A DNA stretch of 61,418 nucleotides from Bacteroidales bacterium (GTDB lineage Bacteria > Bacteroidota > Bacteroidia > Bacteroidales > JAAUTT01): positions 1 through 61,418 of the forward strand of contig JANYAP010000019.1 of NCBI GenBank assembly GCA_025361285.1. The letters are read 5' to 3'. The translations under genes were made by a program, and so were the position numbers. This document shows, piece after piece, positions 1 to 61,418 of this stretch (position 1 is the first letter of the stretch; each line of letters begins with the position of its first letter). The notes beneath the pieces are model-generated. The model saw only the letters and a list, made by a program, of their open reading frames with translations. It did not search any database and was not told the origin of the DNA.

Positions 1-140
1 TGGCTTTTTTAAATCATTCCAAGGAGCAGTATCGTATGCAACCATTCGATCGGTAATTGATACGGCTATTAAGAACAGCCAAAACCCACTCGAAATTATC
101 AAACTTATTGCCCAGTGCGAAGTGGCTACTGAATAGTTAC
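1..140 (+). mobile_element. Right end of an IS66-family insertion sequence (ISBst12-like), truncated by the window edge
   Basis: The transposase C-terminus is followed directly by CTGAATAGTTAC, whose reverse complement GTAACTATTCAG matches the GTAA-starting terminal IR typical of IS66. Confidence 0.8.
2..136 (+). CDS. IS66 transposase, C-terminal fragment (5' partial)
   Basis: Frame 2 reads GFFKSFQGAVSYATIRSVIDTAIKNSQNPLEIIKLIAQCEVATE*, matching the IS66 C-terminal pattern GxF(K/R)SxxGA...RSxxxTxxK. Confidence 0.8.
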   Translation, partial: GFFKSFQGAVSYATIRSVIDTAIKNSQNPLEIIKLIAQCEVATE

Positions 141-193
141 AAAATTTTATCAATAACGCAGTAGGAGCTTATTTAATACATATTACTAACTAA
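141..193 (+). repeat. Direct repeat copy 1 (~53 bp), upstream of the GH27 gene
   Basis: 46/53 identity by manual alignment to 1866-1918; shared core AACGCAGTAGGAGCYTATTTAATA. Confidence 0.85.
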
Positions 194-205
194 ATTTTTA
201 TAAAA

Positions 206-1741
206 ATGAAAAATGTTCTATTAAGTTGTGCTTTGTTGTTCGTGTTTTTTAGTTGTAACGATCTATCGGAAAATAAAATTGGTTCGCCAATTATAAACCC
301 ACCTTCGGTTACCGGAAATTACCCTAACACACCATTTTTGTTTGCAATACCAACACAGGGTGAACGCCCAATAACATGGTCGGCCGAAGGTTTACCCGAC
401 GGACTTACTCTCGACGCAAACACCGGTTTTATTACCGGAATTGTGGTTAAGGAAGGCGAACACATTGTTAAATTAAAGGCAGTCAATAATATAGGCACAT
501 TCGAAAGCACCCTAACAATTAAAATTGGTAATTTGTTAGCGCTTACACCACCAATGGGCTGGAATAGTTGGAATACTTTTACCGATCAAATTTCCGATTC
601 GTTAGTTCGGCAAATTGCTGACAGCATGGTAACTACTGGAATGCGCGACCTTGGTTATCAGTACATTAATATCGACGACTTTTGGCAATTGGCAGAGCGA
701 GATAAGAATGGTAAAATACAGGTGAACAAACAAAAGTTTCCAAACGGTATTAAAGCCGTTGCCGATTATGTACATTCAAAAGGGTTAAAGCTTGGTGTAT
801 ATTCCGATGCTGCCGAACTTACCTGTGGTGGCGTTGCCGGCAGCTATGGTTACGAGGTGTCTGATGCAAACGATTTTGCATCATGGGGGGTCGATCTTCT
901 TAAATACGACTATTGTTATGCTCCTTCACCCCGAGACACAGCTATAGATAGATATTCGCGAATGGCAAAAGCTCTTCGGAATACAAACCGATCAATTGTA
1001 TTTAGCGTTTGCGAATGGGGCGGAAGGCGTGTAGAACTAGATGGTAAAATTTTTGTAGATACTGATAATAAAGATACCCGTAAACCTCAGGAGTGGGCTG
1101 CGCAAATTGGAGGTAACTATTGGCGAACTACGTGCGATATTCGAAATATTTGGAATGCTGATAAATATAGTATTGGCATTAACAGTATTATGCAAATTCT
1201 CGATTTAAACGCGCCACTTGCCGAATATGCAGGGCCAGGTCATTGGAACGATCCCGATATTTTGGTGGTTGGTGTGTTGCCTATTGCCAGTTCTCCGGTT
1301 TTCCCGAAAGGCTTTAAGGGGTGTACCGATGTCGAATATCGTTCGCACATGAGTTTGTGGTGTTTAATGACAGCACCATTGTTGGCAGGTAACGATATTC
1401 GTAATATGTTAAAACCTACCAGAGATATTTTATTGAACCCCGAAATAATTGCTATTAACCAGGATGCACTGGGCAAACAAGCTAAAAGAATTCGCGACGA
1501 TGGTATGGAAGAGGTGTTTGCAAAGCCAATGGCCGACGGTTCATGGGCAGTAGGTTTGCTTAACCGAAACGACTCTATCGATAAATCCATTCGTATTTCG
1601 TGGAAAGAAATTGGCATTGAAGGTAAAAAGCAAGTTCGCGATGTATGGGAGCAAAATGTTTTGGGCCAATTTTCCGATTCTTTCGAAACAATAGTAAAAC
1701 CGCATCAGTGCTTTGTGGTTCGAGTTTCCAACACTAAGTAA
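206..1741 (+). CDS. GH27 alpha-galactosidase-like lipoprotein with an N-terminal Ig-like domain
   Basis: TPPMGWNSWN, INIDDFW, LLKYDYC, CEWG, WRTTCDI and WNDPD motifs; lipobox FFSC. Confidence 0.9.
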   Translation: MKNVLLSCALLFVFFSCNDLSENKIGSPIINPPSVTGNYPNTPFLFAIPTQGERPITWSAEGLPDGLTLDANTGFITGIVVKEGEHIVKLKAVNNIGTFESTLTIKIGNLLALTPPMGWNSWNTFTDQISDSLVRQIADSMVTTGMRDLGYQYINIDDFWQLAERDKNGKIQVNKQKFPNGIKAVADYVHSKGLKLGVYSDAAELTCGGVAGSYGYEVSDANDFASWGVDLLKYDYCYAPSPRDTAIDRYSRMAKALRNTNRSIVFSVCEWGGRRVELDGKIFVDTDNKDTRKPQEWAAQIGGNYWRTTCDIRNIWNADKYSIGINSIMQILDLNAPLAEYAGPGHWNDPDILVVGVLPIASSPVFPKGFKGCTDVEYRSHMSLWCLMTAPLLAGNDIRNMLKPTRDILLNPEIIAINQDALGKQAKRIRDDGMEEVFAKPMADGSWAVGLLNRNDSIDKSIRISWKEIGIEGKKQVRDVWEQNVLGQFSDSFETIVKPHQCFVVRVSNTK

Positions 1742-1865
1742 TGTGTAGGAAATAAGTTCCTACAAGGTGCGCAAAAAATTTAATACCGGAACTTACTACA
1801 GTAAGTAAGAACTTAGCGAAGCGTTCACGAACACCATTAAAAACACATGGATTTGTGAGTAATTT

Positions 1866-1918
1866 AAAATTTTTGCAGCAACGCAGTAGGAGCCTATTTA
1901 ATAAATATTACTAAGTAA
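1866..1918 (+). repeat. Direct repeat copy 2, downstream of the GH27 gene
   Basis: Matches 141-193. Confidence 0.85.
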
Positions 1919-2418
1919 TTTTATGCTGTGTAGATGCTGTGTAAAAGTCGGAAAAATGATTGTAAAAGCAAGTTCGCTTAACTTTAATACATTCATTATT
2001 CTGGCTGTATAATTTTGCTCTTGAGCGTCTTTGCGTGCAAGTATTTTTTTACACATCTTCTATTTAGTTAGTGTTTGCAACAAAACCATCAAACTGTTGA
2101 AGATTAACACAATACGGGTAATAATTTCTTGAATCTTTACCTTCAATTATTTAGCAGCCTTATCTAAAGTGTATATATTGAGTATGTTAACCTATTGTGG
2201 CTAGCTTATTTTATTAAAAAGACCTTAGAGATTTACCGTATACGAAAAAGTAAAATAATAGTCTGGTCTTAAAAGTTACTTTGGATAGAAGTGTTATTCC
2301 AACTATGGTCGCAATATATTAAATATAAAACTGTTATGTACTAAAGTATGCTCTTGAATGACAATAAACCGTCTTTTAGCTGCGGACTCAAATAAGCAAT
2401 CCCAAGATTTTATTGTTT

Positions 2419-5073
2419 ATGGCTAAAAAGTGCTTATTTACTGCGTTAGTACTGGTAATATTTTTGAATGCCAATGCCGAAATTGTAAAAAAATTCAGTT
2501 TTGGCGTTGGCGATTCTATTAAAAAGCAAGGCGATAAAATACCCGTACGAATTTATAATACAGTTCGGCTAACCACAATAAAGCCCCAAATTGATGGAGT
2601 TTTAGACGACGACTGCTGGGAAACAGGTGTATGGGCTGGAGATTTTACTCAATGGATTCCTAACGAAGGTGCTAAACCATCGCAAAAAACTGAGCTTACG
2701 ATACTTTACGACGATAAAAACATTTACGTTGCTATTCGGGCATTCGATAACGAACCTCAAAAAATACACAGGAAAGCTGGCAGAAGAGACGATTTTTTAG
2801 GCGATATGGTAGGTATTGCATTCGACAGTTATCACGATCATCGCACAGGCTTTGAATTTGCCGTTTCGGCCGCCGGTCAGAAAACCGACGTGCTTCTAAC
2901 TAACCCTTCGAATGCCGATATTAATTGGAATGCGGTTTGGACTGGTAAAGCAGCCATGGAAGATTCGGCTTGGACTGTTGAAATGGAAATTCCTTTAAGT
3001 CAGTTGCGATATAGCAATAGTGAGGAACAAATATGGGGGCTTCATTGTTGGCGATGGATAGATAGGCTTCAGGAGGAAAGCGACTGGGAAATTCAAACTT
3101 CTACCGGTCCCGGAATAATCTATTTATTTGGCGAACTACATGGTTTAAGAAATTTTGCTAAAGCTCGAAGAATCGAATTTTTGCCTTACGATTTGCAAAA
3201 GTTTAGCACATTCAAAAAAGAACTCGAAAATCCTTTCCGGTACAACGGGCAATCTAGAATGGGAAATTTTGGGCTCGATGCAAAAATAGGCATATCGAGT
3301 AATTTTACCGTCGATTTGGCTGTAAACCCTGATTTTGGACAGGTAGAAGCCGATCCTTCGGTTATGAACCTTACCGCTTTCGAAACTTACTTCGAAGAAA
3401 AACGACCTTTTTTTCTTGAAGGAAAAAATATTTTCAATTTTAATCTGGGCGATGCTAGTATTTTTTATTCTCGACGAATTGGGCACTCACTTACATTTTC
3501 ACCTACCTTACAGCCCAATGAATACCTGAATATGCCCGATAATTCCACCATTTTAAGCGCAACTAAGTTTAGTGGTAAAACGGCAAAAGGCCTTTCAGTA
3601 GGAGCGATGCAAAGTTTCACCACCAGCGAGCAAGCCGAAGTTAGTTCCGCTGGTATTACAAAACAAATTACGGCCGAGCCGGTTACGAGTTATTTTGTTG
3701 GGCGTGTGCAACAGGATTATAACCAGAGCAATACCGTACTGGGTGGGATATTTACATCTACCAACAGGTTTTTAAACCACTCTCACCTTAATTTTATGAA
3801 CCGCAACGCATATACAGGCGGGCTCGATTTGTTGCATCAATGGAAAGACAAAGAATTTTACGTGAATGCGAAATTAATAGGAAGCTAAATTGAAGGCAAC
3901 GTGAAGGCAATTAATGAGTTGCAAATGTCGCCAGCTCATTATTATCAACGCCCCGATGCATTTCATTTACAATACGATACCACCTTGTCTCACCTCTCGG
4001 GGTTTGGAGGAAAAATAAAAATAGGGAAGGGAAGTAAGGGGCTGTGGCGCTATTCAGCAGAGGTTAGTTTTATTTCTCCAGGGCTCGATTTGAATGATAT
4101 TGGCTATATGCAAATGGCCGATATAATTTCTCAGAATAACAATCTTTCGTACTTTGTTAATAAGCCCGTGTCCATTTTTCGAACCTATTCTATTGGCATT
4201 TATCAAACCAATAAATGGGACTTTTCCATGAGACACAATTCATCGGGAGCAAGCACATACTCGTACTTTGAATTTCTAAACTTGTACTCTTTATATTTTG
4301 GGCTCGATTATACCTCGCATGCATTCGACACTCGCTTGTTACGCGGCGGTTACGGCATGTTAGTTCCTCAAAGCTTGTCGGGAAACATTAATGCTAGAAC
4401 TAACCGATCCCAAAAACTTTTTTTTGAGTTTTATTACAACTTCAATATTGCCAGCAATAATGCTTCGGAATACCATTCGCTTGTTACCAGTATTTCATAT
4501 CGCCCTGTAAATTCGCTTAAACTGGGAATCGATTGTAGCCTTTCCAAAAATAAAGACGAACTTCAATATGTAGATAATAAGGTTGTTGATGACAACAAAA
4601 AATACATTTTGGCTAAAATAAATCAGGAAACCGCTGCACTAACTTTTCGAGTCGATTACCATATTACCCCCGAAGTATCGCTGCAGTATTACGGAAGTCC
4701 CTTTGCATCAGTTGGTAAGTACTCCAATTATAAAAATGTAAATAATCCGAAAGCAAATAATTATAACGATAGATTTACTATTTTAAATCATACAAGTCTG
4801 TTAGGAAATGATTATCAAGTAGATGAAAGCAATGATGGGGTTGTTGATTATACGTTTGCTAATCCCGATTTTAGTTTCTACCAATTTCGTTCAAACTTTG
4901 TATTTCGTTGGGAGTATCGCCTTGGTTCTCAACTATATCTGGTATAGGCTAATAATCGGTCTCAGCATATTAACCCTGGGTTCTACGGAATTTACGATTC
5001 CGCTAGTCAACTTGCGAAAGCATCGGCAAATAACACCTTTCTAATTAAACTAAATTACTGGTTTTCAATTTAA
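2419..5073 (+). pseudogene. DUF5916 / CBM9-like outer-membrane protein interrupted by two in-frame stops
   Basis: One continuous frame with TAA at 3886-3888 and TAG at 4945-4947. Motifs IDGVLDD, NPDFGQVEAD, EKRPFFLEG and FRWEYR; the family-like C-terminus NTFLIKLNYWFSI lies after the TAG. Confidence 0.8.
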
Positions 5074-5099
5074 TAACTATCAGATAACTTTCTTTAAAC

Positions 5100-5132
5100 A
5101 ATAACGGCCACTCAAAACGAGTAGCCGTTATT
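5100..5132. terminator. Probable bidirectional intrinsic terminator
   Basis: AATAACGGC...GCCGTTATT hairpin between convergent genes. Confidence 0.7.
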
Positions 5133-5151
5133 TGTATGTTGCTCACGGTAT

Positions 5152-7305
5152 TTATTCTTCTTTTTGTTCTAATTCATAAGCTTTTAGCAGCTCGCTTTGT
5201 ATTTCGCTTGGCACTTGCGAATATTCCGAAAACTTCATTGAATACATTGCCCTACCTTGGGTTAGCGAGCTTAACGAAGTAGAGTATTTATTCATCTCAG
5301 CCAATGGTACTTTTGCCGATATTTTTTCGAAACCTCTTTCGCTTATCATACCTTGCACTATGGCACGCCTGGTTTGTAGGTCGCTCATTACATCGCCCAT
5401 ACGATCGGCTGGCACCAATACATCCACATTATATATAGGCTCCATAATTTTAGGACCTGCGTTCTTAAACGCCTCTCTAAACGCGTTGCGACCTGCTAAA
5501 CGGAACGAAATTTCGTTGGAATCAACAGGGTGCATTTTGCCGTCGTACACATATACCTTTATATCACGAGCATACGATCCTGTAAGTGGACCTTCCTCCA
5601 TTTTTTCCATTATCCCTTTTTGTATGGCAGGCAGAAAACGAGCATCAATGCTACCTCCAACAATACAGTTGTAAAAAACTAACTTTCCACCCCATGGCAT
5701 AGTTTGTTCGTCCTTGTCTCTAAGGCTAAGCTTAATTTCTTTGCCAGCTATTTTAAACATAGTAGGTTCGGGCGCACCTTCTACAAAGGGTTCTATAATG
5801 ATGTGTACTTCACCAAATTGCCCTGCTCCACCCGATTGTTTTTTGTGGCGATAATCGGCAAGTGCCGTTTTGGTAATTGTTTCGCGATATTGTATTTTGG
5901 GGGCAATAAATTCGGTAGGTATCTTATATACATGATCTAAATGCCATTTTACTATATTTAAATGATATTCACCTTGCCCGTGTATTAACGTTTGTTTTAG
6001 TTCCTTCGAGTATTCTAAAATTACTGTCGGATCCTCCATCGAAATCCTGTGCAGCGCTTCTCCTAGCTTTTCTTCGTCGGTTTCGTTAATTGCTTTTATG
6101 GCTGTTCGAAACTTAGGGTTTGGAAAAGGAATTTTACTGAATTTTATTTGCGAACCTGGCACTGTAAGCGTATGGTTACTTTTTGTACCTTTAATTTTTA
6201 CAGTTGCACCTATGTCGCCAGCAACAATTTTCGGTATTTTAATTCTGTTTTTACCAGCAACAGTAAATATTTGCGAAATACGTTCCTTCGACTGCGTTGA
6301 GGCATTTATAATGTCCATACCTTCAACAAATTCGCCCGACATTACTTTGAAGTAATTAATTTCGCCAATGTGCTGTTCTATTGAGGCTTTAAACACAAAA
6401 GCCGATGGCGATGCTTTTATCTCGCATTTTACCTCTGTTCCGTTAGCGTCCATAGGAGCGGGTATTTCTGAAGGGTTAGGAAGCACTCGCGATAAAAATT
6501 CCATCATCCTGCCAACACCATAATTTTTCTTGGCCGAAATACAAACAACAGGAACTACCCCGCTGTTTATCAATCCAATGGTAATACCTTTACGCATTTC
6601 GTCTTCGGTAAGCGAGCCTTTCTCGAAGAATATCTCCATAAGCTTTTCATCGTTCTCGGCAGCCTTTTCAATTAATTCGGCTCGTAGCTCTTCAGCTTTT
6701 TCCTTTTGGTTAGCTGGCACTTCGGTAATATCCACCTTTCCGCCATCCGAATACGAATATTGTTTCATTAATAATATATCAATGAAGGTATTGAATCCAA
6801 CACCTTCATTTACTGGATATTGTATAACTACAATATTTTTACTTATACGTTCTTTTGCACGGTCTATGCAATTTTCGAAATTAGATTTTTCGTGATCTAG
6901 TTGGTTAATTGCCAATACCATACCTCTTTTGGCATTTTCGGCGTGCCGGTTCTGAATTTCAGTTCCAACTTCAACTCCATTCTGGGCGTTTATTACCATT
7001 AAAGTCGTGTCGGTAACAGTAAGAGCCGCAACTACACCGTTGCAGAAATCGTCGGCACCAGGGCAGTCAATGAAATTCAATTTTTTGTCGTTGTATTCGG
7101 CATACATTACCGTTGGAAACACCGAACTTCTGTTTTCGTGTTCAATATCGGAAAAATCCGAAACTGTGTTTTTATTTTCTACTTCCCCTCGCCTGTCTAT
7201 AACTTTTCCTTCGAAAAGCATCGCCTCGGCGAGGGTAGTTTTCCCGGAACCAGAGTTCCCCAAAATCGCAAAATTCTTAATTTGTTCTGTAATGTAAGTT
7301 TTCAT
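5152..7305 (-). CDS. fusA2: Elongation factor G paralog (EF-G2 type)
   Basis: EF-G architecture with divergent G motifs (GNSGSGKTT, DCPG, NQLD), KKQSGGAGQFG, and a domain IV insertion ending PWGGKL. Confidence 0.88.
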   Translation of the reverse strand: MKTYITEQIKNFAILGNSGSGKTTLAEAMLFEGKVIDRRGEVENKNTVSDFSDIEHENRSSVFPTVMYAEYNDKKLNFIDCPGADDFCNGVVAALTVTDTTLMVINAQNGVEVGTEIQNRHAENAKRGMVLAINQLDHEKSNFENCIDRAKERISKNIVVIQYPVNEGVGFNTFIDILLMKQYSYSDGGKVDITEVPANQKEKAEELRAELIEKAAENDEKLMEIFFEKGSLTEDEMRKGITIGLINSGVVPVVCISAKKNYGVGRMMEFLSRVLPNPSEIPAPMDANGTEVKCEIKASPSAFVFKASIEQHIGEINYFKVMSGEFVEGMDIINASTQSKERISQIFTVAGKNRIKIPKIVAGDIGATVKIKGTKSNHTLTVPGSQIKFSKIPFPNPKFRTAIKAINETDEEKLGEALHRISMEDPTVILEYSKELKQTLIHGQGEYHLNIVKWHLDHVYKIPTEFIAPKIQYRETITKTALADYRHKKQSGGAGQFGEVHIIIEPFVEGAPEPTMFKIAGKEIKLSLRDKDEQTMPWGGKLVFYNCIVGGSIDARFLPAIQKGIMEKMEEGPLTGSYARDIKVYVYDGKMHPVDSNEISFRLAGRNAFREAFKNAGPKIMEPIYNVDVLVPADRMGDVMSDLQTRRAIVQGMISERGFEKISAKVPLAEMNKYSTSLSSLTQGRAMYSMKFSEYSQVPSEIQSELLKAYELEQKEE

Positions 7306-7363
7306 AAACAGTAAGTTTTAAATTAAGTAATTAATAAATGTAGTTTTTTATTAAGTAGACAAC

Positions 7364-7393
7364 CAAAAGTAGTAATTTTTTTAAAAGATGCAA
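7364..7393 (-). promoter_or_regulatory. Bacteroidota sigma-A promoter for EF-G2
   Basis: Minus strand TTG-19 nt-TACTTTTG. Confidence 0.55.
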
Positions 7394-7731
7394 GACAATT
7401 GTTAAGGCTGTTAGTTACAGAATGGCTTTATGGCTTATCGCTTAAAATGAACTTATTATACATTTAAAATAACTTTTTACTCTATACATTCTTATTTATA
7501 CCTATTATATATAACTTCTTTTATGATTTAAAATGAAGCTATTCAACAACAAAAAATCAATGGTTTACTAAAAAATCGAACAAATTGTTGGTAGCACACG
7601 CACAAAAATATTTCACATTCATTTTAATTGTATTAACTTTGTGCGCTTTTATAAAAAACACCTGTGTAACTATTACCGAATACTTTCACAGTATATGTTC
7701 AAAAGAAATCTAATTATTTTTGCAAAACGTG

Positions 7732-7761
7732 TTGTTTTTATGAAAATAAAAAATACCTTTG
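7732..7761 (+). promoter_or_regulatory. Bacteroidota sigma-A promoter for the rpsL operon
   Basis: TTG-19 nt-TACCTTTG; further TAnnTTTG boxes at 7634 and 7715. Confidence 0.65.
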
Positions 7762-7807
7762 CGAACCAATTTTTAAAAGAGTTTAAAATTAAACAGATAT
7801 CGTCTTT

Positions 7808-8212
7808 ATGCCTACAATTCAACAGTTAGTAAGGAAAGGAAGGACCAAACTTATCGATAAGAGCAAGGCTCCAGCATTGGATTCCTGTCCTCAAAGGCGT
7901 GGAGTATGTGTGCGTGTGTACACCACTACTCCTAAGAAACCAAACTCGGCCATGCGTAAAGTGGCTAGGGTTCGTCTCACAAACGGAAAAGAAGTAAATG
8001 CTTATATCCCTGGCGAAGGTCACAACCTTCAGGAACACTCCATTGTATTAATTCGTGGAGGTAGGGTTAAGGATCTTCCTGGTGTGCGTTACCACTTAAT
8101 TCGTGGAGCTCTCGATGCCTCTGGCGTTGATGGTAGAAAACGTAGCCGTTCCAAATACGGAGCCAAAAGGCCTAAACCAGGTACAGTAGCAGCAACAACA
8201 AAAAAGAAATAA
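7808..8212 (+). CDS. rpsL: 30S ribosomal protein S12
   Basis: [25 protein letters not shown]. Confidence 0.99.
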
Positions 8213-8232
8213 TTATAAAAGGGTAACAAACC

Positions 8233-8709
8233 ATGCGTAAAGCTAAACCAAAAAAAAGAATCATATTGCCTGATCCTAAATTTAGTGATGTTCAGGTAAC
8301 AAGGTTTGTAAATAACCTGATGTATTCAGGTAAAAAAAGCGTAGCATACGGAGTTTTCTACGAAGCAATGTCTATCGTTCAAAACCGTTTGAAAGACACT
8401 GATAAAACACCTCTCGAAGTTTGGAGAAAAGCCTTGGAAAACATAACTCCAATGGTTGAAGTGAAAAGCCGCCGCGTTGGTGGTGCTACATTTCAGGTCC
8501 CTATCGAGGTTCGTGCCGATCGTAAGGTTTCGCTTAGTATGAAAAACCTTATTCTATATTCTCGCAAACGTAGCGGAAAATCGATGAGCGAAAAACTCGC
8601 CGCCGAAATCTTAGCTGCATTCAATGAAGAAGGCGGAGCATATAAAAGAAAAGAAGACATGCATAAAATGGCTGAAGCCAATAAGGCATTTGCTCATTTC
8701 AGGTTTTAA
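8233..8709 (+). CDS. rpsG: 30S ribosomal protein S7
   Basis: [25 protein letters not shown]. Confidence 0.99.
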
Positions 8710-8774
8710 TTTGTTGTAAGAAGAAAAGTAAGTAGTTTAGTAAGTAGTTTGATTGTATAGTAGATAGATTAATA

Positions 8775-10883
8775 ATGAGCAAGGATTTAAGTAGACAAAG
8801 GAATATAGGCATTATGGCCCATATCGATGCAGGTAAAACTACCACATCGGAACGTATTCTTTTTTATACAGGCATAAATTATAAGATTGGCGAAGTGCAC
8901 GATGGTACTGCTACTATGGACTGGATGGTTCAAGAGCAGGAGCGAGGTATAACAATAACTTCCGCAGCCACTACCGCATTTTGGAAATATCGCAACGAAG
9001 AGTATAAAATTAATATCATCGACACTCCAGGTCACGTCGATTTTACTGTAGAGGTAGAACGTTCGTTACGTGTACTTGATGGCGCAGTTGCACTTTTTTG
9101 TGCAGTAGGTGGTGTTGAACCTCAAAGCGAAACAGTATGGCGTCAGGCTAACAAATATGGCGTTCCACGCTTAGGTTTTGTAAATAAAATGGATCGCTCA
9201 GGCGCCGATTTCTATGGCGTTGTTGGCGAAATTCGCGAAAAATTAGGTTGTAACCCAGTACCACTTCAAATACCAATTGGTGCCGAAGAAAAATTCATCG
9301 GTGTAGTCGATTTAATCGAGTTTAAATCAATTGTTTGGACTGAAGATGCTAAACTTGGCTCCACATTTGTTATAGGCGAAGTGCCTGCAAATATGGTAGA
9401 AGAAGCAACCGAATGGCGCAATAAAATGATTGAAGCCGTTGCTGAAACCGACGATACATTATTAGAGAAATTTCTCGAAGACCCAAATTCCATATCTATC
9501 GAGCAAATTCGCGAAGCCGTTCGCAAAGCCACTATTAGCATGATTATTGTGCCTATAATGTGTGGATCGGCCTTCAAAAATAAAGGCGTACAAAGTCTAC
9601 TCGATGCAGTATGTTCTTATTTAGCTAGCCCGCTCGATAAAGGTCAAATTGAAGGCACAAACCCAAATACCGACGAGGTTGTTATTCGTCAACCCGACGA
9701 AAAGGAACCAGTTACAGCTTTAGCATTCAAAATAGCAACCGATCCTTATGTTGGTCGTTTAGCTTTCCTACGCATATATTCAGGGAAACTTGATGCTGGT
9801 ACTTACCTAATGAATTCACGCACAGGTAAAAAGGAACGCATTTCCCGCTTATTCCAAATGCACGCTAATAAACAGAACCCAATTGATAGTTGTGGCGCTG
9901 GCGATATCTGTGCAGTTGTGGGTATCAAAGAATTACGTACAGGCGATACTTTTTGCGATGTCGATCATCCTATAATTCTTGAGGCAATGACATTCCCACT
10001 ACCAGTAATTGGTGTGGCAGTTGAGCCTAAAACACAAGCCGATGTCGATAAACTAGGTATGGCCCTTGGTAAACTTTCCGAAGAAGATCCTACATTCCAA
10101 GTTAAAACCGATCCCGATAGCGGACAGGTTGTTATTAGCGGTATGGGCGAACTTCACCTCGAAATAATTGTTGACCGTTTACGTCGCGAATTTAAGGTTG
10201 AATGTAACCAAGGCGCACCGCAAGTAGCATATAAAGAAGCAATTACAGGAACTGTTGAACATCGCGAGGTTTTCAAAAAACAATCGGGTGGTAGAGGTAA
10301 GTTTGCCGATATAGTAGTTCGCATTTCTCCGGCCGATGCTGGTGTTACTGGTTTGCAATTTATCGATTTAGTTAAAGGTGGTAATGTACCACGCGAATAT
10401 ATACCAGCTGTTGAGAAAGGTTTCAAAGAAGCTCTTCAAAATGGTGTACTTGCCGGATATCATGTCGATAGCTTAAAGGTTGAATTACTCGATGGTTCTT
10501 ACCACGCAGTCGATTCCGATGCTCTATCGTTCGAAATTTGCGCAAAACAAGCATTCCGCGAAGCTTGCCCAAAAGCGAAACCAATTATTCTCGAACCAAT
10601 TATGGCTGTTGAAGTTGTTACACCCGAAGATTATATGGGCGATGTAATTGGCGACTTTAACAAACGTCGTGGTCAGATTGAAGGCATGGATTCTAAAGCT
10701 GGTTCACGTGTAGTGAAGGCTAAAGTACCTCTTTCAGAACAGTTTGGCTACGTTACAGTATTGCGTACCATTTCATCGGGGCGCGCTACTTCAACAATGG
10801 AATTCTCGCATTACGCACAAGTTACCGATAACCTTGCCAAGGAAGTTATTGCCAAGGCAAAAGGTAAAGCTGAAGTTATTTAA
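8775..10883 (+). CDS. fusA: Elongation factor G
   Basis: [23 protein letters not shown]. Confidence 0.99.
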
Positions 10884-10899
10884 TATAACATATATCACA

Positions 10900-11205
10900 A
10901 TGAGTCAAAAGATTAGAATAAAGCTCAAGTCCTACGATCATAATTTGGTTGATAAATCAGCCGAAAAAATCGTTAAGACCGTAAAGTCTACGGGCGCAGT
11001 GGTGAGCGGACCGATTCCACTGCCTACCCATAAGAAGGTGTTTACTGTACTTCGTTCACCTTTTGTAAACAAAAAATCGAGAGAGCAATTTGAGCTTTCT
11101 TCTTACAAAAGGCTAATGGACATTTATAGTTCCACCCCAAAGACCATTGATGCTCTAATGAAGTTAGAGTTGCCCAGTGGCGTAGAAGTAGAAATTAAGG
11201 TCTGA
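10900..11205 (+). CDS. rpsJ: 30S ribosomal protein S10
   Basis: [14 protein letters not shown]; start corrected to ATG 10900. Confidence 0.98.
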
Positions 11206-11231
11206 TAGGAACATTTAAAAATTAAAAAATT

Positions 11232-11849
11232 ATGTCAGGACTAATTGGGAGAAAGATTGGAATGACTTCCATCTTCTCCGAAGACGGAAAGAACGTAGCC
11301 GTTACTGTTATCGAAGCGGGACCTTGTGTAGTAACACAAGTTAAAACTGCCGAAACAGACGGGTACAGTGCTTTACAAGTTGCATTCGACGACAAAAAGG
11401 AAAAATCAAGCAACAAACCTCAAATTGGCCACTTTAAAAAAGCCAATACAACGCCTAAACGCAAAGTTGTTGAAATTGAAAATGAAAATCCCAATGTCAA
11501 ATTAGGCGATGTTTTAACAGCCGATTTATTAGTCGATTTAGAATTTGTCGATATCATCGGAATAACCATTGGAAAAGGTTTTCAAGGTGTTGTTAAACGA
11601 CACGGATTTAGCGGAGTTGGTGGAGCTACACATGGTCAGCACAACAGGCTTCGTGCTCCAGGTTCAATGGGCGCATCGTCGTACCCTTCCCGAGTATTTA
11701 AAGGAAAGCGTATGGCTGGTCAAATGGGCGGAGATCAGGTTAAAATACAAAACCTGCAGGTTATAAAAGTTGTCCCTGAAAATAATCTTCTTTTAGTGAA
11801 AGGTTCTGTTCCAGGATCAAAAGGTTCATATTTAATTATTGAATACTGA
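11232..11849 (+). CDS. rplC: 50S ribosomal protein L3
   Basis: [13 protein letters not shown]; S10 operon order. Confidence 0.98.
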
Positions 11850-12475
11850 TGGAAGTAGCAGTTTTAAATACCGCAGGCCAGGAAACGGGTAGGAAAATAG
11901 TTCTCGAAGATTCGATATTTGCTATCGAAGCCAACGATCACGCTATTTATCTCGATGTGAAACAATATCTGGCAAATAAGCGTCAAGGTACCCACAAATC
12001 GAAAGAACGTTGGGAAGTAGCTTATAGCACACGAAAAATTAAGAAACAAAAAGGAACTGGCGGAGCTCGCGCTGGTAGTATTAAATCTCCATTATTTATT
12101 GGTGGTGGACGCGTTTTTGGACCGCAACCTAGAGATTATAGCTTTAAGCTTAATAAGAAGGTTAAACAACTTGCTCGTTTATCCGCTTTAGCTCATAAAG
12201 CAATCAATAATAGTATCCTAGTTGTTGAAGATTTTACCTTCGAGACTCCTAAAACAAAGGAATTTATTCAGATCGATAAAAATTTGAAAATAAATGCGAA
12301 AAAATCGCTTTACATTGTATCTGAACAAAATAAAAGTCTATATTTGTCATCTCGCAATTTAGAGGGTAAAAAGGTTGTAATTCTCTCTGATATAAACACA
12401 TACGATATCATGAACGCTTCAGTTTTGGTATTTATGGAGGGAACGATTAAAGCTTTACAACAAAACGATTTATAA
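11849..12475 (+). CDS. rplD: 50S ribosomal protein L4
   Basis: [15 protein letters not shown]. Confidence 0.98.
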
Positions 12476-12486
12476 ATAAAGGAATA

Positions 12487-12783
12487 ATGTCAACTGAAAT
12501 TCTAATACGACCTATTGTAACTGAGAAACTTACAGTTCTTGGCGAAAAGCTTAACCGCTATGGGTTTATGGTAGATCCTCGAGCTAATAAACTTGAGATT
12601 AAAGAGGCGATTAAAGAATTATATGGCGTTACTGTTGCCGCCGTGAATACTATTAAATATTCAGGGAAAGTAAAATCACGGAATACAAAATCCGGAATTA
12701 TTACTGGTAGAAAAAACGCATATAAAAAGGCAATGATTACCTTGGGACAAGGAGAAAAGATTGATTTTTACAGCAACATCTAA
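12487..12783 (+). CDS. rplW: 50S ribosomal protein L23
   Basis: PIVTEK, YKKA. Confidence 0.98.
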   Translation: MSTEILIRPIVTEKLTVLGEKLNRYGFMVDPRANKLEIKEAIKELYGVTVAAVNTIKYSGKVKSRNTKSGIITGRKNAYKKAMITLGQGEKIDFYSNI

Positions 12784-12789
12784 ATCGCC

Positions 12790-13614
12790 ATGGCAGTACG
12801 TAAATTAAAACCTGTAACACCAGGTCAAAGACATAAGATAATAAGCACATTCGATGAAATTACTTGTGCGGTACCCGAAAAATCGTTACTCGAACCTTTA
12901 AAAAGATCGGGCGGACGTAATCACAGCGGTAAGATGACCATGCGCTACCTCGGTGGCGGACACAAGAAAATGTATCGATTAATCGATTTCTTACGAGATA
13001 AAGATGGTATTCCTGCTGTTGTTAAAACAATAGAATACGATCCTAATAGAACAGGTCGCATAGCACTAATAGTTTATGCCGACGACGAAAAGAGGTATAT
13101 CATTGCTCCTCATGGACTTAAAGTAGGTCAAACAGTAATCTCTGGTAACAATGTACCTCCTGAAATAGGAAACACCTTACCAATGACTGATATACCACTC
13201 GGTACTATTATTCATAACATCGAATTACGTCCAGGACAAGGTGGTATAATGGCTCGTAGCGCTGGTTCTTACGCACAGTTATTATCTCGCGAAGGAAAAT
13301 TTGCAATCATTAAATTACCTTCAGGTGAAACTCGAATGGTGTTAGTAAATTGCAAAGCAACAATAGGTTCGGTTTCAAACCCCGACCATTCTATCGAAAA
13401 ATCGGGTAAAGCTGGTCGTAGCCGTTGGTTGGGTCGTCGTCCTCGAACTCGTGGAGTTGCAATGAATCCAGTAGATCACCCAATGGGTGGTGGCGAAGGT
13501 CGTGCCTCAGGTGGTCACCCACGTTCACGTAAGGGTTTACCAGCTAAAGGGTTTAAAACCAGAGCTAAGAAAAAGGATTCGAATAAATATATTATTGAGA
13601 AAAGAAAAAAATAA
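12790..13614 (+). CDS. rplB: 50S ribosomal protein L2
   Basis: [21 protein letters not shown]. Confidence 0.99.
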
Positions 13615-13633
13615 CAGCATTAATTAACTGAAT

Positions 13634-13909
13634 ATGAGTCGATCATTAAAAAAAGGTCCATTCATCGATTTTAAGCTCGAGAAAAAAGTTCTCGACCTAA
13701 ATGAAAACAACAAAAAAACAGTTGTTAAAACTTGGGCTAGGCGTTCGATGATTTCACCTGATTTTGTAGGTCATACCGTAGCGGTACACAATGGGAATAA
13801 ATTTATTCCCGTATATGTAACCGAAAATATGGTAGGACATAAACTTGGAGAATTTTCACCAACTCGTACGTTCCGTGGACATTCAGGAAACAGAAAAGAT
13901 TCAAAATAA
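13634..13909 (+). CDS. rpsS: 30S ribosomal protein S19
   Basis: [19 protein letters not shown]. Confidence 0.99.
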
Positions 13910-13937
13910 GCAAAAACCCGAAAAAATTTAATGTAAT

Positions 13938-14354
13938 ATGGGGGCTAGAAAAAGAGAATTTGCCAACAGGCTTAAAGAAGAAAGAAAGAACAAGAGTTTT
14001 GCTGTTCTTCGTAAATGTCCCTCATCGCCACGTAAGATGCGTTATGTAGTCGATATGATTCGCGGTGTTGAGGTTAACAGGGCTCTTGATATTCTTAAGT
14101 TTTCAAATAAAGAAGCAGCAGGAAGTGTTGAGAAACTACTTCTTTCGGCAATAAAAAATTGGGAAGTAAAGAACGAAGGATCAAGAGTGGAAGATAGCAA
14201 CCTTATTGTTAAAGAGGTGTTTGTTGACTGCGGTACTATGGTAAAACGTATGAAAACCGCTCCACAAGGCAGAGCTTATCGCATTCGCAAAAGATCAAAT
14301 CATGTTACAGTGATTATAGATAGTGCAATAATTAGTGCAACTCAAACAAAATAA
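13938..14354 (+). CDS. rplV: 50S ribosomal protein L22
   Basis: [13 protein letters not shown]. Confidence 0.98.
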
Positions 14355-14360
14355 TTTGTA

Positions 14361-15116
14361 ATGGGAAACAAAGTTAATCCAATATCAAACAGACTTGGAA
14401 TAATACGAGGATGGGATTCTAATTGGTATGGCGGAAGAAATTTCGGCAGTAAATTGGTTGAAGACTACAAAATACGCGAATATCTTAATGCACGTTTGGC
14501 AAAAGCCAGTGTTTCGAAGATAATTATCGAAAGAACATTAAAACTTATAACTGTAACAGTTAATACTGCTCGTCCTGGTATCATTATTGGAAAAGGCGGA
14601 CAGGAAGTTGATAAGCTTAAAGAGGAATTAAAAAAGATAACTAACAAGGAAGTTCAAATTAATATCTTTGAAGTAAAACGTCCTGAATTAGACGCAGTTA
14701 TTGTAGCAAATAATATCGCTCGCCAAGTAGAAGGTAAAATTTCGTATCGTCGTGCAATAAAAATGGCTATCGCCTCCACCATCCGCATGGGTGCCGAAGG
14801 TGTAAAAGTTATTGCATCAGGTCGCTTAGGCGGTGCCGAAATGGCTCGTTCGGAAATGTATAAAGAAGGACGTATTCCATTGCATACTTTCCGTGCCGAT
14901 ATCGATTATGCATTGGGTGAAGCACTTACGAAGGTAGGGCAAATAGGTATCAAAGTTTGGATATGCAATGGCGAAGTTTACGGACGCCGCGATTTAGCAC
15001 CAAATGTGGGACAAATACCTGCTACTGGAAGTAACAACAACACCAGCAATAACAACAATAATAACAACCGACCTGGTGGTGGCAAAGGTCAAGGCTTCAA
15101 AAAGAAAAGAAAATAA
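14361..15116 (+). CDS. rpsC: 30S ribosomal protein S3
   Basis: [20 protein letters not shown]; Asn-rich tail. Confidence 0.99.
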
Positions 15117-15147
15117 ACTTTTGGTTTACAATTTAAGTTAAATAAGA

Positions 15148-15573
15148 ATGTTACAACCGAAGAAAACTAAATATAGAAGGGCGCAAAAAGGACGAATGAA
15201 GGGTTTTGCTCAACGTGGACACGAGCTATCCTTTGGATCATTCGCAATTAAGGCCTTAGAAAATGCCTGGATAACAGGTCGTCAAATAGAAGCAGCCCGT
15301 CAGGCGGTAACACGTTTCATGAAACGTGAAGGACAAATTTGGATCCGTATTTTTCCAGATAAGCCTATTACAAAAAAGCCAGCTGAAGTACGTATGGGTA
15401 AAGGTAAAGGCGCTCCCGAAGGGTTCGTTGCACCTATAACTCCAGGTCGGATAATAATCGAAGCTGAAGGCGTTCCCTTTGAAGTTGCTAAAGAAGCCCT
15501 TCGTTTGGCCGCTCAAAAGTTACCAATTAAAACTAAATTTATCGTTCGACGTGATTACGATTACGCTGAATAA
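15148..15573 (+). CDS. rplP: 50S ribosomal protein L16
   Basis: MLQPK, RMGKGKG. Confidence 0.99.
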
Positions 15574-15585
15574 CAAACTGTAATA

Positions 15586-15783
15586 ATGAAAACGGCAGAA
15601 ATTAGAGAATTAACAAGCAAAGAGATTCAAGAGCGAATCGATGCGGAAAGAAGTACACTGGTTCGTATGAAGTTGAACCATGTTGTTTCGCCTCTCGATA
15701 ATCCTTTAAAAATTACGTATATTCGTAAAGAAATCGCACGATTGATGACTATTTTACGTCAAAAATCCTTAACCAATCAATAG
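15586..15783 (+). CDS. rpmC: 50S ribosomal protein L29
   Basis: [10 protein letters not shown]; operon position. Confidence 0.97.
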
Positions 15784-15785
15784 TT

Positions 15786-16058
15786 ATGCTGGTTGAAAAT
15801 ATGGAAACTAGAAAATTAAGAAAAGTACGCGAAGGCGTGGTTGTAAGCAATAAGATGGATAAAACCATAGTTATTGCTGTAAAACGGAAAGTTAAACATC
15901 CGATTTATCATAAATTTGTAAATAAAACCTCTAAGTTATACGCTCACGACGAGGACAATACCTGCAGTATAGGTGATACTGTTCGTATAATGGAAACTCG
16001 ACCGCTTAGCAAGAACAAAAACTGGAGACTTGTTGAAATAACTGAAAAGGTGAAATAA
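15786..16058 (+). CDS. rpsQ: 30S ribosomal protein S17 (start may be 15801)
   Basis: [18 protein letters not shown]. Confidence 0.98.
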
Positions 16059-16060
16059 TC

Positions 16061-16426
16061 ATGATACAACAGGAAAGCAGATTATCAGTAGCCGACAATA
16101 GCGGTGCCAAAGAAGTAATGTGTATAAAAGTACTTGGGGGTACTCGTAAACGATACGCATCAGTAGGAGATAAAATTGTAGTAGCAATAAAAAGTGCCAT
16201 ACCTTCGGGTGAAGCAAAAAAGGGCACTGTAAGCAAAGCTGTAGTTGTTCGCACAAAGAAAGAAATACGCCGCGTCGACGGTTCGTATATTCGCTTCGAC
16301 GACAATGCAGTAGTGCTGTTAAACCAAGCAGAAGAAATTCGCGGAACACGTATCTTTGGTCCGGTAGCCAGAGAACTTCGTGAGAATTTCATGAAAATTA
16401 TTTCACTTGCTCCGGAGGTATTATAA
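16061..16426 (+). CDS. rplN: 50S ribosomal protein L14
   Basis: [20 protein letters not shown]. Confidence 0.99.
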
Positions 16427-16444
16427 TATAATAGAATTTCAATA

Positions 16445-16768
16445 ATGGGCATGAAATTACATATTAAAAAGGGCGACGTGGTTTTCGTTAATGCTGGCGA
16501 CAATAAAGGCAAGCAAGGACGAGTACTTGAAGTTCTTGTGAAAAAGAGCAAAGCCATCGTTGAAGGGATAAATATGGTATCTAAACATACCAAACCCAAC
16601 GCAAAGGCACAACAAGGCGGTATTATTAAAAAAGAAGCACCTGTTCACATTTCTAATCTGAATCTTATCGATCCAGCATCGGGAAAACCAACAAGAATAG
16701 GTCGTAAATTGAATGACAAAAGCCAATTGGTACGTTATTCAAAAAAATCAGGGGAGGAAATTAAGTAA
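16445..16768 (+). CDS. rplX: 50S ribosomal protein L24
   Basis: IKKGD KOW motif, EAPVHISN. Confidence 0.98.
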
Positions 16769-17322
16769 TGAGCTACACTCCAAATCTTAAGACAAAATAC
16801 AAAGAGGAAGTTATTCCTGCACTGATGAAGGAATTTAAGTACAAATCAGTTATGCAGGTTCCTAAGTTGGAAAAAATAGTTATCAACCAAGGTATTGGCG
16901 GCGCAGTGGCCGACAAGAAAATTGTTGAAACAGCTATTAACGAGATAACCACAATTACAGGGCAAAAAGCAATAGCTACCCTATCAAAAAAGGATATTTC
17001 GAACTTTAAGTTGCGTAAAGCTAGTCCAATTGGTGTAAAGGTTACACTACGTGCCGAACGTATGTACGAATTTCTTGAGCGTGTAATTAACGCTTCATTA
17101 CCTCGTATTCGCGATTTCAAAGGGATTAATAATAAGATGGATGGTCGTGGTAACTACACATTAGGTATTACCGAGCAAATTATCTTCCCCGAAATTGATA
17201 TCGATAAGATTACTAAGATAATGGGAATGGAAATATCGTTTGTTACAACAGCTAAAACCGACGAAGAAGGATTTGCATTATTACGTGAGTACGGAATACC
17301 TTTTAAATCAAATAAAAAGTAA
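16768..17322 (+). CDS. rplE: 50S ribosomal protein L5
   Basis: [15 protein letters not shown]. Confidence 0.99.
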
Positions 17323-17324
17323 TT

Positions 17325-17594
17325 ATGGCCAAAGAATCAATGAAAGCACGCGAAGTGAAACGTGCAAAATTGGTAGCGAAATATGCTGCAAAGCGCGAGC
17401 AATTAAAAAAGGAAGGGAACTTTCAGGCACTTAGTTTGTTGCCAAAAAACTCCAGCCCGGTACGTTTGCATAACCGCTGCTTAATTACAGGCAGACCAAA
17501 AGGTTACATACGTCAATTTGGTGTAAGTCGTATTACCTTTCGTGAAATGGCATCGAATGGATTAATACCAGGAATAAAGAAAGCTAGCTGGTAA
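17325..17594 (+). CDS. rpsN: 30S ribosomal protein S14 (89 aa, non-zinc type)
   Basis: MAKESM...NRCLITGR...KASW. Confidence 0.98.
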
Positions 17595-17626
17595 ACAAAA
17601 GAATTTAAAATTTAACAATCTGAATA

Positions 17627-18022
17627 ATGACAGATCCAATTGCAGATTTATTAACCCGGATCCGGAACGGTATCAATGCAAGGCACAAAGTAGTAGAGAT
17701 TCCGGCCTCAAACATGAAAAAAGGGATCACAAAAATACTTTTTGAGAAAGGTTATATTCTGAACTATAAGTTCGAAGACGAAGGCCCTCAAGGTAAAATT
17801 AAAATTGCGTTGAAGTATCATCCCGAAACTAAAATTTCAGCTATTCGAACCATTAAGAGTATTAGTACTCCAGGTTTACGTAAGTACGTTGGAAAAGAAG
17901 AACTTCCACGTGTATTGAATGGCTTGGGAATTGCTATAATGTCAACTTCACAAGGATTGATGACCGATAAAGAAGCTCGTGTTCTAAGTATCGGCGGTGA
18001 AGTAGTTTGCTACGTATATTAA
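17627..18022 (+). CDS. rpsH: 30S ribosomal protein S8
   Basis: [17 protein letters not shown]. Confidence 0.99.
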
Positions 18023-18040
18023 ATATTTGGAGGATTATCA

Positions 18041-18598
18041 ATGTCAAGGATTGGAAAACTACCCATTACTTTGCCTGAGAAGGTTACTGTAAGTGTTGGT
18101 AAAGAAAATATTATTACAGTTAAAGGCCCTTTAGGTGAATTAACACAGAAGGTAGATGCCGATATTAGTGTTGCTATTGAAGGTAACGTTGTTGTAGTAA
18201 GTCGCCCTACCGATCAGCGTCGTCATCGTGCGTTGCATGGTTTGTACCGCTCACTTATCAATAATATGATAATTGGTGTTTCTGCTGGATATACTATTAA
18301 GCAAGAGCTTGTTGGTGTTGGGTTTCGTGCCGAAGCTAAAGGGCAAATTCTTGAGATGTCGTTAGGTTTTTCTCACGATTTAGTTCTGCAACTTCCAACT
18401 GAAATTAAGGTTGCCGCAGTTACCGATAAACGAGCAAACCCTATTATTACACTTACTAGTGTCGATAAGCAATTAATTGGGCAAGTAGCAGCAAAAATAC
18501 GTTCGTTACGTGCTCCAGAACCTTATAAAGGCAAGGGTATTAAATTTGTAGGAGAACAATTACGCAGAAAAGCAGGTAAATCTGCTGGTGCAAAATAA
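18041..18598 (+). CDS. rplF: 50S ribosomal protein L6
   Basis: MSRIGK, PEPYKGKG. Confidence 0.99.
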   Translation: MSRIGKLPITLPEKVTVSVGKENIITVKGPLGELTQKVDADISVAIEGNVVVVSRPTDQRRHRALHGLYRSLINNMIIGVSAGYTIKQELVGVGFRAEAKGQILEMSLGFSHDLVLQLPTEIKVAAVTDKRANPIITLTSVDKQLIGQVAAKIRSLRAPEPYKGKGIKFVGEQLRRKAGKSAGAK

Positions 18599-18614
18599 GT
18601 TAATCATTTGAGCT

Positions 18615-18974
18615 ATGGCTTTATCTAAGCAGGACAGAAGAACAAGAATTAGAAAAAGAATACGGAAAGTAATTTCTGGAACAAATGAAAGGCCAAGAAT
18701 GGCCATATTCAGAAGTAACAAAGGTATATACGTTCAATTAATCGACGATCAAGCAGGTAAAACACTTGTTTCAGTTTCATCGAAAGTAAAAGAGATATCG
18801 GAACAAAAGGATGTACCTAAATTAGAGCAAGCCAAGCTTGTAGGTAAATTAATTGCAACCAAAGCAATTGAAAAAGGTATATCGGCTGTTGTTTTCGACA
18901 GAGGTGGCTACTTGTATCACGGAAGAGTTAAATCATTAGCAGATGCTGCCAGAGAAGGCGGTCTTAAATTCTAA
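18615..18974 (+). CDS. rplR: 50S ribosomal protein L18
   Basis: [12 protein letters not shown]. Confidence 0.99.
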
Positions 18975-18981
18975 TTACATT

Positions 18982-19497
18982 ATGACAAACAGTATTCGAA
19001 AAGTAAAAACAACCGATATAGAACTTAAAGACAGGCTCGTTAGTATTCAGCGTGTTACAAAGGTTACAAAGGGTGGTCGCACATTTAGTTTTTCTGCAAT
19101 TGTTGTAGTAGGTAACGAAAATGGTGTTGTAGGTTATGGATTAGGAAAAGCGAGTGAAGTTACTACTGCTATTTCTAAAGGAATAGAAGATGCTAAAAAG
19201 AATCTTATTAAGGTTCCTGTCTATAAGCGCACTATTCCGCACGAACAATATGCAAAGTTTGGTGGCGCTCAGGTATTTTTAAAGCCTGCATCGAGTGGAA
19301 CTGGTGTAAAAGCTGGTGGTGCGATGCGTGCAGTACTCGAAAGCGTTGGAATACACGATGTATTAGCAAAATCTAAAGGATCGTCGAACCCTCACAATTT
19401 GGTGAAAGCCACTTTTGAAGCATTAACTCTAATGCGTGACGCATTTACAGTAGCTCAGCAAAGAGGAATAAGTATGAACAAAGTATTTAACGGATAA
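18982..19497 (+). CDS. rpsE: 30S ribosomal protein S5
   Basis: [10 protein letters not shown]; start corrected to ATG 18982. Confidence 0.98.
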
Positions 19498-19503
19498 CGA
19501 GCG

Positions 19504-19683
19504 ATGGCTAAAATTAGAATACAATTAACCAGAGGATTGAGCGGACACACTAAACGCCAACAAGATACCGTTAAGGCTCTTGGTTTAGGTAAAGTAAATA
19601 GTAGTGTTGAAAAGGAAGCAACTCCTGCAATACTTGGTATGGTTGCCAAAGTACAACATTTAGTGGTAACAGAAAATATTTAA
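19504..19683 (+). CDS. rpmD: 50S ribosomal protein L30 (absent from the ORF track)
   Basis: Manual translation [59 protein letters not shown]. Confidence 0.96.
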
Positions 19684-19706
19684 AATATTATAATAATATC
19701 TTAATC

Positions 19707-20156
19707 ATGGAGTTAAGTAATTTAAAACCTGCGTGTGGCTCAACTCAAAAGCAAGGAAAACGTTTAGGACGTGGGCAAGGAAGTGGTAGAGGCGGAACAT
19801 CTACACGTGGGCATAAGGGACAGGCATCAGTTTCTGGCTTTTCTCATAAGTTAGGTTTTGAAGGCGGTCAAATGCCAATTCAACGTCGGTTACCAAAATT
19901 CGGATTTAAAAACGTTAATAGAGTTGAATATAAGGGTGTCAATATTCAAACCCTCGAAGATTTAGCTATTAAAACAGGAATAAGCAGCATTGATGTACAA
20001 ACTTTAGTCGATGCAGGTCTAACTCCTAAAAATAAATTAGTTAAAATTCTGGGTAACGGAAAATTAACCGCAAAATTGGAAGTTAAAGCTAATGCTTTCT
20101 CCAAATCTGCAAAAGAAGCTATCGAAGCATTACAAGGAACCGCTATAATACTATAG
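19707..20156 (+). CDS. rplO: 50S ribosomal protein L15
   Basis: GRGQGSG, GFEGGQMP. Confidence 0.99.
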   Translation: MELSNLKPACGSTQKQGKRLGRGQGSGRGGTSTRGHKGQASVSGFSHKLGFEGGQMPIQRRLPKFGFKNVNRVEYKGVNIQTLEDLAIKTGISSIDVQTLVDAGLTPKNKLVKILGNGKLTAKLEVKANAFSKSAKEAIEALQGTAIIL

Positions 20157-20160
20157 TTTA

Positions 20161-21489
20161 ATGAAGGCCTTTATTGAGACATTAAAAAACATTTACAAGA
20201 TTGAGGATCTTAGAGCTAGGATACTATATACCTTGCTTATACTTCTTGTATATCGATTAGGATCGTTTGTAACCCTTCCTGGGATTGATCCTACGCAGCT
20301 AGCTGGACTTAAAAAACAAACTTCTGAAGGTGTATTAGGGTTGTTAGATATGTTTTCGGGTGGAGCTTTTTCTCATGCTTCTGTTTTTGCACTAGGAATA
20401 ATGCCTTATATATCAGCTTCTATTGTTATTCAATTATTAACAATAGCAATTCCTTATTTCCAGCGTTTACAGCGTGAAGGTGAAAGCGGACGAAGAAAAA
20501 TAAATCAACTTACTCGATATCTTACACTTGGAATTTTAGTGTTACAAGCCCCTAGTTATATTGCTAATTTAGGTGCTCAAATTCCCGAATCGGCCTTTAT
20601 AATGAAAGGTGCCCTGTTTACAATATCATCTGTAATTATCCTAGCTTGCGGCACTATATTTGTAATGTGGCTAGGTGAACGTATTACTGAAAAGGGAATT
20701 GGAAACGGAATATCATTAATCATAATGATTGGAATTATTGCAAGGTTACCTTTCGCGTTTAGTACAGAACTTGTGGCACGTATCGAACGACAAGGTGGTG
20801 GTTTAGTAGCCTTTCTTGTTGAGATTGTGATGCTATTTTTGGTAGTTCTTATTACTATTCTTTTAGTTCAAGGGACTCGAAAGATACCTGTTCAATATGC
20901 AAAACGCATTGTAGGTAACAAACAGTACGGCGGAGTTAGGCAGTACATCCCTCTTAAAGTTAATGCTGCCGGCGTAATGCCAATAATTTTTGCACAAGCA
21001 TTAATGTTTATACCTATCACAGTAACGCAATACGCTAATTCCGATACTCTTAAAGGTTTTGGTGCTGCATTTGCCGATTTTTCAGGTGTATGGTATAATT
21101 TAACATTTGCAATTTTAATTATCTTATTTACATATTTTTACACTGCCATTACTATTAATCCAACGCAAATGGCTGAGGATATGAAGAAAAATGGCGGGTT
21201 TATTCCTGGTGTTAAACCTGGGAAGAAAACGGTGGAATACCTCGATGATATTATGTCGAGAATAACATTACCAGGTTCGATGTTTTTGGCTTTGGTAGCT
21301 ATTTTGCCAGCATTTGCTATGAATTTTGGTATAAGTAATCAGTTTGCTCATTTTTATGGAGGCACTACTCTATTGATTATGGTAGGTGTAGTACTCGATA
21401 CTTTACAACAAATTGAAAGTCATTTATTAATGCGTCATTACGATGGTTTAATGAAAACAGGACGTATTAAAGGTAGATATGGATCTTAA
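20161..21489 (+). CDS. secY: Preprotein translocase SecY
   Basis: LGIMPYISASI, AGVMPIIFA. Confidence 0.99.
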   Translation: MKAFIETLKNIYKIEDLRARILYTLLILLVYRLGSFVTLPGIDPTQLAGLKKQTSEGVLGLLDMFSGGAFSHASVFALGIMPYISASIVIQLLTIAIPYFQRLQREGESGRRKINQLTRYLTLGILVLQAPSYIANLGAQIPESAFIMKGALFTISSVIILACGTIFVMWLGERITEKGIGNGISLIIMIGIIARLPFAFSTELVARIERQGGGLVAFLVEIVMLFLVVLITILLVQGTRKIPVQYAKRIVGNKQYGGVRQYIPLKVNAAGVMPIIFAQALMFIPITVTQYANSDTLKGFGAAFADFSGVWYNLTFAILIILFTYFYTAITINPTQMAEDMKKNGGFIPGVKPGKKTVEYLDDIMSRITLPGSMFLALVAILPAFAMNFGISNQFAHFYGGTTLLIMVGVVLDTLQQIESHLLMRHYDGLMKTGRIKGRYGS

Positions 21490-21510
21490 CGATTCAATTA
21501 ATTACGTTCT

Positions 21511-22290
21511 TTGATGAATCTTTGCAAGACCGATGATGAAATTGAATTAATGAAGCTTAGTAATCGACTAGTTACAGACGTACTAGCCGAAGTAGCAAAA
21601 TTAATTCGTCCAGGAGTTACAACAAAAAGGCTCGATAGTGTGGCTGAGGAGTTTATCAGATCGCACCACGGCATACCTGGTTTTCTTGGTTATAGTGGTT
21701 TTCCGAATACCTTGTGCACTTCTATTAATTTCGAAGTTGTTCATGGAATACCCTCGAATACCGAATTGGTTGATGGGGACATTATTTCGGTTGATTGCGG
21801 AGTAGTTTTAAATGGCTATTATGGAGATTGCGCCTACACTTTTGTGGTAGGAGAAATTTCCGAAGAGGTAAAAAAACTTCTAAAGGTAACTAAGGAATGT
21901 CTTTTTATAGGAGCCGCCAAAGCAATCGTTGGTAATCGTATCGGCGATATTAGTTTTGCAGTTCAACAGCATGCCGAATCGAATGGTTATTCGGTGGTTC
22001 GCGAAATGGTAGGTCATGGAGTTGGTAAAAAGCTTCACGAAAAGCCAGAAGTAGCAAATTACGGTAAAAAAGGTACAGGAATGAAACTTCCTAAGAACTT
22101 AACTATATGTATTGAACCCATGATTAATATGGGTGTAAAGAGTATAATTCAAGGGAAGGATGGATGGACGGTTAGAACATCGGATCGAAAACCATCGGCA
22201 CATTTCGAATTACCAGTGGCTGTAAAAGAGGGTTCGCCACTTTTTTTGTCGAGTTTTCAAGAAATTGAAGCAGTATTGAACATAAAATAG
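21511..22290 (+). CDS. map: Type I methionine aminopeptidase
   Basis: VVHGIP, GHGVG, IEPM, SAHFE. Confidence 0.97.
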   Translation: MMNLCKTDDEIELMKLSNRLVTDVLAEVAKLIRPGVTTKRLDSVAEEFIRSHHGIPGFLGYSGFPNTLCTSINFEVVHGIPSNTELVDGDIISVDCGVVLNGYYGDCAYTFVVGEISEEVKKLLKVTKECLFIGAAKAIVGNRIGDISFAVQQHAESNGYSVVREMVGHGVGKKLHEKPEVANYGKKGTGMKLPKNLTICIEPMINMGVKSIIQGKDGWTVRTSDRKPSAHFELPVAVKEGSPLFLSSFQEIEAVLNIK

Positions 22291-22295
22291 AGTAA

Positions 22296-22514
22296 ATGTC
22301 AAAACAACCGTCTATTGATCAAGATGGAACTATAATTGAGGCACTATCGAATGCCATGTTTCGGGTTGAACTCGAAAATGGACATGTGATTACTGCGCAT
22401 ATTTCCGGAAAAATGAGAATGAATTACATTAAAATTCTTCCAGGAGATAAGGTTAAAGTAGAAATGTCTCCATACGATTTAACAAAAGGTAGAATTACAT
22501 TCAGATATAAATAA
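22296..22514 (+). CDS. infA: Translation initiation factor IF-1
   Basis: [17 protein letters not shown]. Confidence 0.99.
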
Positions 22515-22523
22515 AAAGAGACA

Positions 22524-22640
22524 ATGAAAGTAAGAGCATCAATAAAAAAGAGGACTGAAGATTGCAAAATCGTCAGAAGAAAAGGGCGTTTGTATGTGAT
22601 CTGTAAAAAAAATCCGAAGTTTAAAATGCGTCAGGGTTAA
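22524..22640 (+). CDS. rpmJ: 50S ribosomal protein L36 (absent from the ORF track)
   Basis: Manual translation [38 protein letters not shown]. Confidence 0.97.
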
Positions 22641-22664
22641 TTATTTAAAAATTATTAATAACAT

Positions 22665-23042
22665 ATGGCAAGAATAGCTGGTGTAGATTTACCCAAAAAT
22701 AAAAGAGGAGAGATAGGATTAACCTACATTTTTGGCATTGGTAAGAGCTCCGCTAATAGAATTCTTTCCGAGGCTGGTATTGACAGAAATGTTAAAGTAT
22801 CAGACTGGAACGATGATCAATTAGCTAAGATTCGTTTAGTTATCAATGGCGAATTTAAAGTAGAAGGCGAACTTCGTTCTTCAGTACAACTTAGTATCAA
22901 GCGTTTGATGGATATTGGTTGTTACAGAGGTGTTCGTCACCGTCTCGGATTACCTGTAAGAGGTCAAAGTACCAAAAATAATGCACGTACCAGAAAAGGT
23001 AAGAAAAAAACTATAGCAAACAAAAAGAAGGCGACTAAATAA
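22665..23042 (+). CDS. rpsM: 30S ribosomal protein S13
   Basis: [14 protein letters not shown]. Confidence 0.99.
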
Positions 23043-23055
23043 GAGTAATTAGATT

Positions 23056-23445
23056 ATGGCAAAAAAGACAGGAACAGCAAAGAAAAAAGTTGTTAAAGTA
23101 GAACCGATTGGTCAGGCTCATGTTCACGCTTCCTTTAATAATATTATAGTATCCTTAACTAACATTACGGGTCAGGTAATTTCCTGGTCGTCGGCTGGTA
23201 AAATGGGATTCAAAGGATCTAAAAAGAACACTCCTTATGCTGCGCAGATGGCAGCCGCCGATTGTGCAAAAGTTGCATACGATTTAGGTTTACGTAAAGT
23301 GAAGGTATATTTAACAGGTCCTGGTGCTGGACGCGAGTCGGCTATCAGAACAATCAATAGCAACGGTATTGAAGTAACTGAAATTATTGATGTTACACCT
23401 ATGCCTCATAATGGTTGTAGACCAGCAAAAAGAAGAAGAGTATAA
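23056..23445 (+). CDS. rpsK: 30S ribosomal protein S11
   Basis: SFNN, PHNGCR. Confidence 0.99.
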
Positions 23446-23447
23446 TA

Positions 23448-23507
23448 ATTTTAATTTTAGATTTTTAATTGACGACATGAATCGCTTTTAAAACTGAAAA
23501 TTTAAAA
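23448..23507 (+). promoter_or_regulatory. Putative structured rpsD (S4) leader
   Basis: 84-nt spacer, long for this operon, with an imperfect stem TTTTAATTTTAGATTTTTAA / TTAAAACTGAAAATTTAAAA and an inner CGA-CATGAA-TCG. Confidence 0.4.
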
Positions 23508-23529
23508 TAAAAAAGTCAATAAAAAAGAA

Positions 23530-24138
23530 ATGGCAAGATATACAGGACCAAAAACTAGAATTGCGAGAAAATTCGGCGAACCAATTTTTGGTGCCGATAA
23601 AACATTCGAAAAAAAGAATTATCCTCCAGGACAACATGGTTTAACCAGAAAACGGAAAAAAACTTCGGAATATGGTACACAGCTAATGGAGAAACAAAAA
23701 GCCAAATATACTTATGGTGTTTTGGAGCGTCAATTCGCAAATCTTTTTGATAAAGCTCAACGTAACAAAGGCGTTACTGGCGAAGTGTTGCTTCAATTAC
23801 TTGAATCGCGGTTAGACAATGTTGTTTATCGTTTAGGTATTGCTCCAACACGTGCAGCAGCTCGTCAATTAGTTGGTCATAGGCATATTGTTGTGAATGG
23901 TCAGGTTTTGAACATTCCTTCGTATATTGTTAAAGCTGGCGAATTGGTTGGTGTACGCGAGAAATGCAAATCGATGGAAATTATTACCGATTGTTTAGCC
24001 TCTACACGCAAAAGCCGTTATTCGTGGCTTGAGTGGAATTCGGAAACAATGACTGGAAAATTCCTAAATGTTCCTGATCGTGCTGATATTCCAGAAAATA
24101 TTAAGGAGCAATTGATAGTTGAATTATATTCTAAATAA
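23530..24138 (+). CDS. rpsD: 30S ribosomal protein S4
   Basis: MARYTGP, LESRLDN, IVELYSK. Confidence 0.99.
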
Positions 24139-24155
24139 AATAATACTAATCTTTT

Positions 24156-25148
24156 ATGGCAATATTAGCGTTTCAGAAGCCCGATAAGGTTGTGATGCTT
24201 GAAGCTGACGAATTTCAGGGTAAATTTGAGTTTCGGCCACTTGAACCAGGGTATGCTATTACTGTTGGTAATGCCCTGAGACGTATTCTATTATCGTCGC
24301 TTGAAGGGTATGCTATCACAAATGTACGTATCGAAGGTGTTGATCATGAGTTTTCGACAATTACAGGCGTAGTTGAGGATGTAACCGAAATAATTTTGAA
24401 TTTCAAACAAATTCGGTTCAAAAAACAAATTGAAGATACTGATGGTGAGAAGATTAATATTACTATCGGTGGTCAGAGCGAATTTAAAGCTGGCGATCTT
24501 AACAAGTACTTGAGCAACTTCAAGGTTTTAAATCCTGAGTTGGTTGTGTGCCACATGGAATCGTCGGTAAAGCTTCAATTGGAATTAACTATTCGCAAAG
24601 GAAGAGGTTATGTTCCATCGGAAGAAAATAGACCTATTGAAGCGGAAGTTGGCGTTATTGCTATCGATTCTATTCATACTCCGATAAAGAATGTTAAATA
24701 TAGTGTTGAAAATTATCGTGTTGAGCAAAAAACCGACTACGAGAAATTAGTACTCGACATTAAAACAGACGGTTCTGTTCATCCGAAGGATGCCTTGAAG
24801 GAAGCTGCTAAAATATTGATTTATCACTTCATGTTATTTTCCGATGAGAAAATTACACTCGATTCGGAAGAAAAATATGCAAACGAAGAGTTCGATGAAG
24901 AAATTCTTCACATGCGTCAAATGTTAAAGCAGAAGCTTGTAGATTTAGACCTTTCAGTACGGGCTTTAAATTGCTTAAAAGCTGCCGAGGTTGAAACATT
25001 AGGCGATCTTGTAAAATTCAATAAAAACGATTTGCTTAAATTCCGAAATTTTGGAAAGAAATCGCTAACAGAGCTTGATGCTCTGTTAGATACGATGAAT
25101 CTTTCGTTCGGAATGGATATAATAAAGTATAAATTAGACAAGGATTAA
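24156..25148 (+). CDS. rpoA: RNA polymerase alpha subunit
   Basis: [27 protein letters not shown]. Confidence 0.99.
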
Positions 25149-25153
25149 CAGAA

Positions 25154-25660
25154 ATGAGACATTCAATTAAGGGCAACCACCTAAGTAGAACCAGCTCGCA
25201 TCGCAGTGCTTTACTTTCGAATATGGCAGCATCGCTTATTCTTAAAAAAAGAATTGCAACAACAATAGCTAAAGCCAAGGCTTTAAGGGTTTATGTGGAG
25301 CCACTTTTAACAAAATCAAAAGAAGATACTACACATTCTCGACGAGTTGTATTTAGTTACCTGCAAGAGAAACACGCTGTAACTGAGTTGTTTAGAGAAG
25401 TATCTCCTAAAATTATTAACCGTCCAGGAGGTTATACACGTATATTGAGAACTGGCTTTCGCCATGGCGATAACGCCGATATGTGTATTATAGAACTGGT
25501 TGATTATAACGAGAATATGCTTAATGCTGCTACGGGCAAAGCCAAAGCTGCTAAGAAAAGCCGTCGCGGTAGCGCTAAGAAAAAAGTTGGAGAAGTAGTT
25601 GCTGGCATTGCTGCAGAAAGCAAAAAATCAGTTGACGATACTACATCGGAGAATAAATAA
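25154..25660 (+). CDS. rplQ: 50S ribosomal protein L17
   Basis: MRH..., RPGGYTRI. Confidence 0.98.
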
Positions 25661-25679
25661 TAACATAAAATGCAATCGT

Positions 25680-25712
25680 AAAGGGATATGGTGTAAACTT
25701 TATCCCTTTTTT
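25680..25712 (+). terminator. Intrinsic terminator after rplQ
   Basis: AAAGGGATA...TATCCCTTT followed by a T run. Confidence 0.75.
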
Positions 25713-25725
25713 AAGTTTAATATAA

Positions 25726-27021
<1,296 letters not shown>

Positions 27022-27035
27022 TTTTCAATTTTTTA

Positions 27036-27072
27036 TAAAAAAGGGGCAGCGTAAAATACTGCCCCTTTTTTA
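27036..27072 (+). terminator. Intrinsic terminator after eno
   Basis: AAAAAAGGGGCAG...CTGCCCCTTTTTT. Confidence 0.85.
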
Positions 27073-27167
27073 TTTGTATATTCGTACAACTTTATCTTTT
27101 TTTTGTTACATTAGTGGTTATAGTTTGTAGATAATTATTAGTTGGTAATGAGCTAAAAATAAGCAAC

Positions 27168-28481
27168 ATGTCGAAATTGAAGGAAAAGTTGTACGAAAAA
27201 ATTGAGGAATGGCGTCCTCGAACTCAAAGGTTGATGGAGGAATATGGCGATGTGGTTGTCGATAAGGTAACCATAAGTCAGATAATTGGAGGTATGCGCG
27301 ACATACAATGTCTTGTAACCGATATTTCAAATCTCGATGCGGCTGAAGGTATTAGATATAGAGGTTACACACTTCCTGAGGTGTTTGACAAACTACCAAA
27401 AGCGCCTGGAGCTGAGTTTCCTTATGTGGAAGGGTGTTTGTATTTACTACTTACAGGCGATGTACCTACTGAATTAGAAGTACAAGAGTTGATTGACGAA
27501 CTTTCGAAGCGTAGGATTTTGCCACATTATGTATATGACGTAATTGATGCTTTTCCTACTAATAGTCATCCAATGGCTATGTTTTCGTCGGCTATTCTTA
27601 CAATGAGTAGGGAGAGTCTTTTTGCTATGAAATATGAACAAGGTATGCGTAAGCAGGATTACTGGAATCCTATGTACGAGGACTCGCTAAACTTGTTGGC
27701 TAAACTTCCTGAAATAGCCACATATATATATGCCAAATTATATCGCGACAGCAAGATTATCGAAAGTAATCCTTTTCTAGATTTCGGCGCAAACTTTGCT
27801 TTTATGATGGGGATTGCGAAGCCTTATGACGATGTTTCGCGAATGCATTTTATATTACATGCCGATCACGAAAGTGGAAATGTAAGCGCTCATACAGGAC
27901 ATTTAGTAGGTAGTTCGTTGTCGGATATATATTTATGTATTTCGGCGATGATTAATGGATTGGCTGGTCCGTTGCACGGTTTGGCTAACCAAGAAGTTTT
28001 AAAATGGCTGCTCGATGTAATGGAAAAAATGGGAGGGAAGGTTCCAACTGAAGATGAAATGAAAAAATTCGTTTGGGACACTCTTAAATCGGGGCAAGTG
28101 ATTCCTGGCTTTGGGCATGCCGTATTACGCAAAACCGACCCTCGTTATACATTACAACACGAGTTTGCACTTAAACATATTGGCAATGAGGTTATTACAA
28201 AATATGTTGATATGTTATATCGAATAGTGCCTCCAATATTATTAGAGCAGGGTAAGGCTAAGAATCCATGGCCTAATGTGGATGCGCATTCTGGCGCTAT
28301 TCAGTGGCATTACGGAGTTAGGGAGTACGACTTTTACACCGTTTTATTTGGAATAGGAAGGTCGATTGGTATTTGTGCTAATATTGTATGGGATAGGGCT
28401 TTAGGCTATTCTTTGGAACGACCTAAGTCGGTTACTACCGATATGTTGGAAAACATTGTAGCACAATCGAAAAAAGCATAA
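27168..28481 (+). CDS. Citrate (Si)-synthase, eukaryote/Geobacter-like type
   Basis: GGMR, DHESGNVSAH, GPLHGLANQEV, PGFGHAVLRKTDPR, NPWPNVDAHSG. Confidence 0.93.
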   Translation: MSKLKEKLYEKIEEWRPRTQRLMEEYGDVVVDKVTISQIIGGMRDIQCLVTDISNLDAAEGIRYRGYTLPEVFDKLPKAPGAEFPYVEGCLYLLLTGDVPTELEVQELIDELSKRRILPHYVYDVIDAFPTNSHPMAMFSSAILTMSRESLFAMKYEQGMRKQDYWNPMYEDSLNLLAKLPEIATYIYAKLYRDSKIIESNPFLDFGANFAFMMGIAKPYDDVSRMHFILHADHESGNVSAHTGHLVGSSLSDIYLCISAMINGLAGPLHGLANQEVLKWLLDVMEKMGGKVPTEDEMKKFVWDTLKSGQVIPGFGHAVLRKTDPRYTLQHEFALKHIGNEVITKYVDMLYRIVPPILLEQGKAKNPWPNVDAHSGAIQWHYGVREYDFYTVLFGIGRSIGICANIVWDRALGYSLERPKSVTTDMLENIVAQSKKA

Positions 28482-28502
28482 TTATTCAAACCTTTATAAT
28501 TC

Positions 28503-28533
28503 AGCGACTTAATTATATTTGAGTCGCTTTTTT
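28503..28533 (+). terminator. Intrinsic terminator after citrate synthase
   Basis: AGCGACTTAA...TTGAGTCGCT followed by a T run. Confidence 0.7.
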
Positions 28534-28544
28534 ATTTTATCGCT

Positions 28545-30470
28545 ATGCCATATAATAGTCTGAATGAGTTTGTTGAAAAACTCGAACAAGCGAATGAGCT
28601 TATAAGAATATCGTCGTTTGTTAACCCCGAGCTTGAAATTGCCGAAATTACCGATAGGTTTTCTAAGCAACTAGGTGGCGGGAAAGCTTTGCTGTTTGAG
28701 AATACGGGCTTGGCCTTTCCTGTTTTAACCAATACTTTAGGATCGTACAAACGAATTTGTTTGGCATTTGGCATGGATAAACTCGACGATTTTGGACGAG
28801 ATTTGGATATTTTAATTAAAGGCGTTACTTCCGAAAAAAAATCGTTTTTTGCCAAGTTCAATGTTTTAATGTCGGTAAGCGAAGTAGGTTCGTGGATGCC
28901 TAAATTGGTTTCAGGACGAGGTAAATGCCAAGAGGTTGTAAATATAACGCCAGACTTGTCGATATTACCAATTTTGAAATGTTGGCCTGCCGATGGCGGA
29001 AAGTTCATTACATTACCACTGGTTCATACCAAGGATCCTATTACAGGTATTAGAAACGTTGGAATGTATCGTATGCAGGTGCTTGATAATGTTACAACTG
29101 GAATGCATTGGCATAGGCATAAAACTGGTGCACGACATTACGAAGAATACAAAAAGCTAGGCCTGAAAATGCCTGTGGCTATTGCCCTTGGAGGCGATCC
29201 TATTTATACTTATGTTGCCACAGCTCCTTTGCCCAATCAAATAGACGAATATATTTTGGCTGGCATTATTCGAAAGAAAAAAGTTGAACTTGTAAAGTGC
29301 ATAACTCAGGATATTGAAGTGCCAAAAGATGCCGATATTATTATTGAAGGATATGTAGATACTACAGAGGATTTATTTTGGGAAGGACCGTTTGGAGATC
29401 ATACAGGTTTTTATTCACTCGAAGATTGGTATCCAAAATTTCATGTAACCTGCATTACTCATAGGCGCAACGCTATTTACCCCGCTACCATTGTGGGTAT
29501 TCCTCCACAGGAAGATGCTTGGATTGCTAAGGCTACCGAGCGACTTTTTTTGGTACCGATGAAACTATCGCTTGCTCCCGAACTTATTGACATTGATTTA
29601 CCTACGGCTGGGGTAGCGCATAATTTTGCTATTCTGAAAATAGAAAAACGATACCCAGGCCAAGGTTTAAAAGTTATTAGCTCGCTTTGGGGAGCTGGGC
29701 AAATGATGTTCAATAAGGTAATGTTAATAGTTGATGAAGAGGTAGATATACACGATTACAATTCGTTGTTTCGTAACGTAATTGGTAATCTGCGAATTTC
29801 CGAGGATTTATTGTTTGGCAGAGGACCACTTGATGTATTAGATCATTCGTCGAATAAATTTGCCTTTGGCAGCAAGTTGGGGATTGACGCTACTAAAAAG
29901 TTTCCTGAGGAAATTTCAAGTACTTGTAAAACCGATAGTTTTGTTAATACTATAGATTGGGCTAGCTTTTTGTTAAAACACCCTGAAATTAAAGGTGTTA
30001 ATAAGACATTGCTCGATCAACATATACCAGTTTTTCTTTTTACTGTAAAAGACGAGTTTAAAAAGGAAGTTTGTAGTATTTCGGAACAAATTTCGCGTGA
30101 AGCGGAACTTATTGGTGTTAAATTGATTGCGTGTTTCGACTCGGTAATTGATATTAGTGATTTATATGTAATTTGTTGGCAAATTCTTAGCAATATCGAT
30201 CCGGAACGCGATTGTAAAATTATTTTCAGAGATGGGAATTTGGCAGGAAGTTTATGTGTTGACGCAACATCTAAAACGTTTGAATATCATTGCTTTACAC
30301 GACCATGGCCAAACATTGTTGTCTCAGATCAGGAAACTATTAATAATGTTGATAGTAAATGGGATAGTTATTTTTCTGAAAAATTTATTAAGTCGCCGTC
30401 TCTTAATTATCAGGCCTTAAGCAAGGGTAATGGGGCAATTGCATCGAAAAATTTGGAGCACAAAGGCTAG
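28545..30470 (+). CDS. UbiD-family (menaquinone biosynthesis-type) decarboxylase
   Basis: WPADGG, NVGMYR, EGPFGDHTG, GPLDVLDH, GIDAT. Confidence 0.9.
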   Translation: MPYNSLNEFVEKLEQANELIRISSFVNPELEIAEITDRFSKQLGGGKALLFENTGLAFPVLTNTLGSYKRICLAFGMDKLDDFGRDLDILIKGVTSEKKSFFAKFNVLMSVSEVGSWMPKLVSGRGKCQEVVNITPDLSILPILKCWPADGGKFITLPLVHTKDPITGIRNVGMYRMQVLDNVTTGMHWHRHKTGARHYEEYKKLGLKMPVAIALGGDPIYTYVATAPLPNQIDEYILAGIIRKKKVELVKCITQDIEVPKDADIIIEGYVDTTEDLFWEGPFGDHTGFYSLEDWYPKFHVTCITHRRNAIYPATIVGIPPQEDAWIAKATERLFLVPMKLSLAPELIDIDLPTAGVAHNFAILKIEKRYPGQGLKVISSLWGAGQMMFNKVMLIVDEEVDIHDYNSLFRNVIGNLRISEDLLFGRGPLDVLDHSSNKFAFGSKLGIDATKKFPEEISSTCKTDSFVNTIDWASFLLKHPEIKGVNKTLLDQHIPVFLFTVKDEFKKEVCSISEQISREAELIGVKLIACFDSVIDISDLYVICWQILSNIDPERDCKIIFRDGNLAGSLCVDATSKTFEYHCFTRPWPNIVVSDQETINNVDSKWDSYFSEKFIKSPSLNYQALSKGNGAIASKNLEHKG

Positions 30471-30526
30471 AGTAATAGGAAATATGGGTAATTAGCATTA
30501 AATTAGCAAGAGAGATAGATATTGGT

Positions 30527-33500
30527 ATGCTGCGACTTTTTTTTGGCCTTTTACTAATTGGATTACAATTAAACTGCACCGTTACAGGTCAGATTAGTTT
30601 TCCTGAAGCACGTCTTTTTACCGTAAAGGATGGACTGTCTCAGTCGAAAATTAATGCGATACTGCAGGATACAAGAGGTTTTCTATGGGTTGGCACTCAG
30701 GACGGTTTGAATAGGTACGATGGATATGACTTTGTGAATTATAAGCACGAACCGTTTAATACCAACTCGTTGTCGAACAGTTATATAAATGCAATAAGCG
30801 AAGATAAAAACGGTGTTTTGTGGATAGCAACCAATAAAGGGTTTAATAGTTTTGATGTTCGTAATGGTTTATTTAAGAGTTACTTAAACAATCCTATAAA
30901 AAACAACACATTATCGGACAATGTTGTACTAAACGTGTTTGTTGACTCGAAAGGGTTAATATGGGTAAAAACGCTAAAGTCGCTCGATTTATTTGACCCA
31001 AAGACTCAATCGTTTGTAAGATACGCCCATTACCACGATGTTTTTCATTTCGTTCAAGGCAATGTTCCATTCCCGATATGCGAGGATAAAAAAGGAAGGT
31101 TATGGGTTGGAACTAAGGACGGACTTTTTAATTTCGGTAGGGAGTTAGCACTTTTTAACCGCTATATTTCGTTAGATTACAATGTAAAGAGTTTAAGTTC
31201 CAACGAAGTGCGTGCGGCATCGGTTGACAAAAATGGAATTATTTGGATTGGCACAGCTAATGGCCTGAATTCGTTTGATGTTGAAAAGAATGAATTTCGG
31301 AGATATTATCACGACCCTAGTTCGAAGCAACTTGTTAACGTTAATAAAATTAATGCTTTATATCACGATAAGTTAGGGCAGTTATGGGTTGGTACCACGC
31401 AAGGGTTATATAGTTTCGATAAAAAAACCGAAAGCTTTCAATTAGCATCATCGAAAAATGTTGATGTCTTTAAAATGCCCATTTTTTCCATTATTGAGGA
31501 TAATTCGGGGGTTTTTTGGGTAGGAACACTGAAGGGATTAATTAAAATTAGTGTTCGAAAACCAAAGGTAAAGGTTTATCGATCAAATGAAAACGCACTT
31601 TACAATTTCTCCTCCGACGATATTGGCGCAATATATCCTGACGGAAACGAAATTGTAATGCTTGGAACCTTGGGTAAGGGCTTAAATATATTCAATATTA
31701 AGACGTTACAAAATAAAGTCGTCTATTTTGAACGGAAAGGCGTTGAAAACGATAATAGTATTCACGTTATTTTTAAAATTTCTCCCGAAAAATTCTTGAT
31801 TGGCACTAATAATGGCATAACAGTGTATAATCCGATAAGGGACGACTATCATAATCTTTGCGCTGAAGGCATTTCGGGTTGCGATGATTTATCGCAGAAT
31901 AGAGTTAATGCCATATTGAAGGACAAAAATGGTAAATATTGGATTGGCACAGCCCATGGCTTATTTAAATTTGATGCGGAAAGGAAAGTCTTGGTTTCGT
32001 TTTTTAACAACCCCAGAATAAAAAAATCGATATGCAATAATACCATTTACAGTTTGAAGGCCGATAATCTTGGCAATATTTGGATAGGTACCGAAAATGG
32101 GCTCGATTATCTAAATATTGCTAATGAACAATTTACACATTTCGAAACCGATAGCAAAGGAAAGCCTTTACTTAGCAGTTCAACCGTTTACTGTTTAAAT
32201 TTCGATTCGAAGAATATGCTATGGTTAGGCACAGCCTCGGGTTTGAATAGATTAAATACGGTTGATAAAACGGTAAAAATGATTACCGAAAGCGATGGAT
32301 TGTCGAATAATTTGATTTACACTATTGAATTTGATAAGGCTGATAATGTTTGGGTTAGTACAAATAGTGGTATAAATTTAGTAAATACCAAAACGTTCGC
32401 AATTCGATCGTTCGATGTTTCGGATGGTTTACAGGATTATGAATTTAATTTTAATTCGGCCGCTCATAACGAAAAGGGAGAGCTGTTGTTTGGAGGTGTT
32501 TCGGGATTTAATGTTTTTTGGCCCGATTCGTTGACTGACAATAAGATAGTTCCGCCAGTAGTGCTTACTTCTATCGAAATTATTACCGAGTTCGGGAAAC
32601 TGCAAACGCTAAACCCCTTTTTGGAGAAAATAGTTATCCCATACAGAACTAACGTTTTTACGGTTAATTTTTCGGCTCTCGATTATAAACTACCAGCAAA
32701 AAATGCTTATGCATACAAGTTTTATTCCGATAATGAGAGCGACTGGATTAATATTGGAACCAAACATTCCGCAACATTCTCGAACCTTAAACCCGGCAAT
32801 TACACTTTAAAAATTAAGGGTTCGAATAACGACTTGCTCTGGAACGAAAATGGCGTTTCTATCATTATAAGCGTAGAGTCGCCTATTTGGCTTAAACCGC
32901 AAGCTTTTTATGTGTATATATTTTTGCTAATCATTTTCGTTCTGCTAGTTTATCGTTATCGTATTTTTAACTTACGCCAAACAAATAGAATTTTAAAAGA
33001 AAAGGAAGTTGCTTCCATCGAAATTGAGCGGCAGAAAGAACTGTTAGCTATTAAGAATAAGAACATTACCGACAGTATTAATTACGCTAAGCGAATTCAG
33101 GAAGCGTTGATGCCATCTGCTAAATTTTTCCGTAAAATTCTTCCCGATTCCTTTATTTTGCATCAACCTAAGGATATTGTTAGCGGCGATTTTTTCTGGA
33201 TTAGTGAAAGGGGCAAAAAAATATATGTTGCCGCCGTAGATTGCACTGGCCATGGTGTTCCTGGTGCTTTTATGTCGATAATTGGTTTTGAATTGTTTCG
33301 CAAAATAACGCACAACCAATATATCGACGATCCGTCGCATATACTTAACATATTAAATAGAGAGTTCGAGGAAATTTTTAAAGACGTTGATAGTGTTGCC
33401 TTGAAGGACGGAATGGATATAGCTTTTTGCGTAATTGATAAGGAGTCGAAAGTTTTGGAGTTTTCTGGAGCCGTAAACCCTATTTATCTGATACGAGAGA

Positions 33501-33838
33501 ATAACATAACAGAAATTAGAGGTGCACGTTTTTCGGTGGGGCTCGACGATATTGACGAGGAGGTGCAATCGTTTGAAAATAAGCAGATTGTGCTTCAGGA
33601 CGACGATGTAATTTACTTGTTTTCCGATGGTTATGCCGATCAGTTTGGCGGTCCTGAGGGTAAGAAGTTTAAATATAGGCGTTTCAGGCATTTATTGCTC
33701 ACAATACATCAGTACCCAATGGAGGAACAACAGCGACTACTGCTCGAACGCATTAATAGGTGGAAGGACGGTTTTGAGCAAGTTGATGATATACTTGTTA
33801 TTGGCTTCCGCCCCAATTTTAATAAGTTAGTTTTTTAA
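30527..33838 (+). CDS. Membrane sensor: beta-propeller and Y_Y_Y periplasmic domains, TM helix, SpoIIE/PP2C phosphatase
   Basis: Repeated D-x-x-G-x-L-W-(V/I)-G-T blades; PKDIVSGDF, DCTGHGVPGA, DGMD, SDG and DD motifs. Confidence 0.9.
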   Translation: MLRLFFGLLLIGLQLNCTVTGQISFPEARLFTVKDGLSQSKINAILQDTRGFLWVGTQDGLNRYDGYDFVNYKHEPFNTNSLSNSYINAISEDKNGVLWIATNKGFNSFDVRNGLFKSYLNNPIKNNTLSDNVVLNVFVDSKGLIWVKTLKSLDLFDPKTQSFVRYAHYHDVFHFVQGNVPFPICEDKKGRLWVGTKDGLFNFGRELALFNRYISLDYNVKSLSSNEVRAASVDKNGIIWIGTANGLNSFDVEKNEFRRYYHDPSSKQLVNVNKINALYHDKLGQLWVGTTQGLYSFDKKTESFQLASSKNVDVFKMPIFSIIEDNSGVFWVGTLKGLIKISVRKPKVKVYRSNENALYNFSSDDIGAIYPDGNEIVMLGTLGKGLNIFNIKTLQNKVVYFERKGVENDNSIHVIFKISPEKFLIGTNNGITVYNPIRDDYHNLCAEGISGCDDLSQNRVNAILKDKNGKYWIGTAHGLFKFDAERKVLVSFFNNPRIKKSICNNTIYSLKADNLGNIWIGTENGLDYLNIANEQFTHFETDSKGKPLLSSSTVYCLNFDSKNMLWLGTASGLNRLNTVDKTVKMITESDGLSNNLIYTIEFDKADNVWVSTNSGINLVNTKTFAIRSFDVSDGLQDYEFNFNSAAHNEKGELLFGGVSGFNVFWPDSLTDNKIVPPVVLTSIEIITEFGKLQTLNPFLEKIVIPYRTNVFTVNFSALDYKLPAKNAYAYKFYSDNESDWINIGTKHSATFSNLKPGNYTLKIKGSNNDLLWNENGVSIIISVESPIWLKPQAFYVYIFLLIIFVLLVYRYRIFNLRQTNRILKEKEVASIEIERQKELLAIKNKNITDSINYAKRIQEALMPSAKFFRKILPDSFILHQPKDIVSGDFFWISERGKKIYVAAVDCTGHGVPGAFMSIIGFELFRKITHNQYIDDPSHILNILNREFEEIFKDVDSVALKDGMDIAFCVIDKESKVLEFSGAVNPIYLIRENNITEIRGARFSVGLDDIDEEVQSFENKQIVLQDDDVIYLFSDGYADQFGGPEGKKFKYRRFRHLLLTIHQYPMEEQQRLLLERINRWKDGFEQVDDILVIGFRPNFNKLVF

Positions 33839-33850
33839 GGGATTATGTAA

Positions 33851-33870
33851 GCAAAAAATGATATTTTTGA
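33851..33870 (+). promoter_or_regulatory. Putative -7 promoter box (TATTTTTG, 33862-33869) for the cys leader
   Basis: Matches TAnnTTTG; the 20-mer is 19/20 identical to the GH92 promoter region at 59190-59209. No clear -33 box. Confidence 0.45.
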
Positions 33871-33920
33871 ACTAAATAATCTGAAGTTTGTTACAATAAT
33901 TATAATTATCCTTTAACAAC

Positions 33921-33989
33921 ATGGCATATAGCATTGTATACAATAGTTTTTTTGAATTAGCAACCACAATAAAACGATGTTGTTGGTAA
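33921..33989 (+). CDS. Putative cysteine-sensing leader peptide MAYSIVYNSFFELATTIKRCCW (22 aa)
   Basis: ATG in an A-rich context (TTAACAAC-ATG); tandem TGT TGT codons just before the stop; lies upstream of cysE-cysK. Confidence 0.65.
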   Translation: MAYSIVYNSFFELATTIKRCCW

Positions 33990-34147
33990 TTACAATAGTT
34001 CGGTAAACTTTCAACATGGATTTTTTAACTATTTGATTTGGTGCAATTTGGAGTTTTTGTGGTTTGGCGGCAAAAAATATGTTATAGTTACCAAACACCA
34101 AGACCCATAAAAAAGTTTACCGAAGTATGGTAATTAGGTTTCGTTTT
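33987..34147 (+). promoter_or_regulatory. Attenuator-like long stem (25-bp inverted repeat) with a T-rich tail
   Basis: 33987-34011 pairs with 34112-34136 (23/25), followed by GGTTTCGTTTT. Confidence 0.65.
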
Positions 34148-34182
34148 AATTCTTTCATAAATTTTATCAGAAATTATTGTAT

Positions 34183-35022
34183 ATGACCACTTTAAAAGCA
34201 TTCCCCAAAAAAATACTTTCGATGAACCAAACCTATTGCAGGGAAGTTCCATCGCTTACAAAGACCAACCACTTCGTCAACGATTTCATCAACTTTTTGT
34301 TTCCAATACGATCCGACAAAAATGTTAGTTTATTGCAGATAGAGGCAAAATGGGAAGATCTTCAACATCAGTTTGTTGAACTGATAACACCATTACGACC
34401 GATGTTAGATAAGCCATTAGAGGAAATTTCCCGAGATTTTTTCGTGTTAATACCTTCCATACACGAAAAGATGATTAAGGATGCCGAAGCGTTTTTAACG
34501 TTCGACCCCGCAGCAAAATGCCCCGAAGAGGTAATACTTTGCTATCCTGGGTATTACGCAATATCGATTTATCGCTTGGCGCATGTACTTTATAAGATGA
34601 AGGTTGATATTCTTCCGCGAATTATATCGGAATACGCTCATACTAAAACAGGTATCGACATCCACCCTGGGGCTACTATTGGAAATCGTTTCTTTATCGA
34701 CCATGGAACAGGCATTGTTATTGGCGAATCGGCAATTATTGGCGACAACGTTAAAATATATCAGGGTGTTACACTCGGTGCACTTTATGTTGGTAAGAAC
34801 CTTGCAAACCAAAAACGACACCCAACTATTGAGGATAACGTAATTATTTATTCTGGAACTACTATTCTTGGTGGCGAAACAATTATTGGACGCGATACGG
34901 TAATTGGTGGAAATGTGTGGCTTACCGAAAGTGTACCTCCGTTTTCGGTAGTGTATCACAAACCTTCGGTGGTAATAAGGGACTCGAAAAAATTTGTAGA
35001 ACCAGTAAATTTTGTAATATAA
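34183..35022 (+). CDS. cysE: Serine O-acetyltransferase
   Basis: DPAA, YPG, TGIDIHPGATIG, FIDHGTG, KRHPT. Confidence 0.95.
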   Translation: MTTLKAFPKKILSMNQTYCREVPSLTKTNHFVNDFINFLFPIRSDKNVSLLQIEAKWEDLQHQFVELITPLRPMLDKPLEEISRDFFVLIPSIHEKMIKDAEAFLTFDPAAKCPEEVILCYPGYYAISIYRLAHVLYKMKVDILPRIISEYAHTKTGIDIHPGATIGNRFFIDHGTGIVIGESAIIGDNVKIYQGVTLGALYVGKNLANQKRHPTIEDNVIIYSGTTILGGETIIGRDTVIGGNVWLTESVPPFSVVYHKPSVVIRDSKKFVEPVNFVI

Positions 35023-35034
35023 ATACCTTTAAAT

Positions 35035-35946
35035 ATGAAGATTAAATCGATATTAGAAACTATAGGCAATACGCCTCATTTAAAAATAAATAAGTTATAT
35101 TCCTCAGATTATGAGGTTTGGGTAAAATTAGAGCGTTTTAATCCTGGGGGAAGTATTAAGGATAGGATTGCATTGTCGATGGTTGAAGATGCCGAGAACA
35201 GAGGTATTTTAAAGCCCAATTCGGTTATTATTGAGCCAACTTCGGGCAATACGGGTATTGGTTTAGCTTTAGTTTCAGCGTTAAAGGGTTACAAGCTTAT
35301 ACTTGTAATGCCCGAATCGTTTAGCGTTGAACGCCGCAAACTTATGGCTGCTTATGGTGCTTCGTTCGAGTTAACCCCTCGCGAACAAGGCATGAGTGGC
35401 GCAATAGAAAAGGCCGCTGAGTTAGTTCATTCAATTCCAAACGCTTGGATGCCGTCGCAGTTCGACAATGAAGCTAATATTGCCATACATAAAAAAGTTA
35501 CAGCTCAGGAAATAATAAACGATTTCCCCGAAGGATTAGATTATTTAATTACTGGCGTTGGCACAGGTGGCCACATTACTGGAGTAGGAGAGGAGCTAAA
35601 AAAGACATTTCCAAAACTTAAGGTGTATGCTGTTGAGCCCGAGGTGTCGCCGTTTATTTCGAAGGGTAAATATGCGCCGCATCCTATTCAAGGCATTGGG
35701 CCTAACTTTTTACCTAAAAATCTTCATATCGAAGTTCTCGACGGAGTAATTCAAGTTACTAAGGACGAAGCATACAAATATGCTCAGGACGCAGCTAAGC
35801 TTGAAGGCTTGTTTGGTGGTGTTTCTACTGGAGCTTCGCTTGCCGCAGTTGCAAAAATGCTTTCCAAATTCCCAAAAGGGTCGCGAATACTTACCTTTAA
35901 CTACGATACTGGCGAACGATATTTATCTGTTGAGGGGTTGTTTTAA
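35035..35946 (+). CDS. cysK: Cysteine synthase A
   Basis: [31 protein letters not shown]. Confidence 0.97.
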
Positions 35947-35958
35947 TATATGAAGCGA

Positions 35959-36035
35959 AAGAGCCAAGACACAAGAGCCAAGAGCCAAGAGTCAAGAGCC
36001 AAGAGTCAAGAGCTAAGAGCCAAGAGACAAGATAT
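35959..36035 (+). repeat. Heptamer tandem repeat AAGAGYC (about 11 units)
   Basis: aagagcc aagacac aagagcc aagagcc aagagtc aagagcc aagagtc aagagct aagagcc aagagac aagatat. Confidence 0.95.
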
Positions 36036-36148
36036 GATAAGCTGTAATTTAGTGTGTTAGCAATTAATATGACTGTTTAATTAATTCGTTGTATATATAC
36101 TTGATTGGTTTGTTCTTTTTGGTTTTATGCTTGCCTCATTTATAATTT

Positions 36149-36202
36149 GCCGAGTTGTGTTTTACGTATAACTCTCACGTAATTACACAACTACGGCTTT
36201 TT
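36149..36202 (+). terminator. Long hairpin with T tract between cysK and the vor operon
   Basis: GCCG-AGTTGTGT-TTTACGT / ACGTAAT-TACACAACT-ACGGC followed by TTTTT. Confidence 0.6.
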
Positions 36203-36322
36203 GTGTTTAACTGCCTCATTAAGCACATACTTTTCCGTCATTTCCTGCTTTTATTACTTTTAAAACATTATAACTTTTATAACTTTACGTCCTTTATTAT
36301 ACTACCTTTTAATTTTTATAAT

Positions 36323-36550
36323 ATGGCAAGAGTGCGCGGTGCAATAGTTATAGACGTTGAGCGGTGCAAAGGATGTGGAGTTTGCGTAGCTAATTGCCCT
36401 TCGCATGTTATAGGCTTGGAGCACGCGGTTAACAGCAAAGGATATCATTTTTCGCACGTGGAAAACCCCGAAGAATGTACTGGTTGTACAAACTGTGCTA
36501 CTGTATGTCCCGATGCCGTTATTACAGTTTACAGAAAGAAATTTGACTAG
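36323..36550 (+). CDS. 2x[4Fe-4S] ferredoxin-like (delta) subunit of 2-oxoacid oxidoreductase
   Basis: CKGCGVCVANCP and CTGCTNCATVCP; start corrected to ATG 36323. Confidence 0.93.
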   Translation: MARVRGAIVIDVERCKGCGVCVANCPSHVIGLEHAVNSKGYHFSHVENPEECTGCTNCATVCPDAVITVYRKKFD

Positions 36551-36565
36551 AAAAATTTGTGTGGA

Positions 36566-37636
36566 ATGGCAGAATTAAAACTAATGAAAGGAAATGAGGC
36601 CATTGCCGAAGCTGCTATTAGAGCTGGTGCCGATGGTTATTTTGGATATCCTATTACTCCGCAATCGGAAATTTTGGAATACTTAATGGTTGAAGATGCC
36701 TTTAAACGCACAGGCATGGTAGTTTTGCAGGCCGAAAGCGAAATAGCTGCCATAAATATGGTTTTTGGAGCTGCAAGCACAGGTAAAAAAATACTAACGT
36801 CGTCGTCGAGCCCTGGAGTAAGCCTTATGCAGGAAGGTATTTCGTATATTGCTGGTGCCGAAGTGCCTTGTCTTATTGTTAATGTTGTTCGTGGTGGACC
36901 AGGTTTGGGGTCTATTCAACCATCGCAAGCCGATTATTTTCAATCGGTTAAAGGCGGAGGGCATGGCGATTATCGCCTAATAGTTTTAGCGCCTGCATCG
37001 GTGCAGGAAATGTGCGATTTTGTTCCTTTGGGTTTCGATTTAGCCTTCAAATACCGTATTCCAGTGCTTATGCTTTCCGATGGACTTATCGGTCAGATGA
37101 TGGAAAAGGTAATTATGTTCGACCAAATTCCGCGTGCAACCCAATTCGATCAATCGTGGTCGTTGACAGGAAAACCTGCTAATCGCCAACGAAACACGGT
37201 AACCTCTCTCGATATGGATCCGTATGGAATGGAAAACCACAATCGTAATCTTCAGGCTAAGTACACTAAAATTGAGGAAAACGAAGTGCGTTTCGAAGCC
37301 ATTTTTTGCGACGATGCCGAATTTATTTTTGTAGCCTATGGCGCAAGTGCTCGTATTTGTCAGAAATCGACACAGTTAGCTCGCGATAAGGGCTTAAAAG
37401 TTGGTCTGTTCCGCCCAATTACTTTATTTCCATTTCCGAAAAAGGAATTGTTAGCCCTTGCCGGGAAAACTAAAGCATTTCTATCTGTAGAAATGAGTGC
37501 TGGCCAAATGATTGAAGATATTCAAATAGCTACCAAGGGTAAAGTAAACGTTGAACATTTTGGCCGATACGGAGGCGTAATTCACTCACCAACCGAAGTG
37601 CTCGAAGCCATGGAAAACCTAATTAAGAACTCTTGA
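36566..37636 (+). CDS. 2-oxoacid:ferredoxin oxidoreductase alpha subunit (Vor / 2-ketoisovalerate type)
   Basis: KGNEA, GYPITPQSE, ESEIAA, SSSPG, RGGPGLG. Confidence 0.9.
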   Translation: MAELKLMKGNEAIAEAAIRAGADGYFGYPITPQSEILEYLMVEDAFKRTGMVVLQAESEIAAINMVFGAASTGKKILTSSSSPGVSLMQEGISYIAGAEVPCLIVNVVRGGPGLGSIQPSQADYFQSVKGGGHGDYRLIVLAPASVQEMCDFVPLGFDLAFKYRIPVLMLSDGLIGQMMEKVIMFDQIPRATQFDQSWSLTGKPANRQRNTVTSLDMDPYGMENHNRNLQAKYTKIEENEVRFEAIFCDDAEFIFVAYGASARICQKSTQLARDKGLKVGLFRPITLFPFPKKELLALAGKTKAFLSVEMSAGQMIEDIQIATKGKVNVEHFGRYGGVIHSPTEVLEAMENLIKNS

Positions 37637-37638
37637 TA

Positions 37639-38424
37639 ATGGAATTTAACGAAATAATTAACCCCGGTAATCTAGTTTATAAAAAAACTAATTTATTAAC
37701 TGACAAGGTTTTGTCTTATTGCCCTGGTTGTGGGCATGGAACCGCAAACCGTTTGGTTATGGAAGTTATCGACGAAATGAAAATTCAATCCGAAACAATT
37801 GGCGTTGCTTCGGTTGGCTGCTCCGTTTTAGCCTACGAATTTATGGATATCGATATGGTTGGAGCGCCACACGGTAGAGCGCCTGCATTAGCTACTGGCA
37901 TTAAAAGGGTTTACCCCGATAAGTTTGTTTTCACGTATCAGGGCGATGGCGATTTGGCTGCAATAGGTACTTCGGAAACAATACATGCTTGTAACAGAGG
38001 AGAGAATATTACCATCATATTCATTAACAATGGAATATATGGAATGACAGGTGGACAGATGGCGCCTACAAGCCTCGAAGGCATGAAAACATCTACATCT
38101 CCTTATGGTCGAGATATCGAATCGATGGGTCATCCGCTGAAAATAACCGAATTAGTTTCGCAGCTCGACGGTGTATATTATGTATCGCGCCAGGCTGTTC
38201 ATACTCCCTCGGCAGCTAGAAAGGCTAAAAAAGCGATACGAATTGCATTCGAAAACCAAAAGCTTAAAAAGGGACTATCGTTAGTTGAAATTGTTTCGAG
38301 TTGCAACTCGAACTGGAAACTATCTCCTGTAAAAGCAAATGAATGGATGGAAGAAAACATGTTTCCATTTTATCCGCTTGGCGATATTAAGGTTGATGGA
38401 GTGGCGGTGAAGAAGGTGCTGTAG
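37639..38424 (+). CDS. 2-oxoacid:ferredoxin oxidoreductase beta (TPP-binding) subunit
   Basis: YCPGCGH, GDGD, YGMTGGQ. Confidence 0.92.
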   Translation: MEFNEIINPGNLVYKKTNLLTDKVLSYCPGCGHGTANRLVMEVIDEMKIQSETIGVASVGCSVLAYEFMDIDMVGAPHGRAPALATGIKRVYPDKFVFTYQGDGDLAAIGTSETIHACNRGENITIIFINNGIYGMTGGQMAPTSLEGMKTSTSPYGRDIESMGHPLKITELVSQLDGVYYVSRQAVHTPSAARKAKKAIRIAFENQKLKKGLSLVEIVSSCNSNWKLSPVKANEWMEENMFPFYPLGDIKVDGVAVKKVL

Positions 38425-38513
38425 AGGTTGTAAAAGGTTGTAGAGGTTATAGAAGTTATAGAAGTTGTAAAAGGTTGTAAAAGGTTGTAGAGGTTGAAGA
38501 GGTTGTAAGGGTT
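38421..38513 (+). repeat. 9/10-mer tandem repeat GTA(G/AA)AGGTT (10 units) inside the operon
   Basis: gtagaggtt gtaaaaggtt gtagaggtt atagaagtt atagaagtt gtaaaaggtt gtaaaaggtt gtagaggtt gaagaggtt gtaagggtt. Confidence 0.93.
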
Positions 38514-38551
38514 ATATTAAATACAACTTTTTAAATGATAAATGGTTAACG

Positions 38552-39100
38552 ATGACTGAGGAAATTATTATTGCTGGATTTGGTGGACAAGGTGTGCTTC
38601 TGATGGGTAAAATTCTTGCTTATTCGGGCATGATGCAGGATATGGAAGTAAGTTGGATGCCGTCGTACGGTCCCGAAATGCGCGGTGGCACAGCTAATGT
38701 TACCGTAATTTTTAGCACCGAGCGTATTAACTCTCCCATTTTGAATGAATTCGACACGGCAATTGTACTTAACCAGCAATCGCTCGACAAATTTGAATCG
38801 CTAATTAAACCCGGCGGCATTTTACTATACGACAACAGCGGAATAACCCGTTTTCCTAGTAGGCAAGATATTGATATATATTGTGTTGAAGCCTCTGAAG
38901 AAGCAGCACGCATGTCGATGGCAATAAGTTTTAATATGATAGTACTGGGAGCATACCTAAAAATAAGCCCATTCGTTAAGCTCGACAACGTAATTAAAGG
39001 ATTAACGAAATCGTTACCATCCCGCCATCATCATACAATACCAATGAATAGAGACGCAATTGTCCGCGGAATGGAAATTGTAAAAAAGGATATAAAGTAA
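38552..39100 (+). CDS. 2-oxoacid:ferredoxin oxidoreductase gamma subunit
   Basis: AGFGGQG, PSYGPEMRGG. Confidence 0.93.
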   Translation: MTEEIIIAGFGGQGVLLMGKILAYSGMMQDMEVSWMPSYGPEMRGGTANVTVIFSTERINSPILNEFDTAIVLNQQSLDKFESLIKPGGILLYDNSGITRFPSRQDIDIYCVEASEEAARMSMAISFNMIVLGAYLKISPFVKLDNVIKGLTKSLPSRHHHTIPMNRDAIVRGMEIVKKDIK

Positions 39101-39315
39101 TTTTGGTTTAAAGGTAAGAAGCAAGTTTTGTTGTTAATTATTAGTTAGTTGTAAAATTAGAAGTAGTTTATCGATGATTTAGCTCAATATTTTTGGTGAT
39201 TGCGGTTTCAGTTTTTATTAATAACAATCATTTTGGTAGCTATTCAATATCATTGGTTTAGGTGAATAACTAGGCATTCGACGTAGTATTTTTGACTTAA
39301 CAAAAACTCTACGCC

Positions 39316-39906
39316 ATGAAAAAATTATTATTCCTAACCAGCGGCTTAATTCTTTTGACGAATGTATGGGCAAAGGAATTCGATATCGACATACCATACT
39401 ATGGTTTAAATGCTTACCAATCGTCAACAGGTAGTGGATATGGCTCAAGCATGAATCTAAACTTCAATGTGCAAAAGTTTAACAAGGTGTTTGAGCTAGG
39501 ATTGATGTTTAATTCACAAAGTCAGCAGTTTATGGGCTGCGAGTTTATGTTTAAACGATTTATTGGTTTTAATTCGAGGTTTGCTTACAATAAATTATTA
39601 AAGCCTTTTTTTCATTATAATTTCCTTTATAGGCAACCAACCGATATTATAGTATCGGCTTCGGTATTGAAATCGGCTTCTACAAGCCCAATGGAAATAG
39701 GGGGTAAAATGACTACTTTCGAACATGCGCTTGGTTTAGGCTTGCAAATGCGACTTTTTAGACAATTATATATGGAAGGAAGTGCCGGTATTGGTGCTTA
39801 TTTCGGATCGCGCTACCAAGGTTCAACTCCTTCATCGTGGGGTATTCACAAGAATAACTTCGGGTTTATTCCTTCGTTCAAATTAGGTTTAGGTTTTCAG
39901 TTTTAA
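39316..39906 (+). CDS. Hypothetical small outer-membrane beta-barrel protein
   Basis: Signal peptide, amphipathic strands, C-terminal LGLGFQF. Confidence 0.7.
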   Translation: MKKLLFLTSGLILLTNVWAKEFDIDIPYYGLNAYQSSTGSGYGSSMNLNFNVQKFNKVFELGLMFNSQSQQFMGCEFMFKRFIGFNSRFAYNKLLKPFFHYNFLYRQPTDIIVSASVLKSASTSPMEIGGKMTTFEHALGLGLQMRLFRQLYMEGSAGIGAYFGSRYQGSTPSSWGIHKNNFGFIPSFKLGLGFQF

Positions 39907-39949
39907 TGTTTGAAATTACGGATAGGCGACAGAGTTAAAGATAAATGCG

Positions 39950-39978
39950 ATGTCGGGTGCAAAATGCCCGACATTTTT
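39950..39978 (+). terminator. Intrinsic terminator
   Basis: ATGTCGGGT...GCCCGACAT followed by TTTT. Confidence 0.8.
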
Positions 39979-40044
39979 GCTTTATATACATCGAGTTAAA
40001 CTGACATATTAATTTTTTTTAACGCACCAATATACAGTTTATCA

Positions 40045-40071
40045 TGTCTTGATTCTTGGCTCTTGATTCTT
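40045..40071 (-). repeat. Short copy of the AAGA heptamer repeat
   Basis: Minus strand reads aagaatc aagagcc aagaatc aagaca. Confidence 0.75.
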
Positions 40072-40096
40072 ATTTATTTCTCTGCTCTACAAGCCT

Positions 40097-41401
40097 TTAG
40101 CGTATGTGCTTGTCTATTATCTTGAACAAATCGTCGGGGTTTAAAGGCTTGGTAATGTAGTCGTCGCACATGTATTCCATGGCTCTTTTACGATCTTCGG
40201 GATAGGCATAAGCAGTTTGAACAATTATTGGGGTTGTGTTTCCCGATATCTGTTTAATAATACGCACCGCTTCTAACCCATTCATTTTAGGCATTTTAAT
40301 ATCCATAAGAATAAGATCGATATCGGCATTGTTTTTGCAAATTTCTACAGCTTTTAGTCCATTTACGGCCCTAATAACAGTAGCACCGTGGCCTACAAGT
40401 ATTTCATTTAGAAACCTAAAATTCGACTCTTCGTCCTCGGCAACAAGTATTTTTTTCCCTGCTAAACAATCTATTGGTATTCCAATACTTACGGTTTTAC
40501 TTTGGTGGGTAATATTGCTGTAATTATTAATAGTAAAATAAAAATCGGAACCCTTACCAGGCGTGGATTGTACCCATATTTTACCGCCATGTAATTCAAC
40601 AAAAGCTTTTGAAATAGATAGACCTAAGCCTGTTCCTCCGTATACATTGGTGTCGCCAGCTTCAGCTTGTTGAAAACGATCGAAAACAAGTTTCTGAAAA
40701 TCGGGCTTTATTCCAATACCAGTATCGGAAACATAAAATTCGACAAAATTATCGACTATACGATACCCAAATTTAATTTCTCCTTTTTTTGTAAATTTTA
40801 TTGCGTTTATTAACAGGTTATTAAGTACCTGTCGTATTTTGGTATGGTCGCAAGTTATAGAGCTTTCGGCATCGGGCAACTCTTTAGTTGACAATAATTT
40901 CAAATTGCTTTTTTCGGCTAAAGGAAGAAAAAACATTTGCAATTCGTCGATAAGTCCGTTCAGTTGAAAGGAGGTTTCGCTTAAAGTTATTTGCCCCGAT
41001 TCTATTCGCGAGATATCAACTATGTCGTTGATAATTGAAAGAAGCTGATTGCAGCTATTATTAATGATTTCGACGTACACGTTACGGCTCTCGTCATCTA
41101 CTGTTCTGTCAACCAATAAACTGGCAAACCCAACAATGCCATTCATTGGAGTACGAATTTCGTGCGAAAGGTTTGCTAAAAAAGCTGTTTTAAGCTTATC
41201 GTTTTCTTCGGCTTTTAACTTAGCTTGGGTAAGCTTAGCCTCGGTTTTAATACGAATACTTATCTCCTGCTTAAGTTGCATGTTTTCAGCAATTAACGTG
41301 GCGCAATCCTTAGCGGTAGTTTTCAATTGCAATTGACATTTCTCTAATTCGTTTCTCAACCCATTGTTATTACTCTTGTTTTCAATAGTAGGTAGTTCCA
41401 T
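40097..41401 (-). CDS. Cytoplasmic hybrid histidine kinase with receiver domain
   Basis: SHEIRTPMN, NAIKFT, DTGIG, GTGLGL; receiver motifs AEDE, MDIKMP, KP. Confidence 0.93.
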   Translation of the reverse strand: MELPTIENKSNNNGLRNELEKCQLQLKTTAKDCATLIAENMQLKQEISIRIKTEAKLTQAKLKAEENDKLKTAFLANLSHEIRTPMNGIVGFASLLVDRTVDDESRNVYVEIINNSCNQLLSIINDIVDISRIESGQITLSETSFQLNGLIDELQMFFLPLAEKSNLKLLSTKELPDAESSITCDHTKIRQVLNNLLINAIKFTKKGEIKFGYRIVDNFVEFYVSDTGIGIKPDFQKLVFDRFQQAEAGDTNVYGGTGLGLSISKAFVELHGGKIWVQSTPGKGSDFYFTINNYSNITHQSKTVSIGIPIDCLAGKKILVAEDEESNFRFLNEILVGHGATVIRAVNGLKAVEICKNNADIDLILMDIKMPKMNGLEAVRIIKQISGNTTPIIVQTAYAYPEDRKRAMEYMCDDYITKPLNPDDLFKIIDKHIR

Positions 41402-41863
41402 TTACGAATTATTAGATCGATAGTTCATATTTTATATAACCAAAAATTTCGCTATAAAGTACTGTAATATTTTCCGTCAAAGCAAATATTTAGTTTGGTT
41501 TTTATTAACTATCAATAAATAATGGTGTTTCAAACTTTTAAAAATCGGATTTCTATGTAATACTTCGGCGACATTTTACAACTTGCTTATAATTAACAAG
41601 TTGCTACACATCGGAATAATTTGAAATATTTTTTGTATTTCTATGTATTTCAACGTATTACAAATACGATGAAATTGAAAAAATTATGAGATTCCGAATT
41701 ATTGCTATTATCAATTTACATTTTTCGGTTTATAAAAAAAATAGATTTTTGATAAATTACCGATAATACCAATTCAAAATAAATCAGTAAGTTGGAAATT
41801 CAACTCATTCGACTACTTTTGTAATTGCTAATTTGATTGTTCATACTGCTTAATAAACGTTTA

Positions 41864-42961
41864 ATGAGAGTTTTATATATTGTTGTATTTGTTGTTTTAT
41901 CGGCCTTTTCGTGCAAAAATAATGTTTCGATAAACCCAAACAATAACGCCGATCAGAACGACCAAAACGAAGAACCTTCTGTAAAGAGTTTTGCAATTAT
42001 TAGTCCTAAAATATATGCTAAATATACTGTTGGAGAGAATGTTGCCATTCAATTATCACTTATCGACACATCAAAACGTATCGATTCGGTTCGTGTAGGC
42101 TTTGGAAACAAATACTTTAAGGCACCTTCCGCAGTTTTAACCTTTCCTATAGCTATTACCGATGAAAATCTAGGAAAACAAAACTTTTCGATAACTGCTT
42201 ATTTTAGTGATAATTCGCAGCAAACCGAAACCATGGAATTGATGATTCTGTCGGATATTATACCAGTTTCGATACCATTTAAGGTTGTAAATGTTTATCC
42301 GCATTCGATTGAAAATTTTACCGAAGGTTTGCTTTTCGACGACAACTATTTGTACGAAGGTACTGGCTTAGAGGGTAAATCGAAAATTACAAAAACTGAC
42401 TTAAAATCGGGCAAAGTTCTGCAGGACTTAAGCATTGCCCCTGAGGTATTTGGCGAAGGAATTGCCATTATTAACGATAAACTTTACCAGCTTACATACC
42501 GGTCGCAAATTGGATATATTTACAATAAAAAAACGCTCGCCGAAATTCGAAAATTTAAGTATTCCTTCGAAACTGAGGGTTGGGGACTTACAACCGATGG
42601 TAAAGACTTGATTATGAGTAATGGATCTGATAGACTATACGTTTTGGATACCACTTACATGAGTATTTTACGCGAAATTAAGGTTTGCGACAATGTAAAT
42701 GCAGTTGACAGTCTTAACGAACTGGAATATGTAGATGGCGCAATTTATGCCAACATTTGGCTAAGCAACCGTATTGTTAAATTAGATTTTAAAACGGGCA
42801 AAGTGCTGGGTTACATTAATTTAACATCTATAATTCCGCAAGAGGAAAGGGGAAATTTAGCGAATACATTAAACGGAATAGCCTATAATACAGCTACTTC
42901 CAATTTATTTGTTACAGGTAAATGTTGGAAGAAGTTGTTTGAAATTAAACTCGGAAAATAG
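41864..42961 (+). CDS. Glutaminyl-peptide cyclotransferase (beta-propeller type) lipoprotein
   Basis: FTEGL, EGTG, FGEG, EGWGLT, LNELE, NGIA, TGKxW; lipobox AFSC. Confidence 0.9.
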   Translation: MRVLYIVVFVVLSAFSCKNNVSINPNNNADQNDQNEEPSVKSFAIISPKIYAKYTVGENVAIQLSLIDTSKRIDSVRVGFGNKYFKAPSAVLTFPIAITDENLGKQNFSITAYFSDNSQQTETMELMILSDIIPVSIPFKVVNVYPHSIENFTEGLLFDDNYLYEGTGLEGKSKITKTDLKSGKVLQDLSIAPEVFGEGIAIINDKLYQLTYRSQIGYIYNKKTLAEIRKFKYSFETEGWGLTTDGKDLIMSNGSDRLYVLDTTYMSILREIKVCDNVNAVDSLNELEYVDGAIYANIWLSNRIVKLDFKTGKVLGYINLTSIIPQEERGNLANTLNGIAYNTATSNLFVTGKCWKKLFEIKLGK

Positions 42962-43017
42962 AAGTATTGTAATATTGTCCTCACAATTAGCTTGTTACTT
43001 TTAAAGACCATGTTATT

Positions 43018-44280
43018 TTGATAAAATACGATGTAATTGTTATAGGAGCAGGGCCTGCGGGGCTAATAGCCGCTGGGCATGCAGCCGAGCTTGGAGCGAA
43101 AGTGTTATTGCTCGAAAAAATGGAACGTGTTGGTAGAAAGTTACTTATTACTGGTAAAGGTCGTTGCAATATTACCAATAATGGCAGCATGTCGGAGTTT
43201 TTTAAACAAATATACCCCAACGGCAGGTTTCTTAAACATGCTTTTGGAGAGTTTTTTTCGACCGATATTATTGAATTGCTTAATAAGCAAGGTGTTGAAA
43301 CCGTGGTAGAACGTGGCGAACGTGTGTTTCCTGTTAGTAATAGCGCCGCCGTTGTAGTACAAGCACTACTCGCGTGGGTTTCGAAAAATAAAGTTGACAT
43401 TCATTACGGTTGCAAGGTTGATAAGCTTCTTGCTAATAATCAAATTATTAAAGGTGTTGTAGTTACTGCACAAGGAGTTACGAAAGAAATTTTTGCAGAT
43501 AGTGTAATCGTTTGTACTGGAGGCAGTTCGTACCCAGTCACTGGATGTACAGGCGATGGATATAGGTTTGCAAAAGCATTGGGGCATACCATCGAAACGG
43601 TTCGACCTGCATTAGTGCCTCTCGAAACAGCCGGAAATACAGCCGAACAACTGCAAGGCCTGAGCCTAAAAAATGTTAATGCCGTAGTTTGGATTAATGG
43701 AAAAAAGTACAAGGAAGAGTTTGGCGAAATGCTATTTACGCATTTTGGTCTTACGGGGCCTATTATCCTTACTTTAAGTCGATTTGTTGTAGATGAGATA
43801 ATTAAGCATAATAAAGTTGAAATTTCCATTGATTTAAAACCTGCGTTAGACGATTTAAAACTCGATGCGCGCCTACTTCGCGATTTAGCCGAACATGGCA
43901 AAAAGCAAATGGAAAACCTTTTCAAACTATGGCTTCCCGGAAAAATGGTTTCGTTTTTTATCAATAAACTTGGTTTAGATGCTGCCAAGGAAGGGCATCA
44001 GCTTAACGCCAACGAACGCAAGCGTATTCGATTGCTTATGAAGGATTTTCGTTTCGAGGTAACAGGTAATAGGTCGTTTAAAGAAGCCATTATTACCGCG
44101 GGCGGGGTGAGTATCAGCGAAATAGATTCGAAAACAATGGAGTCGAAACTTGTAAAAGGTTTATTTTTTGCTGGCGAAGTGCTTGATTTAGATGCTAATA
44201 CTGGCGGATTTAATTTGCAAATAGCTTATTCAACTGCTTGGTTGGCGGCTAAAAACTGTGCAAAAAAGGTAGTAGTTTAG
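43018..44280 (+). CDS. HI0933/BaiN-family FAD-dependent oxidoreductase
   Basis: GAGPAG, GKGRCNITN, LFTHFGLTGP, TGGFNLQ. Confidence 0.93.
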   Translation: MIKYDVIVIGAGPAGLIAAGHAAELGAKVLLLEKMERVGRKLLITGKGRCNITNNGSMSEFFKQIYPNGRFLKHAFGEFFSTDIIELLNKQGVETVVERGERVFPVSNSAAVVVQALLAWVSKNKVDIHYGCKVDKLLANNQIIKGVVVTAQGVTKEIFADSVIVCTGGSSYPVTGCTGDGYRFAKALGHTIETVRPALVPLETAGNTAEQLQGLSLKNVNAVVWINGKKYKEEFGEMLFTHFGLTGPIILTLSRFVVDEIIKHNKVEISIDLKPALDDLKLDARLLRDLAEHGKKQMENLFKLWLPGKMVSFFINKLGLDAAKEGHQLNANERKRIRLLMKDFRFEVTGNRSFKEAIITAGGVSISEIDSKTMESKLVKGLFFAGEVLDLDANTGGFNLQIAYSTAWLAAKNCAKKVVV

Positions 44281-44319
44281 GAACTGCTATGCTTTATGAG
44301 CTGATATTGCCCACAGTTA

Positions 44320-44553
44320 TTTTTTACTTTTTTCTTTAAATTCCTTTTCTAGAAACTTGTCATTCAATTCATCTGTCGTAATTGTACGATTATAATCTTT
44401 ATTCATAAGTCTTTTTGCTATTCGCTTATCTCCAGTCCATAATATTGAATGTAAATGATTATTTAGTGCAATAAACCTATATCAGCAACCCAACTTACCC
44501 TGAGTATTTAAGATTGAACTAAATACAATATTTGAGTCAACTACAATTTTCAT
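44320..44553 (-). pseudogene. PIN-domain toxin remnant (internal deletion and frameshifts; 3' end approximate)
   Basis: MKIVVDSNIVFSSILNTQGKLGC*, then FIALNNHLHSILWTGDKR in a shifted frame; the middle of the domain is missing. Confidence 0.8.
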
Positions 44554-44756
44554 TTAATAGCTCTGCGTTTTTTAATTTTTTTCCACATCGATCTGTTTGC
44601 AGAGTTCGCTAAAGAATCTGCATCTATTTGTTTAGCAGTAGATTTCGCAGTTAGTTCTTTATATTTCAAATAATCAAGCATATTCTGCAATTCAGTCAAA
44701 TCAACATAGGATGGAAGTCGGACCAATATCTCTGAACTTGTTCTTTCAAGAATTAT
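44550..44756 (-). CDS. Putative antitoxin (68 aa, ATA start, possibly inactivated)
   Basis: (I)ILERTSSEILVRLPSYVDLTELQNMLDYLKYKELTAKS...KRRAIK*; ATGA overlap with the PIN start. Confidence 0.65.
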   Translation of the reverse strand: MILERTSSEILVRLPSYVDLTELQNMLDYLKYKELTAKSTAKQIDADSLANSANRSMWKKIKKRRAIK

Positions 44757-44941
44757 ATTAGTTTTTTTGTAAAATTCACGATTTTAAAAATCAAATTATG
44801 TTAATAAACAAAACTATTGTATCCTATTGAAAATACAGCTATTACAGCAATCCTAATTGTGGCCAACTTTCAGTTATAGGGAAGTTAGGAGAATAAAATG
44901 GTGTTTTTCAACGTGTTGCCCCCCTTTTATGCCATTTTACT

Positions 44942-45823
44942 TTAGTCGTTTGCTTCGTAGTAATAGGAATAGTCAATCCCTTTCATAAACATTTCGCGGT
45001 CGTTTATTTTGGTGGTGAGCGCATTTTCCAAAAGTGTTTTCAGAACACTACTTTTGGTTGGACTTAGCATCATTGCGTTCATGTAATCGTGCTTGCTTAT
45101 TTTACTCCAATCAACGCATTTTTCGAGGCGTTTTTTTAGTATCAAATCCAGCCATATTCTGGCGCTTCTGCCATTACCTTCCATAAAAGGATGTGCAATG
45201 TTCATTTCAACATATTTGTTTACAATTTCGTCAAATGTAGTTTCGGGCATTGCTTCTATTTGCTTTAATGTGTCGCCTAAAAAGCGCGATACGGCAAATT
45301 GAAAACCACCTTTTGAAATATTTTTTTGTCTTATTTGTCCAGCAAAATCATACAATCCGCCAAACAAATAAGCGTGTATTTGCTGCAAACCTTTAGATGT
45401 TCCAACTTCTATGCTGTTGATAAAAGTACTTTCAAACAGTGCATAGGCTTTTGTTTTGCTTTTCCCGTCAATGCTTTCATCGCTAAAAGTAAACCAATCA
45501 ATAAAACGATTTGCTTTTTTGCCCGGAAATTCTTTGCCTAAGGCAATAATGCCAGTATAATCCAACATATCAGTTAAATATCGTTTACCGTCTTTTGCTA
45601 GAAGTTTCAGTTGGGTAGTGGCACTACCCAACTCGATATTTTCTTTTTTCAGCTTCGCTTTAAGGTATTTCCAATAGTTGCGAGTTTTGGTGTAGTCGTC
45701 TTGGTCGGTAAGCAAAGCTACAATATCCAACACGCTAAACCACCACTTGGCGTTTTGCTCGTCCCAAACGGCTCGTACTTCGCGGTCGTCAAAAAAACGT
45801 ATGGATATTTTTGCATTACTCAT
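44942..45823 (-). CDS. fic: Fic-family AMPylase with a Bro-N-like N-terminal domain
   Basis: [12 protein letters not shown]; C-terminal SYYYE autoinhibitory motif. Confidence 0.9.
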
Positions 45824-45911
45824 GCGTAAGAGTTAAAAAAAGTAAAAGCCCAAATTATCTTTATTTGCTATCTAGTAGATTTTCAAACCTTAATTGGCGT
45901 TATTAACAAAT

Positions 45912-46766
45912 CTATTTCAGGGCCTTCAGGCTTAAATCGAGGCTTTTTATTTGATGCGTTAAAGCGCCAACCGATATATAATCGACACCGCAAAGTGCAT
46001 AGGCGCGAAGGGTATTAATGGTAATGCCGCCCGACGATTCGGTTTCGTATCTACCAGCAATTAATGTAACTGCTTGACGCGTAGTTGGTAAGTCGAAATT
46101 ATCGAGCATAATACGGTGAATACCGCCTAAGCTCATAATTAATTCAATATCAGCAATATTTCGAGCTTCCACTTCAATTTTGAGATTTTTATTGTTCTGT
46201 TTTAGGTAAGTTTTAACCGAATTAACTGCGTTTTTAATGCCTCCAGCAAAATCGATATGGTTGTCCTTAATGAGTATCATGTCGTACAAGCCAATGCGGT
46301 GGTTTTCGCCTCCTCCAAGTTTTACTGCCAATTTGTCGAGAAGGCGCATTCCTGGCGTGGTTTTGCGAGTGTCTAAAACTTTGGTTTTTAGTCCGTTGAG
46401 CTTTTCAACATAAATATTTGTTTGGGTTGCAACACCACTCATTCGTTGCATTATGTTTAGCACCAATCGTTCGCATTGAAGAATGGTAAGAACTTTACCT
46501 TCCACTGTAAAGGCTATGTCGCCATATTTTACTCGGCTTCCATCGGTAATTAACTGATTGAATACAACTTGCGAATCGAACTTCTCGAAAATAAGTTTGG
46601 CAATTTCAATACCAGCAATTATACCGTCGTCTTTTACAATAAGTTGCGCTTTGCCAATAACTGTTGATGGAATTATTGCAAGCGAGGTGTGATCGCCATC
46701 GCCAACATCCTCTTTAATAGCGTTTTCAATAAACTGGTGAACAATAGGATTATCAGTTATTTTCAT
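45912..46766 (-). CDS. nadC: Nicotinate-nucleotide diphosphorylase (carboxylating)
   Basis: DTRKTTPG, IKDNH, MLDN, SGG, LDLSL. Confidence 0.97.
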   Translation of the reverse strand: MKITDNPIVHQFIENAIKEDVGDGDHTSLAIIPSTVIGKAQLIVKDDGIIAGIEIAKLIFEKFDSQVVFNQLITDGSRVKYGDIAFTVEGKVLTILQCERLVLNIMQRMSGVATQTNIYVEKLNGLKTKVLDTRKTTPGMRLLDKLAVKLGGGENHRIGLYDMILIKDNHIDFAGGIKNAVNSVKTYLKQNNKNLKIEVEARNIADIELIMSLGGIHRIMLDNFDLPTTRQAVTLIAGRYETESSGGITINTLRAYALCGVDYISVGALTHQIKSLDLSLKALK

Positions 46767-47166
46767 CTTCTATTCGAAAATTGTGTATAGTCAATTCGTT
46801 GTTAATACCTTTCATTAAATAATAAACTCTATAACGCCCCTTAGTAGTTATAAGTGTGCCAATTACATACTTAGAGGCATCTTTTCCACCTTCGTGAAGC
46901 TTAATAAAACGATCTTGCGATGGTATATTTTGCCTAAAAAAGTCTTTTAAAATAAGCTCAACCTGAGGTTTGCTATAAACGCCTTCCTTATCGAGTATTA
47001 TTAGCTCGATGTTTGAGTTAAAATATTTAGCCAACTCTTTGGCATTGCCAGCTTTAATAGCATTTATAATACCATCGTTTATATTTACTTGCTGAGAGAA
47101 ACCAGCGTGTAATTGTAAAAAAACAAAGACCAATAGTATCGATAATGTACGTTTTGCAGTTTTCAT
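46753..47166 (-). CDS. DUF4783-like exported protein
   Basis: Signal peptide; GNAKELAKYF, YSKxQxExILKDFF; adjacent to nadC. Confidence 0.75.
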   Translation of the reverse strand: MKTAKRTLSILLVFVFLQLHAGFSQQVNINDGIINAIKAGNAKELAKYFNSNIELIILDKEGVYSKPQVELILKDFFRQNIPSQDRFIKLHEGGKDASKYVIGTLITTKGRYRVYYLMKGINNELTIHNFRIEDENN

Positions 47167-47294
47167 TACGTTCTAAATTTTAATGGTTATGAACTAACAA
47201 GCAAAAACTAAACCACAAATTAAATCATTTTTTCTGTGGGAGAACTAATAAAACAAAATAGCTTAGTAAATTTAGCCATTTAAAATTATAAATT

Positions 47295-47765
47295 GTGAAG
47301 GTTTGTTTTTTATTATTGGGTAAAACTACCGAGGCTTATTTGCGCGAAGGTATTGGGATTTTCGAAAAGCGGGTTAAAAATTATCTTACTTTCGATTTAA
47401 AAATACTTCCCGAGCTTCGTAATACTGCTAATTTAAGCTTCGAGCAGCAGAAAAGTATGGAAGGAAAGCTAATTTTGGCAGCTATTGAACCTTCCGATTG
47501 GGTTGTGTTGCTCGATGAAGCGGGTTTAGAGATGAGTTCGGTTGAGTTTTCGAAATACATACAACGCTCTATGCTTCAGAGCCGAAAGAGTATTGTGTTT
47601 GTTATTGGCGGCCCATACGGGTTTGCAAAAGAGGTGTACGATAGAGCCAACGAAAAAATGGCTTTATCGAAAATGACTTTTTCGCACCAAATGGTTCGTT
47701 TGGTATTTTTAGAACAGCTGTACCGAGCAATGACAATACTTAAGAGCGAGCCTTATCATCATTAA
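47295..47765 (+). CDS. rlmH: 23S rRNA pseudouridine-1915 N3-methyltransferase
   Basis: LDE.G, FVIGGPYG, LSKMTFSHQ, EQLYRA, PYHH. Confidence 0.97.
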   Translation: MKVCFLLLGKTTEAYLREGIGIFEKRVKNYLTFDLKILPELRNTANLSFEQQKSMEGKLILAAIEPSDWVVLLDEAGLEMSSVEFSKYIQRSMLQSRKSIVFVIGGPYGFAKEVYDRANEKMALSKMTFSHQMVRLVFLEQLYRAMTILKSEPYHH

Positions 47766-47777
47766 TTTACCAACGGC

Positions 47778-50700
47778 ATGAATGTAAAACCGAGTTTGAA
47801 GTATCTGCTTATTGCTTTAACAATTCTGTTGTTTGGTAAATTAACCGAGCAAAATATTTTATTTCCACGGTTCAACCAATCGTATGCGCAACGGTTTCAG
47901 AAAGTGTTTAGCTATAAGGAAAAGGAATTAAACCAGATACTTTTACAATGCACCGATTCGGTAAGAGGTTATCATAGAAATAGAACAAGTGAGCTTGGTC
48001 TTTCGAAATATGTTGGATTGCTCGAAAGTAAAGGCTTAGCGATATTTATTTATGAGAACGATAGCTTGAGGTTTTGGTCGGATAATACCATTCCAATTGC
48101 CAATGAATATTCGAAATGCGGCATAGATACCTCGTTTATTTATTTGCGAAACGCATGGTATGTGCCAATGACTAAGAAGCTTAACAGTGTTGTGGTTGTT
48201 GGGCTTATTCAAATTAAGCAAGTGTATCAGTTTGAAAATAAGTTTCTTATAAACGAATTTCAACCCGATTTTCATTTCCCTGCAACGGTAAAAATATCGT
48301 CGAAAATATTGCCAGCAAGCTTTCCGATTGTTAACTCGAAGCAGAAATTTGTATTTTCGTTAGTGTTCGATAGCGGTGCGCATCATTCACTATATCAATC
48401 GTATATACCATCGTGGTGCTACTTTATTGTTATATTGTTTCTTATATGGTTTTTTTATGAGTTAATAAAATCAATATCAAATACATACATTCGAAATGTG
48501 GCAATTGTTGTTTTAGCATTAGGGCTTCTGTGGGTTAAGTATGCGATGCTTCAAAATCATTTTCCACAAGTTTTTTATGAGTTGGACCTGTTCCGACCGT
48601 TTATTTTTGGTACACATGGCATACTGCCATCATTAGGCGATATGCTAATATGGTCGATATTAATATTTTCCATCGTTTTTATTTTTTATAAGGAATTTTC
48701 GGTGCCCGAGTCCAACATGCGGAATGTTAGGAATTGGAAAGTTTATGTATTTCTGGTACTGCATCTTATAGCCGTGTTATGCGCGTTTTTGGGCATTTTT
48801 TCGCTTGTAAAAAGCATTATTCTAAATTCTACTATATCGTTCGAAGTTAGTAAGTTACTGCTGTTCGACACGTATAGTCTTATAGGATATGTTATTATAA
48901 TGCTGCTTTTTGCATCGTTTATGTTTTATTTCGATAAAGTTTTGTTGCTTTTTCAAAACCAGATTTCGTTTCTTAGTTTTAATATTATCTTCCTGATAGT
49001 TAGTATTGTTTTAACCATAATTTTTTATATAATTGGTATTGAGGTACATCTTGTATCTGTTGTTTTTGTAATTATTTTGGGGATAAGTATTAGTTACGTA
49101 AGCTACAAATTATCAACTATTTATAGATATTCGACATTTATATATTTAGTACTGCTTTTCGCAGTTTATACAGTTATAGTGGTTTCGGAATTTTCGAAGC
49201 TTAAGAACTTGAATAACAAGAAAGTACTTATTACTAATTTGGCTAACGAGCACGATGCGGTGGCCGAATTTAAACTTAGAGATGAAATAAACGATAGGCT
49301 TACAGCCGACACTGTACTTAGTAAGTATGTGTTTAATAGAGAAATAGATAATATTGAAACACATTTAAAAAACCGATATTTTAATACGTATTTCGATAAA
49401 TACAACCTTCAAAACATAACTATTTGTAATTCAGCCGATAGTGTTTTTTTATCGGACAACACACAGCAGCATTGCTATTCGTTTTTTAAATCGTTGATTA
49501 CCGAAAAGCAAACCCTTCCAGAAACTAACTTCTATAATATTGATAATTACAATGGTAGAATTAGCTATTTAGGGCATTTCGTGTTTAATTCTAAAAAGTT
49601 TAAGTTGCCCGTTTCGCTGTATATCGAACTGGAGTCGAAACTTATTAGCGAAGAGCTGGGATACCCAGAATTATTGCTCGATAGCCGATTTTCGTACCGC
49701 TCGAAACTTATCGATTATTCTTACGCCAAATATTATAATGGAAACCTTGTATCTCAATATGGGTTATATCCTTACAATATTTCTTCTAAAGTTTTCAATA
49801 CCGAAAATGTCGATTTTGTTACAATTAAGCTCGATGCGTTCGATCACATGTTGTATCGTATTGATAATAATACTATTATCGTATTAAGTTCGCCCACGGT
49901 AACACTGCTCGATTTGCTAATATCATTCTCTTACACTTTTGCAGTTTATTTTCTGGTGTTAACACTTGTTATTCTGTTAATTAACCTTCCTGTATTCAAG
50001 AATAACTTTCATCCTAACTTTAAGAATAAGATTCAATATTCTATGATGTCGGTTATGTTCCTGTCGCTTATACTAATAGGTGGCGGAACATTGTACTTTA
50101 ATATTAAGCAATATTATTCGAAACATTACGAGGCACTTGGCGAAAAAATGCAATCGATTTATATCGAGATGCTTCATAAAATGGGGCAGGAAAAGAAGAT
50201 TGATAATACTTGGAAGTCGAATTCGAACGAAAGCCTAAACGAAATTTTGATTAACCTTTCCAATATATTTTATATCGATATTAATATGTACGATACCAAT
50301 GGCAGTATTATAGCTACTTCCCGACCAGAAGTTTTTGGTAAAGGGCTTATTGGTAACAAAATTAACATGAAAGCTTACAATGCGTTGGCTATCGAAATGA
50401 AGCCTAAAGTTATTCATAATGAACAAATTGGACATTTAAGTTATATTTCGGCGTATGTTCCGTTTAAAAATTCCGATAATAAGTTACTCGCTTATCTTAA
50501 TTTACCCTATTTTACTAGGCAGGAAGTATTGTCTCGCGAAATATCGACTATGATTGTTACAGTTGCAAACGTTTATGTACTGTTTTTGTTATTAACGTTT
50601 CTTATCGCTATGTTTTTGTCGAGGAAAATTACTTTGCCGTTGCGAATTATTCAATTGAAATTCAGCGAGATAAAGCTTGGGCAGAAATACGAAAAAATTA

Positions 50701-51476
50701 ATTACGTAAGTAACGACGAAATAGGAGGTTTGGTAAACGAGTACAATCGTATGGTTTCGGAGCTTGAGAAAAGTGTGGAACTGCTTGCAAAATCGGAGCG
50801 TGAATCGGCATGGAGGGAAATGGCCAAGCAAATAGCTCACGAAATTAATAACCCTCTAACTCCCATGAGACTTAGTGTACAGCATCTTCAACGTGCGTGG
50901 GCCGACAAAAGCGAGAGATTCGACGAGTTTATGAATCGAATTTCAAAAACGCTTATCGATGAGATTGATAATTTGTCGTCGATAGCATCGGAATTTTCGA
51001 ATTTTGCAAAAATGCCAACTGCCAATAACCAACAAATCAATCTGATAGCTAAGATAGAGAATGTAGCTAATCTGTTTATCAATACCGATGTAATGTTTAC
51101 TATTAATAGTAGTAAGCATACCGAAGTTGCTGTTTTTGCCGATAAAGAGCAGATATCCAGAGTATTTATTAACCTTTTCAAAAATGCAATACAATCGGTC
51201 GATAAGGATGTTTCACCATCGATAGTTATTGATATTCAAATAGATGAATCGTTTGTAATTGTTTCGGTAAAGGATAATGGTAAAGGAATACCAAAAGAAA
51301 TGCGCGACAAGCTATTTAGGCCTAATTTTACAACAAAAACTAGCGGTATGGGATTGGGGTTGGCAATGGTTAAAAACATTGTAGAAAGCTCAGGCGGTGC
51401 AATTACTTGCGTAACCGAAATAGGTAAAGGAACAACATTTTTAATACGACTACCTGTTTATCAAATAATTGAGTGA
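47778..51476 (+). CDS. Large multi-pass membrane sensor histidine kinase (HAMP, NtrY-like core)
   Basis: AWREMAKQIAHEINNPLTP, DNGKG, GMGLGL; many TM segments. Confidence 0.9.
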   Translation: MNVKPSLKYLLIALTILLFGKLTEQNILFPRFNQSYAQRFQKVFSYKEKELNQILLQCTDSVRGYHRNRTSELGLSKYVGLLESKGLAIFIYENDSLRFWSDNTIPIANEYSKCGIDTSFIYLRNAWYVPMTKKLNSVVVVGLIQIKQVYQFENKFLINEFQPDFHFPATVKISSKILPASFPIVNSKQKFVFSLVFDSGAHHSLYQSYIPSWCYFIVILFLIWFFYELIKSISNTYIRNVAIVVLALGLLWVKYAMLQNHFPQVFYELDLFRPFIFGTHGILPSLGDMLIWSILIFSIVFIFYKEFSVPESNMRNVRNWKVYVFLVLHLIAVLCAFLGIFSLVKSIILNSTISFEVSKLLLFDTYSLIGYVIIMLLFASFMFYFDKVLLLFQNQISFLSFNIIFLIVSIVLTIIFYIIGIEVHLVSVVFVIILGISISYVSYKLSTIYRYSTFIYLVLLFAVYTVIVVSEFSKLKNLNNKKVLITNLANEHDAVAEFKLRDEINDRLTADTVLSKYVFNREIDNIETHLKNRYFNTYFDKYNLQNITICNSADSVFLSDNTQQHCYSFFKSLITEKQTLPETNFYNIDNYNGRISYLGHFVFNSKKFKLPVSLYIELESKLISEELGYPELLLDSRFSYRSKLIDYSYAKYYNGNLVSQYGLYPYNISSKVFNTENVDFVTIKLDAFDHMLYRIDNNTIIVLSSPTVTLLDLLISFSYTFAVYFLVLTLVILLINLPVFKNNFHPNFKNKIQYSMMSVMFLSLILIGGGTLYFNIKQYYSKHYEALGEKMQSIYIEMLHKMGQEKKIDNTWKSNSNESLNEILINLSNIFYIDINMYDTNGSIIATSRPEVFGKGLIGNKINMKAYNALAIEMKPKVIHNEQIGHLSYISAYVPFKNSDNKLLAYLNLPYFTRQEVLSREISTMIVTVANVYVLFLLLTFLIAMFLSRKITLPLRIIQLKFSEIKLGQKYEKINYVSNDEIGGLVNEYNRMVSELEKSVELLAKSERESAWREMAKQIAHEINNPLTPMRLSVQHLQRAWADKSERFDEFMNRISKTLIDEIDNLSSIASEFSNFAKMPTANNQQINLIAKIENVANLFINTDVMFTINSSKHTEVAVFADKEQISRVFINLFKNAIQSVDKDVSPSIVIDIQIDESFVIVSVKDNGKGIPKEMRDKLFRPNFTTKTSGMGLGLAMVKNIVESSGGAITCVTEIGKGTTFLIRLPVYQIIE

Positions 51477-51525
51477 TACAAGTTAGGTATTGCAGACTAC
51501 TTAATAATCTATTTATTAGCTGTTG

Positions 51526-52236
51526 TTATTTCTTCTTTTTCGATGTTTTATCCTCTTGTAACATTTTTTTATGTCCGTCTTTCAACTCTTTTTTTACTTC
51601 GGAAAGTTGCCTCTCTTGCGGTAAATTTTCTGGGTTCTTGCCTACGTTATTTTGAATAATACCGCTTACTTCTTTGCCTACTTGAGAGTGAGTTTGTTCT
51701 AAATCAGGTTGACCAGATATTTTTTTGTTTTTAATTCGTTCTTCTGTTTGTGTTACTCTAAATAAATTTGCCGCCAACTCTGTACGACCCATATAATCCA
51801 TAAGTTTCCCCTTTTTTTCACCATGTTTATTCTCGAGTTTCCATGATGGCATATTATACATACTTATGTACCCAGCATTTTGAAATTTAGCAAAATACGA
51901 CTGCGCTATCGCAACCTCAACCTTTTTAGGATTACCATTCATTACAGCTATATAGCATGCAAACCTCGATAATTTAAAATCTTGAAAAATACGTCCTTCA
52001 ATTTCTCTTTGCTGCGCTATAATATTTTCACAATGAGGAATCCCTAACGATACAAACGCTTTTGTAGCCCTATCCAATACACTTTGAAATGATTTCATGT
52101 CATTGTAGCCAAGCATTGCCATTAAATCAGATGCCCACCAAAATGTCAAACCATTTTTATTTTTAAAATCTTCAAATGATAACGCCCTATTATTAGTGTT
52201 TTGTACTCGTCCATAAATAGTAATTTCGAATGCCAA
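51526..52236 (-). pseudogene. dinD: DinD / Bro-N family protein, probably damaged
   Basis: LSRFACY, AQSYFA, FQNAGY, MGRTELAANLFRVTQT. The segment normally between YFA and FQNAGY appears missing, and ATG 52214 is out of frame. Confidence 0.65.
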
Positions 52237-52474
52237 AAATACAAAAAGAATGTCCGAAAAGGAATTTTAAAAATTATTTTTGTTGAAAATCTAGGTTATC
52301 AATCTTCGTTTTGGATTATAGGTTTTAATTGCAATAGCATGCTGCAACAAAATACTCAATTGTAAGAAATTGTAAAAAAACTTTTTTAAACAGTTGGATT
52401 TTTGTAATGTTGTACTCCAATAAAAAAACAGTTTTATTGTGTAAAGTACTGATTTTTAACTTAAAACATTTATT

Positions 52475-54019
52475 ATGCCACTAAAAAACAAAATTCTGGA
52501 ACTTCAAAAACGTAGAGAACTTGTTCAGCAAGGAGGTGGAGAAAAAGCCATCGAAAAGCAAATTGCAATGGGCAAACTCACAGCTCGTGAGCGTATTACA
52601 TCCATTGTTGATAAGGACTCTTTTAACGAATACGACCTGTTCGTTGAACACGATGCCAGAGATTTTGATATGGACAAAGTAACATTAGCTGGCGATGGTG
52701 TGATTACTGGAACAGGAACCATTTACGGACAGCCAATTGGTATTTATGCTCAAGACTTTACAGTTGCTGGTGGCTCGCTGGGTTCGATGCATGCTCGTAA
52801 GATAACCAAGATCATGGATCACACCCTTAAAATGAAAATGCCTCTAATAGGTATAAACGACTCAGGTGGAGCGCGTATTCAGGAAGGCGTTAACTCGCTA
52901 GCAGGGTATGGCGAAATATTTTTTCGTAACACACTGTCATCGGGGGTTATACCGCAAATATCGGTAATACTGGGTCCATGTGCTGGCGGCGCTGTTTATT
53001 CGCCAGCATTAACCGACTTCGTGTTTGTGGTCGATAAAATTTCGAAAATGTTTATTACAGGTCCCGAAGTAATAAAAAGTGTTTTAGGCGAAGAAATTAG
53101 TCAGGAAGATTTGGGTGGAGCAAAGGTACACAGTGCAATTACGGGTAATGCTCATTTTTATGCCGAATCGGAGTTGGAATGTTTCGAGCAGATAACTAAG
53201 TTGTTGAGTTTCATTCCTTGGAATAACATTAAAAAGGCAACCAAGATTGAGCCGAAACTGCCGAACACAAAGTTGAAAATCGATAAAATTATACCCGAAG
53301 ATGCTAAACAACCTTACGACGTTCGCGATGTAATTAAGTGTATTACCGATGAATCGGATTTCTTTGAAGTTCAGGAATACTGGGCGGCCAATGCTGTAAT
53401 AGGTTTTGGGCGCATAGGTGGCGAGACAGTTGGGTTTGTTTGTAACCAACCACTTGTATTAGCTGGTGTTCTCGATTGCGACTCGTCCGACAAAATGGCA
53501 CGTTTTATTCGCTACTGCGATGCGTTTAATATTCCTATCGTAACATTAGTCGATCTACCAGGTTATCTTCCAGGTGTGGATCAGGAGCACGCTGGTGTAA
53601 TTCGTCACGGAGCTAAAATACTTTATTCTTACAGCGAGGCAACTGTTCCGAAAGTAACACTTATTCTTCGCAAAGCTTATGGAGGCGGTTATATTGCAAT
53701 GGGTTCGCGCCATTTACGTGCCGACTTTGTATTTGCTTGGCCAACTGCCGAAATTGCTGTTATGGGCCCCGAAGGTGCTGCAAACATTATCTTCCGCAAG
53801 GAAATTATAGCTGCCGAAGATCCGGAAGCAATGCGTAAACAAAAAGTTCAAGAATATAAAGAGAAGTTTGCTAACCCTTATGTAGCTGCATCTAAAGGTT
53901 ATATCGATGCTGTTATTGAACCGCATGAAACCCGTTCGAGAGTTATTCATGCACTTGAGGTTTCCACATACAAAGATGCTGGAATGCCTAAAAAGAAACA
54001 TGGAGTTCCTCCGTTCTAA
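52475..54019 (+). CDS. Acyl-CoA carboxylase/decarboxylase carboxyltransferase subunit (PccB/MmdA-like)
   Basis: DSGGARIQEG, GPCAGG, RKAYGG, KKHG. Confidence 0.95.
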   Translation: MPLKNKILELQKRRELVQQGGGEKAIEKQIAMGKLTARERITSIVDKDSFNEYDLFVEHDARDFDMDKVTLAGDGVITGTGTIYGQPIGIYAQDFTVAGGSLGSMHARKITKIMDHTLKMKMPLIGINDSGGARIQEGVNSLAGYGEIFFRNTLSSGVIPQISVILGPCAGGAVYSPALTDFVFVVDKISKMFITGPEVIKSVLGEEISQEDLGGAKVHSAITGNAHFYAESELECFEQITKLLSFIPWNNIKKATKIEPKLPNTKLKIDKIIPEDAKQPYDVRDVIKCITDESDFFEVQEYWAANAVIGFGRIGGETVGFVCNQPLVLAGVLDCDSSDKMARFIRYCDAFNIPIVTLVDLPGYLPGVDQEHAGVIRHGAKILYSYSEATVPKVTLILRKAYGGGYIAMGSRHLRADFVFAWPTAEIAVMGPEGAANIIFRKEIIAAEDPEAMRKQKVQEYKEKFANPYVAASKGYIDAVIEPHETRSRVIHALEVSTYKDAGMPKKKHGVPPF

Positions 54020-54084
54020 GAAGCATTGTTTCAATTATATAGTGCTTTGAATTAATATAACATATTAGTAGAACTAAAAAGTGT

Positions 54085-54429
54085 ATGACAATGCAGACAA
54101 AAAAAGCTGACGGAGACGAAAAGCCTAAATTTCAGTCGTTTACTGTTGACGAAACAACGTATCAAACCCTGTTAACGCCATCATTCGAAAAGCGTAAAAA
54201 TTGGGTAAAGCCCGATGAGAAAAAGATTCTTTCATCGTTACCAGGCACAGCCATACAAGTAAACGTTAAAAAAGGCGATAAAGTTAAGGTTGGGCAAACA
54301 GTTCTTATTTTCGAAGCAATGAAAATGATGAATACTGTAACTGCCTATCAGGATGGCGTTATTAAGGATATTTACGTTAAACCAGGCGACAAATTTTCGA
54401 AAAATCATTTGATTTTCGAATTCGAATAA
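54085..54429 (+). CDS. Biotin carboxyl carrier protein
   Basis: EAMKM biotinylation motif. Confidence 0.92.
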   Translation: MTMQTKKADGDEKPKFQSFTVDETTYQTLLTPSFEKRKNWVKPDEKKILSSLPGTAIQVNVKKGDKVKVGQTVLIFEAMKMMNTVTAYQDGVIKDIYVKPGDKFSKNHLIFEFE

Positions 54430-54451
54430 AGTAAAGAACAATTAATACGAG

Positions 54452-54482
54452 AGGGTGGGATACAAAAATATCTCGCCCTTTT
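54452..54482 (+). terminator. Intrinsic terminator
   Basis: AGGGTGGGATA...TATCTCGCCCT followed by TTT. Confidence 0.7.
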
Positions 54483-54532
54483 GTTGTTTATATATGTTAA
54501 TTGTTTAATAAACAAGTATATAACTTAACTTT

Positions 54533-55048
54533 CTATTCCTTATACCAGCCAGCATACATCTTGTAATTATTGGCTATTTTTTGTATCATGTCGGCAGTTT
54601 GTTGAGGCTCAATGTCTTTAAGTTTTTTTGCCGGATTTCCACCCCAAACGCTATTTGGCTCAACCACGGTGTTCGATAGCACAATTGCTCCTGCAGCTAT
54701 AATTGAGTTTTCGCCAATTACGGCATAATCCATAACAATAGCGCCCATGCCCACCAATACATTCGACGATATTTTTGCCCCGTGAATGACTGCGTTGTGC
54801 GCAATGGAAACATTATCGCCAATTTCCACAACCGATTTCTGATAAAGCGTGTGCAACACTGCACCATCCTGTATGTTAACGTTGTTGCCTAGTCGTATCG
54901 AATTTACATCGCCGCGCAAAACGGTGTTGAACCAAATACTGCAATCGTTTCCTATTACAACATCGCCAATAATGGTTGCGTTTTCGGCTAGGTAACAGTC
55001 GTTTCCAATAATAGGAGTAAAACCTCGTACCGATTTAATTAGAGCCAT
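54533..55048 (-). CDS. Gamma carbonic anhydrase family protein
   Basis: LRGD, NIQD, three His ligands, hexapeptide repeats. Confidence 0.93.
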   Translation of the reverse strand: MALIKSVRGFTPIIGNDCYLAENATIIGDVVIGNDCSIWFNTVLRGDVNSIRLGNNVNIQDGAVLHTLYQKSVVEIGDNVSIAHNAVIHGAKISSNVLVGMGAIVMDYAVIGENSIIAAGAIVLSNTVVEPNSVWGGNPAKKLKDIEPQQTADMIQKIANNYKMYAGWYKE

Positions 55049-55075
55049 ATTTTATTTATAAATTTTATAACTACT

Positions 55076-55888
55076 TTATTGCCATTCGTTTAGACTAACT
55101 GTTCTTTCGAAATCATCTATCCCTTCAACGTCGGGGCAAAAGTTAATTCCTGTTAAATTCTCTACCGAATCTATCGAAACCGCAAAGTCGAAAATTGACT
55201 TGTCGGAGCCTTCGTTTTTCATAACAAACGCAATGGTTTTGTAGGTTGGCGTCGATATATCAACAATTATCTTATAGTATAACAATGGAATACCAATCTT
55301 GTTGTTTATGCCAATGGTTGGCAAGTTGTTGGTAAGTACTGGCCCCGTTATTACTACAATGCTATCGTTTGCCAACGCCCACTCGCGCACTTTTTCTTCG
55401 AGATTTTTCCATATACCTCGGTTGAAACTAGGTACTTGCGGACTCATATTAGTCATAAAAAATGTTTCGTCCATGGTTGTTTCGCTCCATGTCATATCGC
55501 CCGACGGGCATAAATGACCTTTATCGTAGCCGCTTCCTTTATAATCGTCGGGTATTGCCGAACCAGTTAAAATTTGATTGTCTTCGCGAAAATGATCCTT
55601 TCGCGCAACAACTTTGTTTTCAACCATATTATTGGTAAGAAGGTACATAACCCATTCGGCTTGTTCGTACTTTTCGTTATACTCTAAAGTAAATGCCGAA
55701 TATGTAACTACTTGACCTACTGCTCCATCTTTTGGATAAGCGGTTATTATCGATTTTAAATTAGTGCTAACTTTTACAATATCAGGCTCTTCGACTTTAC
55801 TGCTACACATCCAAAGCCAAATGGAAGCAACAACTATTAAAAAAATAATGGCGACAATTTTATTCATAAAATATACGTAAAGAGACAA
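55076..55888 (-). CDS. DNA/RNA non-specific endonuclease (NucA/EndoG type), membrane anchored
   Basis: YDKGHL, NMSPQ, FNRGIWxxLE. Confidence 0.92.
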   Translation of the reverse strand: MSLYVYFMNKIVAIIFLIVVASIWLWMCSSKVEEPDIVKVSTNLKSIITAYPKDGAVGQVVTYSAFTLEYNEKYEQAEWVMYLLTNNMVENKVVARKDHFREDNQILTGSAIPDDYKGSGYDKGHLCPSGDMTWSETTMDETFFMTNMSPQVPSFNRGIWKNLEEKVREWALANDSIVVITGPVLTNNLPTIGINNKIGIPLLYYKIIVDISTPTYKTIAFVMKNEGSDKSIFDFAVSIDSVENLTGINFCPDVEGIDDFERTVSLNEWQ

Positions 55889-56204
55889 TTACTGTAACTT
55901 TAACTTTTTTGAGTTTGTAAAATTACTAAAACATAACCGACTTTTATCACCGACTCGATGTGTTAGTTTAATCTATTTATTTCTCAATATAAGCAATATT
56001 TAAAATTTATGTTTTATAACCTAATGTCGTACAACACAACCTTTGCGAAAATTGAGTAACTTAACATATTAATTTTGTAATTGTTATGTGCTAATTATAA
56101 AAAACTTCTAGCACTACTGGATATAAAGCATATAGGCATCTTTTATTACTTTATTAGCTAGTTTTGTGTAATTTTAAACGAGGTCATTAACGTAACTTTC
56201 CTTT

Positions 56205-58052
56205 ATGAGTAATCGGGCAAAAGTACAAGAGATTGAAGATGTTGTTGTTAAGTTTGTAGGTGATTCGGGCGATGGCATGCAGTTAACTGGAACTCTGTTT
56301 TCGGATGCGGCCGTTAAGGCTGGCAACGATATGGCTACTTTTCCCGATTTTCCGGCCGAAATACGCGCTCCGCTCAATACCGTTGCGGGAGTATCGGGTT
56401 TTCAGGTACATATTGGCAGCAGTAAAATTCATACCTCTGGCGATTATTGCGATGTGCTGGTAGCCATGAACCCCGCGTCGCTTAAAGCAAACCTTAAATG
56501 GGTTAAGCCTGGAGCAACTATAATTGTTGATATTGACACGTTCGAAGAGAAGGCGTTTGCGAAAGCGGGTTACGACTCTAACCCATTGGATAACGGTAGT
56601 TTAGATTCGTACTACATTCTTAAAGCTCCTGTTTCGTCGATGACTAAGGCTGCGCTTACCGACTTGCCCGTTGATACCAAAATGGCCGACAAAACACGTA
56701 ACATGTTCGCTTTGGGGTTAATGCTATACATTTTTAACCGCCAGCTCGAACCTACCATTAAGTATATTAACAACAAATTCGGCAAAAATCTTCCAGTTCT
56801 TGAAGCTAATGTTGCTGTTCTTAACGCAGGATACAATTATGCCGACACCATTGAGGCGCTTCCATCGATTTATAATATTGCTCCAGCGGTAATTGAAAAG
56901 GGTAAGTACCGAAATATCACTGGTAATATAGCTGCCGCTTGGGGTTTGCTGGCTGCGTCCGAACGTTCGGCGCGTCCTTTATTTTTAGGCTCGTACCCAA
57001 TTACACCGGCTACCGATATTATGATTGAGTTGGCGCGTCATAAGTCGCTTGGTGCGAAAGTGTTTCAAGCCGAAGACGAAATTGCAGGTATATGCTCATC
57101 GCTTGGCGCAAGTTTTGCAGGTTCGTTGGCGGTTACAACCACGTCGGGGCCTGGCTTATCGCTTAAAAGCGAAGCCATTGGATTGGCGGTAATTACCGAG
57201 TTGCCGATTGTAATTATCGATGTTCAGCGAGCGGGGCCTTCAACGGGAATGCCAACAAAATCGGAACAAGCCGATCTTTACCAAGCCCTGTTTGGTCGAA
57301 ATGGCGAGTGTCCAACGGTTGTAATGGCCGCTTCGTCGCCCGCCGATTGTTTTTATGCAGCTTTCGAAGCGGCTAAAATAGCCATGGAGCACATGACACC
57401 GGTTTTGTTGCTCTCCGACGGTTACATAGCCAATGGCTCGCAACTATTTAAAATACCGAAAGTTGCCGATTTGCCGGAAATTCATCCTCCTATTGCAAAA
57501 CCCAACGACCCCAATTATAAGCCTTTCCGCCGCGATCCCGAAACATTTGTGCGTCAATGGGCTTTCCCTGGAACCGAGGGTTTGCGCCACCGAGTGGGAG
57601 GTTTGGAAAAAGAAAACGGAATTGGCACTGTTTCTACCGACCCCAATAATCACCAATTGATGGTTGACATGCGGGAAGCGAAAGTTCAAAAAGTGTCGGA
57701 ATATATTGCTGATCAGAAAATTATTGGCGAGAATGAAGGCGATTTACTAATTGTTAGTTGGGGAGGCACTTTAGGAGCTATGACATCGGCTGTTGATACA
57801 CTTCAGAAGGAAGGTAAAAGTGTAAGTTTGGCTCATTTTAAGCATATTATGCCGTTGCCCAAAAATACAGCTAACGTATTAAAAGGCTTTAAAAAAATAT
57901 TAGTGTGCGAATTAAATAGCGGTCAGTTTGTTAACTACCTGCGAATGAAACACCACGAACACTCTTATTTTCAATACAATAAGGTGCAAGGCTTACCCTT
58001 TATGGTTTCCGATTTAATTGCTAAGTTTAACCAAATGCTTAACGAAAAATGA
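56205..58052 (+). CDS. korA: 2-oxoacid:ferredoxin oxidoreductase alpha subunit (fused gamma-alpha, KorA type)
   Basis: GDSGDG, YPITP, QAEDE, QRAGPSTGMPT. Confidence 0.9.
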   Translation: MSNRAKVQEIEDVVVKFVGDSGDGMQLTGTLFSDAAVKAGNDMATFPDFPAEIRAPLNTVAGVSGFQVHIGSSKIHTSGDYCDVLVAMNPASLKANLKWVKPGATIIVDIDTFEEKAFAKAGYDSNPLDNGSLDSYYILKAPVSSMTKAALTDLPVDTKMADKTRNMFALGLMLYIFNRQLEPTIKYINNKFGKNLPVLEANVAVLNAGYNYADTIEALPSIYNIAPAVIEKGKYRNITGNIAAAWGLLAASERSARPLFLGSYPITPATDIMIELARHKSLGAKVFQAEDEIAGICSSLGASFAGSLAVTTTSGPGLSLKSEAIGLAVITELPIVIIDVQRAGPSTGMPTKSEQADLYQALFGRNGECPTVVMAASSPADCFYAAFEAAKIAMEHMTPVLLLSDGYIANGSQLFKIPKVADLPEIHPPIAKPNDPNYKPFRRDPETFVRQWAFPGTEGLRHRVGGLEKENGIGTVSTDPNNHQLMVDMREAKVQKVSEYIADQKIIGENEGDLLIVSWGGTLGAMTSAVDTLQKEGKSVSLAHFKHIMPLPKNTANVLKGFKKILVCELNSGQFVNYLRMKHHEHSYFQYNKVQGLPFMVSDLIAKFNQMLNEK

Positions 58053-59101
58053 ACAATCAATATACAATTACCAACCTAACGGTTGAGAAAAGCGAAACTC
58101 CGCTCAGCAAGGACGATTTTGTTAGCGATCAGATGGTGCGATGGTGCCCAGGGTGCGGTTCGCATGCAATTTTAAATTCGGTTGAAGCCGTTTTTCCTAA
58201 AATAGGTTACAAGAAGGAGAACTTCATGATTGTTTCGGGAATAGGTTGCTCGTCGCGATTTCCGTATTACGTTAATACTTACGGCTTTCATGGTATTCAT
58301 GGGCGTGCCTCGGCAATTGCCACTGGCGTGAAACTGGCCAATCCTGGTTTAAGCGTTTGGATTGCTACTGGCGATGGCGACTCGATGGCTATTGGTGGAA
58401 ACCATTTTATTCATCTTATAAGGCGAAATGTAGATGTAAATCTATTACTATTTAATAATCAGATATATGGCTTAACAAAAGGGCAATATTCTCCAACTTC
58501 TCCAATGGGAACGGTTACAAAAACCTCGCCGCAAGGTACTATAGAACACCCATTTAACCCTGGCGAATTAGTTATTGGTTCGCAAGGAACTTTTTTTGCG
58601 CGGGTAATCGACAGTAATCAAAAAATGATGACAGAAGTAATGTTCGAATCTGCACGCCACGATGGTACTTCGGTAATTGAGATACTCCAGAACTGTATTA
58701 TTTTTGCCGATAAAACACATGCAATGGTTACGTCGAAGGAGTTACGCGACGACCGTCAACTTCATTTAGAGGACGGCAAACCAATGCTTTTTGGTAAGGA
58801 TAAAACAAAAGGCATTCGTTTGAACGGAACTCACCTCGAAGCTGTTACCATTGGCGTTGATGGTATTACCGAAAAAGATATTTTAGTGCACGACCAATAC
58901 AGAGCCGACCCCGGTATTCATTTAATGCTTTCAAAAATGTCGCCACCCGAACTGCCTGTTGCACTTGGTGTTATCCGTTCGGCACGCTTTTCAACCTACG
59001 ACGATTTGGTTGAGGAACAGATACATTACGCAAAAGCAAATTCGAAAATTAAATGTGTTGACGATCTGCTAAATTCGGGAGATACGTTTACAATTGAGTG
59101 A
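58049..59101 (+). CDS. korB: 2-oxoacid:ferredoxin oxidoreductase beta subunit
   Basis: WCPGCG, SGIGCSS, GDGD, YGLTKGQ. Confidence 0.9.
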   Translation: MNNQYTITNLTVEKSETPLSKDDFVSDQMVRWCPGCGSHAILNSVEAVFPKIGYKKENFMIVSGIGCSSRFPYYVNTYGFHGIHGRASAIATGVKLANPGLSVWIATGDGDSMAIGGNHFIHLIRRNVDVNLLLFNNQIYGLTKGQYSPTSPMGTVTKTSPQGTIEHPFNPGELVIGSQGTFFARVIDSNQKMMTEVMFESARHDGTSVIEILQNCIIFADKTHAMVTSKELRDDRQLHLEDGKPMLFGKDKTKGIRLNGTHLEAVTIGVDGITEKDILVHDQYRADPGIHLMLSKMSPPELPVALGVIRSARFSTYDDLVEEQIHYAKANSKIKCVDDLLNSGDTFTIE

Positions 59102-59177
59102 AAACTAACCCATCAACAAACACAAACTAATATTTGCAATTAATTGAAAATTGCTGGATAGTTGGTAAGAAAGAGGG

Positions 59178-59208
59178 TTGATTAATTCAGCAAAAAATGC
59201 TATTTTTG
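59178..59208 (+). promoter_or_regulatory. Bacteroidota sigma-A promoter for the GH92 gene
   Basis: TTG-20 nt-TATTTTTG. Confidence 0.6.
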
Positions 59209-59237
59209 AGCAATTTAAAATTGTAATCAACATTGTT

Positions 59238-61418
59238 ATGACTACACCTACATTTTTATTCCATACTACTAGTAAAATAGTATTGCTAAAATTGTTTTTA
59301 ATGTCCTTTTGTCCACTTGTTTTTAGTCAAAATAGTCAAAAACAAGCGGTTGACTATATAAACCCTTTAATAGGAACCACTCACAAAGGTTTTGATCTTA
59401 AACCTGGCGATGGCTCGAAATATGCTCTCGAAGGTGGTGGCAAAATTCCGTGTACCGGTTTGCCTTTTGCAATGACGAATTTTGTTGCTCAAACCGGCGA
59501 AACAATGATTTCTAAACCAGCCTACACATACGAAGACTCCACCATACTGGGCTTTACCGCCACTCGCCAACCTACTTTATGGATGGGCGACTATGGATAT
59601 GTTTCTATTATGCCTCAAGTGGGTAATTTACAGGTACTTCCTCAGAAAAGAAAACTGAATTTTAAACACTCCGATGAAATATCGAAGCCTAATTATTATT
59701 CGGTAAAGCTTAATTTGCCTAATAAAAATCAAATAAAAGCCGAAATGACATCAACCGAGCGATGCGGAATGTTGCGGTTTACTTTTCCAAAATCCGAAAA
59801 CTCGCATTTTATTGTTCAGTCAATAAACGTTAACGACTCCATTTTGCCTTGGATTCAGTATGTTTCTTCTACCGAAAACCGATTAAAAAGCTATACTGCA
59901 TACATAAAAATTAATAAAGAAAGTGGCGAAATAGTTGGCTATAACCCCGATAGGGTAAGTTTAAATTTAGGGCCCGATTTAAAAAACTTTAAAGGTTGGT
60001 TTGTTATTCAATTCGAAAAACCCATAAATAATTGTGGAGTATGGAATAACAACGACCTTAATGCCAATATTTTAGAAAGTTATGGCAAGAAACGACTTGG
60101 GGCTTATGTAAGTTTTCCGACAAACAAAAACGAAGTGATAAAGGTTAAAATCGGCACATCGCTTATTAGTCTTGAGCAGGCACGCGAAAACCTTAAAGCC
60201 GAATTACCCGATTGGAATTTTGATAAAGTAGTTATAGATACTCGTGAGGCTTGGCAAAAGTGTATGGAATCGTTTGCTATTGAGGGTGTTAACGAAGATC
60301 AGAAGTCTGTTTTTTATACTGCACTATACCACACGCTTCAATACCCTAGAATTCTCTCGGAATATGGGAAATATTATAGCGCTTTCGACGACACTATACA
60401 CCAAGGAGTTTCGTACAACGACTATTCGCTATGGGACACATACAGGGCACTTCACCCATTGTTAATTTTTATTCAACCCAATAGAGTGGGCGATATGATT
60501 ACCTCCATGCTAAATATGTACAAAGAAGGCGGATGGTTGCCTATGCTGCCGAACCCTGCCGAAACTAACATTATGATTGGCACACATGCCGATGCCGTTA
60601 TTGCCGATGCATACGTTAAGGGCATTCGAAATTTCGATACAAACATAGCTTATGAAGCCATGCGTAAAAATGCCTTTATGCCTACCGAAGGCGATTTACT
60701 TCATTTCCGCAACGACGACCGGCAAGTTTGGTATGGCTACGAAGGCCGAGCCGGCTTGGCGTTTTATCATTCAATAGGTTATGTACCACACGATTATAAG
60801 ACAGAATCGGTTTCGCGAACAATTGAATATGGTATCGATGACTACTGCATTGCTCAAGTAGCTAAAGATTTAGGTAAAAACGAAGACTACAACAAACTCA
60901 TAAACTGGTCGAAAAGCTATAAGAATTTATACAATTCAAACACTGGTTTTTATGCCCCACGATTATATAGCGGAAATTGGGCAGTACCAACTGATGCAGG
61001 ATTTACCGAAGGCAGTCCGTGGACGTATCTTTTTGGTGCAATGCACGATGTTGACGGAATGATTGATATTATGGGAGGGAAGGAGAAGTTTGCCACTCGA
61101 TTAGACCAATGTTTTAACGGTAATTTTTACAGACACGACAACGAACCCTGCCATCATTACATTTATTTATACAACTATTGCAACCAACCTTGGAAAACGC
61201 AGGAATTGGCTCGCTATCATTCGAAGTTCAACTACCGTAATGCTCCAAATGGTGTCAATGGCAATGAGGACTCTGGTCAAATGTCGGCTTGGTATATATT
61301 TACCGTAATGGGATTTTATCCGGTTACGCCTGCATCGGGCATTTATGCTTTGGGGGCGCCACAATTTCCTAAGCTAACAATGAATTATACGGTTAACGGT
61401 AAGCCATGTAAATTGGAA
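59238..61418 (+). CDS. GH92 alpha-mannosidase-like protein (3' partial, absent from the ORF track)
   Basis: Spot-translated motifs VDYINPLIGT, WMGDYG, SLWDTYR, MIGTH, FTEG, HDNEP and GNEDSGQMSAW; start and late motif share a frame. Confidence 0.92.
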   Translation, partial: MTTPTFLFHTTSKIVLLKLFLMSFCPLVFSQNSQKQAVDYINPLIGTTHKGFDLKPGDGSKYALEGGGKIPCTGLPFAMTNFVAQTGETMISKPAYTYEDSTILGFTATRQPTLWMGDYGYVSIMPQVGNLQVLPQKRKLNFKHSDEISKPNYYSVKLNLPNKNQIKAEMTSTERCGMLRFTFPKSENSHFIVQSINVNDSILPWIQYVSSTENRLKSYTAYIKINKESGEIVGYNPDRVSLNLGPDLKNFKGWFVIQFEKPINNCGVWNNNDLNANILESYGKKRLGAYVSFPTNKNEVIKVKIGTSLISLEQARENLKAELPDWNFDKVVIDTREAWQKCMESFAIEGVNEDQKSVFYTALYHTLQYPRILSEYGKYYSAFDDTIHQGVSYNDYSLWDTYRALHPLLIFIQPNRVGDMITSMLNMYKEGGWLPMLPNPAETNIMIGTHADAVIADAYVKGIRNFDTNIAYEAMRKNAFMPTEGDLLHFRNDDRQVWYGYEGRAGLAFYHSIGYVPHDYKTESVSRTIEYGIDDYCIAQVAKDLGKNEDYNKLINWSKSYKNLYNSNTGFYAPRLYSGNWAVPTDAGFTEGSPWTYLFGAMHDVDGMIDIMGGKEKFATRLDQCFNGNFYRHDNEPCHHYIYLYNYCNQPWKTQELARYHSKFNYRNAPNGVNGNEDSGQMSAWYIFTVMGFYPVTPASGIYALGAPQFPKLTMNYTVNGKPCKLE

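Follow-up and report, generated by a model that had tools for sequence, protein, structure and literature searches.

A probable cysteine-sensing leader peptide upstream of cysE-cysK in a Bacteroidales bacterium, with a MITE at its stop codon

A short upstream open reading frame (uORF) at positions 33921-33989 (+ strand) of the window, by which we mean the whole 61,418-nucleotide stretch of DNA analysed here, is probably a cysteine-sensing leader peptide of the cysE-cysK genes that follow it and, judging from the sequence, the MITE located at its stop codon is no part of this device. A Cys-ending uORF recurs in front of cysE-cysK in related bacteria, and for this reason we consider that it probably senses the cysteine supply. 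The features of the locus are the following:

33862-33869, + strand: promoter-like -7 box TATTTTTG, 51 nt before the uORF ATG
33921-33989, + strand: leader uORF, with Cys-ending homologues in 10 of 12 genus loci
33978-33983, + strand: TGT TGT, two adjacent Cys codons proposed as the sensor, with CGA (Arg) just before
33987-33992, no strand: left target-site duplication TAATTA, which includes the uORF stop TAA; the same 6-mer is on the right flank
33993-34130, + strand: MITE, 138 bp, with terminal inverted repeats and copies found genome-wide by nhmmer
34131-34136, no strand: right target-site duplication TAATTA
34137-34182, + strand: remaining original T-rich leader, 46 nt
34183-35022, + strand: cysE, serine O-acetyltransferase, 279 aa
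35035-35946, + strand: cysK, cysteine synthase A, 303 aa, beginning 12 nt past cysE

The uORF runs from the ATG at 33921 to the TAA at 33987-33989, comprises 22 codons (MAYSIVYNSFFELATTIKRCCW*) and ends in Arg-Cys-Cys-Trp-stop, its sole Cys codons being the TGT TGT pair at 33978-33983, followed by TGG and the stop codon. The original prediction had described this unannotated frame with its tandem TGT TGT near the stop, as well as its position between a TAnnTTTG box and cysE; all of these coordinates were correct, and the box was confirmed at 33862-33869. That the uORF of the window has two Cys codons only was counted against the leader reading. Downstream, cysE starts at ATG 34183 and not at TTG 34177, and the resulting length of 279 aa matches all relatives. 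CysE passed the model NF041874 for EpsC-type serine O-acetyltransferases (160.6 bits vs a cut-off of 150) and stayed below the cut-off of TIGR01172 (169.5 bits vs 210.65), and CysK passed the NCBIfam model TIGR01139 (387 bits vs a cut-off of 351). The gene upstream of the leader is a Reg_prop/SpoIIE gene that ends at 33838. A search of positions 33500-34500 against Rfam with E values up to 10 returned nothing relevant (chance miRNA and snoRNA matches only), and no leader family was found at gathering score in the loci of 20 relatives, where tRNA was the only match.

The motif TAnnTTTG, which we take to be the -7 promoter consensus of Bacteroidota, occurred 86 times across the window with 86.6 matches expected, hence without enrichment. 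Between the upstream gene and cysE (33839-34182), TATTTTTG was its sole exact match on the + strand, and the block TTTTTGAACTAAA was kept in both closest relatives. Of the 10 genus leaders, six had an exact box 27-59 nt 5' of the uORF ATG; in the interval from the uORF to cysE, none of the 10 had one. The gap from box to ATG, 51 nt in the window and 27-59 nt in those six leaders, argues for a 5' untranslated region. The uORF is part of a biosynthetic operon's 5' leader and lies 3' of the box at 33862-33869, which we regard as a putative promoter, and this order was the same in all 10 genus leaders.

Cys-containing uORFs, which the original prediction had proposed to look for in orthologous leaders, were indeed found: upstream of cysE, 10 of 12 same-genus loci carried an ORF of 17-26 codons ending in Cys codons. 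The tails of these uORFs were RCCW, RCC (twice), RCLCCC, RCLCCH, RCFCCC, RCQSC and CCCSRC (three times), with a cluster of 2-4 Cys within the last 6-11 codons, and CGA-TGT was common to all 10. Tandem-Cys uORFs were counted eight times on the forward strand of the 12 genus loci vs once on the reverse complement, and 200 shuffles of these loci yielded a mean of 0.49 and a maximum of 3. The sample of 10 leaders covers three subgroups; since the members of the genus are related by descent, 10 of 12 loci are not 10 independent events. A 13-nt block, AACGATGTTGTTG, was identical in the two closest relatives, and the body of the ORF diverges. The uORF was kept though the gene upstream of it varies, being pgk in several loci and the Reg_prop/SpoIIE gene in the window; it was not found in two congeners (G005 and G012). 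A search for close relatives in metagenomes gave one locus at 78% identity, with 81 nt upstream. A further match (L185, 71%) was confined to a C-terminal fragment of CysE (residues 111-279), and the other metagenome matches were 47-65% identical in their best segment over most of the protein.

Poly-Cys uORFs, defined as having at least three Cys within six codons and lying upstream of the same CysE type, were also present elsewhere in the phylum. At 84 other Bacteroidota genome loci we counted 16 on the forward vs 2 on the reverse strand, shuffling of the 84 upstream regions gave a mean of 0.6 and a maximum of 4, and an independent metagenome sample contained such a uORF in 11 of 69 loci. In 24 runs of at least three TGY codons, the Cys frame was inside an ATG-to-stop ORF in 21 cases, compared with 3 and 7 for the other two frames (counted by hand). 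Among 15 examined poly-Cys leaders from outside the genus, 12 had a strong predicted terminator whose hairpin (-10.8 to -20.5 kcal/mol) carries a U-run and ends 13-81 nt short of cysE, and in 6 of these 12 terminator-bearing leaders a candidate antiterminator pairing was predicted that beats at least 97% of shuffles. Cultured species with such terminator-bearing leaders include Danxiaibacter flavus (L066), Foetidibacter luteolus (L074) and Ancylomarina sp. (L094). Where at least 100 nt of non-coding DNA lay upstream of cysE, 13 of 33 loci had a poly-Cys uORF and 20 did not; these 20 loci, together with the two congeners that have no uORF, indicate that the leader device is dispensable. A conserved Cys-containing 'ORF' about 230-350 nt before cysE in five Chitinophagaceae-like loci was rejected as a leader or an RNA element, since it is the 3' end of an upstream protein gene, itself conserved, read out of frame. 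Of 8630 small intergenic ORFs in the genome of the window, 63 have a Cys-rich end. The two most striking among the others that we checked were set aside, as one precedes a RhuM-like and the other a transposase-like gene, and among those checked there was no link to sulfur. One 10-codon Cys-rich ORF recurs eight times in this genome as part of another repeat. In the limited set of literature that we searched, we came across no account of Cys leaders from Bacteroidota.

In addition to the uORF, the original prediction had pointed to a 25-nt inverted repeat (33987-34011 and 34112-34136), and its geometry was accurate, with 23 of 25 positions complementary (92%) and 100 nt between the arms. This repeat consists of the 19-bp terminal inverted repeats of a MITE (33993-34011 and 34112-34130, 17 of 19 positions complementary) plus the 6-bp palindromic target-site duplication TAATTA, and it exceeds chance by far only because its arms are the termini of a mobile element present in many copies. 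BLAST of the genome with the element returned 27 matches, and the 41 nhmmer hits corresponded to 29 distinct loci, 13 of them full-length (131-169 bp) and with common ends. All 29 copies were intergenic (outside ORFs of at least 110 aa), occurred in both orientations and often sat upstream of genes. A check of the other copies for shared ends and duplications found both: 7 of the 13 full-length copies, including the one in the window (TAATTA), had an exact target-site duplication of 5-6 bp, one more had a 5 bp duplication with a 1-nt shift, and two had 4 bp duplications, one exact and one shifted by 1 nt. Of five congeners searched, four lacked the full MITE and the fifth (G003) showed end matches of 33-35 nt only. 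Moreover, the orthologous leaders of two relatives (L010 and L011) are MITE-free and align across the insertion point. As read from these sequences, the MITE is inserted exactly at the TAATTA that carries the uORF stop codon. The uORF stayed intact after the insertion, a long hairpin now lies directly past its stop, and the distance from the stop to the cysE ATG went from 49 nt to 193 nt, the range in nine relatives being 58-89 nt.

Bacterial MITEs such as the Correia elements of Neisseria, RUP and ERIC are well known, and the present family resembles them in its size of about 140 bp, its terminal inverted repeats, its short AT-rich target duplication and its tens of intergenic non-coding copies. 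It differs from them in being specific to the window's genome among the five congeners searched, and in that no autonomous partner with a transposase and the same ends was found in this genome. A 15-nt end motif gave 123 matches at up to two mismatches, several of them about 220-260 nt from contig ends, and the one 1.9-kb pair of MITE ends that we inspected contained no transposase domain. Given the fragmented assembly (202 contigs), the partner may be unassembled. As a practical warning, long inverted repeats beside regulatory ORFs should be compared with the whole genome before they are called RNA switches.

With respect to the output step, a hairpin better than -1.8 kcal/mol with a U-run was found in none of the 10 genus leaders, with or without the MITE, and a terminator scan of the window called none on the + strand from the uORF to cysE. 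As there is no terminator, an antiterminator cannot be defined in the genus. In all 10 leaders, the Cys-codon region paired with the cysE start region no better than shuffles did, the best case being reached by 30 of 300, and we therefore discarded the mycobacterial-type model, in which the Cys tract would sequester the start of cysE. A Rho gene is present in the genome (629 bits vs a cut-off of 509). The skew of C over G after the uORF stop, as a sign of Rho loading, was inconsistent across the 10 genus leaders, with values of 0.27 to 0.55 in five of them, whereas the window and its two closest relatives stood at -0.11, -0.17 and -0.33 (genome background 0.07 +/- 0.28).

The identity of the repeat bears directly on two readings that differ from ours. 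The original prediction saw in it a terminator/anti-terminator stem starting at the stop codon, whose formation would be set by the position of the ribosome on the Cys codons. Such a stem would form in the RNA, being present in both the minimum free energy and the centroid structures (z = -1.8 and -1.9), its base overlaps the uORF stop codon, and the sequence after it is T-rich (GGTTTCGTTTTAATTC...), as had been reported. However, the stem is made of the ends of a 29-copy MITE plus the target duplication, it spans 100 nt and is followed by GG and interrupted T's with no U-run abutting it, and the terminator scan did not call it; orthologous leaders without the repeat are likewise 48-61% T. Being a MITE and missing from every orthologous leader, those of the closest relatives included, the repeat cannot be an ancestral regulatory stem, and any regulatory role that it has would be a recent accident of the insertion, which makes this reading very improbable. 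A less drastic reading accepts the leader-peptide origin and concerns present-day function only: by moving the stall site 144 nt away, the MITE may have broken the link between leader and cysE, so that the ancestral attenuator no longer regulates in this genome and cysE-cysK is constitutive or otherwise controlled. The spacing of 193 nt instead of 49 nt, outside the 58-89 nt of nine relatives, the stable hairpin now at the uORF stop and the frequent occurrence of this MITE upstream of genes are in its favour, but the ORF with its Cys codons is intact, as is the promoter-like box, without visible decay, and no exact -7 box lies 3' of the uORF for an independent start. We regard such a loss of regulation as possible, if rather unlikely.

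Two further readings dispense with the sensing peptide altogether. The invariant CGATGT (10 of 10 genus leaders) and the 13-nt block that is identical in the three closest leaders could reflect a nucleotide-level signal, such as an operator or a protein-binding RNA site in the vicinity of CGATGT and the TGT repeats, with the open frame being incidental and untranslated. This is improbable given that, in 24 long TGY runs, an ATG opens the Cys frame in 21 cases and the other frames in 3 and 7, that the subgroups differ in sequence near the Cys codons and yet keep the same layout (ATG, a length of 17-26 codons, a cluster of Cys and the stop), and that in other orders the distance from the Cys run to the terminator is as expected of leader peptides. 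Still harder to credit, even compared with the stem, is a functional Cys-rich micropeptide (metal- or redox-active, or the precursor of a modified peptide) that is not a sensor: its Cys-rich C-terminus is conserved, but its body is not, with the peptides of L010 and L011 differing at 5 of 21 residues and that of the window almost throughout; the uORF always lies directly 5' of cysE, and no modification or export genes were seen beside it in the window. The core of the original prediction, a cysteine-sensing leader, is supported by conserved Cys uORFs in the genus and poly-Cys leaders elsewhere, whereas the stem mechanism attached to it is not supported, the repeat being part of a MITE.

For the cysteine-sensing leader peptide we infer the following course of events. 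The uORF would be transcribed from the promoter-like box at 33862-33869 and translated; when Cys-tRNA(Cys) is scarce, the ribosome would stall near the 3' end of the uORF, on its tandem Cys codons, and by persisting there it would raise cysE-cysK expression. With ample cysteine it would instead terminate and leave, and expression would be attenuated. In other Bacteroidota orders, a canonical intrinsic terminator and, with it, a candidate antiterminator would be joined to the same device. For the genus, our first preference for the output is Rho-dependent termination that would be blocked by the stalled ribosome, as in the tna operon, followed by a weak U-tract terminator and, in third place, by a translational effect.

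More broadly, we see an even chance that these uORFs belong to a widespread and seemingly undescribed family of Cys leaders of Bacteroidota cysE with two output designs, and that the window is a natural spacer-insertion mutant of it. The first design, a terminator with an antiterminator, would be that of Chitinophagales-, Saprospirales- and Flavobacterium-like genomes. In the second, terminator-less design, that of the present Bacteroidales genus, the Cys codons abut the stop, and the output would be Rho-dependent or of a kind not yet described that works without Shine-Dalgarno initiation; to our knowledge, Bacteroidota do not rely on Shine-Dalgarno pairing. If this is true, a comparison of the window locus with its MITE-free congeners could show the role of distance and of structure past the stop. 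Cysteine was long thought to be without ribosome-mediated attenuation, and a Bacteroidota Cys leader would extend the oldest RNA-level control to a phylum with unlike promoters and translation initiation, and would supply many natural sequence variants for testing.

The classical leader-peptide transcription attenuators are trpL, hisL, thrL and pheL of Proteobacteria. Like these, the leader described here is a short ORF that sits in the 5' leader of a biosynthesis operon and has codons in tandem for the pathway's final product, and 12 of the 15 non-genus Bacteroidota Cys leaders share with them a GC hairpin with a U-run; in contrast to them, it is cysteine that would be sensed, and the genus has no detectable terminator/antiterminator pair. 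For Bacteroidetes, a Bacteroid-trp motif (RF01692) is listed in the part of a previous survey on which we draw (PMC2864571). Closer in amino acid are the mycobacterial polycysteine sORFs, which, according to the sections of the 2020 study used here, are leaderless and exert translational control by pairing of the Cys tract with the Shine-Dalgarno region of the next gene; to its authors' knowledge, no ribosome-mediated cysteine attenuation had been described before (bioRxiv 10.1101/834739). As far as these sections describe them, the mycobacterial sORFs and the present uORF have in common that the Cys codons cluster at the 3' end, that cysteine or sulfur genes follow and that there is no intrinsic terminator, and they differ in that here a promoter-like box lies 51 nt upstream and the pairing between the Cys region and the cysE start is no better than that of shuffles. 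Another relative is the uORFC-8-2 motif found before cysS in Rhodobacterales, for which, in the portion of the report used here, two tandem Cys codons, a terminator stem with a U-run and a proposed ribosome-mediated attenuation are given (PMC8632094). The window locus shares with it a uORF with two tandem Cys codons and departs from it, on the basis of that same portion, in its phylum and in preceding cysE-cysK rather than a tRNA synthetase gene, the Cys codons of uORFC-8-2 also being inside the first stem.

The last point of comparison is TnaC of the E. coli tna operon, which senses free tryptophan via its nascent peptide and not via tRNA charging. The parts consulted of an earlier prediction of Cys leaders in Actinobacteria cite the tna operon as an analogy for them and propose a tna-like Rho dependence for terminator-less leaders (PMC1262725). 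Unlike with TnaC, neither the window nor its closest relatives have a consistent C-rich, G-poor tract past the stop; as with TnaC, the ribosome would stall where the leader ORF comes to its very end and would cover what lies just past the stop, and Rho is encoded in the genome. The terminator-less genus version and its MITE-interrupted copy bear on how the cell reads out a ribosome that has stalled where a leader ORF ends.

The region made up of the leader and cysE-cysK contains the following elements:

33862-33869, plus strand: TAnnTTTG box TATTTTTG, the sole exact plus-strand match in the intergenic region
33921-33989, plus strand: upstream ORF (uORF) of 22 codons, with ATG at 33921 and TAA at 33987-33989, ending TGT TGT TGG TAA (Cys-Cys-Trp-stop)
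33987-34011 and 34112-34136: arms of an inverted repeat (repeat finder), 25 nt each, 92% complementary, 100 nt apart
34183, start ATG: cysE, serine O-acetyltransferase of 279 aa (NCBIfam NF041874, 160.6 bits; cut-off 150)
35035-35946: cysteine synthase A (TIGR01139, 387 bits; cut-off 351)

The positions given in the original prediction for the uORF, its Cys codons, its stop and the inverted repeat were all exact, and no Rfam family matched the uORF or leader region. ORF lists also give two minus-strand frames, opposite the uORF and the left part (one half) of the mobile element described below, namely a TTG-initiated ORF of 62 aa (33913-34101) and an ATG-initiated ORF of 34 codons ending in Cys-Cys (33913-34017); both are most likely spurious.

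The inverted repeat, which had been proposed as the attenuator stem, turned out instead to be the ends of a mobile element (MITE) that occurs at 29 loci of the genome and is absent from the leaders of the window's closest relatives. With 33851-34176 as the query, the window's own genome returned 27 matches, on both strands and all to approximately 33977-34136. A profile made from an alignment of the copies produced 41 hits, corresponding to 29 distinct loci, 13 of which carry full-length copies (131-169 bp). The common 19-bp ends begin CAATAGTTCGGTAAAC, and short AT-rich direct repeats lie on either side of the copies (exact over 5-6 bp in 7 of the 13 full-length copies). All 29 avoid ORFs of at least 110 aa, and their flanking genes are tandem (14), divergent (7) or convergent (3), with five copies near contig ends. 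The window copy (33993-34130) has the direct repeat TAATTA on each side; because TAATTA is palindromic, each terminal repeat of 19 bp gains 6 bp, which gives the 25-bp stem first noted. The full MITE was not found in four of five congeners searched, the fifth having only end matches of 33-35 nt, and the leaders of both closest relatives align straight over the insertion point without it. Judged from these comparisons, the MITE inserted into the TAATTA that holds the uORF stop codon; duplication of TAATTA kept the stop, which had been 49 nt from the cysE ATG and now lies 193 nt from it.

The MITE family, of about 145 bp and previously unremarked, is exemplified on other contigs of this genome by C7:14892-15038, C35:26261-26407 and C69:6900-7045. 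An autonomous partner was looked for in the same genome and not found. With up to 2 mismatches allowed, a 15-nt end motif has 123 matches, several of them about 220-260 nt away from the end of a contig, and this abundance and placement suggest a larger unassembled element sharing the MITE ends. A 19-codon frame (34127-34186) starts at an ATG in the MITE right end, and its TGA overlaps the cysE ATG (ATGA); its 3' portion derives from the original leader, its start codon is a product of the insertion, and it is not conserved in either closest relative. Separately, an identical 10-codon ORF ending in Cys-Cys-Glu is found at eight places in the genome (among them C79:9922-9954, C113:9036-9068 and C184:18992-19024), presumably as part of another dispersed repeat unconnected with cysE.

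If transcribed, the MITE is predicted to form a long stem right behind the uORF stop. Where the original prediction saw a T-rich tract after the repeat, the 3' side reads GG and then interrupted T's; with 100 nt enclosed as well, the stem is not a canonical terminator. The MITE might have uncoupled the leader from cysE-cysK in this genome, with loss of regulation, which we consider unlikely. No decay is visible in the uORF, its Cys codons or the promoter-like box.

The uORF itself is conserved among congeners. Of the 12 other genomes in the window's genus, the sole genus of its family in the genome collection, 11 each yielded one ortholog in a CysE protein search. At 10 of the 12 loci, the window included, the 450 nt upstream of cysE hold an ORF of 17-26 codons that starts with ATG and stops 43-83 nt short of cysE; one is counted from an internal ATG, and the members are related rather than independent observations. 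The Cys-ending uORFs expected in orthologous leaders were thus found, with the C-terminal residues RCCW, RCC (two loci), RCLCCC, RCLCCH, RCFCCC, RCQSC and CCCSRC (three loci). The two exceptions are G012, a congener in which cysE starts 17 nt after pgk, and G005, another congener, with no such uORF in its 150-nt spacer before cysE. The neighbouring gene upstream is not the same in every genome, which means that the uORF goes with cysE. In 6 of the 10 leaders an exact TAnnTTTG precedes the uORF ATG by 27-59 nt, and all ten lack one between uORF and cysE. The window and its two closest relatives share little of the ORF body; they are identical in the promoter-like block, around the ATG and in a block of 13 nt at the Cys codons. 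A divergent body with a fixed ATG region and Cys block is what a leader peptide is expected to show. The Arg-Cys codon pair CGA-TGT (33975-33980 in the window) is invariant in all ten uORFs while the remaining peptide varies. Its Arg codon could be one that is decoded slowly and so makes the stall sharper, or the pair could be a signal at the nucleotide level.

Ribosome stalling at the Cys codons is probably the sensor. As to the output, no terminator-like hairpin better than -1.8 kcal/mol was present in any of the 10 genus leaders, with or without the MITE. Translational sequestration of the mycobacterial type was rejected, pairing between Cys codons and cysE start being no better than in shuffles in all ten. 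Rho-dependent termination, which a ribosome stalled at the leader end would block, is ranked first, tentatively, at less than half of the confidence placed in stalling. Rho is encoded in the genome, and the Cys codons abut the uORF stop, as this model requires; behind the stop, an excess of C over G is clear in just 5 of the 10 leaders, and the window and its nearest relatives do not have it. Alternatively, a weak U-tract terminator might act: the leader region is 48-61% T, yet its hairpins are negligible.

Beyond the genus, a CysE alignment search of species-representative Bacteroidota genomes returned at least 80 diverse loci, with no genus members among the matches listed. The cysE start was placed in 77, and seven other-family loci from the CysE protein search brought the set to 84. 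Poly-Cys uORFs (at least 3 Cys in 6 codons, ATG starts only) were found on the forward strand at 16 of the 84, compared with 2 on the reverse complement and a mean of 0.6 (maximum 4) in 200 shuffles. They occurred at 13 of 33 loci with at least 100 nt of non-coding DNA upstream of cysE and at 3 of the remaining 51, where cysE mostly lies close behind another gene. Among them are uORFs of 12 codons in which four Cys codons follow one another (loci L061 and L066), uORFs of 18-31 codons with five (L057, L060 and L084) and uORFs of 53 codons that have six plus two Cys (L088 and L094, Ancylomarina). An independent metagenome sample had poly-Cys uORFs at 11 of 69 loci. Of 24 runs of at least 3 TGY codons, 21 have the Cys frame covered from ATG to stop; for the two other frames the counts are 3 and 7. 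At locus L055, six TGY codons in a run about 174 nt before cysE lack an in-frame ATG and may belong to a Cys leader whose start codon is not ATG. At five loci (L062, L078, L079, L080 and L104), an alignable stretch at about -350 to -230 before cysE is the C-terminal region of a conserved protein gene, which lies directly upstream of cysE in Chitinophagaceae-like genomes, is alignable over 10 loci in this region and, we presume, resembles the end of a sulfate-adenylyltransferase subunit. Since cysE directly follows this gene there, it is operon-internal and no immediately adjacent leader is expected.

Our literature search, confined to main texts outside subscription journals, returned no cysteine leader described for Bacteroidota; a Bacteroid-trp motif is tabulated for Bacteroidetes (PMC2864571), and general remarks on leader-peptide attenuation concern Flavobacterium psychrophilum and Bacteroides thetaiotaomicron (PMC9723704, PMC7366714). 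Of the 15 leaders examined from outside the genus, 12 have a hairpin and U-run that end 13-81 nt before cysE, with hairpin energies of -10.8 to -20.5 kcal/mol. In 6 of these 12 the segment between Cys run and terminator can pair with the terminator 5' arm, forming a candidate antiterminator whose duplex energy beats at least 97% of shuffles. The layout predicted for these leaders is that of a classical attenuator, here for cysteine. Among known cysteine leaders, Cys-rich ORFs without terminators have been predicted before cys operons in Actinobacteria (PMC1262725) and shown to work translationally in mycobacteria (bioRxiv 10.1101/834739), and in Rhodobacterales a tandem-Cys uORF combined with a terminator has been reported upstream of cysS (PMC8632094).
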